Assembly (NCBI RefSeq): GCF_018977255.1
Contig: NW_024704742.1
Span: 58,220,001-58,284,000, forward strand
Length of the DNA: 64,000 nt
Source: Callorhinchus milii
Taxonomy: Eukaryota
Reading direction: 5' to 3'
Below, in pieces: positions 1 through 64,000 of this stretch. The first letter of the stretch is position 1; each line of letters starts with the position of its first letter. The position numbers and the translations under genes were made by a program. The notes beneath the pieces were generated by a model. That model was not told the origin of the DNA. It was given only the letters and a program-made list of their open reading frames with translations, and did no database searches.

Positions 1-22
1 GTTTTGTTTGCTTTGCTTTAAG

Positions 23-147
23 ACTGAAAGTATGGGATCCATTCAGAAAAGGCCACAAGACTATTTCAGGATATGAAAAGTTTAACCTAAATATGAATAG
101 TAGAGTGCATCTGACAGATAATGGAACAAAGGCTGTGATTCTGGCAG
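23..147 (+). CDS. WD40-repeat protein, penultimate coding exon (possibly NACHT/WD NWD-like)
   Basis: AG acceptor at 21-22 and GT donor at 148. Open frame LKVWDPFRKGHKTISGYEKFNLNMNSRVHLTDNGTKAVILA contains a WD motif. Phase is compatible with the next exon. Confidence 0.7.
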
Positions 148-374
148 GTATGTGAATTTAATTTTAATATAACATTTTACACAACTGTACATAATATTGT
201 GGGAAAATATCAGGGTGTGAAAATATTTTGCAGGGTGTGCACTTATTCACCAGAAGTGCTACAATTGGCTTGAACACTCAGGATATCGAAGAAAAAAATA
301 AGTGAAATTGTATTTTCCTTAACATATGAAAGTATTTTAATATTTATTATTTCCTTCTCTCGTTTTCTTCTCAG

Positions 375-622
375 ACGATGTGAGTCTATGGGATCTCGAA
401 AAAGGCACAGTCCAGTCCATTTTTACTCCCGATAGTGTGATCCGGTGCATGTCCTTGGCCTTCGAAGATAATAATATTCTTCTTGGCATGAGCGACAACC
501 CTGCCCTCATTGTACTTAAGCTGATGTCGAAGGACACAGTGAAACTGAGTTCAAAAGAGAACTTGTTTGGAGAAGCCAGCAGTAGTGAGGATGAGGACAA
601 TTCTAATTTTAGGTCAGGGTAA
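375..622 (+). CDS. WD40-repeat protein, last coding exon
   Basis: Pyrimidine tract plus AG at 373-374. Reads (D)DVSLWDLEKGTVQSIFTPDSVIRC...LFGEASSSEDEDNSNFRSG*, with a WD motif and an acidic tail. Gene identity not recognised. Confidence 0.7.
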
Positions 623-1537
623 TTTCTAAATAGCCACATTTTTAGTCTTCTTACATTGACTGATTGCTCCACTAAAATAGAGCAAGTCATAAAATAGTCA
701 CAAAAATTGGATATTTATTGAAAATATAGTTTAAAACTGTTGCTAGAATTTAATAGGATTGAAAAATTGTTGTATTGTTCCTTATTATTAAAAACCTTTA
801 GTATTGCACAACTACATTTTTTGTGTTCAGCTCAATCTATTTCCCTTTTGTTTAGAACTGCAATTTAGCAATATTCTGCACTTCATACTAGACTGTTCTT
901 AAACATGGTACCATTATCATGTTTGCATGTGTCATTAGATACCCAGCTGACCAGATAAAAATTACTTATTACCCATTTCACTGAAGTCAGCTTGGAGACT
1001 TGCTGCTCCAATGTCTTTTAGCTGAACAGGGAGTGTCCCAAAAGCAGCACAAGGTCTCTCCTGATTTTCTTTCCAGTTTGGGAAGGCAGCTGCTTGAGCA
1101 TCAGTTTCCCAGCAACAGAACTTAATGAAATGGAAGATTGACCTTGGATCCAAGGCCTGTAAGGATGCAGTTCTAGTTATCTTGAACTGAACTCTTGATG
1201 GATTTTTTTGTACAAGATTTAGTTCCAGATGAGGGAGTTTAGAACAGCACCCCACCAGAGAACAAGCTGGAAATTTACACCACAGCTATAATTCAAACAT
1301 TGTTTTGATTACATCACAAGTGAAGGTCATTCAGTCAGATGTCATCCTTTATAACAATATAAAAGTTATATTGAATACGTGAAAAGCGCTATATCAAATG
1401 CAATTATTATATTATTATATAGTGGTTGCACATTATTAGTCCTATCAAAATCGTGAACGGATAGTTAGTAATAGTGACAAAACAGGAAGGATTGTTTTAG
1501 GTTCTGATACATAAAAACTACAAACTAAAAAACATTT

Positions 1538-1850
1538 GTGGAGTCCTGTAGCTCAGTGGTTAGAGCACTCTCCTCGCAAGCAAACAGACCTGGGTTTGAT
1601 TCCCAGCAGAGCGAAACCTTGGGTAAGTTTCCTTACTCCACACACCTAATAATAATTCCTCAAAAAAAACAATAATTTGGTCACTCAATCCACGACTGTT
1701 TGTGGGACGCTGCTGTGCGCAATTGGCTGCTGCGTTTCGCCCACAAATATACTGACTTCAATTTACAGTATATTCTGTGAAGCACTTTGAGACGTCCAGA
1801 AGATGTGAAAAGTGCTATATCAAATGCAAGTTTTTTTTAATTATTATTAT
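1538..1850 (+). mobile_element. tRNA-derived Deu-type SINE, full length
   Basis: tRNA-like head (gtcctgtagctcagtggttagagc), Deu-like core (tgtttgtgggacgctgctgtgcgcaattggctgc), L2-like 3' end with (TTA)n tail. Confidence 0.85.
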
Positions 1851-2528
1851 TTCATTCACGCATCCACTGATCAAAATTGTTTTAGATCCATACCAAAACA
1901 ACAATTGTTATTAGATATTGAATTATTGAGCAAACAGCTTTGTTGAAGGCAGCTTTTTAACCTTTGCAGAAACACCATTTCATAATAAAGATGCAATTTC
2001 CTGTCTGACTGTTTTATTCAAGTATTACAAAATTAGGCAACAACTAAAGTGTAAAAATATTACAAATACTGTGGTTCTATTGAAAGCACTATTATCAGAC
2101 TGAGTAAGGTTATCCTTAATTACGGAATGTACCACAGCATAAAGCAGCAATGACCCATATACAACAAGCACAGAATTATTTGCAATAACTTATTGTGTCC
2201 CCCAGCCAAAGCATGATGCTGGTGACACAGAGCGTTACCATCTTTCTACATAATGTATTGTAGTTTAAAAGTTTAGGTTGATACTGTATCACTAATGCAA
2301 ATCTGATTTGGGTAAACTATTTGAAATATATATATCTGTTTCTTATTTTCAATAAACACACCAGCACACATACTGCATTTTAATGCATCAATTACTTTAT
2401 ATTAATATTTTGCTGAATTATTGCTAAAACTATAGACAAAATATTATTGCATAGCTTTATATACGTTACAGCCCAACACTGAATTTTAAAAATTATACAT
2501 GGTATTTGATTTTATTTAAAAAAAGTAA

Positions 2529-3184
2529 TCATCTTGATCTTCTATCCTTTTTGGATTTTTCTAGGCATTTGTCCATGGTCTTTTCATTATCACCTCTACA
2601 CTTTGGACAATACCAGTTTCCTTTTGGTTTATATGTTAGTCCAACACAAGAAAAATGATACCATTCAATCGGACACTCTTCATTGTCGCAGCCAATCATT
2701 TCACCATAAGACACTTGGTTACAGAGGCAGTAAGTGGGTTCATCGGGATCTATCAGAAAGTCAACAGGGGAGATTTCTCTCTCTTGTCTACCTTTGGAAC
2801 GTTTCTTCTTTTTGGCAGATTTGGATTTCTTCTCTTTTGGTTGGTCCTCTCCCTCTTCAGTATCATTATTGATTTGGCACATGTCACGGTTATCTCCATT
2901 TCTCAGTCTACGTGACCGCTTGGAAGACCTTTCTGATTGGGGCAGCTCTGCTTTGAGCTTCTCTGGTTCAAGTAGGTCCTCAAAATATTCAGAATGACTT
3001 TCCATCTGCTTCGCACGATTTTCCACCTGATCCATCATTTGTGTAACTATCTGAATTTTCTCATCGCCTAGCTCTTGGTTATTGATCAATGCGCGTTGTA
3101 GATTATTCAACAATTGTTTTCTTTGACTTGTATCTGTTTCCTTCTTATATTTTTCATAAGCATTATCAACCTCTTTCATGATTT
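2529..3184 (-). CDS. ING2: Inhibitor of growth protein 2, exon 2 (NLS, PHD finger, polybasic tail)
   Basis: Acceptor TTTCAG ending at 3185. Reads [16 protein letters not shown]...[48 protein letters not shown]...KKDRRSR*, matching the ING2 PHD finger and C-terminus. Confidence 0.97.
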
Positions 3185-4372
3185 CTGAAACAGAGAGAAA
3201 GACAAGATATATTAACATACAATGGACACAGCAAGAATTATACTGAATGTTCAATATTCTAGTCTTTAAAATTAAATTATCCTGCATCTATAAAAAAATA
3301 AAAAATTCTATCTGTCAAGCTCTTAAAAAGTAACTACAGACTTATAAAATAAGCTTCCAACCACGTCCTAAATAAATAATTTAATAGGTTTTGAAATCAA
3401 CTTCAGCATTTTCATCCATAGCAAAATATTAAACAGGGAGTTGCAAATAAAATGTAAAATTACCAGAGAGGATTCAAGGATATATTACACATTAGTCCTG
3501 GCTAACCAACTAATGAGGGTGGGGGGGGAAGAATTTGATCGGTATTGCAATTTTTGGCACTGTTTTAATGTGCGAATAAACTATCTTCTGCTCACATAGT
3601 CACTCACCAAAGCAGGTTTACACATGGCTACCGTGAAGGCCGGCAACGACAGTGAGGTGGGGAACAAACATCACGTGAGTTGCTCAGCATAGCTTTGGCG
3701 CACACCAGGACAGTTGGGGGTCGGGGTCGGGGTCTACCCGCAGGCCCGTGGAAATTTGGGCCTCCAGAAATATTTTTAATCTTTTGGTTTCCAGTCTGGC
3801 GAGGTTCGAATTCAGGATACCCATCATCGTGCTTAAAGAGTATCCAAACCAAACTGAGAAGTCCATGCATCCCACCTGCACATGGAGATCCCAGAGATAG
3901 TTTGCTGGAGGGAAGCATCCGGCTGCTTACCCAAGTCCAGGAAGTATTAAGCTCAGGTCGGTTGCCAAGAGCCCAGGCTTGGGGACCCCAGTGTGTGTGT
4001 TGGGGTAACTGCTGGGGTCTAACCAGCTAAAACCATATAGATTTCCATTGATACTGCTGTCCGGCAAGCTCTCCCGCGGCTTGTCCAGCAAGGACCACTC
4101 TCACGGCTTGGGCTTTGGCCGGCGGGAGGACTCCCTGCCCCCGGCGACCGGTCTGCCTTTGGGGTCCCGCCAACGAGGCAGCAGCGCCCCGGAAAACTGC
4201 GGACCCCACTGGCTCAGCACATGGACTGGAGACCACCACAGAGGGTCGGCTCCGTTCCCACATTCCGCTGCCAATCCCAATCCCAATCCCAGTCCCAACT
4301 CCAGGACAACAACAACAAATTACATTTGTACAGCACCTGCTTACCCAGAGTCTCCCAGCCCAACCCCTCCCC

Positions 4373-4640
4373 TCAGGGCTGAGCCCCCCACCCCCAGGGG
4401 GCCGAGCTCCTCTCTCCCCCCCGGGGCTGAGCTCCTCTCTCCCCCCCGGGGCTGAGCTCCTCTCTCTCCCCCCCCCCCCGGGGCCGAGCTCCTCTCTCCC
4501 CTCGGGGGCTGAGCTCCTCTCTCCCCCCCCCGGGGCCGAGCTCCTCTCCCCCCGGGGCCGAGCTCCTCTCCCCCCGGGGCTGAGCTCCTCTCCCCCCGGG
4601 GCTGAGCTCCTCTCCCCTCTCGGGGGCTGAGCCCCCCCCC
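4373..4640. repeat. GC-rich minisatellite in ING2 intron, unit ~CCCCCCGGGGCTGAGCTCCTCTCT
   Basis: About 10 imperfect tandem copies with variable C-run length, directly visible. Confidence 0.9.
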
Positions 4641-4650
4641 CGGGCCTTAC

Positions 4651-4789
4651 CTTGGTAGCGGGTGTCTATCTCCCGGAGGCGGGACACTCCGCGCTGCAGC
4701 TCGAGGGGCAGCGCCTCCACACTCTCCAGATAGTGAGACACGTACCGGGCCGTGCGGGGCTTCTCGGCCGCCGGGCAGTGAGGCAGCAT
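4651..4789 (-). CDS. ING2: Inhibitor of growth protein 2, exon 1 coding part
   Basis: ATG at 4789, MLPHCPAAEKPRTARYVSHYLESVEALPLELQRGVSRLREIDTRYQ, then G|GTAAGG donor. Phase 1 joins exon 2 to give 264 aa. Confidence 0.92.
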
Positions 4790-5291
4790 AGTGCGGAGAC
4801 CTGCCGCCGGGCCGCGCCGGGCCGGGCCGGGCCGGGCAAGGGGCAGGCAGAGCAGCAACCTCCCGGGGCGGGCTAGGCCGGGCTCCCGGGGCGGGCTGGG
4901 CCGGGCTCCCGGGTCGGGCTGGGTCGGGCTGGGCCGGGGAGCTGCGCTGCGCTGCACTGGGGGAGGTCGGGGCCTGAACCGCGGTCACTTCAAACTGACT
5001 GGCCCGCGCCTGTCACCACGTGATACAGTGCGGGGGGGGGGGGGGGAGAGGGGGGGAATGGTCACTGCCATCAAATAATTAAACAAAAATATACATATAT
5101 TTTAAAAAAGTCGACGGGACCAACCGACCTCTCCGCTCGCACAGGTTCTCTCCGTTTTTCACCCCTTTTTAAAAAAAAAAGGTTCATTTTTTTTTCCTTC
5201 TTCTCTTCAGCCCAGAGCGGTGGGTTGCCATGGTGACCGGCCGCAGCCGCAGCCGCAGCGGCGGTTGGGGCCTAGTACTTTTTTTTCAAAC

Positions 5292-5596
5292 AAAAAAGGC
5301 AGCGCCCTGAGAATGAGCCCCGTGCTGTTGGTGCGCTCCCCCCCTCACCGAGGAGGGAGCCACACTACCTGCGTAACTACCGGCTGTGACGGAGGCCCCC
5401 AAGTCGGCGCTCACACGCTCGGCCAACTCCCGGCGTCTTGGCGGTGATCGTGAGCTGCGGTGACGGGGGCTGTACCGCCGATGAGGCGGGAGCACTCGCT
5501 GCTCTGGGGTCCGGGGACTTTCCCCTAGGCGGGCAGTGATGGCGAGGAACCGAGTCCTCAGTCTGTAGCCTAGTGAACAGGTCTTCAGAGCGCTTC
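5292..5596 (-). ncRNA. RMRP: RNase MRP RNA
   Basis: Minus strand reads AGCGCTCTGAAGACCTGTTCACTAGGCTACAGACTGAGGACTCGGTTCCTC...CGCCTAGGGGAAAGTCCCCGGACC...CCGCCAAGA...TAGTTACGCAGG...GCACCAACAGCACGGGGCTCATTCTCAGGGCGCT, collinear with vertebrate RMRP conserved regions. P1 pairing AGCGCTCTGA/TCAGGGCGCT. Ends in a T6 Pol III terminator (5292-5297). The 5' end is approximate. Confidence 0.95.
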
Positions 5597-5622
5597 GTTA
5601 TACAAGGTCGGCATCGCCCGCC

Positions 5623-5821
5623 TTAAATACCCCCAAAGAGAGGACCACTTCACGCTTGCGGTGCGCTGGGCTTAACTAACGTCGTCTTGTTTTTTTTTAA
5701 AAAAAGAGAGGCTTTTTACAACACAAAGCGCACCGGACTCCCTCTTCGGGATGTTTGAAAGGCTTTTTTTTTCCCCCCAAAAAAAATACTTGTGGAGGTT
5801 TCGCGCATAAATTATGCTAAT
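5623..5821 (-). promoter_or_regulatory. Type-3 Pol III promoter of RMRP (TATA, PSE, distal octamer-like)
   Basis: TATTTAA at 5629-5623 (~-30), PSE-like GCACCGCAAGCGTGAAGT at 5664-5647 (~-68 to -51), octamer variant ATGCTAAT at 5814-5821 (~-220). Spacing is as expected for U6/7SK/RMRP-type promoters. Confidence 0.7.
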
Positions 5822-8800
5822 TGAGATGCCCTTAAATGGACAGATTCCAGTCGGTCCCTCTGAAACGGTCACAACTCGGGACAAAACTCGTACTGTTTGG
5901 CTTTGGGGTTTTTTTTTGGGGGGAGGAGGGGGTTTTGGGGGCGAAAGTAGTGCTCTCTGCAGATTTGTGTCCGGCACCGCTTTCTTCAGCCTTATGGACA
6001 CGCGGCAAAACCTCGGCTGATCGTGTCGTCAAAACGTCTCAAAATTCCTCACGGGATTTCACTGTGAAGTGTCGGAGGAAGTCTTCTCAAATAGTCCCAC
6101 GGGATCTTTGACATCCACATGACATCCACATGAGCGGGCGGGCGGGCGGATTTAATCAGATTTAACGTCTAATCTGAAGAATGGCACTTCTTACAAGTGC
6201 AGAGCATCTCCTTGAGTTCAAAGTCCCGTTGTGCACCTTTTACTGACGCCCCCCCCCCCCCCCCCCCCCCACTTACTTGAGACGAAAATATCACGAGGCT
6301 GAGAACGGACACAATAAAGATGAGAATTGATGAGATGAAGCTGTATTCCCTTTGGATCACCGTGCAAACACACACATCATATTCAAATGTCTCACGAGTT
6401 GAGTTGGCCTGCAATAAAACATTCATTTTAGCGCTCTGGGACGTCTTTAAGCGTCCTGTGAGGTCTTTAAGCGCTCTACCCTGCGTAAGGGACGCTATAT
6501 AAATGCAAATTATTGTTGTTGAAGGGTGCTATACAAGTGTGATTTGTTGTTCTTTATACATTTTATTTGTAAAGCATTTTAGCTTTGAGGCTTTTATTTT
6601 ATATGAAAGGTGCTATGTAAATGCAAGCTGTTGTTATCGCGATTAGTTACTACAGATAAATTTTGTACTATGCCACGATGGAAATGAGTAGAAAAATACA
6701 GTTTAGTATTTTTCTATAATAACGCTGAGCAAATAGATGCAGACAACCACGTTGTCTTCAAATATGAATTTGTGATTTGGCTACCATGTCTTGAATTTTT
6801 TTGTTAGCTGGGTATATGATTGGAGAAATCCAATCACTTTGCTCGGTAGTATCTGAATCAAACAGATAGTTCCTTTCAAATGTGTAATATTCCTGTGTTG
6901 GGAATGGAATATATACTCTCTCCTAGAGGTCTCCTAGAGTCTTGAGGGACTCACTCTGCTTACTTAATTCTAGAGACTATTAGGCAGAAGTTGGCAAGAG
7001 CCAAGATTTGGGAACCTGAAAGTGTATCTGAGGTACTGCTGGAGTTTAACCTACATGAGAATAAAAATAACCATCTAAAGTACTAATTGTACATATTTTT
7101 CCAAAAGTGTACAATTTTTGGATGGAACAGACTTTGATCGATTGCATTTCTAACTTAAAGAACCCCCACAGCAATCAAAGTTTCATTTCCACATTGATTT
7201 GGAAAACATATAATCACCTATAGTCTCTCTCCCAATTGTACCCTCTGCCCTCTTCCTTCACTATCCAATTCCTAATTCCTCTCGCTCTGCCACTCCACCC
7301 TATCGTACCCCTCTTCTCCCACCCACCAAAACAGTTTAATCAACTAAAACAGCAGTCTCATTGCGAGCATTGACTGACAAGATTTCCACTACCTGTCCAT
7401 TAGTGTAGGGATATTCCTAAAATAAATCAGACTTAGCATTTCTGAAGAGCATCCAGTACCTGATGAAAACTACATACAGTGAGAGGATGAGTTTACCTGG
7501 AAGTGATGCCCACCTACACCTATAGTTGAAATGCTTTGTGCTCGGACATGAGGAGTGGCTGGTCATTGCCAGAAATTGCATCCCAACAAAAGTTACCATC
7601 TTCAGGGGAGGGGTGAAATTGCCGCCAAAAATTAAGGTACAAAATACATTTTCCGAAAAGTGTACAATTCTTGGCTTAAACAGACTTAGTTAATTTGCAC
7701 GTCTACAAAAGAACCCCAACTGCAATCAGTTCCATTTCAACATTGTTTGGGATTCACTGAGTTCATTTTGAGCTTTTTAAAAATAAATATTTTGAAAGTC
7801 ATGCGTTCCAAGTTGCTGATTTGTAGGTTAGCACTGATATTGAAATGCAGTGAAGGGATTTGAAGATTACTTTCATACACAAGAGAGCTCTTTCAACATT
7901 TGTACAAATCCTTCTCTTTTGAGCTCCATGATTTTAATCTCAGGCCAACCATTGATAATCTTTACATTTGATGAAAAGCTCTTTACAGAGAATTACTGAA
8001 AAGTGACTACACTTCTAGGCAAATAATGCATGCAGAAATGCTCCAGAAACAACCATGAAATAGGTGTTGTTGACCCTGGGACAGAACCCGAGAGCTCAAA
8101 CGCTTGACGTAGGTCTTGAATCCACAACCTTCTATAAAATAATAATAATCTTTGCATGATACAGTAGTCCTGTAGCGTATTGTTTAGACAGTTGCAAGTG
8201 AGAGGACCTGGGTTTGATTCCTAGGCAGGGAAAACATTTTGATTCCCTAACGTTTCACCTCGGCCGGTAATTGAACCCGTGTCTTTCGCTTGCGAGGCGA
8301 GTGTTCGAATTTTTAGCTCATTGTAGGATGACACTCCCATACAATGCTGGGGGAATGCTGAATTGTCAAGTGGTGCCGTCCATCAGATGAGACATTAAGC
8401 CAAGTCTTATCTGCCTGTTCATGTGGCTCTTAAAAGAACCCTCTACTGGAAAAAAGAAGGCAGTTTCTCCCTGTGTCCATGCCAACAATTGTCCAGATAA
8501 AATTGGTCATTCTCTTCATGGTTGTTTGTGGGACACTGCTATGCACAATCTTGCTCAGCAGTGTTGTATTGTGTTTGCCTACAAAATACATGGTCACTAC
8601 AATGTACAGTAAATCATGTGAAGCACTTTGAGACACTTTGATTATGTGATAAGGTATATCAAATGCAAAAATTAATTTGAAGTTAAGATTATAACAGCTA
8701 AAAGGGAATTGAATAAGTACTTAAAGAGCAACAACATTAAAGGGTATAGGGCATTGGGAATGAAGTTGATAGCTCCAGCATAGAGTACTTTAAGTACTTA

Positions 8801-9554
8801 AATTCTATGCTTCAATGTGCTTCTAAGCAACACATTTACATTTATATAGTGCTTTTTATGTTGGGTTGAAATTGAAACTGCTTTCTTCTGTTAGAACTTC
8901 AGTGATCTGGAAACTACGACACACAATATAATCTGATTGGACATTTTGCTTGGCATAAGGAATCCTTTAGGGGAGTATAATAATTAGCAATTTAACAGTA
9001 ACTGTCACTAAGTTTGGGATTCTTTTCCTATTTGGTTTTGCAGGTCATTTTTTAAGTGATAGATTATTAGTTAAGAGCTCAAAATTGGTTTGTTGAATGA
9101 GTAGGTCATAGTGAGTTGAATAAGCTGAAAAGAGTTTAATGTTTACACACTAAAGTGACTGATCAAGCATTTCAATGTTTGCACATTTTGTTTCTCCCTC
9201 CCTCTCTTATCCAGTCCGACTACTTAAATTACTTAATGTGTATTTTTTATTCTCAGCATAAAATTACGATAAGAAAAATGGGAAGTAGAAACTAAAAGAC
9301 AGAAGTCTGTGTCAAACACAAGGAAGATATAGGGAAGAGATAGAGATGACTGAGTGTATAAGAGAAGAGTGAAAGACAGTGAGTGACACAAAATGTGAAG
9401 GAATCAAAGAAAGGGAAAAATTTACAAAGACTGACGACGCATGGGAGGGAATTTCTGAGGTTATAGGTATTCTTACTAGAAGTTCTGCCACTAATACCCT
9501 GTTGAACCCTTCACTATCTGGATTAATACATGAACAGCTATTTTATATAATATA

Positions 9555-9790
9555 TAATAATAATCCTTGCATTTGATATAGTGCTTTCCACGTCTTATAG
9601 ATGTCTCAAAGTGCTTCACAGAATATACTATAAAGTGAATTTGTGGGCGAAACGCAACAGCCAATTGCACACAGCAGTGTCCCACAAACAGTCGTGGATT
9701 GAAAATGACCAATTTATTACTTTTTTTTGGAGGGATTATTATTTTGTATATTTTGGTGCAATACCACAGGGTGTGGGGAACCTTACCCCA
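9555..9790 (-). mobile_element. Deu-type SINE, 5'-truncated
   Basis: (TAA)n tail, ccttgcatttgatat 3' end and Deu core on the minus strand. Confidence 0.75.
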
Positions 9791-10919
9791 GCATGTGTAT
9801 TAGAAGAGAAAAATTAGTCATGTAATGCAAATGCAAATACTAAGTTATTCAGTGCAGTACACATAAAAATATTCAGACAGTCCGAATATTCATCACACAT
9901 TCAGATGTTCAGAAACTAGATTAAATTGTGTTGAATTTATTTTCAATTTCATTGTACAGGTAACAAATATAATCTTTCACCATTTCAATAACATCTATTG
10001 CTTGCAGGTTACAATTACCATTTCTGCCGTTTCCTCACCGCAAAGCAGTAAAAACAAATTAAATTATGCACTATTCTTCTGTGTATACTTTTGCTACCAT
10101 CTGAAACTAGTCACTATTTTCTTAAGTGCATCAGTAGGCATTCAAAACATTAATCCCTACCACTGACAATTTCTGAACAATTGTGTTCTAGGTAGAGACA
10201 TTTTACAAATCTGGTTCCTGGTGGAAGGCACAACACTTCTGTGCATAGTCTTGATCCAACATAGTAAAATGGACTCATTTAATACTTGTATTTGCTGTCT
10301 ACTGAATCTTGTCGCTAGAATATCCTTCTAGTAAATGATCCATAAAATTATCTGGATTACATCAAACATATAGAAACAGAACACTGTCACACGAAATATA
10401 TTACCTGGAGGTTAAATCACAATTCACTTGAAAGCAGAAATCAAACTGTGTGAACGGCATCTCCAAATTCTAAATGAAGATTTGGTAAGACTGTACTTAC
10501 ACCTGAATGAAATGGAAAGGGGGCAGGTGCATCATCAACTATTCAGAATTTGATAAGAACAGTTCTTAAAAAAGGAACTGAAACACAAACATTTTCAGTG
10601 TGATAATTAGCAACAATGGAAATATTTGAGGAAATACATTGCCTCAATTTGTTAATAGAGTACAGGCTACCTGCACAGCTTGGGGTTTACTTACAAGCAG
10701 AAGCAATCCAGAGTAAAACCCAAAAATGTATATTATCCCCACTGAAATCGCATATAAATCTTGCAGGGTTAAATTCTGGAGTTTTGCTTTATCTTCTAAA
10801 TAAGGTACTAAGAGACTTTAGCTCATCAATTCAACTGCCAGGATTTCATCAGATTTTGTCAATACCTCTCAAGTGCCTCCCTATTTAAGCTCAACTGTTG
10901 ATTTTTATAGTATAACTTA

Positions 10920-11205
10920 TAATAATTCTTGCATTTGATATGGCGCTTTATCATAGTTGAGATGTCTCAAAGCGCTTCACAGGATATATTGTAGATTGGA
11001 TTGACTATGTATTTTGTGGGCGAAACGTGGAAGCCAGTTGTGCACAGTAAGGTCCAACACGGAATGAGTGACCAATTTTATTTGAGGGATTGTTGGCCAG
11101 GACAGAGAGAAGCTCCCTTCTCTTTTCGAATAGTGCCATGGGATCTTTAACATCCACCTGAACAGGCAGATGGGACCTCAATTTAATGTCTCATCCAAAG
11201 GACCG
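10920..11205 (-). mobile_element. Older Deu-type SINE fragment
   Basis: Same tail plus the gccatgggatctttaacatccacctgaacaggcaga core seen in other old copies (e.g. 39140-39200). Confidence 0.65.
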
Positions 11206-12486
11206 TAAGTTCCTTGTTGTGTAATATTCAACTGTATATAGCCTTGTTCATATGTTCTGTTATTGCACAGCTTGCTTGGATGCTGCCAAATATGTCATTA
11301 AGTGATTAAAAGTTTACCCGGTGTCAAATATCCTGCAGGACAATAGTCCGAGCATGTCTTGTTTCAGGGCCTGAAGAGTTTGCTTAGAGTTTCCATGGAA
11401 TTCATTTATAACCAGGATTTCAATACACTAAACAAAATCAAAATTCAATAGACACCAGAAGAAAAAATGAAATATTAGAATGAAAGCACGAGGAAGGATG
11501 TTAAAGGAGCTTTATTTTCGTACAACTGGCATCAAACTGACAGCAGAATCAGAAAAGTCAATTTTGTATCAAAAAGGAATGCAATTGAAAGATTAGCAGA
11601 TGAGAAGCTACTAATACCTTACCAGCTTGAGGGAATAGGCCGAGCAGGCAAACTAATGGATTCCCATTAGTTCTGTCATTCTTACTTAACTAAAGGGAGG
11701 CAAATTCAAATACATCAAGATAAATACAACATAATTCCTTTTTGGATGATGGGGGGGGGGGGGGGGGAAGAGGTAAATGTTTGTGTTCAAAGTGAAGAAT
11801 GCCAGTGACGGGTTATGGAATGCCCTTCCATTTTAAGAAGCATCAAGCACTCAGCCATGGGGCAACCAGATTCAAATTAAAGCTCCCTCTTATTCAACAA
11901 TGCGCCTTATAATAAATCTCTGAAACACACCTTCACTGAAAAATTGTGATTTGATTCCTCCTACATATTCTATCCTATCCTTATGTCCTGAATGTGAATG
12001 CCAACTTTGAACAATTTTCTCACAGGTTGTGAGGTCACACACCAAAGATTACAGGTTTAAGTTGCATAACCTTATTTCAATTAGGAAAGAAAAAAACATT
12101 CTGTATATCAATTGTTTGAAAATATAAGTTAACACATACAGCCCCTTCAAGATAATGTTGTAATTCAAATGACTACCAGGAAATTTTTGGTACCGTATTT
12201 GAACGAGTACTTTTTTCAGAAAAGACCAGACGTTAATTTTCATATTAAACTTGGGCCAGGTATCCAAAAAAAGTTTTAACTTTTTTTAAAAAAACAGTAC
12301 TTTTAGAAACTACAGGAAGTTATTTCTATCTCACCTTTGAGACAAACTTGTAACCAATAGCTGTAAAATACTTCTTAAACTCATAATAACTCCACAATTA
12401 TCAATTTCCTGTATTCTTACAAGTGCATTTTTTTTAAATGTTCTATTTTCTTGATCAGAAAAAAAAACATTTACAAGGTTGTTTTT

Positions 12487-13913
12487 TTACCTTGCACAGG
12501 ACTCTAAGGGATTTATTAATGCAGGAGCAAGATTTAGCCGATGCAAGTCTTCACATAAAAGTACTAAGTCTTCAATTTCATTTCCTTTAAATCTTCTTTT
12601 ACATATCTTTACTGTAACTTTGTGTTTCAAGAACAATTTAATAGCTTCCTTAGCAGCCATTTCTGTGGCGCTCACTTTGCATTTTCCGTAGCCTGTAGCC
12701 AAATAAACAGATTTACATCTTAGTTCGCAAACAATTCCTTCACGGGCAGAGCTTTGTGGCAGGTGCAGTTCAGATATGTCTTTCAAAGGAACGTACACAG
12801 AATCCAAGGTACTCTTCGCCGCCTCAATGCAGTTGTTCAACATCTCAAAGTGTTTAATGTCATTACTGAAACCACCAGCTGAGACAAGTTTCCACGCTAT
12901 AGCCTTGTAGAGTTTATTGTAGAATGTTTGTTTTTCTTTCATAACTTCAGGAGTTAGATTAACAGTTGTTAAGGAAGTCTTGCAGCTTTGTGAGGTGGGA
13001 GTCTGGACAGCTCTCTGTGGGATAGAAGCCTGAGCAGATCTTTGTGGGATTAAAGCCTGAAGATCTCTTAGCGGGACGGAGGCCTGAACAGCTTTTTTGG
13101 GGATGGAAGTCTGAACTAGTTTTTGCAAGAGAGGAGTCTGAACAGGTTTTTGTGGAATAGTGGGAACAGATTTTTGTGGGATAATAGTGGGAACAGGTTT
13201 TTGTGGGATAATAATGGGAACAGGTTTTTGTGGGATAATAGTGGGAACAGGTTTTTGTGGGATAACAATGGGAACAGGTTTTTGTGAGATAGGAGTCTGT
13301 ACAGATTTTTGTGGAATGGAAGTCAGAACAGGTTTTTGTGGGGCAGGAGTCTGAACAGGTTTTTGTGGGGCAGGAATCTGAACAGGTTTTTGCGAGATAA
13401 TAGTGGGAACCATTTTTTGTGAGATAGGAAGAGTCTGTACAGATTTTTGTGGGATGGAAATCGGAACAAGTTTTTGTGGGGCAGGAGTCAGAACAGCTTT
13501 CTGGGAACTCTCCACAGATCTGCTGCCATTTTGAATATTTGGTTGAACTTTGGACTTGACTTCTCCAGATGGACCAGGCATGGTCTGTGCTGAAGCCCCA
13601 GGCTGACTTGGCACTGCCTGCTGATGACAGACGGGATCTGACTCTTGAGTGACAATTAGTTTTCCTTCACTTTCTCTTGAGGCATCTGTTTGGTTTGAGT
13701 TGTTAGTTGGTGCTGAAGCGATCTGGTCATCCTCTTGGGGCTTTGACAAAGCTTCTGATGATCCACTAGGGGAAAAACCATCCAGACCTGGGATTCTGTT
13801 CAGACAAACATCATGGTCACTATTTCCGGCGCCTTCAGAGGTCAAAGCAAATCCTCCAGGTGCATCTTCTTTGACTAGTTGTTTCTTTGGGCAAGGTTGT
13901 TCTCCTATTCCTT
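12487..13913 (-). CDS. CDKN2AIP: CDKN2A-interacting protein (CARF), last exon: low-complexity region and C-terminal dsRBD-like domain
   Basis: Acceptor CAG ending at 13914. Reads EGIGEQPCPKK...KQTFYNKLYKAIAWKLVSAGGFS...CELRCKSVYLATGYGK...EIEDLVLL...LAPAL, typical of the CARF C-terminus. Stop TAA at 12489-12487. Confidence 0.93.
13000..13505 (-). repeat. Coding 27-bp (9-aa) tandem repeat, ~19 copies, consensus ~PQKPVPTII/PQKPVQTPA
   Basis: Repeated ggaacaggtttttgtgggataatagtg units, in frame within the CDKN2AIP last exon. Confidence 0.9.
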
Positions 13914-13975
13914 CTGTTGAAATAAACAATCATGTATGGAATCTACATTATAGAATACATTTCAGTTTGAAGCTA

Positions 13976-14307
13976 TAATAATAATAATATAATAATAATC
14001 CTTGCATTTGATATAGCGCTTTTCACATCGGGAGGACGTCCCAATGCGCTTCACAGAATATACTGTAAAGTGAATTGACTGTATATTTGTGGGCGAACGC
14101 GGCAGCCAATTGCGCTCAGCAATGTCCCACAAACAGTCGTGGATTGAAAATGACCAATTTATTATTGTTTTTGGTTTTGGAGGGATTATTATTAGGCTCT
14201 GTGTGGAGTAAGGAAACTTGCCCAAGGTTTCGCCCTCTGCCTGGAATTGAACTCAGGTCTCTCACTTGCAAAGCGAGTGCTCTAACCACTGAGCTACAGG
14301 ACTCTAC
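13976..14307 (-). mobile_element. tRNA-Deu SINE, full length, young
   Basis: Near-identical to copies at 18039, 20508 and 56386. Short agctat direct repeat on both flanks. Confidence 0.9.
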
Positions 14308-15083
14308 TTAGCTATTCACTGTTTAACAGGATTCACATTTTTGCATCTGAAACATTTCAAAGCACTAGTGACACGATATGAGGATATTGAGTGTCAGATG
14401 AGCACTGCATTTATAACAACAATAATCCTTACATTTGGTATAGCGCCTTTCACATCGGGAGGATTTCCCAAAAGCATTACACAGAATATACTGTAAAATG
14501 CAGGGACTTATTTTGTGGGTGACGTGGAGGCCAATTTGTACACATTAATCACTGACAAGCAGCCATGAAGTGAATGAGCAATTTGATTTGATTCAGAATT
14601 ATAATTTTTCTTATAATAATTTCATAATTTTAGTTCTCCTCAAAATACTAAAAAGTTACACACGGTATGGTTAAGACAGCTATCATTGGTTTTACAATAT
14701 TTTTATCATTCATTAATCTGTGCTAAATTTACAAACTGTAACTCATTCAAAACCTGGCAACCAAGTATAGTCTTGAGCTGCCCTGGCTGTTCACTTTGCT
14801 CAGATAACACTGGCATGTTTCATGTCTCCCACACAATCTGCCCCACAATAATAGACAGGTTTTCAGCCATTCTACCTCAGGCTACTGGAACTGCTTCCTT
14901 CCGTCCCACCTTTAAAGCCCACCTCAAGATCTATCTTTTCAACCTTGCTTTCGGTCACCTTTCCTTCCTCCTCACCTTCCTTAGCCCCGACCTACACACA
15001 AACAACTCAACAGTGAAACGTTTTGAGATGTACTCCTGACATGAAAGGATGTGCAATATTGTTTTATATAGCTAATCGCTAAC

Positions 15084-15158
15084 CTTTGCTGTCGGAAAGC
15101 TCCCTTTTCTTCACCTTATTGGCAACCTGCTCATCTTTTGTTGTAGCAACTGGAATAT
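15084..15158 (-). CDS. CDKN2AIP: CDKN2AIP extra 75-bp exon (duplicate of exon 2 3' half)
   Basis: CAG acceptor and G|GTTAG donor, phase 1-1, open frame DIPVATTKDEQVANKVKKRELSDSK. Confidence 0.75.
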
Positions 15159-15347
15159 CTGTAACAAATATTTAGAAACTATAACAACAAGAAATCAATT
15201 ATAACTGTCAGAATTCAACCACAAAAATAGTTAGCAACTATATATTTGATAGATGCTGTTCTACCACAAGTGAATAAAATGTAATTAATAATCTGAAATA
15301 GCTAAGAAAGATTGGAATAACCTTTAAAGTATAGTTAATCTGCTAAC

Positions 15348-15481
15348 CTTTGCTGGTTGAAACCTCTGTTTTCTTCACTTTATTGCCAACCAATTCACTT
15401 CTCAATGTGTGGCTAGGAGCATCTTTAATTTTTATGTCCTCTCCCATTTCCAGCACTTTATCCATCACCTCCTTTGTGTAC
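15348..15481 (-). CDS. CDKN2AIP: CDKN2AIP exon 2 (XTBD C-terminal part)
   Basis: TAG acceptor, YTKEVMDKVLEMGEDIKIKDAPSHTLRSELVGNKVKKTEVSTSK, G|GTTAG donor. Continues the XRN2-binding domain. Confidence 0.93.
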
Positions 15482-16295
15482 CTAAGTTACAAACAACAAA
15501 CAGTGTCAACTGGTTATCGGGTATACAACAAACTCTACAGTGTAGACTGTAACAAGTAGCTGATTGAATCAGGCTGGAATAAAAAGATATAGCCATTGTA
15601 AATCATCTGATTCAGTTCTACACATTCTTGACCCCTCTTCTTTGAAAAGTACATCTGGTTACAGCCTGATTCAATTGGTGGCATTCTCACTTATGAGCTG
15701 GGCCAATAAACCCTAAGATATTTTTAAAATCTTGATGATGACACTGCCAACTAGATAGAGTTTAGAATTGTGATCTATTGTTTATTGTATAGTTTTGTAT
15801 ACTTCCACTGTGTATATTAGATTTCTGAATAAGTAAATGGGTTTCAGTAAAGTTCACGACTCTACATCTGGATGTAAAAGATGCAAGTATCATTTTTTTT
15901 GCAATCTTGGAAAAAGGTTATGTCCTTGCACATTTGTGTTGAATTCACCTGTAACTATTGCACTGTTTAAAATGCTAAAATTACGTTGATACTCTACATG
16001 AAAGGTGATTTACAAGTGGAAGTTGTTGTTACATGGACTTGTCAAAAGTAAGATTACAGCCATCTTTGGTGAAATCAGGATTCCACATCCTGCAAATCAG
16101 TGTTATGAAGACTCCCTGGTCAATCATGAGCCATGGTAATAAAATAATCGTGCGCCCGTTTTGGTGGAATCAATTGGTTTTCGCCGCCAGAACAGCTTAG
16201 AACCTTCAGCAACTAATTCTTCCCTTTACTCCAATTTAGCAGCCCGTCCTGCCCGCAGCTGTGTCACCGTTTCAGTTAGTACAGGGCCATTAGTA

Positions 16296-16536
16296 TAATA
16301 ATAATAATCCTTGCATTTGATATAGCGCTTTTCACGTCTTCTTGACGTCCCAAAGCGCTTCGCGGAATATACTGTAAAGTGAATTGACTGTATATTTGTG
16401 GGCGAACGCGGCAGCCAATTGCGCACAGCAATGTCCCACAAACAGTCGTGGATTGAAAATGACCAATTTATTATTGTTTTGTTTTTTTGGAGGGATTATT
16501 ATTAGGCGTGTGGAGTAAAGAAACTTGCCCAAGGTT
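16296..16536 (-). mobile_element. tRNA-Deu SINE, 5'-truncated, inserted in the ERV between RNase H and the integrase start
   Basis: Matches the 3' ~240 bp of the young SINE family. Confidence 0.85.
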
Positions 16537-17109
16537 TTGTACTACAGTTAATAGTTCCTGTAACTAACACCTTTGTTACTGGCATCTGTTCATTTCAAAA
16601 ACAAGCCGAGCGTGCCAGCATATCTGCCAGCTCGTTGCCATTTGTATGTAACCCATATTTATGATGCTCTGAAGTGTGCCAAATGTGCATCACAGGTGTT
16701 TCCATTTTTTCGCCCCAAATATCTTTGTATTCTAAGGGTTTTCCCTTATGGTTTGTCCAATTTTCAGTAGCTCAATTAACCAGGTCATCTAAATATGCTT
16801 TGCAAACAAAACAGAGTCGGAAAAATAATCACTGCTTTTGTACCCAATGGGAGAAGCTTTAAAGCCTCCAGCAGGGAAATGGCTTCAGCTACATGTGCCA
16901 ACAAACTTCTGCATGGAATCGCATATTTTCCCAATTCTTCCCACCCGCTGCAGTCCACTTACCCATGGCATTGCCTATCCCTGCCTGTCTCTTTTGGTCT
17001 ATTTCTTGGGCAGACCCGTCATAGTAAATAAGTCAATCCCTCAACCAGTTCCCAATGCTCAATCTCCACTGGGGGTTTAATCTCCGGTAACAAACACTCC
17101 AGTTTAATG

Positions 17110-17560
17110 GAGAGTTTGCCACTTTTAACTCTTCCTCCTACTCGCACTCTGACCTCTCCATCCATGGTCTCCTACGCTGTTCTGATGAGCCACAGGACAA
17201 GCTCAAGGAACAGTACCTCATCTATCTGCTGGGGACCTTACAGTCCTCTGGCTTCAATATTGATTTCAACAATTTCAGACCGTAACAGCTCACCTTCCCC
17301 CTCCCCCTCTTCTGTGACCATTACCACATCATCTGGGTCCCAGACACACCTTTTCTCTCTCCTATTTTGTTGCAATTTTCTCCCCCTTTGTTTTGCATTA
17401 ACAACACCTCTTTTCCCCTGTTTTATTGCATTCCTTCCTTTGTTTTGCATCATTACCATCTTTGTAACCCATCATCCCCTGTCCTCTAGCCCATTTTCCA
17501 ACTTTATTTTCACCATAGATGCTGCCTACCTGCTGAGTGATCTGAGTGACTTCTGTTTTT
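17110..17560 (+). mobile_element. Penelope-like element 3' fragment (GIY-YIG C-terminus and tail)
   Basis: Frame FNSSSYSHSDLSIHGLLRCSDEPQDKLKEQYLIYLLGTLQSSGFNIDFNNFRP*. Tail agatgctgcctacctgctgagt. Flanked by the 14-bp direct repeat ACTCCAGTTTAATG (17096-17109, 17561-17574). Confidence 0.8.
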
Positions 17561-18038
17561 ACTCCAGTTTAATGTCAGGTTCCTCTTTAGTTTTAAATTC
17601 CACTGTGGGTTCTTGCAAGAGACTCTCCCACAGTGCCTACCGCTGTTTCAGTGCTTTTTTTGTCTTACTCTTATACGAGCTGTAGAACGAATCCCCACAC
17701 ATCGAGTAAAAATAATAGTTTTCTCGCAAGGCTGTGCTGGGTTTCTGACTTTAGCTACACGGTAGTAGACGCTGCTAATGTTCTTCCAGGTCAAATGTTT
17801 TCGCTGCTTAGGAGAACTCGAATAGTTTTTTTTATCCTGTCCGATTTTTCCAATGGCGTTTTTTTCCCCATTTGAAAAATTTCTATCAAATCCGTACCTC
17901 TTACTCTAACGGCTAAAGGGCACCCTTGCAAAACTGCCTTTTGCAATTCCCCAATTTCCACGGGAAACTGGGCAGAAATTTTTACACTCTCAACACCTCA
18001 CAATTATGTTAGCCTCTGGTAAAGAGGTCACACCATGA

Positions 18039-18365
18039 TAATAATAATAATAATAATCCTTGCATTTGATATAGCGTTTTTCACGTCGGGAGGACGTCCC
18101 AAAGCGCTTCACAGAACACACTGTAAAGTGAATTGACTGTATATTTGTGGGCGAACGCGGCAGCCAATTGCGCACAGCAATGTCCCACAAACAGTCGTAG
18201 ATTGAAAATGACCAATTTATTATTGTTTTTGGTTTTGGAGGGATTATTATTAGGCTCTGTGTGGAGTAAGGAAACTTGCCCAAGGTTTCGCCCTCTGCCT
18301 GGAATTGAACTCAGGTCTTTCACTTGCAAAGCGAGTGCTCGAACCACTGAGCTACAGGACTCCAC
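18039..18365 (-). mobile_element. tRNA-Deu SINE, full length, inserted in ERV RT/thumb region
   Basis: Complete head, core and tail. Near-identical to the other young copies. Confidence 0.9.
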
Positions 18366-18642
18366 AATGATGGTGTAATTAAGAACATAGTCGTCACGAG
18401 TTTAATTGCACAATCCTTAAATCCCTTGGAGTTGGCTCCGATTTTTGAGTGTTTTTAATTTTCTAATTTTCTCCAGATATCCCTCGAAGAGTCCCACTCT
18501 GTCATCTGACACAATATGCCCCAGGAATTCTACTTAGAATCTTCCTTTTTGGCTTTTACGTAAATTTATTTTAAAGCCTGCAGTGGTCAGCGGCTGCAGC
18601 ACTTGTTTTAATTTGTCCATATGCGCGATAGGGTCGTCATCT

Positions 18643-21600
18643 TTTAAAAAAAACTTAACATTTTTTTTAAAAAATCCCTAAAATCCAGAATGAGAGAGAG
18701 AGGAGGATGGCATGGCAGGTGATGTGCGAGGACTGCGGTATGTGGGAGCTGATGGAGGGCAGCCTGAGCCCGGGCGACTTCATCTACAGCAAGTGTCTGC
18801 AACTGAGGAAGCTCCGCTGAGCAGAGTAGCTGAGCTGGAATCTGAGGTGCAGACATTGCGCAGTATTAGGGAAAGGGGGAGCTTCCTCGACAGTTTCATC
18901 CTGGAGCCAGTCACTCCCCTGAGGCTCAGGGAACGTATAGATTACGTTACTAGTCAGGGACAGGACAGAGTAACTGATAATCAGGCAGGTAAGGGGACCC
19001 CAGAGAGAGTAGCGGGGAAGCCCCAAATAGAAACAAACGGGTATGATCTAGTACCCATTACTGAGACGTGGTTACAGGGAGATCAAGGGTGGGAGCTAAA
19101 TATTCCGGAGTATTCGGCATATACGAAAGATAGGCAATGTGTAAAACGAGGTGGGGGGGGGGGGGGGGGGTAGCCCCGCTAATAAAGGATGGGATAAAAA
19201 CGGTAGAGAGGAAGGATTTTAAATCAGAAAATCAGGATGTGTATGACTACATACACGTATGGAATTACGAAATATCAAGGGGTAGAAATAACAAGGGAGT
19301 AGTTTATAAACCCCCGAACAACAGTCACAGTATTGCGCAGAGTATTAACTAGGAAATTATTGGAGCATGTAGAAAAGGAAATACACTAATAGTGGGTGAT
19401 TTTAATCTTCATATAGATTGGGAAAACCAAATTGGCAAACGTTACAGGAGGAGCTTATAGAATGCATTAGAGATAGTTTTCTCTATCAATATGATGAGGA
19501 ACCAACCAGGGAACAGGCGATCCTAGATCTTGTTTTGTGTAATGAAATAGGGCTAATGAGCAATCTGGAAGTCAAGGCTCCTCTGGGGCAGAGTGACCAT
19601 AACATGATGGAATTTAACATTAAGTTAGAGAGTGATGTAGTTAAGTCTGAAGCAAAGGTCTTAAATTTAAATAGAGTCAACTTTGCAGGTATGAGAGAAG
19701 ATTTAGCTAAAATACACTGGGGAATTAGATTAAAGGATATGACAGTAGACCAGTAATGGCAAACCTTTAGAGATATAGTACATAATTCCCAGTGATCACA
19801 TATTCCCTTGTGGAATAAAAATATCACGGGAAAAATGGTTCAACCATGGCTAACTAGAGCAGTTAGGGAAGGTATAAAATTAAAAGAGACCTTTAGTACT
19901 GCGAAAAATAGCAGTAAACCCGAGGATTGGGAGGGCTTCAGAGACCAACAAAGAAAAACTAAGAAAATGATTAGGAGGGAGAAAATGGATTATGAGGGCA
20001 AACTAGCGAGGAACATAAAGACAGACTGCAAGAATTTTTACAAATACATAAAGAGGAAGAGACTAGCAAAAGTGAATGTGAGTCCATTACAGGCAGAGAC
20101 AGGAGGAATTATAATGGGGGACAAAGATATGGCATTAAACAAATACTTTGCTTCTGTCTTCACATTAGAAGACACGGAAAACTTACCAAAAATAGAGAGA
20201 AACCAAGAAGCTAATGTTAGTGAGCAACTTCGGGAAATTAACATCAGTAAAGAATTAGTACGAGGGAAACTGTTGGGATTGAAAAATGACAAATCCCCTG
20301 GACCTGATGGCCTACATCATAGGGTTTTAAATGGCTGCTGAGATAGTGGATACCTCATTTTTGATCTTCCAAAATTCTCTGGATTCTGGAACGGTTCCCA
20401 TTGAGTGGAAGATCGCAAACATAACACCACTATTTAAGAAGGGTGGGAGAGAGAAGATGGGGAACTGTAGACCAGTCAGTCTGACATCGGTGGTAGGGAA
20501 AATTCTATAATAATAATCCTTGCATTTGATAAGCACTTTTCACGTTGGGAGGACGTCCCAAAGCGCTTCACAGAACACACTGTAAAGTGAATTGACTGTA
20601 TATTTGTGGGCGAACGCGGCAGCCAATTGCGCACAGCAATGTCCCACAAACAGTCGTAGATTCAAAATGACCAATTTATTATTGGTTTTGGAGGGATTAT
20701 TATTAGGCTCTGTGTGGAGTAAGGAAACTTGCCCAAGGTTTCGCCCTCTGCCTGGAATTGAACTCAGGTCTCTCACTTGCAAAGCGAGTGCTCTAACCAC
20801 TGAGCTACAGGTCTCCACAAAGGATCCTTAATTAGGGACGTTGTGGGGTACTTAGAGGACCATAACACGATTAAGCAGAGCCAACATGGCTTTACAAAAG
20901 GGAAGTCATGCTTAACAAATCTTTCAGAGTTTTTTTGAGGATGTAACTAATAGGTTAGATTGGGGGGAACCAGTAGATGTAGTATATTAAGATTTTCAGA
21001 AGGCGTTAGACAAGGTGCCACATATAAGGTGCTATACAAGATTAGGGCCCATGGAATTAAAGGCAATATATTAGCATGGATCGAAGAGTGGCTAACGGGA
21101 AGAAAACAGAGAGTAGGGATAAACGGGTCCTCAGATTGGCGGGATGTGACTAGTGGAGTGCCACAAGGATCAGTGCTTGGGCCTCAACTATTCACAATCT
21201 ATATCAATGATCTGGACGAGGACATAGAACTTAAAATATCTAAATTCACGGATGATACTAAGCTAGGTGGGAGAGTAAGCTCTGAGGATGACACAAAAAG
21301 ATTGCAAAGAGATATAGATAGGCTAGGTGAGTAGACAGGAAGGTGGCAGATGGAATATAATGTGGGGAATTGTGAAGTTATTCACCTAGGTAGTAAAAGC
21401 AGAAAAGCAGATTATTTTCTAGAAGGGGAAAGACTAGTTAGTGTTAGTGTTCAGAGGGATTTGGGTGTCCTTGTACACCAGTCACAAAAAGTTAATATGC
21501 AGGTACAGCAAGCAACTAGGAAGGCTAATGGCATGTTGGCGTTTATTGCAAAAGGGTTAGAATACAAGAGCTGGGAATTCTTGCTGCGACTGTATAGGGC

Positions 21601-22154
21601 CTTGGTGAGACCGGGCCTAGAATATTGTGTGCAGTTTTGGTCTCCTTATTTAAGAACATACTCGCCTTAGAGGGGGTGCAGTGTAGATTCACTAGATTAG
21701 TTCCTGGGATGAGGGGGTTGACCTATGAGGATAGGTTGAGTAAACTGGCCTATATTCTCTAGAATATAGAAGAATTAGGGTTGATCTTATAGTAACATAT
21801 AAGATTCTTATGGGGCTTGACAGAGTAGACAATGTGAGACTGTTTCCCTGGTAGGAGAATCTAGAACTAGGGGTCACAGTCTTAAGATTAAGGGACAGCC
21901 CTTTCCAAGAGTTGAGGAAACACTTCTTCACTCAGAGGGTAGTGAATTTATGGAATTCTCTACCCCAGAAGGCTGTAGATGCTCAGTTCTTGAATATATT
22001 CAAGACTGAGATTGATAGGTTTCTAAAGGATAGAGGGATTAAGGGATATGGGGATAAGGCGGCAGATGGAGTTAGGTTAGAAGATCAGCCATGATCTTAT
22101 TGAATGGCGGGGCAGGCTCGAGGGTCCGAATCGCCTCCTAATTCCTCTGTTCCT
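18643..22154 (+). mobile_element. CR1 LINE, internally deleted and frameshifted (ORF1 zinc-finger remnant, APE endonuclease, RT, 3' UTR)
   Basis: ORF1 CEDCGMWE...SKC and RVAELESE. Endonuclease [54 protein letters not shown]1 tail gatcagccatgatcttattgaatggcgg. ATCT duplicated at 18639-18642 and 22155-22158. Confidence 0.93.
20508..20818 (-). mobile_element. tRNA-Deu SINE inserted into CR1 ORF2
   Basis: Full SINE interrupting the CR1 RT frame after VVGKIL. Confidence 0.9.
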
Positions 22155-22519
22155 ATCTGCCAAGAATATATCCCCAACGTAACAATTTATCCCTGGTATC
22201 CCTATTACCGTTTACAAAACAGAAAATAGGTGTGACCGAACACCCGACATCTGGACTTTCACTCGCTCTGCTTTCCCTCACCTCAGAAACAGTGCCCACC
22301 TTTACCACTACTTTTCTCTTGTGATGCTTAGCTGAGATGATGAATTGCTCATCGCCTCAGTATTTGATTACTCCAAACCCTTGCTTACCAACCTCCCCCG
22401 CTGCAGACCATCCAGAACACTGCAGCCTCTGTCTCAGACCAGTTTCTGAATGCGCTTGGCTCCACTGGCTCTCCATCTCCCAACAGACCAAATGAAACAT
22501 CCAAGAACAAATTATTCAA

Positions 22520-23190
22520 CCCTCCAACTGGTGGAACCATCGCTCAATGGAGGATGTGTCCGAGCTGTGGACAAGAATACGGTAGCAATGCTCTCATGCC
22601 TTTCATGTTGAGATGTGTTGCCCACCGGGAAGGTTGCAGGGAGTTCCTTGGGGTGGGGAGAGGTAAGCGCTGTCTCCTTGGAGGTGAAGTGGCTCCAAGG
22701 TGACTTGCCTGGCAACGGAGTGTCAGAATTGAGCCAACTCTCTGTAGTCCAGTTCCTGAGCCAGGCAGGTCCACTGTATTCCAGGGCATTACTGATGACA
22801 GCACAACCAGTCTGGCTCATTGGTAGGACCTGGAAGGGCAGACCAGTCACTGGGGGCAGTCATCCCATTCAGCTCTGTTAACTCTACAAGCCAAGGCCCT
22901 AATGGGTAGAGTGGTCATAGCTGCACAAGCAGTGGCGAGGTACGTGGTTTTAGCTACTCAGAACTCAGCAGTACCCCAACACACACACTGGCGGCCCCAA
23001 GTCTTGGCTCTTGCCAACCTGCGGAAAATAATTTCCAGAATTAGGTAAGCGGGATGTGTTCCAACAATGTATCTCTGGGATTGTAGATTCCGTGTGTAGA
23101 TGGGATGCGTGGAAATCTCGGCTGGGTTTGGATACTCTTAAGCACGGTGATGGGTTTCTGCGCGTGGCAGACACGCGGCCGACGACAACA
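22520..23190 (-). repeat. Unclassified old interspersed repeat, longest copy
   Basis: Reverse-complement similarity to 3500-4035, and similarity to fragments at ~6900-7060, 24620-25160, 44590-45330 and 47060-47190/49210-49380. Confidence 0.6.
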
Positions 23191-23459
23191 ACAACAACAA
23201 AATTGCAGACCATCACAATCTGTTACTCCGGGCGACCGTGTTACAAGGAGCTTTGGTGTAGTGCGGTTCCGCTTATGACGTGGGTGGGATCGTGGTGGTC
23301 CCAATCCCGGCTCCAACCGGTCCCGCTCTGTGTGTTGGGTGCACGGGTGGGATTCACCACCGTCACCGCGCAAGTGACATCTGCAGCGGTTATCCATCCT
23401 CACTCCCTCTCCACCCTCACCGCTAATCTCCTCTCTGCACACTGACTTACTCGCTCTCC

Positions 23460-23970
23460 CGACCCTCCCTCTTGTCACCCCGCCCCCCCGCCCCCCTCCC
23501 CGCCCCCCTCCCCCCCCCTCCCCCCCGCCCACCCGCCCACCCTCCCCCCCCGCCCTCCCACCCTCCCCCCCGCCCTCCCCCCCACCCTCCCCGCCCACCC
23601 TCCCTCCCTCCCTCCCCCCCCCCCCTCCCCCCCCCTCTCTCTCCCCCCCCCTCTCCCCTCCCCCCCTCCCCTCTCTCCCCCCCCTCCCCCCCCTCCCCTC
23701 TCTCCCCCCCCCTCTCCCTCCCCCCCCTCTCCCCTCCCCCCCTCCCCCCTCTCTCCCCCTCCCCCCCCTCCCTCCCCCCCCCCCTCCCCCCCCCTCTCCC
23801 CCCACCCCTCCCCCCCACCCCTCCCCCCACCCCTCCCCCCCCTCTCCCCCCACCCCTCCCCCCCCTCTCTCCCCCCACCCCTACCCCCCCCCTCCCCCCC
23901 CTCTCCCCCCCACCCCTCCCCCCCCCTCTCTCCCCCCCCTCCCCTCCCCCCCCCCCTCCCCCCCCTCTCT
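23460..23970. repeat. C-rich (sense-strand G-rich) low-complexity tract at the start of CDKN2AIP intron 1
   Basis: About 500 bp of C-runs separated by single T/A/G. Confidence 0.9.
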
Positions 23971-23973
23971 TAC

Positions 23974-24236
23974 CGGCAGCCCATGAAGACATGGTTGACC
24001 CACACCATGGAGAGTGACAGGAGACGGTCCAGGCCTGTGCTGGCGGCCGCCGGGCCTGGTTGGCTTCTGCTGATGTTAAAGTCCTCCATGTTGCGGAGGA
24101 TGAACTGCCGCCGCAGCCTCCACTGCTTCTCGGTCTCGTGGTGGCTCCTCAGCCCCTCGGCCCAGGCCGCCAGGCCCTGGTTCTGCTGCAGGAACTCGCA
24201 CACCGTCTCGTCGTCCTCCTCCACAGGCGCCGCCAT
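23974..24236 (-). CDS. CDKN2AIP: CDKN2AIP exon 1 (XRN2-binding domain, XTBD)
   Basis: ATG at 24236, MAAPVEEDDETVCEFLQQNQGLAAWAEGLRSHHETEKQWRLRRQFILRN...LLSLSMVWVNHVFMGC, CG|GTAAG donor. The four-exon join gives 632 aa. Confidence 0.94.
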
Positions 24237-24251
24237 GATCCGCTCCCACCC

Positions 24252-24481
24252 CACACAGCGCCCCCCTCCCGCGGCCCAGTCAGGTACTGCACACAGCGCC
24301 CCCCGCGGCCCAGTCAGGTACTGCACACAGCGCCCCCCGCGGCCCAGTCAGGTACTGCACACAGCGCCCCCCCCCCCGCGGCCCAGTCAGGTACTGCACA
24401 CAGCGCCCCCCCGCGGTCCTTTCAGGTACTGCACACAGCGCCCCCCGCGGCCCATTCAGGTACTGCACACAGCGCCGCCCC
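24252..24481. repeat. 34-bp VNTR (GCGGCCCAGTCAGGTACTGCACACAGCGCCCCCC) x ~6.5 immediately upstream of the CDKN2AIP ATG
   Basis: Direct tandem copies visible. Confidence 0.92.
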
Positions 24482-24789
24482 ACGGACCAATTCGGGACAA
24501 CAACAACAAATGCCACTGGTGTGAGGGGCGGGGCCGGCAGTGTCCCTGCTCCGAGCCCCCGCACATTCCTGGCCGCTCCGCGTTGCCCCGGAGACCACAA
24601 AACCAGACCATGTCTAACCGGTCCCTTCAGATAACTGGTCACTGAGCCCTTCTCCCTCCGAATCCAGGGCACTGCTGGTGACAGCGCCAGTCCGGCTCAC
24701 CGGCAGCACCTGGAGGAGCAGACCAGTCACCGGGGGCAGGAAGTCATCCCACGCAGCTCCTGTTGACCCTGCAAGCCCAAGCTCTAAGG

Positions 24790-25052
24790 GGCAGGGCGGT
24801 CCTCGCACCCTCCGCTCCACCACTGGAGGTTGCGCTTTCAGTCACTACGCCCCCAAACTTTGGAACACGCTCCCTCGATCCCTCCACCCTGCCCCCTCTT
24901 ACCCCTTTTTCAAGTCCCGCCTTAAAACCCGCGCCTACGATCACCTCCATCCCCCCCACCCCAGCTCAGAGTCAGGCTCCGGTTACTGTTTAAGCGCTCT
25001 GGGATGCTGCCCTGCGTGGAGGGCACTATATAAGTGCAAGTTGCTGTTGTTG
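24790..25052 (+). mobile_element. L2-clade LINE 3' fragment
   Basis: AFSHYAPKLWNTLP...FKSRLKT motif, then gcactatataagtgcaag(ttg)n tail. Confidence 0.75.
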
Positions 25053-28000
25053 TCAGACAGTGCTCTGAATGGCAAGCTATGCGGGTTTCATTGGTTAGGA
25101 CTCCAGCAACACCCCAATGCACAGTCTGGGGTCCCCAAGATTTGGCTCTTGCTAAACTGAGCCTAATAATCCATGAATGTTCTCTCTCTACTCTTTCCAT
25201 TATATTGTGTGTGTCCCTTTAAAAAAGATTAATATGGTCACTCAATCCACGACTGTCGGTGGGACACTGCTGTGCGCAATTGGCTGCCGTGTTTCGCCCG
25301 CAAAATATAGTCAATTAACTTTACAGTATATTCTGTAAAGTGCTTTGAGACGTCTCGAAAACATGATAAGCCGCTATTATCAAATGTAAGGATTATCATC
25401 ATTATAATATTCTTCAGAATTAGGTAAGCAGAGTGTATCTCTCTGTGTTGGGAATGTTGGACAAAGATATAGTCGGACACCATGCAATGAACTGAGGCAG
25501 ATAAAGTGGGGATGAAGGATTTATAGCCTTTACATCCCCATTTTAACATGAAGTTGAGAATAGACCCTCAGGTCTCTGAGGTTAAATAGCAACGTGACAC
25601 TGTTTGCTTTAGCGAGAATCCAAAAAAAACTACAAATGCAATTTTTCTTCCAAAAACTTTTTTTTAATCAATCATTGAAACATGTGGAAAAGTGCAGAGA
25701 CCACAATACTCAATGTGACATTTTATTTGAACACTACAGGAGATCTAAAAGTTAGAATGAAAAGCATAGTCTCAGGATAACCAGTTCAAATAGATCAGAT
25801 CTGAGCATTTGACCTCAAATATGCATAATACTCTTTCCTCGCAAGAGCAAAAGGCTGGAAAGTTGAATTAAGACCTAAGACAAAGGTACCATCTTTGATA
25901 AGACTACTGCTGAAAGAAATACTTGCAACAGCGTAACTCACATTCTTATGGTCATTTAAATGCAATTCAATATGAAAGATAACACCTTTTAAAACAATTT
26001 TTCTTTTATTTTCGTGTAGAAAAAAAATTCACAGTGTGAGACTCAAAGATGTGAGTTTTAGTCATTATAACTGGTAAATCAGTAAGATGTGCAACTATAT
26101 TATATATGTATTGCACCAGTGGTTAGAATGAAGGCAATCAGCACAGAGAGAAAGAAAATTGAAAACTCATTGTAGGAAAAGATAGGCTCAAGGGTAATTT
26201 TAGATAATTAGTTTCTTATCTACCAGAGTGATGGCTACCTCGTTTATTATAATGAAATCTGCTTACTTCACAAGTCAACCTAATACAGAAATACAGAAAA
26301 TGTGCTATTTTTGAAAAGCTACAATTCAATCCTCAAAATAAATCTTTAATGAATAATTACTCAGGTCCTATGATCTAATAAGAGACAAAGAGCAAACAGA
26401 TGAGTGTTTCAGATTACAGGAGGATTCCCAGTTACAGCCTAACTCTTGCTGGTTTTAATAGTACTGCTTTACCACTTTGAAGAATACAAAGCTCATTTTG
26501 AGAAAGGTAGGGCATGAAATAGATTATATGCCAACCTGTTGAACCGCTTATTTTAAATAAAGTAATCTATGAATACATCTTTCAACTGCTCTTTTGAAAA
26601 CAACCACAAACATCAGAATGCACCAACTGAAGTGTTCACAGGGGAAATAAAACTCTTAAATGCCCAGAACTGAACTATACAGAACCAAACATAAATAAGA
26701 CTGTAATAAATAAACAGACAGCTTTCAAAGGCATAATTCTAAGCATATCACTCTAAATACTTTTTACATATCAGACATAAACATGCAAGCTGAAACAGCA
26801 ACCTTCATTTCATTGAGTTCTACATTAAATAGTCACAGAATTTTTCCAGCTTAATGTTGACCTTGTAAGATATTAGAGAAAGAACTTCTAGTAGTCAACT
26901 AAATAGAAAATAGAAGTAATGATGACCTTATAATAATGGTTATGTTGATCGGGGCGGAAGAGGGGGAAGAATTTTAATACTTTGTTTTCATGCACCATCT
27001 TCACACAAACATAGGGTCAACTGAAACATCTTTGCAAATCACAAGAGACACAAGTAGCCTTCACACAACATTCAAATTCCTGCTTTGGATTCTGCCGAAC
27101 TGGAACTGGCTACTACTTTGGACAAAAGTCAGAAATCAAAAGTCCAGTTCCTTTGTTTTTCCGAAAATACCTCAGGTTAAGTCACCAGTTGTATGGAGGA
27201 GCAGAAATGATTACTTTGCTGTTAGATCCTTTTCAAGCTTTCTTTTCTTTCATTAATTTACACATTCAAAGTGCGTGCTTAACTGTGAAAAAAAATTAAC
27301 TCTCAAACTTTTACATATCTATAAATTGTAGAAACACCAGAGCTTCTTAAAAATATAATACACCATACCAAATATTATTCTAATATAATATATACAGGGT
27401 ACCGAGCCCCCTCACCTTTTCTGAAAAAATGCTGCAATTTGCACATTCTTACATTGGAATATGGCATTCTTATATCTTTTCATCTCTGATGTCACAAGAC
27501 CAATTTTTCCTTACAAACCACCCCTTGTGATCTGTTCACCTCATGTAAAACATTGTTCCTTTCAGTCCACTCAACCTGTTTGCTTTAAACTTTTTTTAAA
27601 AAATAAAGTGGATGTGTAAAAATATTTTCTTTTTATATATATTGTGCAAAAATACATGGATGATGAGAGGATGGATTACTGTAGTAAAGTATACATTACA
27701 TCAGAGAATTTAGGTTTGTCTGTGGACGAGTGGCACTGATTAAATGTGCCTTCAGTCCACTTGGCATGTTTGTAATGTATATCTGGCCATTCGTTATTCT
27801 ACATACAATTTCACTATGGTTTACTACTGTTTACAAAAACGTTTTAACATATTTGTTGAAAGCATGTTTGCAAGAGTAGGAAAAAATATCATTGGTGTAA
27901 TTGGAAAATATATATGTATTCTGTAGGGATCCAGCAACAGAGTAATAAAATCATCACCCCACATTTTCTATCACAATTACCACTTCACAGGGACTTTTAA

Positions 28001-29395
28001 TTATCCTTGTTCAATTCACTCAAAACATTTCATTTGCATGAGCTCTTAAACCTCTCCAGTTTTAACCTTTTGCTTAAGATTCTTACAGCAACATTGAAAA
28101 AAAACTCAAAACAAGGCTCTGGCATGAAAATATATATTTAGGAAACACTATGAAGAGGAAAAGAATTTATTATTCCATTGGTCTATCTCTCTGATCTACA
28201 TAACAAAGTGGTATTCCATATTTGCATTATTAATTATTTATTTTAAATGGAGGAGGTTTTATATATTGTTCTAGGGAATTTTAGGAAGGCTCAGATCCTG
28301 AATAACCTACTTTGATAAGTCTGCTTCAGAGAATTATTATTTTAAACAAAAATCACATTTTTAAACAGCAGAATATTAATTCTACCCAATGCCAATTAAG
28401 ACCTAAATCTCTCTCAACAATAATCAGTACTGGAAATTTACACAAAACACGTCCTTCATATATCAGGGACTATCATATGCGAATCACTGACAATGGCAAT
28501 CTTTTCATTACATTTTTATAATGGGAAATGCCTTTACATAAATGATATACCAAAAAGGTTGCTAGTGTTAGCATTCAGCGTGTGGTAGAACCTATCATTC
28601 AATAGATAAAAGCAAAAAGCAGTACAAAAAGAGTCAACTGAATGTTTTCCCCTTTGTAAAACGAACAGGAGCACACATGATTTATTTTATGGGTAGTAAT
28701 GAAGGGTGAGGTGGGCTGGGGGTAAAATATCTCGCTGCCCACATCAGAACACCATTGAAAGGCATCAGTGGCGCTGTGGCCAATACTTTTGCACTCCATA
28801 CAGAAAGGAGTTACAGATTCAACACCCATAAATTCACTCCATCCTTTCATAATATGAGAATAAGAGCAATAGAAAAGAAAAGTGGGGGAGCAGGAGAGAT
28901 GTGAATCAATGCAAGCGCCAGTCTTAAGAAGCAGAGCTGAGGAGCACGCTTGCTGAAAGGAACCAAAGCCACAACTTCACACTCTTATACAAAAATATTA
29001 CGTGGCTCACAGCCATCCTCACAGTCTGATCTTATGAAAACATTGACAAGAATAAAATATCTCCTGTTGAACGGGGAATTTCTTTTCTTTAAAATGCAGT
29101 GCTGTTCAACAGAATACATTTTCTGAACTACCACCATTCCTGTACCCCATCTTTACAAAATAAAAGCAAATCAAAAATACATACAAACTGTACAAAAGTA
29201 GCAGAAACTGGTTCCGAATTACACTACTTTGGTTTTTCTCTGTTTAAAAACCATTTTTTACATATAGAGAGGTATTGAAATACAATTATTTTACAAATAT
29301 GTTATATCTAAACCACCAGAATGCTTTAAAAAGATTTTAACCAGTTAACTATCAAAATGATGAAAAATACTTTGTAATCTACATAATAAAAGATA

Positions 29396-29462
29396 TTAGA
29401 CATCATCAGCAGGAAGCGAAGGGATGCTGATCTTTGCTCTGGTGAAAAACGCCATCTTCTCC
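29396..29462 (-). CDS. WWC2: WWC2 last coding exon, PDZ-binding ADDV C-terminus
   Basis: (R)EKMAFFTRAKISIPSLPADDV*, CAG acceptor. Confidence 0.95.
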
Positions 29463-30217
29463 CTGTAATTGGAAGAAAAAATATTTGTTTCACTTTTGCT
29501 TAGTTTTATTTTCAAAGTTCATAACGCAAAGTCTGAGTTGCAGGCAAGCTGTATAAATCATAGAAAATCTGATTTGATCACTAATCTACACTGCGCATAC
29601 TTAATTCAATGCAGGTGGTAAGTGCACATGTGGTAGTCTGTTACTACAGCTGATAAGTGCACATGTGGTGATGGGTCAAGACTATGTTTCCCACGATTCA
29701 ATGATTCTTGGCACATTGCCGCATGTGCACTTACCAGCAAGCACTGAATCACGGAATATGAAGTGCTTCTGCGCAAGCAGCGACAAATCTACATTTCCTG
29801 CAATTCAATGCAGCCAGCTAGTAAGTGTGCATGCGTCGACGGGTTAGGGCATCATTTCCCGCGATTCAATGTAGCCGATAAGTGCGGATGTAATGGAGGA
29901 TAGGGGAGCTGCGTTACGAGTTAGGAGATGATTAATACGAGAAGTGCAAATAAATCTAAGTGGTTTTGATAGGAAACTGATGGGATTCGAGTGAATGTAC
30001 GACTTAGGTGATTATATGATTTAGAAAGATAAGACTTGTGCGAGTTTTACCGTATATCATTTGCCACATGGAACAGGAGCTATCCCGAACCAGAAAGTAA
30101 AATGGCAGAAAATCAAGAAGAATGTTAGCCCGTTGTTTGAGCTTTTATTTTGACCATCGCTGCCACAGTCTCATCAGGAACTCTAAACCCTTTTCCATGT
30201 TAACAATATTTCCTGAC

Positions 30218-30345
30218 CTGAATGATTGGACTTGCAGTGGCACCTTCTGGCTCTGCTCCCGCAATCTGCACACCTCCTTTGAGGCTTTCTTCATCAGCTT
30301 CTCTGCCTTCCACTCTTGCTTTTGTTCTTCTTTTGTTTGCTCGGC
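30218..30345 (-). CDS. WWC2: WWC2 exon
   Basis: AEQTKEEQKQEWKAEKLMKKASKEVCRLREQSQKVPLQVQSF, AG/GT boundaries. Confidence 0.93.
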
Positions 30346-31049
30346 CTGGGTGCAAGATATTATTCACTGTGCTTTAAAGATAATCGCTCAAATACATGCA
30401 CCATGCATGTCATGTCTGTCAACCCTTAACTGTTCAATACAGTTTCCCCAATCTGAAGTCAGGTTAGTTATTTCACAGCAGAAAATAAGAATACTCAATT
30501 TTAACTGTCGAAGAGCATATGGAGATGTCATCTTGATTGATATTGAGCAAAATCCGATTTAAAAAAAAAGACATTTTTGTCTCAAGCTCCAGACTTTCAT
30601 TCACATGGTATAGTGAGCAAGAGAGCTGCACATAAGATGTGGGAGTGCATTGCCACCATTCTCCAGATTACAACCAGGACACACACAAACACACACTATT
30701 AACTATTTGAATAGTGACTTCACCAGTTGGAGGTGCAAAAGAGAAGGGAGTTTCCCAACAATCTTTCCCCTGCCCCATCAGATAATATTGGTCATCACTT
30801 CATGGTTGTTTGTAAGGCATTGCTGTGTGCAAATTAGCTGTGTTCGGTTCGCCTATAAATAGTCTCCACACTTTACAGTAAAAGTATAGAGACTGTACTT
30901 TATAAACCATGAAGCACTTTGAAATAATTCGATGACATGATAAGATTCTATATCAAATACAAATATTACTATTAAGGTGGAGGAAAGAAAACACAGACTA
31001 GAAGTTCCAACAGTACATTTTCTTTGCCTGAATATATCCATATCGATAC

Positions 31050-31292
31050 CTGCTTTTCTGCTTGTTTCAGAAGCTTCTGGAATCTGTCATCTTCCAACAC
31101 CCAAGAGGGTAGTTCTGTCTCTCCTTTAGCTTTCACCTCCTCGAGCCTGTTTTTCAGTTCCCTGAGCACATGGAGCTCATCATTCAGCCGACTTTGCCGA
31201 GTTAGTGATGCCTGGAGATCCAGCTCCAAGTCAAGAGAGGTGCGGAGAGGATGTTCTGGAGTTGCCCGTCTCACAAGTGGTTGGCAAAGGGC
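31050..31292 (-). CDS. WWC2: WWC2 exon (C-terminal coiled coil)
   Basis: ALCQPLVRR...RTSLDLELDLQASLTRQSRLNDEL...QAEKQ, AG/GT boundaries. Confidence 0.95.
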
Positions 31293-31503
31293 CTGTACAC
31301 AACATCAGTAGAAAATGACAGGAATAAACAACAACAAAAAAATGCATTTAAATAGCGTCTTTCATGTCAGGAGTATGTTCCAAGGCTCTGAACAGTGAAG
31401 GGTTTGCACCCAAGCTGGAGGTTTGAGGCAAGATGGGTGGAGGGCAATGAAATATTTTACAAGGTTAAAAAACTGAAGGATTTCAAACAACTTCACAACT
31501 CCA

Positions 31504-31654
31504 GAGGGCTGAAATTCTCTTTTATTTTTTAAAAAAAGTGCAGAAAGCTAGGTTCCAAATTTAGCCTGATTTTAATAATTTTCCAAAATTCTGCATTACT
31601 TTGAAATTTACCATGATGGTATTAAGCCTAAGACAAGGAGAAATTTCAGTCCTC
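31504..31654. mobile_element. Small MITE-like element
   Basis: Imperfect terminal inverted repeats GAGGGCTGAAATT / AATTTCAGTCCTC. Confidence 0.45.
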
Positions 31655-31799
31655 GAATACTCCAATTTATTGTTCAAGTAAGTTATGCGGCCTCTCCAGC
31701 TCTTCCCGTTGCTAGATCTTCATCGGGTTCATTGATCCCGAATCATTGCTGCTTCCCTCCCACACTGAATTTAAAGTCTATTCTCTATACCCACCAAAG

Positions 31800-32345
31800 T
31801 TACAACAAAACAACTTGGATATATATAGCGCCCTCCACGCCGAACGGCATCTCAGAGCGTTTCACAGTAATGGATCCCGGGGCCGAACCAGGGGGAGCGG
31901 GAGGAAGGTGACCAAAGGTGCAATCAAAAAGAAAGGTCTTCAGCCGAGAACTGAAAATAGGAAGAGAGGGGGGCGAGGCGAAGGGAGTGAGGAAGGGAGT
32001 TAGAGAGCCTCGGGGCGTAGTGGCTGAAGGCACGGCCGCCGATGGTGGAGCAGAGGATTCGGGGGACAAGGAGGAGGCCAGACTCGGTGGAGAGAAGGCA
32101 CCACTGTTGTGAGGAGAGAGGTCAGAGAGATAGGGGGGGGTGCAGAGCAGTGGAGGGATTTGTAGCCAAGAGTGAGGATCTTGAAGTCAATCCTCTCTGG
32201 GACAGGCATCCAGTGCAGAATGGCAAGCACTGGTGTTATCGGAGCGGAGTTTGGTGCAGGTAAGAATGCAGGTAGCAGAATTCTGGATGACCTGCATTTT
32301 ATGGATGGTAGTGGAGGGGAGACCGGTGAGGAGGGCGTTAGAGGC
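31800..32345 (-). mobile_element. L2-clade LINE 3' fragment
   Basis: ITPVLAILHWMPVPERIDFKILTL and FSSRLKTFLF motifs, (TTG) tail. Confidence 0.8.
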
Positions 32346-33527
32346 TTTCCATTAATAGAAGTAGTCTTTCCATTTCCTTCTTGTGTGTTTGGCCTCAATC
32401 AGCATTTATTACAATGAAGGCCAATAAGTGTGAAATGACGTTTAAAAATTTAGATTTCCCCTATTTAGCTGGTAATCCTATTCCTTGATTTTCCTTTATG
32501 TTGACACATAACATACCTCTACACTCATCTTATTCATTGTTTTCATAATTTCAAAACTCTTGGCTCATCCCTGTTCTCTTCTCCTGGGAGGAATGACAGA
32601 CCTCCGTTAGGTCTGTCTTCATTGCTCAAAGATGCAAAATTTGAAACTCCCTTTTTTGTTTTCATGGAATTTTTTTCTACTGCCTCCTTCCTGCCTCTTT
32701 ATTAGGGCAGTGACCAAAAGTGGACATAAAACTACTTTCAAATCTCTGTCTCTGTCTCAATAATGCTTTATAGATCTTTTGTATCACTCTTAGAGGAGTG
32801 AAAAATACAACATACAAAATGATGATTATCATTCAAACTGAAATTAAGAGTCAATCAGTACATAATTATCAACCGACCATGTGTGTCAAACCCACACCTG
32901 GTTCAGCACAATGGCTGGTCCTAAACCCTCCAGCCTCATATTTATGTCAATTGAATCTCTTTCCACGGGGTTAATATCAGCTTAATGCTAAACATTATGG
33001 GACCTAATATTACATTGGTTGGCAGATTTATCGAATGTAGTAGTCTGCATTCATTACACATAGGTAGAATTATACTTTAGTTACTGTATTTCTATCCATA
33101 ATTTACTTTTATCCTTTCATTATTGCCCACACTGCACATGTAGAATTGTGGGCTGTGAAATGCAAGGATGTCACCAAAACAACATGGTGTTGTTTTGATG
33201 TTCCTTTCCTTCCCGATTCTCCCTCATTCCTCTGTTTCTACTTTTCACTTGGCACATTTGGCTGAGTCAGAGAGGGGAAACCACTCAAGTTCCAATGGGA
33301 TTTTCATTATAAATACTTAGTAAGAAAATGAACAATTTTTATCACTTATAACAATTTTTTATAGTTTGTAATGAGATATCCCATTCTAAAGACACAATGA
33401 AAAGATGGCCAGTGTTGGCATTGAAGCTTGCTCAGCAAACACAACATAAGATGGTTCTCTTCTGCAGATGATTCCCTTCTGATGAACCTGGAATGTGCAC
33501 ATTCTCCTAGTAATTTGTAATACGCAC

Positions 33528-33620
33528 CCTTTTAACTCGTAAACTTCGCCGTTCTGTGGCATTGCGCACAAAAGGAGACTTTTTGGCTAAAGTTGAACTG
33601 TCACTGTCACTTCGATTCAA
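33528..33620 (-). CDS. WWC2: WWC2 exon (aPKC-binding region)
   Basis: [31 protein letters not shown]. Confidence 0.95.
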
Positions 33621-33797
33621 CTGTCGATACAGAAAAGGAACAAGTGGAAGCAGAAATGAAAAAACAGCTTACAGTTTTGATCCAAATATACAAAAAAACT
33701 GATCTAAAAATCAAAAATATTTATCAGATAGTTTATTTTCTTTTGTAACATACACGTGTGTGAGTCACCTCCAATAAGATGAAGAAGAATTTCTTAC

Positions 33798-33962
33798 CCT
33801 ACAAATGTACTGATTTCGTTCTCCTGGAGAAAAGGTTTGTGATCTTACAATCATGCTGTTCCTCACAAAACTCCTTTGCCTGCTGTTCAGGTTGGTTCTG
33901 TCCTTCGGCCTGACAGCCACACACTCTGGCACTGTTTCCTCTGTGTTCATTTCCTTGTCCAC
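33798..33962 (-). CDS. WWC2: WWC2 exon
   Basis: VDKEMNTEE...IVRSQTFSPGERNQYICR. Confidence 0.95.
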
Positions 33963-35025
33963 CTGCAGACATGGTGTGTGACACTTTAATCAGCTACTAT
34001 TCAATGGGAACAAAAGGGACAGCTGGAAGAGCTTAGTAAAAGAGTAATGTCCCATTTACACTGGGACTTTCCTTCAGCATTGCATTGAAATAAAATAGAG
34101 CGCTGAGGCTTCTATGGATTTGTCCCATTTAAAGAATTACAGAAATTTACAACACAGAAGGAGGTCATTGGAGCCTGTTCTGGCTCTCCAAAAGAACCAT
34201 CTATTAAAGCTCATTCTCCTGCCATTTTCCCCCACTCCCTTTTATACTTCTCCTTTACAGATATTTATTATTAGATATTTATCTAAATCTCTCTTAAAGG
34301 CTAATGTGGATTCTGTAGAGAAGAAATTTTGCAGTGCAGGATGACCTCTAAAGCAACATGGGAACAAGTTCACACATACAGAGTTAATTTCCAAGTTGGA
34401 AATCACATTATTTTCTTGCCTGGTTTATACATGACAATAATATGTAAAATGCTGAATGGATATATTGGTCGTCAGAACTGAGAGGCAGAGAGGATGCCCA
34501 TTTCTGGGTGCAGTCCTGGCTGCCAAAGGCCACCTCATTTATACTCTGGTTCTACCTGCAGTCATCATGTTGAAATATAAACATGGCACGAGGAAGTCCA
34601 CCTACCATTCTGTAAAATCCTAAACTTAAGGGGCCAATGAAAACCAACTCTAAGATAGCACTAATCCAGAAACTGCAACAAAGCAATAACACAGGAGACA
34701 GATATAGATCTGAAGAGCATAGAAACATAAAAGACCATTGCAATTCATACGGTCAATCTCAAACCCTTTGATGTGGGTTACTTTCAGCCCAATGTTCATG
34801 TTTCCAATAATTAGCATCAACTACAACAACAAATTACACTTGTATAGTGCCTGTCACATTGGAAAGACGCCCCAGGGCGCTAGTTTATACAGTGAGAAAT
34901 GAATACACTAGTGAACATGTACATTATATACTGTCGCAAGAACTCCCAGTACCTGTGCTCCCTTCTACTGAAAGTCCTGATCTTTTATTACAGATACTAG
35001 ATGAGTAAAAACTAAACATTCCTAC

Positions 35026-35206
35026 CAGAGTTGGCAACACTGCATGAGTCTCTGCAACATCACTCCTCACTTCCTCAATCACATTTCTGGTTGCCTCTTG
35101 AAGTACAGTCAGTTCTGTAGTATATTGTTCCTCTTCTTCTGCCTCTTTGCCATGTTCATCTCCTTCTTCCAATGTCTCAGCATTGTCTTCCACCAGCATT
35201 TCCAAC
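35026..35206 (-). CDS. WWC2: WWC2 exon (Glu-rich)
   Basis: LEMLVEDNAETLEEGDEH...VLPTL. AG/GT boundaries, phases fit both neighbours. Confidence 0.85.
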
Positions 35207-35324
35207 CTGCAATTGGCAATGCATCAAACACATCACAAAGCTCTTATAGATATCGGCTGCAGCTTATACAATGAAAACTGAATGCGCTGTTTAACATGAA
35301 TAATGTCATAAGGGCTCCCAGTAC

Positions 35325-35425
35325 CAGTCTTCGCCTTCTGTAGTGTCTCCTTCCTCTGTAGCCAGTTCCTGTTCTACTGCCTGCAGTTCAGCAGATGTCC
35401 TCTCCAAGAGTTCAGATACAGCATC
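35325..35425 (-). CDS. WWC2: WWC2 exon
   Basis: DAVSELLERTSAELQAVEQELATEEGDTTEGED. Confidence 0.9.
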
Positions 35426-35744
35426 CTGTTGGGAACACAAAGGAGAAAAGGGCTGACGCTAAGCAAACTGAGACAAAATACAGAGATGACTTTTTCCCCA
35501 ATATAGTACTCAGTATTTGATCTGGTAGTTTGCTAAGAAGCTTCCGAGCTTCGCTTTATAATGGTGGGCTTTGAATGTTTCACTTTAAGCTTAAACACTT
35601 ATCTAACTGTCTTTCATCAACCTTCCCCCATCAGCCAGCAGTAAAAGACACATTTTTTTTAATAAGCTTGTATTATAGTTATCTGTAAGACAAGCTCTAA
35701 ATTTCACTCTCTTAATTTGTGCCATTCCATTTCTGCCATCTGCA

Positions 35745-36105
35745 ATCTCTACATTCAGCTCAGCAACTATTAGCCAGTCCACACCCTGTGCTCAGCAGGC
35801 TCCAACCTGCTCCAGGACTCCCACCCGATCTGCCCTACCATCGGCGGCCAGGTTTTCAGCCTCTTTGCCCCCACTCTTTGGAACTCCATCCCACAATCCC
35901 GTCGCCTTGCTCCCACCCTTGCCTCCTTCAAAGCACGACTCAAGATCCTCCTTTTTGACCATGCCTTCAGCTGCCCTCCTACTCACTCTGCCCTCCCTCA
36001 TCCCAACCCTGTCCCCCCATTCTAATCCCTGACTGTTCAGTGCCTTGGGACGTCCTACTGACGTGAAAGACGCTTTACAAATGTAATTTTGTTGTTGTTG
36101 TTGCA
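35745..36105 (+). mobile_element. L2-clade LINE 3' fragment
   Basis: ctttggaactcc...ccttcaaagcacgactcaaga...(ttg)n tail, like the 3' end of 47190-49205. Confidence 0.75.
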
Positions 36106-36136
36106 ACAGGTTATCACCAAGACCAACAATCGTTAC

Positions 36137-36301
36137 CTTATCTGAGTCACTGCAAGGCTGAGGTATGACTGAGGATTCCTCACTTTGCTCTCTGTTATTT
36201 GGGTTCTGAATGTTCAGGTTTTTGAAATGAAGCATATTGTACCAGCTAGTGGAGGTCTCGTCATAGCAAGAGACTTCTGCCAGACTAATTTGGGTTCCAG
36301 C
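36137..36301 (-). CDS. WWC2: WWC2 exon (C2 domain end)
   Basis: AGTQISLAEV...WYNML...DSDK. Confidence 0.92.
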
Positions 36302-36639
36302 CTTTAAAGAAGATAAGGAAATCAAAGCAATTTTTCTGACTGCACGAAATAGCAAACAACATTATATGTTCAATAATTTCAGTAAAATTCAAAAGTGTGC
36401 GAGTTTTTTGGGGAAAAGAGTGATGACACAGACCAAGTGAATCCAAACGCCCAGCACTTGCTATTGTCGTGTTCCCAAACAATTTATTAGTCTACCTCAA
36501 TCAAAGTTACTATCAACCAAGCCCAAATTCTTTACATTTACCATTTGGTTGAGATTCTTCATAACACTTTACAGACCAGTGAAAAGCTAGGAGTTTGCTC
36601 TTGCCCTATAATCTCATGTTCTACGATTGCAGTTTTGAA

Positions 36640-37065
36640 CATAGGACAACAGAAGGAGGCTATTCAGTCCATCAAGCCGGTTCCATCAGTTCAGTAGATC
36701 TTGCCAGATCTTTTAATCCTAATGTCCCACCCTTTCACCATATCCCTTAATACCAAGTATCCAAATATCTATCTCACTTTTCAACATCACTATTGATTCC
36801 ACCTCTACAGCTTTCTGAGACAGAGCGTTCTACATCTTCACAAGCCTCTGTGTTAACAGATGCTTCCTGATCTCAGTTTTAACTATCTTTATTCTGATTT
36901 CATGGCTATGCCCTCTTGTAATGGATCCCTCCACCAAAGGGAAGAGTCGTTCACTATGTAATCTGTCAATTTGTTTTATTACTTTATATACCTCAATCAA
37001 ATCACTTCTTAACCTCCTCTACTCTAAGGAATATAACCCAGTCTACCCAGGGTCTCATCATAGCT
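36640..37065 (-). mobile_element. CR1 3' fragment, old
   Basis: Reverse complement resembles the 3' end of the CR1 at 21700-22154. Confidence 0.6.
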
Positions 37066-37368
37066 AAGAGTTCAACAACAGAAAGACACATCAGCAGTCA
37101 TTTGGTAACTGTTACTTAATAAAAGGGATGTAAAGCCTCTATGCTCCCAATCTCTTGAACTCCCTGCTTCAATCCCTCTTTCTTGCCCCCTCCTCGCCCA
37201 TCTTCAAATCACACTTGAAAAATTTCCTTTTCGATCATGCCTTTGGTCACCTCCCCTCTCTCTCCAGTTTTGTATCAAACCACACTTATGTTAAGTGCTC
37301 CAAGATGCTACTCGTATGAAGGGCACTATATAAATGTGTTATTGTTGTAAAGCTCCATTGTCACTCAC

Positions 37369-37561
37369 CAGGCAATCCTCTGTCTGTGACTTCCCCACAG
37401 AGCAGACATCAACTCGTAATGTCTTTTGACGCAAAGCAGTTTGGGCGATGGCTACCCTGAATATCTCGCTGAAGACAAGACTCTCTGCAACACTTTGAAC
37501 TTTTGTGCGGAACAGGCTGCTGGAGTTGCATGAACTTGGCAGCAGTGCAGCCCTGATATAC
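37369..37561 (-). CDS. WWC2: WWC2 exon (C2 domain)
   Basis: YIRAALLPSS...LFRTKV...FSEIFRVAI...QKTLRVDVCSV...EDCL. Confidence 0.94.
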
Positions 37562-38364
37562 CTGCAGGATCAAAAGACAAACTTTTATATAAGAACAATT
37601 GGCCAGCGAATTAGACCATTATGCCGGTCCCGACATTTAATAGCTATTTTTGACGCCAGCTTTTTTCAGTGAATAAGCTATCTTCTGCTCGTGAGATTCA
37701 AACTGCTATCCCTGGCCACTGATCGACAGTAAGCAGAGTGAGGCAGGGGAACCCACTAGGAAAGGTGGGTGGGTCAGAGTCTACACACGGACGCACAGAA
37801 TTTAAAATATATTCTCTCAGTTTGGTTAGGTTTGAATTCTAGATACCTGGAGTCCAATAAGCCAGGGATTTACTGTTTTGTTACTTGCAACTAGTGGAAC
37901 TATTGCTCAATGGTTAAGGAATCCTAGCCAGGAGAATGGTTACACTGCTCTCACACATTTCATAGTGAGTTGTATTGTTTATCAGAAAGTTGCCTAAATT
38001 TCCACGCTGAGGTTAGTGGTTTACTTCTTGATGGTGGTCCCTACAATTACTTGCTTAATGATTTGAGGAATACAAATTGTTTGAAAGTCACTTGCAAGGC
38101 ATCCAGCAACCTTTTAAATAGGATGTAATGAACAAGAAAATGTATTCAAAATAACCACAGAAAATTTGTCCTATACGTCACCACATGGCCTGCTACAAAT
38201 ATTATTTTTTCACATTTAAAGAGAGAACCTAGTGTTGTGGGTGGTGGTGGAGGGAATTAGGGGAATGTCTGAACTGATTGAAGTCCCTTTCATCTCCTTT
38301 CATTGCTCGGTGTGGTGTATCCCTTTAAATGCGGATCTTGTAGGTCTCAGGAAAAAATACTTAC

Positions 38365-38451
38365 ACTTTAGAGCCATCTGGCACCAACAGGACAGTGGGA
38401 TTCCGAAGCTGCATGACGATTATAATAAAATTTGCATTGATGGTATCGTAC
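38365..38451 (-). CDS. WWC2: WWC2 exon (C2 domain)
   Basis: YDTINANFIIIVMQLRNPTVLLVPDGSK. Confidence 0.9.
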
Positions 38452-38544
38452 CTGTGATAAACAAAGTAAAGTTAAAACTTCCAATACAGAAACATGGCGC
38501 AACAACATATTCAACCATCGAGATTCTTTTCTCCAGGTCTCCTT

Positions 38545-38842
38545 TCAGTGCTTCTCGCCTTGCAAGCGAGACATCTGGGTTCAATTCCAGGCAGGCGAAA
38601 CCTTGGGCAAGTTTCCTTACTCCACATGCCTAATAATAATCCGTCCAAAACAAAACAATAATAAATTGTTCATTTTCAATCCATGACTGTTTGTGGGACA
38701 CTGCTGTGTGCAATTGGCTGCCGCATTTCGCCCACAAATATACAGTCAATTCACTTTACAGCATACTCTGTGAAGCGCTTTGAGACATCTAGAAGACATG
38801 AAAAGCGCTATATCAAATGCAAGGATTATTATTATTATTATT
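38545..38842 (+). mobile_element. tRNA-Deu SINE
   Basis: B-box ggttcaattcc, Deu core, (TTA)n tail. Confidence 0.85.
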
Positions 38843-38944
38843 CTCATAGGACATCATGGATATTATCTACCCTTGAGTGTCCATTCATCATGTGATACTA
38901 GATAATGAGTGTCAGCAGATTATTTGTTTGTAATGGTAAGATTA

Positions 38945-39356
38945 ATAATAATAAAATAATCCTTGCATTTGATACAATGCCTTATCACTTTGTTGAGAGG
39001 TCTCAAAGCGCTTCACAGGTTATACTGCAAAGTGGATGGACTACCTATTTTGTCCTGCAAACAGCAATGGAGTGGGTGACCCATTTTATTCTGAGGATTG
39101 TTGGCCAGAACACAGAGAGAATCTCTCTTCTATTTTTGAATAGACCCATGGGATTTTTAACATCCACCTGAACAGGCAGAGTGGACCTCGGTTTAACATC
39201 TCATCCAAAAGACAGCACCTCCGAAAATCTAACATTCCATGCATTGCATTGGAGTGTCACCTTAGACTATGTGAGTTCAAGTCCCAATGTGGGATTTGAA
39301 CCCACAACCTTCTGACTCAGAGGCAAGAGTCATACCACTGAGCCAAGCTGACACAC
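38945..39356 (-). mobile_element. Older tRNA-Deu SINE family, near full length
   Basis: tRNA-like head (gtgtcagcttggctcagtgg...gttgtgggttcaaatccc on the minus strand) and the shared tail. Confidence 0.75.
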
Positions 39357-40523
39357 AGGATTGATGATGTTGGCTCAGAGCGTTGAGAATATATCTCCTA
39401 GACTCATTATGGACAACCCTGAAGTCAGCAATAATCTGACTGAGACTCTGCTTACCTCACCCCTCAGGAGAATACTTTAAAAAAATGTATTCATTTTATT
39501 GGCTCCAAAAGAGTGACGGGTTGAATGAACCAATTCCAAAGCTACAACCTTCTGGTTCCTTGTTAATTTCCCCCCTCAATAGCACAGACTTACTGAGGTG
39601 AATTGCAGCACCAGCTAACTCAGCACAGATTGGAGCAATCAAATCTTTGGTCTTCTCATTCTTATGGCATAATGAATGCACCAGGCAATATTTTTACCAG
39701 CCAGGCCATCAGGGAGACAACCGTGCAATTTATGATTCATCATTTTGCATGTTTGTCACATTTGCTGAATTTCAGTGGAGTGTGATTATTTATTATCAGC
39801 CCCAATATGATATAATGTGTAGAGAAAAGAATAAATCACTGTATTTCTGGAAGTAATATCACTTGCTCCCAGCAGGCAGCAATAAATAAGGGCTACTATT
39901 ACCACGTCAAATGTTTTCAGATCCCCAGAAAGCATGTTCAAGTTGTATAGTACTCTGGTCAGGATGCACCTGGCATACTGTTTACCATTTGGTTGCCATT
40001 ACAACAACAAATAACAACAAACTGCACTTATATAGTTCCTTAGGGGACATCCCAAAACTTTGGGGGGCGAAGGTATGCCTAACACAGGGTGTCGCCCAAA
40101 TACTCAAAGCTGTAGAGGGGAGACCAACAAGGTTAGTATTCGAGGAATGAGCTTGAACACTGGATAGACAAGCTTTGAAGGAGACGTCTCAGATTTTATA
40201 CAGATACACTGTATTTTAAATGGGATTATGAAAGTAAATCCAGAATAATACTTTCAGATATGCCAAGATAGCAGAACTAAAGGGAACAGATTCAGGGTTG
40301 TAAAGGGCAATGTATGGACAGACACTGTGTAGAATTTCATTACACAGAAGGGAATTAACAATTGGAACAGTTTACAAGAAGAATAGGTGAGACCAGTATG
40401 CTGTACTCATTCAAGAAACAGTTTGATGTTATGATGGGAATATGGTAGATCGGGGATTTTGGAAGGATGATCTTAAAATGGACCGAAGGGCCTTATTCAC
40501 CTGAAGCTCTCTCAACCACTTAC

Positions 40524-40604
40524 TTCAGTCCTATTTGGATTTGAGCTGCATCTGAAGTGTTGAGATCATCGTCATCGTAAACCGCATCTTCAGCTTCATT
40601 TGAC
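40524..40604 (-). CDS. WWC2: WWC2 exon (C2 domain start)
   Basis: SNEAEDAVYDDDDLNTSDAAQIQIGL. Confidence 0.9.
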
Positions 40605-40905
40605 CTAATTATGAAAATGTTTCTAAGTAATAAATTATTGCAGTGTGCAAGTCATTCTCTGCAGTGTTGGTTTTGGATAAAGTGCACACACACACACACA
40701 CACACACACATACATGTTTTGCTGTATTACTCATTTTGCCATATTTGCAATAGGTATCAAAACAGATGACAGTACGATTTGTAATCATGCAGATTTACAC
40801 AATTAGTTGTGTAATTCTGATAATTAACCCATAACATGGTTGAAATCTAAAATTTAAAGCTGTAAGGTTCCTAGGGTAAAAGCAATCACAATGGCTCAGT
40901 GGATT

Positions 40906-41961
40906 CAGGGTGGTCCAATTGGCAGGCCACATCCTATCAGGGGATAATTTAATTCGGCCCGCAAATCATTTCCAAACTCTCTCCCTTCCCGGTGATCCGT
41001 CCTCGCATTCCAGCAGCTCAATGCTTGGGAATGGAAATAAAGCCCCCTGTTGCTGCAGTCTGTCAGTCAGCCCCTCTCGAGCTGAGGGAAGGCAAACAGA
41101 TCTCCTGACCCACCCTGTCCTCCCGGCCGCCAGCTCCTGCTGCTGCCTAATAGTGTGCCACCCAGGCGCATGGCTGGGAGAGCGGCCGTTCCCGCTGTCC
41201 AGAAAATGAGCCACGCGCCTGATTGAAAGAGAGAGGAGGGGAGACAGAGAGTGATTGAGTGAGGAGGATTGGGTAGAGACAGAGAGAGAGAGAGAGAGTC
41301 TGTGTGATCATTTGTGAGAGAGGGGAGAGAGGTTGTGAGAAAGAATAATTGAGAGTGAGAGTGTGGAGACTGTTTGTGTGAAAGAGGGGAGAGAGTGAAT
41401 GATCAATAGAGAGGGGGGAGGGTGATAGAGAGTGTGAGATAGAGTAGGAAGAGGGAGGGAGGGAGGGAGGGGAGAAGTGAGGGCAGTGTTTTGTGGTTCT
41501 CTGTCAGGACAGATGATCGGAATCTCCCTCGGCCACCGCAGGGGTGGACTAAGTACAGACACTGAATGAGGTGCCGTGTAGTTTCTTCACAGAAAGCTCC
41601 CTCTTTCCCCATTGAGAAGCCTTCATCCCCCACCCCATCCTACCTCTGAGACCTTCTGATCCAGTTGTTCCATTTGCCCAGCAAACACTGGCTTGCATCA
41701 TGTCCCCACGCTCTCACCATCACCATTTCACCCCCTCTATCTGGAGTTCCATTCCCCAAGTTCCTCCGACTCACTTGCTCCCTCCCTTCCTTCTTTCAAG
41801 ACACATCAGGACTTAACTCTGACTGCGCTTTCGATTACCTTTTCCATCCCACCTCCCTCGGCTCCCACCTCCCTCGGCTCCCACCCCCAGCTCGGGTGAC
41901 CAGGCGGCAGTCTCAAATCCGGCATCCGGTCCTCAGCAGCCAGAAAAGTTGGACCACCCTG
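40906..41961. mobile_element. Non-autonomous hAT-like DNA transposon remnant
   Basis: Perfect 13-bp TIR CAGGGTGGTCCAA (40906-40918) / TTGGACCACCCTG (41949-41961). No 8-bp TSD recognisable. Confidence 0.6.
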
Positions 41962-42254
41962 CATTATAATACGATACTGAGTAATAAAAACCAGGAAGGT
42001 CAGAGGTTCATGCTGAGCTCTGCAAGAGCAGATTTATGCAACAGCAGTGAGCAAGGAAGAAGGCAGCAGATGGCGGAAGGGAGAATTGTACTGTAAAATA
42101 TATGAATAAGGCAAACAAGAATGTGTTTCCTGAGCCTTTTCTGGAATATTTCTTTAGCAAGAGCTATGTGACATTTGATATCCAGGGCTATAATTGGCGC
42201 ACTATCTTACTGCACTCTTTAACTGTTGTGATATGCACAACAAATTGCACATAC

Positions 42255-42378
42255 CGTTTGACAGAAGCCTCATAAACTCCACTGTCTCCAGCGACGGATT
42301 CATCAGAAACGGCAGCAGACACACACGTGGTTTTCTCTTCAAGTAGATGACCCACCGGTCCTCCTTGTAGATCGACAG
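42255..42378 (-). CDS. WWC2: WWC2 exon
   Basis: VDLQGG...TCVSAAVSDESVAGDSGVYEASVK, a conserved WWC motif. Confidence 0.95.
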
Positions 42379-45300
42379 CTGTACAAATGCAGAGCACGCA
42401 GACCCCATCAACTTGACCTGAAGCAGCACACAGTTTTCTAATCCCTACAGACACAGCATGGTTTACCATTCCTCAAACCACCTCCCACCTCTTCAACCGT
42501 GCCTTTGGTCACTTCCTTCCCACCTTCTGTGCAGCAGAAGCTGGGATGTTTAGATTTGAAGATATTGGTTATATCCCTTTGGTCAAGGGATGTTTTCCTC
42601 ATAGATTTTTGAAGGAAGGGAGATAGTTAATGAGGCAATGTAGTTTTGGAAGTGATTTTCAGGGGACATGGCATGGTGGTTAAGTCTCAGCCACTGATGA
42701 TGGAGGAATGGGAGTAAGAAAACATCAATAAACTAGAGGTGGAAGAGAATAGCTTATAGGCTGGAAAGGATTGTACAGGTGTGGTTCAGTGTGGAGTAAT
42801 TTGAAGCCAAGGATCTTAACTGTAATCCTCTGAGGTACCAACTCAGCTTGGTTGAGTATGTGGGTATAACAACAACTTGCATTTATATAGCACCCTTCAC
42901 ACAGTTAGCATCTATGAGAGTTTAATAGTAGCGTGGCTTGATGCTGAGCCAGAAAAGGGAGAGGTGATCAAAGGCACAATCAAAGAGGAAAGTCTTCAGG
43001 TGTGATTTGAGGATAGGCAAAAAGAGGGAAAGATGGGAGGGATTAAGTCAGGGAATTCCAACAATTTGGGGCTTAGTGGCCGGCAATGTGAAGTATAGGA
43101 GACGAGAGATGTGCAGCAAACCAATGACAGCTGAGCGAAGGCCGTGGGAATAGGAGGGGGTGTCACAAGATCGAAGTGGCAGCAGGGTGCTAGGGCATGA
43201 ATAGGTTTGTAAGTGAGAGCGAGGATCGTGAAATTAATCCGTTCTGCAACAGGAAGCTAGTGATTCATGGCAAGGATTGGGGTGTCAGCGGTGTGGAGCC
43301 TTGTGAGGGAAAGAAGTTGGGCTGTAGAGATCTGGACCAGATAAAGTTTTGGAGAGTGCAGCTATGGAGAACAGTGAAAAGAGTATTCTAAAAGCATATC
43401 CTCAAGGTGACAAAGGCAAAATAATGATTTCTACAACAGTAAGATGTTATAGGGGTAAGTGAGCAATGTTTCAGAGGGGGAAGAATGGACTAGATGTGGG
43501 GTTTGAAGTTCAACTCAGGGTCAAGCTGAAAAAGAGTTTTGTCCTATTCATAGGAAAACAAACTAGTCACAAAGCACTAATCTGGGATTCTACCCTGCGT
43601 GAGGGGTGCTATGGTAATCCAAATTGTTGTTGTAATCATCTGTTATTGTAATCATCTGTTGGGGAAAACAAATTGCTCTTGTGCACTGCTGTCAGTGGCC
43701 AAGTGGGGGCACTGCAACTTTGATTTTTAATATTCTGACAATTAGAAATGTAATATATAATGATGGGCATATTTGTGCTTTTCTCCTCTTTAAAAAAAAT
43801 GACACTGTTGGGAAAAAGGAATAGTTCGATACATTAATACTCTTCTCAACTTCGCTTCTTCGGTTACCACAGAACCAAAGAAATTTACTGCACAGGAGAA
43901 GGCCGTTCGTCCCATCGCTTCTGTGCTGGTTCTTTTAAGAGCAATCCTTTCAGTTAAGTAACAAGTTGTAGTTCAGGTTAGTAACAAGCTGTAGTTCAGG
44001 TTAGTAACAAGCTGTAGTTGGTTCTCATGGATTGTCCTGGTCTTGTGACACAATAAGAGATTGATCAGCTCAAACATGGCTAAAGCGATCAACGTTGAAG
44101 CTTTTGATTCTGGTAATGCATATATTAGTGCCAGAATAATCATAATCAGGATTATTAAAAGGAATATTTGCGCCAAACCAATTCTAAAAACACACAAGTT
44201 AAAGAATGTGAAAATACTTTCTATTAAATGGAAATGGCTTTTTTTTGAAGAATGTGTTTCATGGTTGACTTGTGTTTCATAGATGACTAATTTGAACATG
44301 AACTGCAATGTCAGACAGTGAGTAGCTTTCACTGAGCAACACTGGAATTAACTCAAATTTAGCTGAATTACATTTATTTGGGAAGATCAGCGTTTTTGTC
44401 AATAATAAACTGGGCTTGAAACATTTCTGCTGGTGTGAATGGTCGCATTATTGGACCTTGAAATTAACTTTTGGAGAGGGATCCGCTGGATGTCTGATAT
44501 ACTTAGTAACTGATTGCTATGCTTAAGAGTATGCAAAGCAGATTGACAGTTCCACGCACATATGTCAGATACACATGTAAATTTCCCCCGTGTCTGCAAT
44601 GCAATGTGTTCTCTTTGGCTGGACTGACCTACCTTGCTTATCTAATTTCAGGACGTTGGTAAGAGCTGAGGCTTGGGGAAGCCAATGTATATCAGGGGAT
44701 GCTGGCAGACTTGTATCAGCTAAAACCACCCAGCTTCATACTTCTAGTCCAGCTAGGACCACCCTAAGCTCCAGGGCTTCGGCTCTCTCACGTTCCTCTT
44801 GCTCCTCTGTTCATCTCCTGTTCATTCTGGTTTTGATGTGTAACTCCCATCCTATCAGTGGCTAGCTTTCATATTCTATACTCTTCTCCTTTGGAACGCT
44901 TTCTCTCTGCCTCCCCGTCTCGCCTCTGTCTGTCATCAAATTCCAACTGACCTGCCCTTTGACAGCAACTATGGTCAACCTCCTTGTTGTTGGACCTCAT
45001 AACTGTGAGGTACTTCAAGATCTTATCCCCTGTGAAGGGCGCTATATAAATGCAAGTTATTGTTGTTGTTGTTATAGGGTTAATAAGAACTGAGCAGGAA
45101 AAATGCCTCCTACCAGTGACAGTTTGCTCTCCAAGTCCTGCTGACAAGCCAGGCTGACGCCTGTGATCAACAGTGCCTTGGAGTACTGTGGACCAACCTG
45201 GCTAAGGAACCAGACTTCTGAGAACCATTACAGAGGATCAAGCTATCTCAGCTCCAAGGAGATCCCACTTCCCCAAGGAGCACAGAAAATAATCACCTCC

Positions 45301-45651
45301 TGATGCAAATTCTTGCTTTCAACAGGAAAGTCCCTGCATGTCACTCCTAATCGTGAGAATTCATCTCCAACCCACAATTGCATCAAACCTGAAGATTCAT
45401 GAGTCTGAGTAATGTGTTCATATATGATATATGTTTATATACGTTCAGGAGGTGAGACTGGGAGAAACTTCCTTCATTTTTGAATAGGCAGATGGGACCT
45501 TGGTTGAACACCTAATCCAAAGGACAGCATCTCAGTGAATGCTGCAATCTCCCAGCATTGTACTGGAGTACCAGCCTAGACTGTGAATTCAGCATTTACT
45601 GTTATTCTGTAATAATCGCACACTTACTTCTAAGTGATGAAATCTCCTTAC

Positions 45652-46334
45652 CTGCAATGCCTTCACTTAGAGTCGAGAGAGGAACCGCAAGGTCATCATT
45701 AAGGCCTTTAACTTCATTCAGGTATTGCCCAGTTCTGTTTGAAATTCCAGATTCAAGGTTCAGGTAAGGTGCTTGAGTCCTGGTAGCTTGGTCAGGCTCG
45801 AGCAAGATTTGGTTTTCACTATTGCCATACAATCTGAGACCTGGGAAATCGCGTTGCATTTCACACTCTTCGAAGTCTGCACCGAGGTGATGCAAGGGCG
45901 AATCTTGGGCTGATGATAGAAATACTGCATCTGAGACGAGCGGAGAACCAGGGGGAGACAAGGAGGAAAGCGAGGATCTGGAGGATAATGAGGTCACGGA
46001 TTTCGGTGGCTCAACTAATGATTTCACAGCATGTCCTGCAGCAGAGGAGTCAGCAGATTCCCCGAAATGCAGGTTTTTGTGGGACTTGACCACCTCGTTT
46101 TCATGGATGGTGGTTATGGGCCCCGAAGGAATGTAACCAGTCTTTTCTTGAAGCATGAAGTCCAGCTTGTACTGGTAGTCCAAATCAGGCACTTGATCTG
46201 ACTGATTGTAATAAAGGTCGGTAGAGCTAAGCGAGTTCAGAGATCCCCTGCTGGACGTATTGAGGGACCCCCGGCTGGATGTCAGTGACCCAAGGCTGCT
46301 CCCAGAGGAAACGGACAATGTGCTGGCTGACAAG
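45652..46334 (-). CDS. WWC2: WWC2 large Ser-rich exon
   Basis: LSASTLSVSSGSSLGSLTSSRGSLNTSSRGSLNSLSSTDLYY...ITTIHENEV...SLSSRSSLSSLSPPGSP. Donor G|GTAAGG. Confidence 0.96.
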
Positions 46335-47189
46335 CTGTAAAACAAGAGGAATTAGGTGAGGAAAGCTTTTACGATATATTTCTTTAATAAAACTGTAGTT
46401 ACGGCAATTCTGATTTCATGATGACTTGTTATTAGCAGTACCGACTCAATGGTCTATTATTTTTTATCAATTTCATAAGTGTACAGAGTGGATTTAGGAG
46501 AGAGTTATTATTCTTTGTGTACTTTGTGGTCCACATCTTTGTATATACACCTGAATGATTGTATGCCCATTTATCATTTTTGCTTCATGCTTTTAGAAGA
46601 GTAATTTTTTTCCCCTCTTTCCCCATATGCTATATATTCATCAAATGCTTATCCAATTTCCTTTAAAATATTGTAATGCTCTCTGTCTCAATCGTGTGAA
46701 AGACAAATTGATATTCCCCATTAATGATATGTTTTTTTTCACCAGATGTGACTGCGTAGTATTTTGAATGTGTCCTTACCGGGCTTAAAATGTTAAAGCT
46801 GCGGAAAGGGACGATTTAGTCAGCAGTGAATCAGATTATGCATTAGAAGTCTTTGGCTCCCAAATGCAAAGCCAAAGGAAAATAGTTGTTGAGTTGCCAA
46901 ATTCACCGTGACTGCAGGTCGTAAGTGTGGTGCTCTGATCACAAGACTTATCCCACTTGTAATTTACGACATCAGTTGGTAGTTCATAAGAGAGAAGCAG
47001 CTGGCATCACAGTGCTGTCCAGCTACGTCAGAAACCCAGTACCACACTGTGTGAGAATATTTGGCACAAGTTTGCAAAAGCCTTGGTGTACACTGGGGTA
47101 CTGCTAGAGTTAACCAGCTAAAATGCACAGCTGTCTGGCAATCAACCCATTATTTGTCCAGCTAGGACCACTGGAACAGTCAGGTTTGC

Positions 47190-49205
47190 GTGGAAAGCTC
47201 ACTCTCCACCACTCTCGATTCCCTTGCTCCCCTCACTTCCAAAACAGTCTCCTACTCACGAAAGTCACCATGGTACACCAGCCACCTCCACTCCCTTAAA
47301 GCACAAGTGGATGCCGCTGAACGCACCTGGCTTAAATCGAACTTAACGGTCCATCAGCAGATCTGGCTGGAACATATCAAATACTACCGCTCCGCCTTCG
47401 CCTCTGCTAAATCGTCATTCTACTCCAAGATAATCTTGGAGGCCAAGGACAACCCCAGGCTCTTCTTCTCCATTACCAACCAGCTGCTCCGCCCACCCTC
47501 TCACGCCTCGCCCATCCTCACCTCCAATGCCAACTGTGAAGCGATGCTGGACTTCCTTGAATCCAAAGTTGAGGGAATCCATTCAGCTGCCTCTGCCCTT
47601 CCATCTATTACCCCATCCCCATCTCCCCTCTCATCCCGGCCCCTAACCATCCCTCCCTCCACACCTTCGAACCAGTCTCCGCTCCTCTCTCATAACCTGT
47701 ATGAAACCAATCACACGTGCCCTCAACCTCATCCCTACCCATCTCTTTATCTCCCAGCTCCACCTCCTTGAATCTCTACTCACATAAACCTCTCCCCGTC
47801 CACTGGTACCATTCGCTCCTTCCTCTCCCGCCACTTCCTTCACAAGCCCCTCCAATCGGGTTTCCGTGCCACCCAGCACAGAAACACCTTTAGGTCAAAG
47901 TGATAAATGACATTCTGTCCATCTGCAACAAGGGCTCCCTCTACCTCCTTGTCCTCCTTGACCTCTCTGCTGCCTTCGACACCGTTGACCACTCTATCCT
48001 TCTCCACCACCACTCCTCTTGGCTCTGTCCGTGACTGGTTCATATCATACCTCTCACACTGCCTCCACTTCAACTCCACAAATGGTTTCTCCTCTAGCCC
48101 CCGTACCATCTCATGCAACTTTCCTCAGGGCTCTGTCCTTGGTTCCCTCCTCTTCACTCTCTATATGCTCCCCCTTGGTGACATCATCCACAGACATGGG
48201 GTCAACTTCCACATGTATGCGGATGACACCCAACTCTACCTCTCTGCCTCCACCCTTGACTCCAGGACCACTGCTGTCCTGACAGAATGTCTGTGAGACA
48301 TCAAGTCCGAGATGAGAGCTAACTTTCTTTAGTGGAACATCAACAAGACCGAGGCTCTCCTGATTGGCTCCAGTCAGCACCTCCAAATCTCAGGCGCTGA
48401 CAGCATCACCATCCATGGTTGCACACTCCACCTTATTGAGCCAGTCCGGAACCTTGGCATCTTGTTTTACCCTCAAATATCCTTTCTACCCCACATCCAT
48501 GCCATGGCCTGCTTTGCCTTCCCCACCTCCACAACATTGCCCAGCTCCGCCACTGTCTCACACTGCAGGCCGCCGAGACCCTCATACACACATTCATAAC
48601 ATCATAGCTTGACTATGCAAACGCCTTGCTTGTCGGCCTCCCCAACTCCTCTCTCCATAGGCTGCAGATCATCCAGAACTCTGCAGCCCGTGAACTCTCC
48701 CGCACCAGGCTCCGTAACCCTATCACCCCCATCCTCACCTAACTACACTGGCTTCCCATCACTCAGAGGATACAATTCAAGGCCCTGGCCCTCACCTTCA
48801 AAGCCCTCCATGGGCTTGCTCCCCCTTACCTCTGCGACTTCCTAACCCCCTACCATCCTGCCCGCTCCCTCCACTCAGCGGGCTCCAGCCTGCTTCATGT
48901 CCCCCGCCTCGCCTGCCCACCATTGGCAGTGGGCCTTCTGCCACTCTGCCCCTACCCTCTGGAACTCCATCCTGCAGTCCCTCCACCTCACCCCCTCCCT
49001 CGCCTCCTTCAAGGCCCATCTCAAGACCCTACTCTTCAACCGTGCTTTCGATCTCCCTGCTTCCCCCCCCTGCCCTCCACCCTCCCCGACCCCCAGTTCG
49101 GATCCAAAACACTGACTGTCCAGTGCCTTGGGACGTCCTCCTAACGTGAAAGATGCTATATACATGTAATTTTGTTGTTGTTGTTGTTGTTGCTGCTGTT
49201 GTTGA
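47190..49205 (+). mobile_element. L2-clade LINE, 5'-truncated, degraded ORF2
   Basis: [38 protein letters not shown] and FKAHLKTLLF motifs. (TTG)n tail. Confidence 0.9.
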
Positions 49206-50179
49206 AAGAATCCTTGCTCCCAGTGACACTTAGTCTACCACTCCAAGCTCTGTCGACGAACAACCTGGCTGGTCTGTCATCAACAATTCCCTGGAGTCCT
49301 GCAGACTTGCCTGGCTCAGGAACTTGACCACAACAGAGGATTGACTCAATTCCCATATTCTGTTGCCAATCTTAGAACTAATTCAACAAAACAACAAAAT
49401 TACATTTGTATAGCGCCTTTTATGTCAGGAGGAATTCAGTCCAAGGAGACTTGACAACTCTCCCCTAAGACGAGGTGGAATTTGGGGATCATAAACCAAT
49501 GTCTTCACGAAGGAAGGGGAGAAAAGCGGCTAAAAAAAGGAACGTTTTGGTTTACTACACGGCACTAAAACTCAGCTGAAATTCACCTGCTGTTTTAGAC
49601 AAACCTATTGCAGCGCTCCAGCAAAAAACCATTACTGTGTATGAATGTTACGAAGTTTGGTAACAGTATTATATTTAAAAAGCTTTTGCACAAATCTGTT
49701 TTATTTTGAGTAAGAGAAAGCTCAGAGAGAAAAGGTCAGCAATCTGCCTCAATTCTGTATTTTATAATAGAATCATTGAATGTTACAGCTCATCAAGTCT
49801 GCACTAATGATTTTCTCCACATGAGTCAACTAATTCCACTACTCGCTCCCCAAACTCTTTAAATTCTTTCTTTTCTTCCTCTTCTATGGAGTGTGCCTGT
49901 TCCCAAAAGACTCAACGCTATGAAATGCTCTCTCTCTCAGTCTCTCATTACTCTATGGACCACTCTCTTCCACCATGTTAGTTAATCTGTTGTCACACAT
50001 TATTTATCAGCTAGGAGGGTGGTTATGGGGAGAAGGAGGGGATGTTGGAGGGGAATACTAATTACATCTCTACTGCACATAATGGCAACCCAAATAATCA
50101 ATTCCATTTAAATAATCGGCACACATCTAGAAACAGTACTAATGCAAGGTATGACTTTTTGTCGTTGACATGGCTGTAC

Positions 50180-50269
50180 CTTTTCAGCTGTGAATGCAAA
50201 AACGTGGTGAGCTGTGTGGCATCTTCAAGCTGCCGTATTAAACCCCTCCTCTTCTCTTGCAACTTCAGT
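50180..50269 (-). CDS. WWC2: WWC2 exon
   Basis: LKLQEKRRGLIRQLEDATQLTTFLHSQLK. Confidence 0.93.
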
Positions 50270-51037
50270 CTGTAAAGAAAACAATTATGACTCAATAAAT
50301 GACATCTGACCACACCGGTCACACACAGAAACTGAATTAAAGGCAAATGCATTCACATCTTGTGTTTGGCAACAAGTTTACTTAACCTGCCGCTTCTTAT
50401 TGAGCTACAAAATTGGTAACTTTACCAACAAGCTGAGAGCAGTCCTACATGTCCAATCTGGGTAAGGATTCTGTGGGCAGAAGGTGATGCAGAACAACAG
50501 GAACACAGATTTAGGGTTGACAGATGCAATTTCAAATATCTTTCTAGTGATACTCATTAATTATCCTCTTTGCCCAGAGGGTAATTAATATTCGGAACAT
50601 GTCGCCAGGAAGGTGGTTGAGGCCAGGACTATTTTAAAACAGTTCAATGTTGTGATAGGAATAATCATTCACCCATAAAATACACACTCATTCCACTTTA
50701 CTGTATTTCCTATGACATGAAGCACTTTGATGTGAAAGGCGCTATATCAAACACAAGGATTATTATCATTATTTATTATTTAACCATGCTTCTAGGATCT
50801 ATGAATATAATTTGAAATTAGTTACTTTTGATCAATACTTACAATTTTTTTAAAAAGTGCACCGATATAGTAATATTTTAAACTAATATTCTTGTTAAGT
50901 TTGCAACAAATGTCATGTTAGCCTTTGGAAATGGAAGCATCTTCCCCCTTCATGAATAGCGTTTGATACAAAAGTACATGATGGCAATATGCTGCTGTGA
51001 ACAGCTGAGGAAATCCAGTGTTAACAGTGTGACAGAC

Positions 51038-51280
51038 CTCTCAGCGAGTGCTTCACTTGGTGTGCTCTGAGTAGAGAGCAGGTCCTCCTCCAGTTGCTTC
51101 CTCTCCACTTCCAGTCGCTCCAGCTCCACCTGTGAGCATTTCCGCAATGTCACGAATTGCAGTTCTTTCAGAAGTTCTTCCTTTTCATTGATCAGCATCA
51201 ACTTATCTCGCTCGACATCCAGAGCCCCAGGCCATGCCTCGGAGTCCAGCTTCGACAATTCGATTTTTATATTCGCTATT
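51038..51280 (-). CDS. WWC2: WWC2 exon (coiled coil)
   Basis: [42 protein letters not shown]. Confidence 0.95.
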
Positions 51281-54200
51281 CTGTAAATCAAAAATTGGTT
51301 TCTTTATTAACAAAAACCTCAGGCTAAGATTTTACAATATGCTGCCCTCTACACGAAAGAAACAAGACAGAAGGTCTTGCCCTTGGTGCCCTGTACACAT
51401 TCAGCAGGTAAAGGAAGCACTGAGAATGTAGCTGAGAAAGAGCGTGTAAGGGAACCAAGAAACAATGTGGTAACAATAACAACAACAACAAACTGCATTT
51501 ACTTAACATCTTTCACGTTGGGAGGACGTTCCAAGACCCTGGACAGTGAAGGGTTTGCACCCAAGCTGGGGGTTGAAGTCAACAGAGGTGGAGGGAAGGG
51601 GGAGGATGGATGTGGTAACATTTGTGGCATTCCTTAAATGTTCCTGAAATCGGCATCGGCATTGATTTGAGAAATTAATTTAAGGTATATATCGTACATT
51701 TTACCTCAAAGATACAACGCCAGGTGAGAAAGACATCAGTAATGGAGAGAAACAACTGGACACATATTAAAAAGACAGCGAGAGAACTCACCTAGAAAAT
51801 TAGAATATCTTTGCTTCAGAATTATCAAATCAAAATGTCAGTAACTAATTGTGACAAATTGAACTGAGAAATACACTGGACCTCCAGGTTGACAATGCAG
51901 TATTGTAATTTTTCTTCTATTTGTACTTGGTCAGGGATCCTGTCGGTGGAGGGAGGGGAGGAGAAGGATAAAGGCGAAGAGAAGAGATTCTACCGAGGAT
52001 AATTTAGCTTCTTCAAACTATCAGATTCAATCAATAACGTCCTAAGAAGACCAGAGAACTGACCCAAAACCCAGCAAGAAGAAGCACACTTCACAGGTAT
52101 CGTTCAGAAATTAAACTGCTTCATGAAATTTAAATGTGTCGTATAGACAGCTATTAACAATTCAAGTGGAACATTACTAGCTACCGCATTTTTACACTGA
52201 TTATTCTCAGGCACGGAATCAGAAAATGGATTCTTTCACAAAGAATACATATTGGTCTTTGACAAAAATATTTCACCAGATCTAATATGCCTAGAAACAC
52301 AAATATCTAATTTCATAATTTGAGAATCTGCCATAAAACAACATCTCAACCTTTTATATTGCACCAAGTGAAATGTTTCCCTTGAAACAATTCCAAGCTG
52401 GTTACACACACATTCACTCAAATCACAAAAACGGATTTACAAACCATGAGAAACAAGACACAAAGATGTAAATCACAGGTCCATGATCTGTTAAATGGAA
52501 TAGCGAAGGGTGGACTCTCTCTTCAGTGAAGCATTCTGTGTTAATAATCCACAAGGAACAACCTCAGAGACTGGTTCAAACTAAGAATAGAACAGCACAG
52601 GGGTGTGCAGAAGAAAGCAGCCCCAGCATTGTAAATGTCAAGGCCAATCAGCAATTCCATGCTAACTAACTAGCCATTTGCACTTGCAAGGTGAATCTGC
52701 ACCAGGAAAACCCAACAGATGCACTGGCATTCAGCTTTAACTGTGTTTGACAATGCTAGTTGTTCTGCCTACGCAAAGGGTTGTAAATGCATTCTCATTA
52801 GGAAGCACGGCAGACTACATGGTCACATTTAGTCTGAAATGCTAACATACTTCAGAATTTAATTTATATTTATATCGCACCCTTAATGTTGAGAGGACGT
52901 CTCAAAGCGCTTGCATAGAATCTGTCGCCTAAATGTGGGTCCTTGGGTCTTATTACAAACTAAAATACAATAATCTGACAGCACGGAATTGTCAAAAGAA
53001 ATCTTCTTTTTAAAGTGTCTGTTTCCCCAAACCTGATTTTCCTACAAATAATAATCTTTATTCAAGAAACAGACTGTTGTCAAAGCCCTGCTCTGCTCGT
53101 TATCTGCTTTGATATTGTAATTTTTCTAGCTGCCATCATGCACATTGAATATAGATGTGATATTTTAGTTTGTTCTCTATCAATTTCTTTGATTTGAAAG
53201 TTAACAGCACAACAGTCTAGTTACCTGACTGTAGAGTTCAGATATAATATTCAGCGAGCTTTCAAATTAACATTGCAGGCGTCTGCTAGAATATTGCAAA
53301 CCTGAAATGGAGCTCTCTTCATTAGCAGGTTCAGATCCTCATCTTCACTTTTAAAGAAATCTGTGCACTCAGATATGATTAAATTACCTAATCCTGCTAA
53401 TTACAATATGCTAAAAATAGGGAAGGTAAAGACAATAGGTTCAGAAGCGAATTTGATAGTTGTTTAGCAAAGAAATCAATTGAAGGAAGAGGTATGGAGT
53501 CGCATAGGATTACAATATTTTTATTTTAGAACTGGCCACATCCGTCCTTCAGATGAGATGTTAAGCCCAGGTCCTGTTCAGGTGGATGTTAAAGATCCTA
53601 TGGCGTTGGAAAAGAGAAGGGAGTTTCTCCCAGTGTTCTGGTCATCAGTTTCCCAGATCAAATTGACACTTGCTTCATGACTGTTTGTCGAAACTGGCTG
53701 CTGCGCTCACCTAACAAAAACTTACAGTAAATTGTGTACTTCGAGACATCGTCTTGTCTTGAGCGGTGCTATATCAAATGCAAGGATTATTATTAGGGAA
53801 CGCCATGTCTTTCCTGGTCCTATGTATTTCTATTCTGCAGTACAGAGCAGAAAGGCTGCTGCAGATGTTCCAGCAGCTTCGAATCACTGTTCCCCAATGG
53901 CTCTAGCTGGGGAGAAGCTGCAGATGCCAGGCGTTCCTCATGTGGCCAATCCGGGGCCAGATTACCCTCCATAAAGTGAGGAGGGACATTGTCACATGTG
54001 TTGCTCAGGGGTGTGTGATCCCCTCTTAGTTAACAATTCAAGCGGCAAAGATCTGGGATCATAAACTTAAAGCTCAGTTTCAAATTGCTACCTCTGCTTC
54101 CACAACATTTCAATAATTTCCTTCAGCAAGTGAACAGGGCATGTGAAAAAATAAATTATAAATATTCCATTTTGTTATTGACCTTGTTACCAAGCAACAG

Positions 54201-55284
54201 AACCCACAGGCATAGGCACGCCGCTGTATGTTCCTTTTATGGAGAGTGTTTATTCAGAAGCAAATCTGGAACAGCATCTCACACCATCAATCATTGCTTT
54301 TAGCTAGTAAGATGCATATAAACATCAATAGACTGCTAAAATGAGTGGAGCTTCTTTCATGAGATTCTGAGTATGCAGAGCTCTTTGAACCAGCATGACA
54401 GATACTTAGATATTGTCTCTGAAGTCCTTCCTCTTTGACTGTGCCTTTGGTCATCCTCCCATCCCCATCCCCCTTGCCCTTTTGATTCCAACCCCCAGCT
54501 CGGGTGCAACCTTGTGACTATCCAGCACTTTGAGATGTCCTCCCGACGTGAAAGGTGCTTAATAAGTGCAATTTGCTGTTGTAGATATTGAGCTTGGAAC
54601 TCAATGGATAACCTAGTGGCAAGCTAGAGATTCTTGGCCAGCATTCACAAGGTCAGTAGAGAGAATGTGTTGTGTGGGGAAGCCTGAAGCACTGAAGAGA
54701 AGAAAGAGTCTTTACAGAAAAATGCAGGATGATAATTTTGCAGCCTTTTTTAGTTCTGGAGTTTTCTTTGGTTTCAATGGACTGAAGCTTGTAAGAGCTA
54801 CAAACTGAAAACATTCTGAGATAATGTGGTCTAACGTGTGCTATTTCTTAATGGGATTTTTTAACAATTACTGCATGAATTTGCCTCAACATATGGGAAC
54901 ACCGTTGTTGACTGAGTTCACCGTCAGTTCCTGAACCCCACCCTTTTATTTCTGCAATGTTGACTCAGATCACTCAACATAGATACGAGTGTCACTATTT
55001 GCAATATGGCCCTTTATTCTTGGGTCTGGTGTTTTAAATCTGCCCTAAATTAGTATAGACATGGGTGGAAGACAGAAACAATCATCCTTATCATCTGAGG
55101 AATGTAGGCTCTCACCTTAATGAGAAAATATGCAAAAAAATGTACAAAAACCTTTGGGAGTGTTTTTGCATTTGACACTAAGTGCACTGAATAATGATGA
55201 TTAATTATCACATTGTCAAGTGTGCTACGCTTGGGGACATATGGAATATCATATGTGTGTTTAATAAAGGAGCTGAAAGATTAC

Positions 55285-55358
55285 CTTCTCTTAGCCTCTT
55301 CATACTGAAGACTCAGTCTGACCTTCTCAGCAAGATTAGCTCGGCTTCTTGAGCTAAA
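55285..55358 (-). CDS. WWC2: WWC2 exon
   Basis: FSSRSRANLAEKVRLSLQYEEAKR. Confidence 0.93.
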
Positions 55359-56385
55359 CTGGAAGAAAAATAAAATAGGTTAAAGAAGACATTCTTAAAA
55401 CTCTTGGGTCGTCTCCTTGTCATTATATTCAGAATAGGCCCCAAACTGCACCAAATGAAGCTTAGCTGCGTTTAAGGGCTCCAAGCTGAAAAGGTTTTCT
55501 GAGATAATGGGTTCTAACTTGCGGCAATTCTTAATGAGATTTCTTAACAATTCCCATTTGAATTTACCTCGACTCATGGGAACCCCATTCCAGAAGTTAA
55601 CTGAAGTGATCGGTTCCTGAAAGCCCCATTTGCATGACTAAGATTCCATGTTAAGGAATCCAAATAAGAAATACTGCAAATTAGACACCGATTTTTCACT
55701 GCAAAAGGCTTTTTAACCCAGCAAGACCATTTTTCTCTTAGAATCTAAGATGGTGCACATTTATGAACATTTATTGGATTCCTTTTAAGAGATGTGGAAA
55801 ACTGGCCTCAAATTGAGGCTACATTTAAGGATTTTGCATAAGTCTGCAACGTCTGATATTTGATCACTTGTCATCGTAGGCTGCCTGAAGGATGAAGGAG
55901 GGCTCAATTCTGCAAGTGTGTTCATATTGTAAAATTATTGTAAGAAAGAACTCGTCATTGCATTACAGTGCAACCCCGTAACAATGTGTTTCTTTATCAA
56001 GGAGGTTGATCTGTGAACCCTATTCACTGTGAATGTGTGCACCCAATTCATTCACTTCTCATTCCCTGGCCCGCTTTTGTGCTAAAATGGCCAAATTCTA
56101 GGTTATTAGGGTGGCGACAAATAAGAAATGACATTGAATGTAATCTTATGACCTGGATGTTGGTTGATAATTTTTCACAGGGAGCGAGTCGATCAGCTGT
56201 GAATGTGGGGAGTGACACCAGCTAACACAACTTGTTATAAACGTAGGTTGGGAATTTAAGGACCCCAAACACTGTTTTATAATGAAGCTCCACTGTAGCC
56301 TTCTTAACCACATCAGCAAGTCTCAAAGTGCTTCACAAGTGATTACTGTCAAGTGTACTGGCTGTTTTCGGTAGGCAAATGGCAA

Positions 56386-56708
56386 GTGGAGTCCTGTAGC
56401 TCAGTGGTTAGAGCACTCGCTTTGCAAGTGAGAGACCTGAGTTCAATTCCAGGCAGAGGGCGAAACCTTGGGCAAGTTTCCTTACTCCACACAGAGCCTA
56501 ATAATAATCCCTCCAAAAAAACAAAACAATAATAAATTGGTCATTTTCAATCCATGACTGTTTGTGGGACATTGCTGTGCGCAATTGGCTGCCGCGTTCG
56601 CCCACAAATATACAGTCAATTCACTTTACAGTGTGTCTGTGAAGCGCTTTGGGACGTCCTCCCGACGTGAAAAGCGCTATATCAAATGCAAGGATTATTA
56701 TTATTATT
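56386..56708 (+). mobile_element. tRNA-Deu SINE, full length, young, nested in an older minus-strand SINE
   Basis: Reverse complement of the copies at 13976, 18039 and 20508. Confidence 0.9.
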
Positions 56709-59111
56709 AAATGCAGCAACCATTTGCGCAAACAAGGTATCCACAAACCTTCAATTTATTGAACGGTCGATTAACCTGAAAGAATGTTGGCCAGGACATT
56801 AGGAGAAACCCCCTTTTTTAAATAGTGTTACGGGATCTTTAATGTCTACCTGAGCAGGTAGACAGGATCTTGTTTTAATGTGTGACCTAAAGGACAACAC
56901 CTCCAAAAATGCAACACACTTCCAATAATGTGCTGGTGTGTCAGCCTAGTTTGTGAGTGCTTTGTGTATCAGGCTTTTTGGGGACTTTACTAATTTTGGA
57001 TTTGTGATTTAAATTTTGTAATCCAATGTTCTGAACTGGCAGTTTGTATAAATGCAACAAATCCAGTTTGTAAATATCATGTTTTAACAATAATAAAATA
57101 ATAACTCTTGCATTTAATATAGCGTCAGTAGGACGTTTCAAAACACTTCACGGGATTTTACTATATAGTGTAGCGACTGTATTTTGCAGACAAATTTTGT
57201 TGGCATCTGAAGTCACTGTGTGTTTACACTGTACTAAACAAATTAGATTAATAATGAAAGCTCTTGGTACACATTCCTGGCATCTCTCCACCTGGGTGAT
57301 TGTCACAAAAGATACATGTGAAAGAAAAATCTTCTTTAGAAAACTGTCACAAAGTGTTCTTATTGTGTGAATAGAGCTTGAGGGTGTTCATCTAGGCATC
57401 ACTGAGGTTTGTAGGGTTGGGAAATCAATTTGACCTTTTAGGCAGTTAGAAGGTTACAAAATGCCACAGTATGATAATAATACTCCCATTCTTGGATGAG
57501 AATTGGATAAAGAATAATATAACAAGGTTCGGTTAAAATGCAAGGAATGGGTATCCAGAGTAGATGGTTCACCTACAAAAGCTCTAAAGCTCTATCTAGT
57601 CCATGCCACCCTCCTGGTCTCTCTTATTCCTGTCTCCAATAGCCCCATCTCCCTGTTCAGGTGGACATTAAACATCCCATAGCACTATTCAAAGGGAGAA
57701 AGGGGTTTCTCCCAGCATCCTGGCCAACAACCCTCCAGATAAAATAGATCATTCACTTCATGGCTGCTTGTGGAATATTGATTGTTGTATGCAAATTGGC
57801 TGCTATATTTTCCTACAAAAACACGTTCACAATTTTTTTTAACAGAAAAACTCTGTGAAGCACTTTGAATCATTATATCAAATGCAAAAATAAAATTATA
57901 AGTTGTACTGGTGGGTTATCACTCTTGGATGCACTCAGAATAACATAGAAGGAAATGATTAAAATGTTCCAGTAAAAAAACAGGCATAAACAACTCAGTA
58001 CCCAGGAAAAAGCCCACACATGACATTGGTGTACACTAATAGGTCCTCAAGGCTGCAAACCTTAACTTGAAAGCAGAACTCTCCAAACTCAATGACACTA
58101 AATAGAGTGATCTGGTTTAATGAATATTCTGTTCTAACATACAAGTTGGTTAATGAAGAATGGATTGACCATTTCAAGTTTTTATTCTTACAGTGTTAAG
58201 AACAGCCCTGCATGCAACAATTATGGCACATTAAAATATATAGCAATTTTAGTGTTAGCAAATGTCAGTGCAAGATTACTAGTACCATCTGAGAACAGAC
58301 TAATACTGCTCAGCTAAATCACTGCAATATAGTGAAATCCTGATAATCTATCCAGTTTATTAAGTGACAACTACTGGAAACTGTAGTGTATAAGTATGCA
58401 CATTTCTGTATGGACATCATGAACGTCTTGTATGTAAAAGGCAACTTGATGTATAAATGAGGGGGAAACGAATAGAGGGCGTACAGAGATGAAGATTAGG
58501 ATGGGTGGAGAATTATAGAATCATAGAATCGCACAGTACAAAAAGCAGCAATTCGGCCCATCAAGTCTGTGTCAGTGAATGTGTCTGTGAATGTATTTTT
58601 GTAGGAAAATATAGCAGCCAATTTTCACACAGCAATCAATATTCCACAAGTAGCCACGAAGAATAAAAACTGTTTCTGAGCTGTATCTATGTAATTGGAC
58701 AAGGTGGAGATTTGACTTGATGAAGTGATCGAGAGGTCAAATAGCCTCCTGATATTTACTCTACAGGTTAAATGGGAAAAATAGGCATTGGACAAGGTAC
58801 CAGAGGGCTGAGTTTGATCATGGATCAATGCTCCAGCATGAGGCATCTCACTCAGGAGAGAGGGAAGAAAATTATAGAGAAAAAAATTACTTCAACCTTG
58901 GACTCAGCCTGTGATTTGAGTTTTCAAATATCTAGAATGTGCTACTATTGGAAATGAATTCAGTCAATGGGAAGCAGTTGGCTATGTAAGGAACAACCTG
59001 TCTACAGGAGTGGTGGCCAACCCAGGTGACGCTGAGCCATCAAGAAGGATCCTCCTGAACATTTGGACTAGTCTGGGTAAGTCTGTATTCAATCGATACT
59101 GTATTTCTAGC

Positions 59112-59319
59112 TTTTTCTTGATTGAATATTTCTTGATTTATGCCATAAATCAAGAAATATTGAATCCATCAACTGTTCTTCATCCATAATACTGTAGGCC
59201 AACAAAATACATTTTCTTGATTGAATATTTCTTGATTTATGGCATAAATCAAAAAATATTCAATCAAGAAAATTTATTTTGTTGGCCGACTGTATTATCG
59301 ATGATGGACAGTTGCATGG
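59112..59319. repeat. AT-rich palindrome (~154 bp, 59166-59319) preceded by a partial copy of its centre
   Basis: Arms pair around 59242-59243 with few mismatches. Confidence 0.85.
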
Positions 59320-60663
59320 TGCTGCAATCCTGCTGATTAACATCACCAAAATATAAGGTTGGGAGATGGCCTGATAGAGGTCCTTAAAATCATGGGGGGG
59401 TTTCGATAGAGTTAATCAGGAGGAATTATTTCTATCAATTGATGATTTAAGATAGTTATCAAGCTGGGAGGTTAGGATAATGTTATGTCATGCAGAATGT
59501 ATAAAAACATCAGCAATAGCACTACACATTTATAGTAGCAAATTAAGGAATAAGATAAAGCATTTTACTGGCCCTGCAGTCAAACATCAGCCTAAAAGAA
59601 CAAGCATCATCTTAATCCTGCTCATTAAAAGTAACCTCCTTTCCCACAGGCTGTGCAGCTCCCCATTTCCAGTTGTTTTGTTTCTTGTATCACATTGTCT
59701 ATTTTGCATTCCATTTCATTTATCAGGAAAGTCCTTTGACAGTTAGTTCTTGTTTCTACCCGAGAAAGGTCACAAAGCAACAATAAGCATTTACATAGCT
59801 TCCTTCTCATGGGGTAGCGTCTCGGAGAAGAAGCTTGACAGAAGTGTACTGTCACTGATGCCATCTCACTCTCTGGTCTCAGTGTACTTAAAGTGTTGAG
59901 ATATTTGAAATTCCTGTGGTTTCAATATTGAGTAGTGGCCAGAATGTTGTTGAATTGCTTTCTCATGTGATTTTTTGATGGACGTTTCTTACTAGCAGAT
60001 ACGTGCAGTGACGGTATGCCTCTACCATTATCATTGCTGCCAGTCTGGTAACTAAGTCAAGTTCAGGAGTTCAGGCAACACGATGCTCCTGCAAAGTCAA
60101 CTTGAGAATTTTTATATAGGCCTATTTGAATGTCCTTCTCTGTTTCAGCTTTTATTGTAAGATTGAGCCCAGTGATTTCTCCATTGCCATTTAACAAGAA
60201 TAAAAACATCTTGGTTTACTTGTGGAATACTGGTTTAAATCATATTGAGTTAGGATACGGCAAAGATCAGACTGATTTAGAATTTGGCTTAAATCAATCT
60301 GAGTTCATCCTTTGGTGAAGTTTGTTAAAGAGAAAATGTCTATAAAATATGATGGAAATGCATATTCAGTTCCAACTCAAGTTCTGTCCTCTTTAGCAGC
60401 TACTTATAAATTCTTTCTCAACCTAAAGGTAAGATTTTTGGATGTTAAGTCTGGAACTTTATCTTTCCCAAAGCCTGAAGCGTTGTGAGGTGGCTCCTCA
60501 AAATACTATCTGAAAAATGACAAGTCTCTGCAGTTTTTTGTAGAGATCAGAACATCTTTTATTGAAGCAGTGGAAATGTAAACATTTTTAATTCCCTTTT
60601 GATTCTGTTTATTTGTTGTATAATAAATATGCTTTTTAAAAATGTCATGCAGAAGCTACTCAC

Positions 60664-60810
60664 TTCGCCTGTGATATCCGTTTGAGAGCCAGCATCCAGA
60701 CACTGCCTGGAGATGGAGAATTGGGAATTGGATGTTTTGGACTGTAACTCTGACTCCAAGGTTCCCACACTTCGACTGGAATGGAATCGATCTTTGAGTT
60801 TGGCCAGGCT
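60664..60810 (-). CDS. WWC2: WWC2 exon
   Basis: SLAKLKDRFH...SRQCLDAGSQTDITGE. Confidence 0.94.
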
Positions 60811-61764
60811 CTGAAAGGAAACAAAACAATATTAAATTAATAAATAATCAAACAAACAAATAAACGAATATTCCCTACAGATCTGTATTGATATAGAGCC
60901 TTATCATGTCTCAAAGTCTCAAAGTTTCTTCAACATGTCTTTGCAGGATTTTAATGCAGTGTAGTGGCTGTATATTTGTAGGCAAACACAGCAGCCAATT
61001 TGCACACCTCACTGTATACTTTCCAGAACACTGTACTGTACAGTCCAGAAGGTTAACCATCCAACAGGATGGAAGGTAGCATTGCGCTAAAGGATATGTA
61101 TGCTGTAATTTGTTTTGGAAATGTATTTTTACTGTAAGTATACAATCTAGCATTCACTCCCTTCTTCCAGCTACTCCCACTTCCTTCCATCCTATTTCTG
61201 GGTACATCTAGTGACAGACACTGTAACCGGTTTATCATCTGTGTCACTGCCACGAGCTGTCTGCAAAACAAGGGCCAAGCTGCAGGTGGGGGGGAATGTG
61301 CAGACTCCACAGTATACTCGAATCCCAAATGGTGGATAATAGGATTCAGAGGCAGGCAGGAGGCCAGATTGTATATGTGCACTGCTGCAGGGAAGAGCAA
61401 GGTGCCATCACTGGAATATCTGTTCCAATTTCATTCATTATTTTGACTGTTTCAAGGTCACAAGCTCATACAGATAAACCGAACTTGGCAAGTCAAACTC
61501 AACCATTTTCAGTCCATGTCATAGACAATTTGAACTGCATTAGTATAGAAAGTTTTATTTCGGGTACATTTAATTGATGTGTTTTGCCAAGTGCAGTTGG
61601 ACTGTGAAAATGAAAGTCAGAGTGAGGCTCTTCTCTTAAAGGCCAGGATCACCGAATCAGGGATTTTTTTTTGAGAATACTATGTTCCCTTAAATTGTGA
61701 GGAATGAATTCTAAAAGAATGCTGAAAGCTAACCAGCAATTTAACAACAGGCTGCTACAAAAAT

Positions 61765-62051
61765 TATAATAATAATATTCCTTGCATTTAATGTAGCGCC
61801 TTATCAAGTCTTCGAGATGTCTCAAAGCGCTTCACAGAACATACTGTAAAGTGAATTGACTGTATATTTTGTGGGCGAAACCCGGCAGCCAATTGTGCAC
61901 AGCAGTGTCCCACAAACAGTCGTGGATTAAGTGACCAATGTTTAAAAGAACATTTTTATAGGGATTATTACCCCCGGAAAAGCGATCCGCCAATCAAACC
62001 CAGTTTCTCGCTTACGAGGTGAGTGCTCTAACCACTGAGCTACTGGATTCC
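61765..62051 (-). mobile_element. tRNA-Deu SINE
   Basis: Tail, Deu core and tRNA-like head. Confidence 0.8.
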
Positions 62052-63911
62052 GGATCTACTCAAATTGGCCATTGTGATATTTACTCTAAGGAGACAGCCT
62101 TTCAATGAATTTTTTCATACTTTAGATTGAATTTTTGTAAACACTAAGAAGCCGTTGAATCAGTAAATGTTGGATGTTATCTAAGAGTTGCCAACACTGT
62201 ATTGTGGAGGCACACAGTACAGAAAGCAGTGGAGGAAGAAACCAGACTAAATCAAATCACATCCACTGTGCCCCTTTGCACACAAGGAGGCCGAATATGC
62301 AGGTGCTGGTTTACATACTGTGTTAACTTTAAATTCACAGATGAATTTCCCTCTTTTAGGGTGGACATTGTAGCAGTACAAACTCTCTCTCACCTGCAAT
62401 CACAGTGCACATAACATAGGGCAAATTTCCATTCTTTATTTATAATGGCCAAGCCCATTGTGTTTTGGGATCAAATAGTTAATTAACACTAGCAAAGAGC
62501 ACATTTTAGATAAATAATGATAATAATAATAATCCTTGCATTTGATATAGGGCTATTCATGTCTTCTAGATCTCATGATGCAATGCCAATTTCAAAAAAC
62601 AGCCACTATTGCCACTAAATGGAAGCACTTTATGACAATAATGACTTAATTCAGCATTTACATTTAAACCGGGAAGATAGAAATTTGAGTTGCCAAAGCA
62701 GCTGTTTTCTTAAACCTCATGGCGAATAATGGACATGTGGGAGTAATTTCCAAGAAATAACCTCATCAAAGGTTTCAGATAACATCATAAAAGGGCATGG
62801 TAAAGCCCAAGCAGTTTATAGCTGCCCTTTGAAACCTGAAATTACTCACAAATAGCTGTTATTTTTTATATAACAGATATCTCCAGATTCCCAAATAGAT
62901 TTTAGAAAAAGGGCAGAAAATATACAAATCGTTGTTAAGATGTGGAATGCCTTGTTGGGTGCGGTGGTCAAAGCAGGATCCATATTAGGTTCCAAGAGAA
63001 AACTAGATAGATAATAATATATAAATAATAATCTTTGCATTTGATATAGCACCTCATTGGTTATCAAGATGTCTCAAAGTGCTTCACAGAATATACTGTA
63101 AAATGGATTAATTGTGTATTTTGTGGATATCTGAAAAGGAATAATTTACACAGATTTGGGGAAAGAGCAGGAATTAGAACTGAATGGATTGCTCTTTCAA
63201 AGAGACAGCACCGAGATGAGCCGAATGTTCTTCTGTGCTATAAATTTTAATGGTTCTATAACAAAGTTTCTTGACAGTTTTGTTCTATTTTCATTCTCAG
63301 AAGATTAGTACAAACCACAAAATTGACTCAAGACCATATTCTCATAGGCAGGGCAATGTGATCAGAGTAGACTTGTCAAATGGCAACTTCTAAATCAGGG
63401 TATATTATATGAATATCAATGCAATGTAATACAAATTGACATTTAAATATCGCACCTTTCATGTTAGGGGGCGCAACCCAAGGCACTTAACAATACTGGT
63501 TATTGTTAAGCGTCTTAGACCCATGTTTAGACCATGCTTTCAGTCACCTTTCTCCTCCCCAACCCCTCAGTTCCCACCCTCAACGGACACCTGAGCTAGG
63601 GTGGCAGAGGGGTTGGGGAGGGGAAAGATTACTGAAAGCACAGTCAAAAGGAAGGTCTTAATCGGACCTTGAATGAGGCAAGGGAGGGAGAGAACTCCAG
63701 GCTAGAGTTCCTGAGAGTGGGAGCAGATAAAATAAAAGCCCAACTGCTAATGATGGGGCAGATAGAGCAAAAGACATGAAGCAGGCACTTGCTAAAGAGC
63801 AATAAATTGAGATGCCATCTGGCGTGGAGGGTGCTATATAAATCCAAGTTGTTGTTGTTATAAGTTTATCCAAAAGAAAAGTGATTGTGAGGAAAGCAAA
63901 CACACAGGTAC

Positions 63912-64000
63912 CTGCATTAGATCTTGCTTCTCTTTCTCCCCAGAAGTAATAGCCTTTTTGATCGTTTTCAGCTCAGTCAAGATGGCTTTAGCCTCCTTTA
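63912..64000 (-). CDS. WWC2: WWC2 exon, truncated by the window edge
   Basis: [31 protein letters not shown]. Confidence 0.93.

Follow-up and report, generated by a model that had tools for sequence, protein, structure and literature searches.

A decayed pol relic, probably of a foamy-like endogenous retrovirus, split by later insertions in the first intron of a CDKN2AIP-like gene of Callorhinchus milii

About 1.6 kb from the middle of a retroviral pol lies in intron 1 of a CDKN2AIP-like gene of Callorhinchus milii, and we consider this to be the dead, non-coding remnant of an old foamy-like endogenous retrovirus (with a probability of about 0.88). The remnant lies on the minus strand of the window, by which we mean the whole stretch of 64,000 nucleotides that was analysed, and it is divided into five segments by four insertions. 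The locus is real but ordinary, being one more decayed copy of a known kind and no new gene. The features on which the argument depends are given below in the order in which they are met when the minus strand is read.

The pol relic and the insertions that split it

15482-23973, minus strand: host intron, bracketed by the first XTBD-coding exon and the next exon and containing the entire relic
22155-22240, minus strand: segment 1, last part of the RT palm, its YXDD box reading YVGD, from translation, an L023 DNA match and a profile match
18639-22154, plus strand: LINE insertion with RT and endonuclease-type ORFs, from ORFs and junctions; separates the YXDD region from the thumb
20507-20818, minus strand: third SINE, nested in the LINE, from blastn, with an Rfam tRNA-like head at 20748-20810
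18366-18638, minus strand: segment 2, RT thumb with three in-frame stops, from PDB, tblastn and profile matches
18039-18365, minus strand: full-length tRNA-derived SINE, from a blastn unit and an Rfam tRNA match at 18295-18357 (31.5 bits)
17575-18038, minus strand: segment 3, connection (tether) domain, heavily frameshifted, from a profile match and collinear paralog DNA
17110-17574, strand not given: abundant interspersed repeat with a 14-bp target-site duplication at both junctions
16537-17109, minus strand: segment 4, RNase H in at least two frames, from profile, PDB and Pfam matches and genomic copies
about 16296-16536, minus strand: 5'-truncated SINE, from a blastn match at 16295-16537
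16105-16295, minus strand: segment 5, linker followed by the beginning of the integrase N-terminal domain, from DNA matches to paralogs

All ten motifs that the earlier note had read from this DNA are present on the minus strand in the segments to which it had assigned them. They are spread over three reading frames and are read through stops, of which segment 2 has three in 91 codons. Nine of the ten foamy motifs checked occur at matching positions in the Human spumaretrovirus Pol (P0217). Among these nine are foamy strings quoted in the earlier note, at aa 312, 543, 691 and 798 of P0217; the tenth, HTEGNALADKLA, is not in P0217 but is present in the PDB chain 2lsn. The catalytic box reads YVGD in the window copy and YVDD in the sister copies L023 and L058, as in the foamy rows, YVGD being a decayed form. 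The YVDD box itself does not discriminate, because some class I rows also carry it.

A profile built from foamy and fish Pol sequences was searched over 15 sequences. In the window relic it gave six matches in the order of foamy Pol, at aa 299-320 (segment 1, E 0.011), 317-408, 540-566 (end of segment 3, E 0.01), 595-617 (segment 4, weak, E 1.3), 672-749 (segment 4, E 1.2e-8) and 796-814 (segment 5, weak, E 0.73), so that the relic spans aa 299-814 in order; out-of-order matches were seen only at E 0.7-3. Segment 2 matched the foamy/fish profile at E 1.8e-26. The connection, the N-terminal part of the RNase H and the integrase piece are weak when taken alone (E 0.01, 1.3 and 0.73, respectively), and their identification depends on their order and on the paralogs. 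Segment 1 is 80% identical in DNA to positions 7514-7464 of L023. The DNA of segment 3 matches L023, L024 and L016 in collinear order, and its counterpart in the sister copy L024 aligns with aa 432-686 of foamy Pol (E 2e-12). Fourteen other places in the genome match segment 4 at 65-79% DNA identity, while segment 5 matches L008, L010, L017, L021, L023 and L025, with its L008 counterpart sitting within a foamy integrase alignment (aa 749-1006). The profile and the paralogs together confirm the order that had been claimed, namely RT end, connection, RNase H and integrase N-terminus.

The four gaps between the segments had been explained as later insertions, and this is what they are: two tRNA-derived SINEs, one LINE enclosing a third SINE, and one abundant repeat. 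The LINE is missing from the paralog L023, where segments 1 and 2 are just 16 nt apart. The SINE unit of 18039-18365 has 21 blastn matches within the 64-kb window, and the SINE at 16295-16537, which is 92.7% identical to it, is missing from L023 and L021. The repeat of 17110-17574 is missing from L024; copies of its 14-bp direct repeat lie at 17561-17574 and 17096-17109, and a first look at the genome gave 2258 candidates, 40 of which were scored and had 80-87% identity. All four insertion sites are bridged by paralogous copies, with insertion-free joins seen in L023 (segments 1 to 2 and 4 to 5), L024 (3 to 4) and L021 (4 to 5). When checked for collinearity, as had been proposed, the joined segments aligned in order to one Pol by both the profile and the paralogs. 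The five segments are pieces of one ancestral pol, and older genomic copies join them without insertions.

The window copy is cut at both ends, with sister-copy homology stopping at about 22213 and about 16101. The previously proposed end at 16105 thus agrees with the paralogs, which place it near 16101-16105, whereas the start lies near 22213 rather than at 22240. In agreement with the earlier note, no LTR, gag or env is present in the window copy, the protease is likewise absent, and no splice signals survive. No LTR-like direct repeats were found around it, the long direct repeats being SINEs and tandem arrays only. As had also been pointed out, the relic is invisible to ORF-based annotation, and it illustrates cleanly how a nested-insertion fossil is overlooked in this way.

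The host gene and its first intron

The placement in CDKN2AIP intron 1 fits the evidence, since the halves of an XTBD lie in the flanking exons, spliced contigs join these exons and an ING-type gene adjoins. The first XTBD-coding exon occupies 23974-24245 (part seen) and the next exon 15348-15481. The XTBD halves were found at 23973-24347 and 15346-15486, matching positions 2-49 (E 4e-18) and 49-80 (E 9e-5) of the Pfam XTBD profile, and position 23974 is joined to 15481 in two contigs that are spliced, namely record 1 of X5 and record 16 of X7. A 480-aa ORF at 12487-13929 represents the last exon, and the adjoining ING-type gene is seen as an ORF with ING and PHD at 2529-3287. The features of CDKN2AIP that were seen are thus the XTBD split over the first two coding exons, the large last exon and the ING neighbour; the gene is probably CDKN2AIP, judging from this domain content and from the synteny of ING2 with CDKN2AIP in human.

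The host gene and the relic have the same orientation. A sense-oriented relic in a first intron, covered in parts and at low depth by contigs whose runs contain spliced transcripts as well, might have been taken over by the host as an exon, promoter or regulatory element of the CDKN2AIP-like gene. We regard this as very improbable, since both spliced contigs skip the entire intron, the joints listed within the intron all involve SINE copies, and the relic is full of stops and young repeats. Coverage of the relic consists only of low-depth unspliced contigs, which are what intron RNA or stray DNA would be expected to give. The pol remnant is likely to be without present function.

Relationship to foamy viruses and to other elements

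The foamy-like reading of the relic, which the earlier note had proposed, is supported by the ranking of PDB matches, by tblastn with foamy Pol and by the RT trees. When the thumb was searched against PDB (14 sequences), the top five matches were foamy PR-RT, with E values from 7e-11 (segment 2 against residues 317-402) to 6.5e-7, and the next was an MLV-type RT at E 0.56. With Pol from five foamy virus genomes, aa 316-420 matched segment 2 at E 8e-14 to 4e-11 in tblastn. The best PDB match of the RNase H piece was the foamy RNase H 2lsn (E 0.046). Pfam searches of ten translations returned only RVT_1 (E 0.08) and RNase_H (E 7.9e-4), both below the Pfam cut-offs. An exhaustive HMMER search of segment 2 against 1.84 billion proteins reached E 3e-13, and among the 10 matches that were named, the best were teleost proteins (41-48% identity) and the Callorhinchus milii RefSeq protein P0006. 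P0188, a relative of the teleost group, bears the Pfam domain Spuma_A9PTase.

The suggested search of the genome for fuller copies was productive: at least 15 related pol remnants were found, and when combined they follow foamy Pol in order over aa 156-1130. The RT of L023 shares 36.7% identity with a simian foamy Pol across 229 residues (E 3e-37), and L058 is 42.6% identical to foamy Pol over 188 residues. No A9 protease was detected in L023, L024 and L010, the copies that keep the start of RT, where profile matches never begin before foamy Pol aa 156; this may simply reflect decay. The window copy lacks the entire region upstream of RT where an A9 protease would sit. When partial Gag and Env proteins of three foamy viruses were used in tblastn against 17 family loci and the window, only chance-level matches were obtained (E 0.15-0.73), and neither the window nor the sister loci examined yielded accessory genes or LTRs. 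Two members of this otherwise ruined family have unexpectedly long open frames, of 494 aa (C5:60470821-60472035) and 415 aa (around C2:75237580-75238161).

In three RT trees, the relic, which occupies only 37-38% of the tree columns, joined about six sister copies in a starred clade (100/99, 99/98 and 100/99). This family grouped with foamy viruses and teleost foamy-like Pols at 83/90, 86/93 and 100/97 in RT trees 1, 2 and 3, respectively, so that the larger clade is unstarred in the first two. Within it a three-way fork, without a resolved branching order, separates the family from the teleost group and the foamy viruses, and P0006 stands apart from the group of L023, L058 and the window copy (RT tree 3). 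The tree check that had been called for, run with foamy, teleost foamy-like, gamma/epsilon-type and Gypsy rows, thus puts the family beside the foamy viruses and the teleost Pols and not with Gypsy or gamma/epsilon-type elements.

The relic might also be a fragment of a Ty3/Gypsy (Metaviridae) LTR retrotransposon, since the lower-ranked thumb matches do include polyproteins of Gypsy type, from a charophyte alga, an arachnid and a protist. However, in each of the three RT trees a starred branch (100/99 or 100/100) separated the Gypsy rows (8 to 15) from the family; their clade was clean in RT trees 2 and 3, and RT tree 1 had one extra row, RNH_P0242, on the Gypsy side. Furthermore, in Gypsy elements the RNase H directly follows RT with no connection domain, and a connection plus RNase H is retroviral architecture. 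The relic has a connection of about 170 codons between its thumb and an RNase H of retroviral or cellular type. A Gypsy identity was rejected on these two grounds, the trees and the connection domain, and its probability is negligible.

Class I-type lineages are abundant in this genome, where 51 matches to a class I Pol query were obtained and many of these have long open frames, and the relic might have been a fragment of the described gamma/epsilon-like or snakehead-retrovirus-like elephant shark ERVs (CmiERV lineages I-III). This too was rejected for the class I (gamma/epsilon-like) identity, by the PDB ranks, the RT trees and the RNase H tree, and, barring seriously faulty alignments, we hold it to be exceedingly improbable. 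The MLV-type RT trailed the foamy RT in the thumb search by the margin in E given above, class I (6 to 17 rows) formed its own starred clade excluding the family in all three RT trees (100/99 in RT trees 2 and 3), and four class I loci of this genome (L045, L047, L050 and L053) fell in that clade at 100/99, apart from the relic family. In the RNase H tree, the relic grouped with eight sister copies (100/99), and a split supported at 100/99 set them, along with the foamy and teleost rows, against 15 class I rows; this tree has two sides only, and it is therefore evidence of "not class I" rather than of "foamy".

The family may instead be retroviral without being strictly foamy-like, that is, a class III (ERV-L-like) or other deep lineage that groups with foamy viruses because its own relatives are missing. 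The three RT trees were built without labelled class II, class III (ERV-L), snakehead-retrovirus-like or lokiretrovirus sequences, and the three-way fork and the lack of a foamy gag, env or protease leave some room for such a reading. Nevertheless it appears quite unlikely, since the exhaustive HMMER search was headed by teleost foamy-like proteins and P0006 and not by other retroviral groups, and since L057, another ERV lineage of the same genome, fell outside the family/foamy/teleost clade at 99/94 (RT tree 3). A tree published in 2017 was rooted with class III retroviruses and still kept the C. milii sequences inside the clade of foamy viruses and foamy-like endogenous retroviruses (FV/FLERV; PMC5512871).

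If the foamy-like origin is accepted, a retrovirus of the FV/FLERV clade would have entered the germ line, and it or its descendants would have given rise to the family of pol remnants. The window copy would have been inserted in, or carried along with, the first intron of the CDKN2AIP-like gene in sense orientation. What had lain upstream of the YXDD box and what had lain beyond the integrase start have both been lost, and stops and frameshifts have been acquired, in an order that we can only suppose; the two SINEs, the LINE and the one further repeat would have split the copy afterwards.

Comparison with known systems

The novelty that the earlier note had implied does not hold, since foamy-like ERVs of C. 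milii (CmiFLERVs) were described in 2017 (PMC5512871) and spuma-like ERVs of other cartilaginous fishes were reported in 2023 (PMC10699275). The CmiFLERVs are several old fragmentary copies of which only pol could be detected; they branch basal to mammalian foamy viruses and may form two sub-lineages, and a supplementary table gives five RT stretches, from XM_007890932.1 and four AAVX02 contigs. The relic family presents the same picture. Judging from accession numbering, XM_007890932.1 probably encodes P0006. An RT probe would hardly have picked the window locus, because this locus lacks most of RT. It is likely that the sub-family of the window copy is the same as a published CmiFLERV sub-family. 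That the window copy, L023, L024, L015, L016, L010 and L058 should represent a foamy-like lineage of chondrichthyans separate from the five published stretches is an unlikely proposition, although if it were true the long open frames could point to late activity or to the co-option of a foamy-like RT by the host.

Foamy-like relics of cartilaginous fishes support a retroviral lineage as old as jawed vertebrates, an age that was already argued in 2017 from C. milii sequences (PMC5512871). The locus itself is of modest practical value; since conserved host exons flank the relic, it could serve as a dating marker through the orthologous intron of other chimaeras.

With mammalian foamy Pol (PDB 7KSE, 7O0G and 2LSN; P0217) the relic shares the order and spacing of domains from the YXDD box to the integrase N-terminus as well as motif positions, and it differs from the mammalian foamy viruses in being endogenous, decayed and outside their starred clade. 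The teleost Pols (predicted proteins such as Larimichthys P0003, Poecilia P0157, Zoarces P0156 and Scortum P0002) form a clade with the family and foamy viruses but are a separate starred clade within it, and many have long open frames covering RT, RNase H and integrase. We provisionally equate this teleost group with the published teleost FLERVs on the basis of overlapping host names and the one Spuma_A9PTase match; gag and env of fish FLERVs are reported to be too diverged for alignment with the mammalian ones (PMC5512871). The class I CmiERVs (Han 2015, PMC4422223) are likewise endogenous retroviral pol sequences of the C. milii genome, but they belong to another starred clade and are younger, with open frames of up to 1442 aa.

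Host intron and later insertions

The earlier note had described a decayed pol hidden in intron 1 of CDKN2AIP, and that observation is confirmed. All ten of its motifs are present on the minus strand of 16105-22240, within five segments that sum to 1587 bases, and reading them requires three frames and passage through stops, three of which fall among the 91 codons of 18366-18638.

Host gene, pol segments and interrupting repeats
2529-3287: ORF with ING and PHD domains (Pfam)
12487-13929, minus strand: last-exon ORF of 480 aa
15346-15486, minus strand: Pfam XTBD positions 49-80
23973-24347, minus strand: Pfam XTBD positions 2-49
22155-22240, minus strand: segment 1, end of the RT palm with the YXDD box
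18366-18638, minus strand: segment 2, RT thumb
17575-18038, minus strand: segment 3, connection
16537-17109, minus strand: segment 4, RNase H
16105-16295, minus strand: segment 5, linker and start of the integrase N-terminus
18639-22154, plus strand: LINE with reverse-transcriptase ORFs
20507-20818: SINE copy nested in the LINE, tRNA-like head at 20748-20810 (Rfam)
18039-18365: SINE copy, tRNA-like head at 18295-18357 (Rfam)
17110-17574: interspersed repeat, identical 14 bases at either junction
16295-16537: SINE copy

The location in CDKN2AIP intron 1 fits the XTBD domains, the ING-type neighbour and spliced contigs; the gene name itself is an assumption from synteny and is consistent with the domains and the neighbour. 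Two public-run contigs from the same study (X5 record 1 and X7 record 16) join 23974 directly to 15481 and include the exon 15348-15481. The intron is therefore 15482-23973, which encloses the entire relic, and relic and gene share orientation. In the four runs guessed to be RNA, the spliced host transcript was found in two, together with low-depth contigs over parts of the relic that may be intron RNA or DNA; no splicing into the relic was seen among the joints listed in these runs. None of the runs holding the RNase H stretch is listed as RNA, and all carry one species label, the word index detecting near-identical DNA only and being uninformative on orthologues. The large last exon also contains a 27-base tandem repeat (12972-13503) encoding a repeated proline-/glutamine-rich peptide, and G+C-rich arrays with units of 8-13 and 34 bases occupy 23373-23931 and 24231-24515, in the intron adjoining the first exon and 5' of that exon's coding part.

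The earlier note took the four gaps between the segments to be later insertions, and the decisive test was provided by older sister copies elsewhere in the genome that are without them. In L023 (contig C4) only 16 bases separate segments 1 and 2 and 8 bases separate segments 4 and 5, in L024 segment 3 continues into segment 4, and in L021 segment 4 continues into segment 5. This makes the five segments pieces of a single ancestral sequence, correctly ordered and on one strand. The SINE has 21 blastn matches in the window, and the repeat at 17110-17574 gives 2258 first-look candidates genome-wide, with 80-87% identity among the 40 scored. A second copy of the LINE, 135 kb away (L027 4714-5181, G000:C1:58102714-58103181), is 97-98% identical to window 18528-18997. 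Its 5' end includes 111 bases of the ERV thumb (window 18528-18638), and the homology breaks off at a short motif that is duplicated, a pattern suggestive of 5' transduction from the LINE within the relic, or of a local duplication.

Homology to the sister copies starts at about 22213 and ends at about 16101-16105, and the window copy is an internal pol fragment with both ends cut. Probing the 64-kb window with RT-start and integrase DNA of the sister copies returned only SINEs and the known end near 16101. As the earlier note had found, there is no LTR pair, the repeat scan of 12000-27000 yielding SINEs and tandem arrays only, and dating by LTRs is impossible because none are left. The relic can no longer code for protein, and nothing points to a function.

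Coding content and phylogenetic placement

The foamy-like reading of the Pol is supported by PDB ranks, tblastn with foamy Pols, a Pol profile and RT trees. Pfam matched two of the ten translations (RVT_1, E 0.08; RNase_H, E 7.9e-4), both under its cut-offs. In the PDB search with 18366-18638, foamy-virus protease-RT chains were the top five of 14 listed sequences (7kse and 7ksf, E 7e-11; 7o0h, 7o0g and 7o24, E ~6e-7), "Pr125Pol" being marmoset simian foamy virus by name, and the first non-foamy match was an MLV-type RT at E 0.56. The best of six matches to the RNase H piece was a foamy RNase H chain (2lsn, E 0.046). Five foamy virus genomes were taken from IMG/VR by a short motif pattern; their Pols, 95% identical to the named Human spumaretrovirus Pol (P0217), matched the window by tblastn over aa 316-420 (E 8e-14 to 4e-11) and aa 689-755 (E 0.01-0.09). 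Of ten foamy motifs checked, nine occur in P0217 at corresponding places, including aa 312, 543, 597, 691 and 798; the tenth is not in P0217, yet is found in 2lsn.

A profile built from 12 Pols (seven foamy, four teleost and P0232, described below) matched the segments in order, and together with the sister copies this bears out the collinearity of the joined segments with one Pol. The weak matches carry weight solely through their order and the paralogs, and three further matches were out of order (E 0.7-3).

Pol-profile matches (foamy Pol residues)
aa 299-320: segment 1, E 0.011
aa 317-408: segment 2, E 1.8e-26
aa 540-566: segment 3, E 0.01
aa 595-617: segment 4, E 1.3
aa 672-749: segment 4, E 1.2e-8
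aa 796-814: segment 5, E 0.73

RT trees were built with IQ-TREE (LG+C20) on the residues of foamy Pol aa 150-425, the fragment filling 37-38% of the kept columns, from rows that include no labelled class II, class III, lokiretrovirus or snakehead-retrovirus-like sequence. P0160 and P0012, which matched in split pieces, were left out. The 51-row tree added ten class I virus genomes (IMG/VR) and omitted four long or stray rows (the gypsy rows P0019, P0204 and P0244, and RNH_P0242), and the 46-row tree added six loci of the genome that holds the relic and dropped 11 redundant rows (four Gypsy, three class I viruses, two teleost and two foamy).

Support in the RT trees (ultrafast bootstrap / SH-aLRT)
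45 rows: fragment with sister copies, 100/99; family with teleost group and foamy viruses, 83/90
51 rows: fragment with sister copies, 99/98; family with teleost group and foamy viruses, 86/93
46 rows: fragment with sister copies, 100/99; family with teleost group and foamy viruses, 100/97

In the 45-row tree the sister copies grouped with P0006, a C. milii RefSeq protein (96/87), and the class I-like rows were separate (100/99), the class I label resting on a single test in which the best PDB match of P0236 was an MLV-type RT (E 1e-126 versus 1e-54 for foamy RT). Class I was again held together in the 51-row tree (16 rows, 100/99). A placement within Gypsy/Metaviridae was rejected, the Gypsy rows standing apart from the family in both the 45-row tree (100/99, with RNH_P0242 among them) and the 51-row tree (12 rows, 100/100). 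In the 46-row tree L058, one of the added loci, grouped with the sister copies, four other ERV loci fell inside class I and a fifth, L057, lay outside the class I and foamy-like groups (99/94). In the RNase H tree (37 rows, after removal of three of <55 residues) the fragment joined eight sister copies (100/99), and the foamy/teleost side including this group was split from 15 class I rows (100/99). Since this tree is two-sided, it shows that the fragment is not class I and nothing further.

Relatives in the genome and in databases

The RNase H piece had 14 further genomic matches (65-79% DNA identity) and the thumb piece five. The family copies jointly span foamy Pol aa 156-1130 in order, from RT through connection and RNase H to the C-terminal part of integrase, and may stem from viruses that had already diverged beforehand. 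L024 has a connection-to-RNase H stretch of 255 residues. Identity to simian foamy Pol is 36.7% for L023 (229 residues, E 3e-37), and L058 reaches 42.6% against foamy RT across 188 stop-free residues, versus 27% against a class I RT. No long pol frame was found in 11 ten-kb family stretches, the three copies with a surviving RT start gave no protease signal ahead of foamy Pol aa 156, tblastn with partial foamy gag and env gave chance-level matches only, and the best RNase H open frame of the family (L019, 170 aa) matched no Pfam family at E 0.01. A foamy Pol query found a 494-aa open frame on contig C5 (G000:C5:60470821-60472035), which is probably P0006. This frame and one of 415 aa (L058, G000:C2:75237580-75238161) are exceptions in a foamy-like family otherwise reduced to ruins, of which the two loci are members or close relatives; RefSeq annotates one of the two as a gene product.

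Exhaustive HMMER with the thumb piece against 1.84 billion representatives retrieved 210 proteins with E ≤0.001. Ten were looked up: five are teleost (Scortum, Larimichthys, Amphiprion, Xyrichtys; 41-48% identity), one is P0006, three are Gypsy-like (charophyte alga, arachnid, protist) and one is an unnamed record. A profile of the teleost group found 74 proteins, nearly all teleost, with Pfam Spuma_A9PTase in one. A word-indexed search of longer proteins with the thumb piece gave 96 candidates, none of which scored, and none of 79 pattern matches among viral contigs scanned with the teleost/C. milii profile was confirmed.

Three other records were noted. P0232, a foamy-like Pol of 980 aa that is sister to the teleost group, is assigned to a bacterial MAG (Vagococcus fluvialis) and is probably misbinned host DNA. 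P0233, a predicted 891-aa protein of the catshark Scyliorhinus torazame, contains an RT portion with 33% identity to foamy Pol, annotated as fused to a PR/SET-type protein, and forms a long branch within the mammalian foamy virus clade (starred) of the RT trees. P0231, an unnamed Pol of 1156 aa taken from a public run, has 60% identity to simian foamy Pol, and its place is within the foamy clade.

Comparison with published retroviruses of cartilaginous fishes

The genome also holds a young-looking ERV lineage (C466:2366-4360, including L057 at C466:3380-4230; C548:27109-29103; C771:20059-22053; C909:12596-14590; C1182:13974-15959) whose frames run without stops for 746 to 2200 aa; its identity is 32-33% to foamy Pol aa 102-747 and 30-31% to a class I Pol. 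Class I (gamma/epsilon-like) pol genes are numerous (G000:C2:91879238-91882360, C5:58222858-58225470 and others; L045-L056), with stop-free frames reaching 1442 aa. Han (2015) describes three other, younger C. milii ERV lineages, snakehead-retrovirus-like and epsilon-like (PMC4422223). The L057 lineage may be the published snakehead-retrovirus-like one, or something else, and the class I genes probably include the published CmiERV lineages.

Foamy-like ERVs were reported in C. milii by Aiewsakun and Katzourakis (2017), who listed five RT stretches, namely XM_007890932.1:329-958, AAVX02007855.1:35070-35699, AAVX02008076.1:17550-18104, AAVX02021479.1:4831-5271 and AAVX02030290.1:18590-19123; the elements comprise pol only, no other gene having been found, and are basal to tetrapod foamy viruses, possibly as two clades, in a tree rooted on class III retroviruses (PMC5512871). 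Spuma-like ERVs in other cartilaginous and in jawless fishes are described by Song et al. (2023) (PMC10699275). The kind of element and its host group are thus already published, as most likely is its occurrence in this species, and the relic is an unexceptional example of an ERV group on record.
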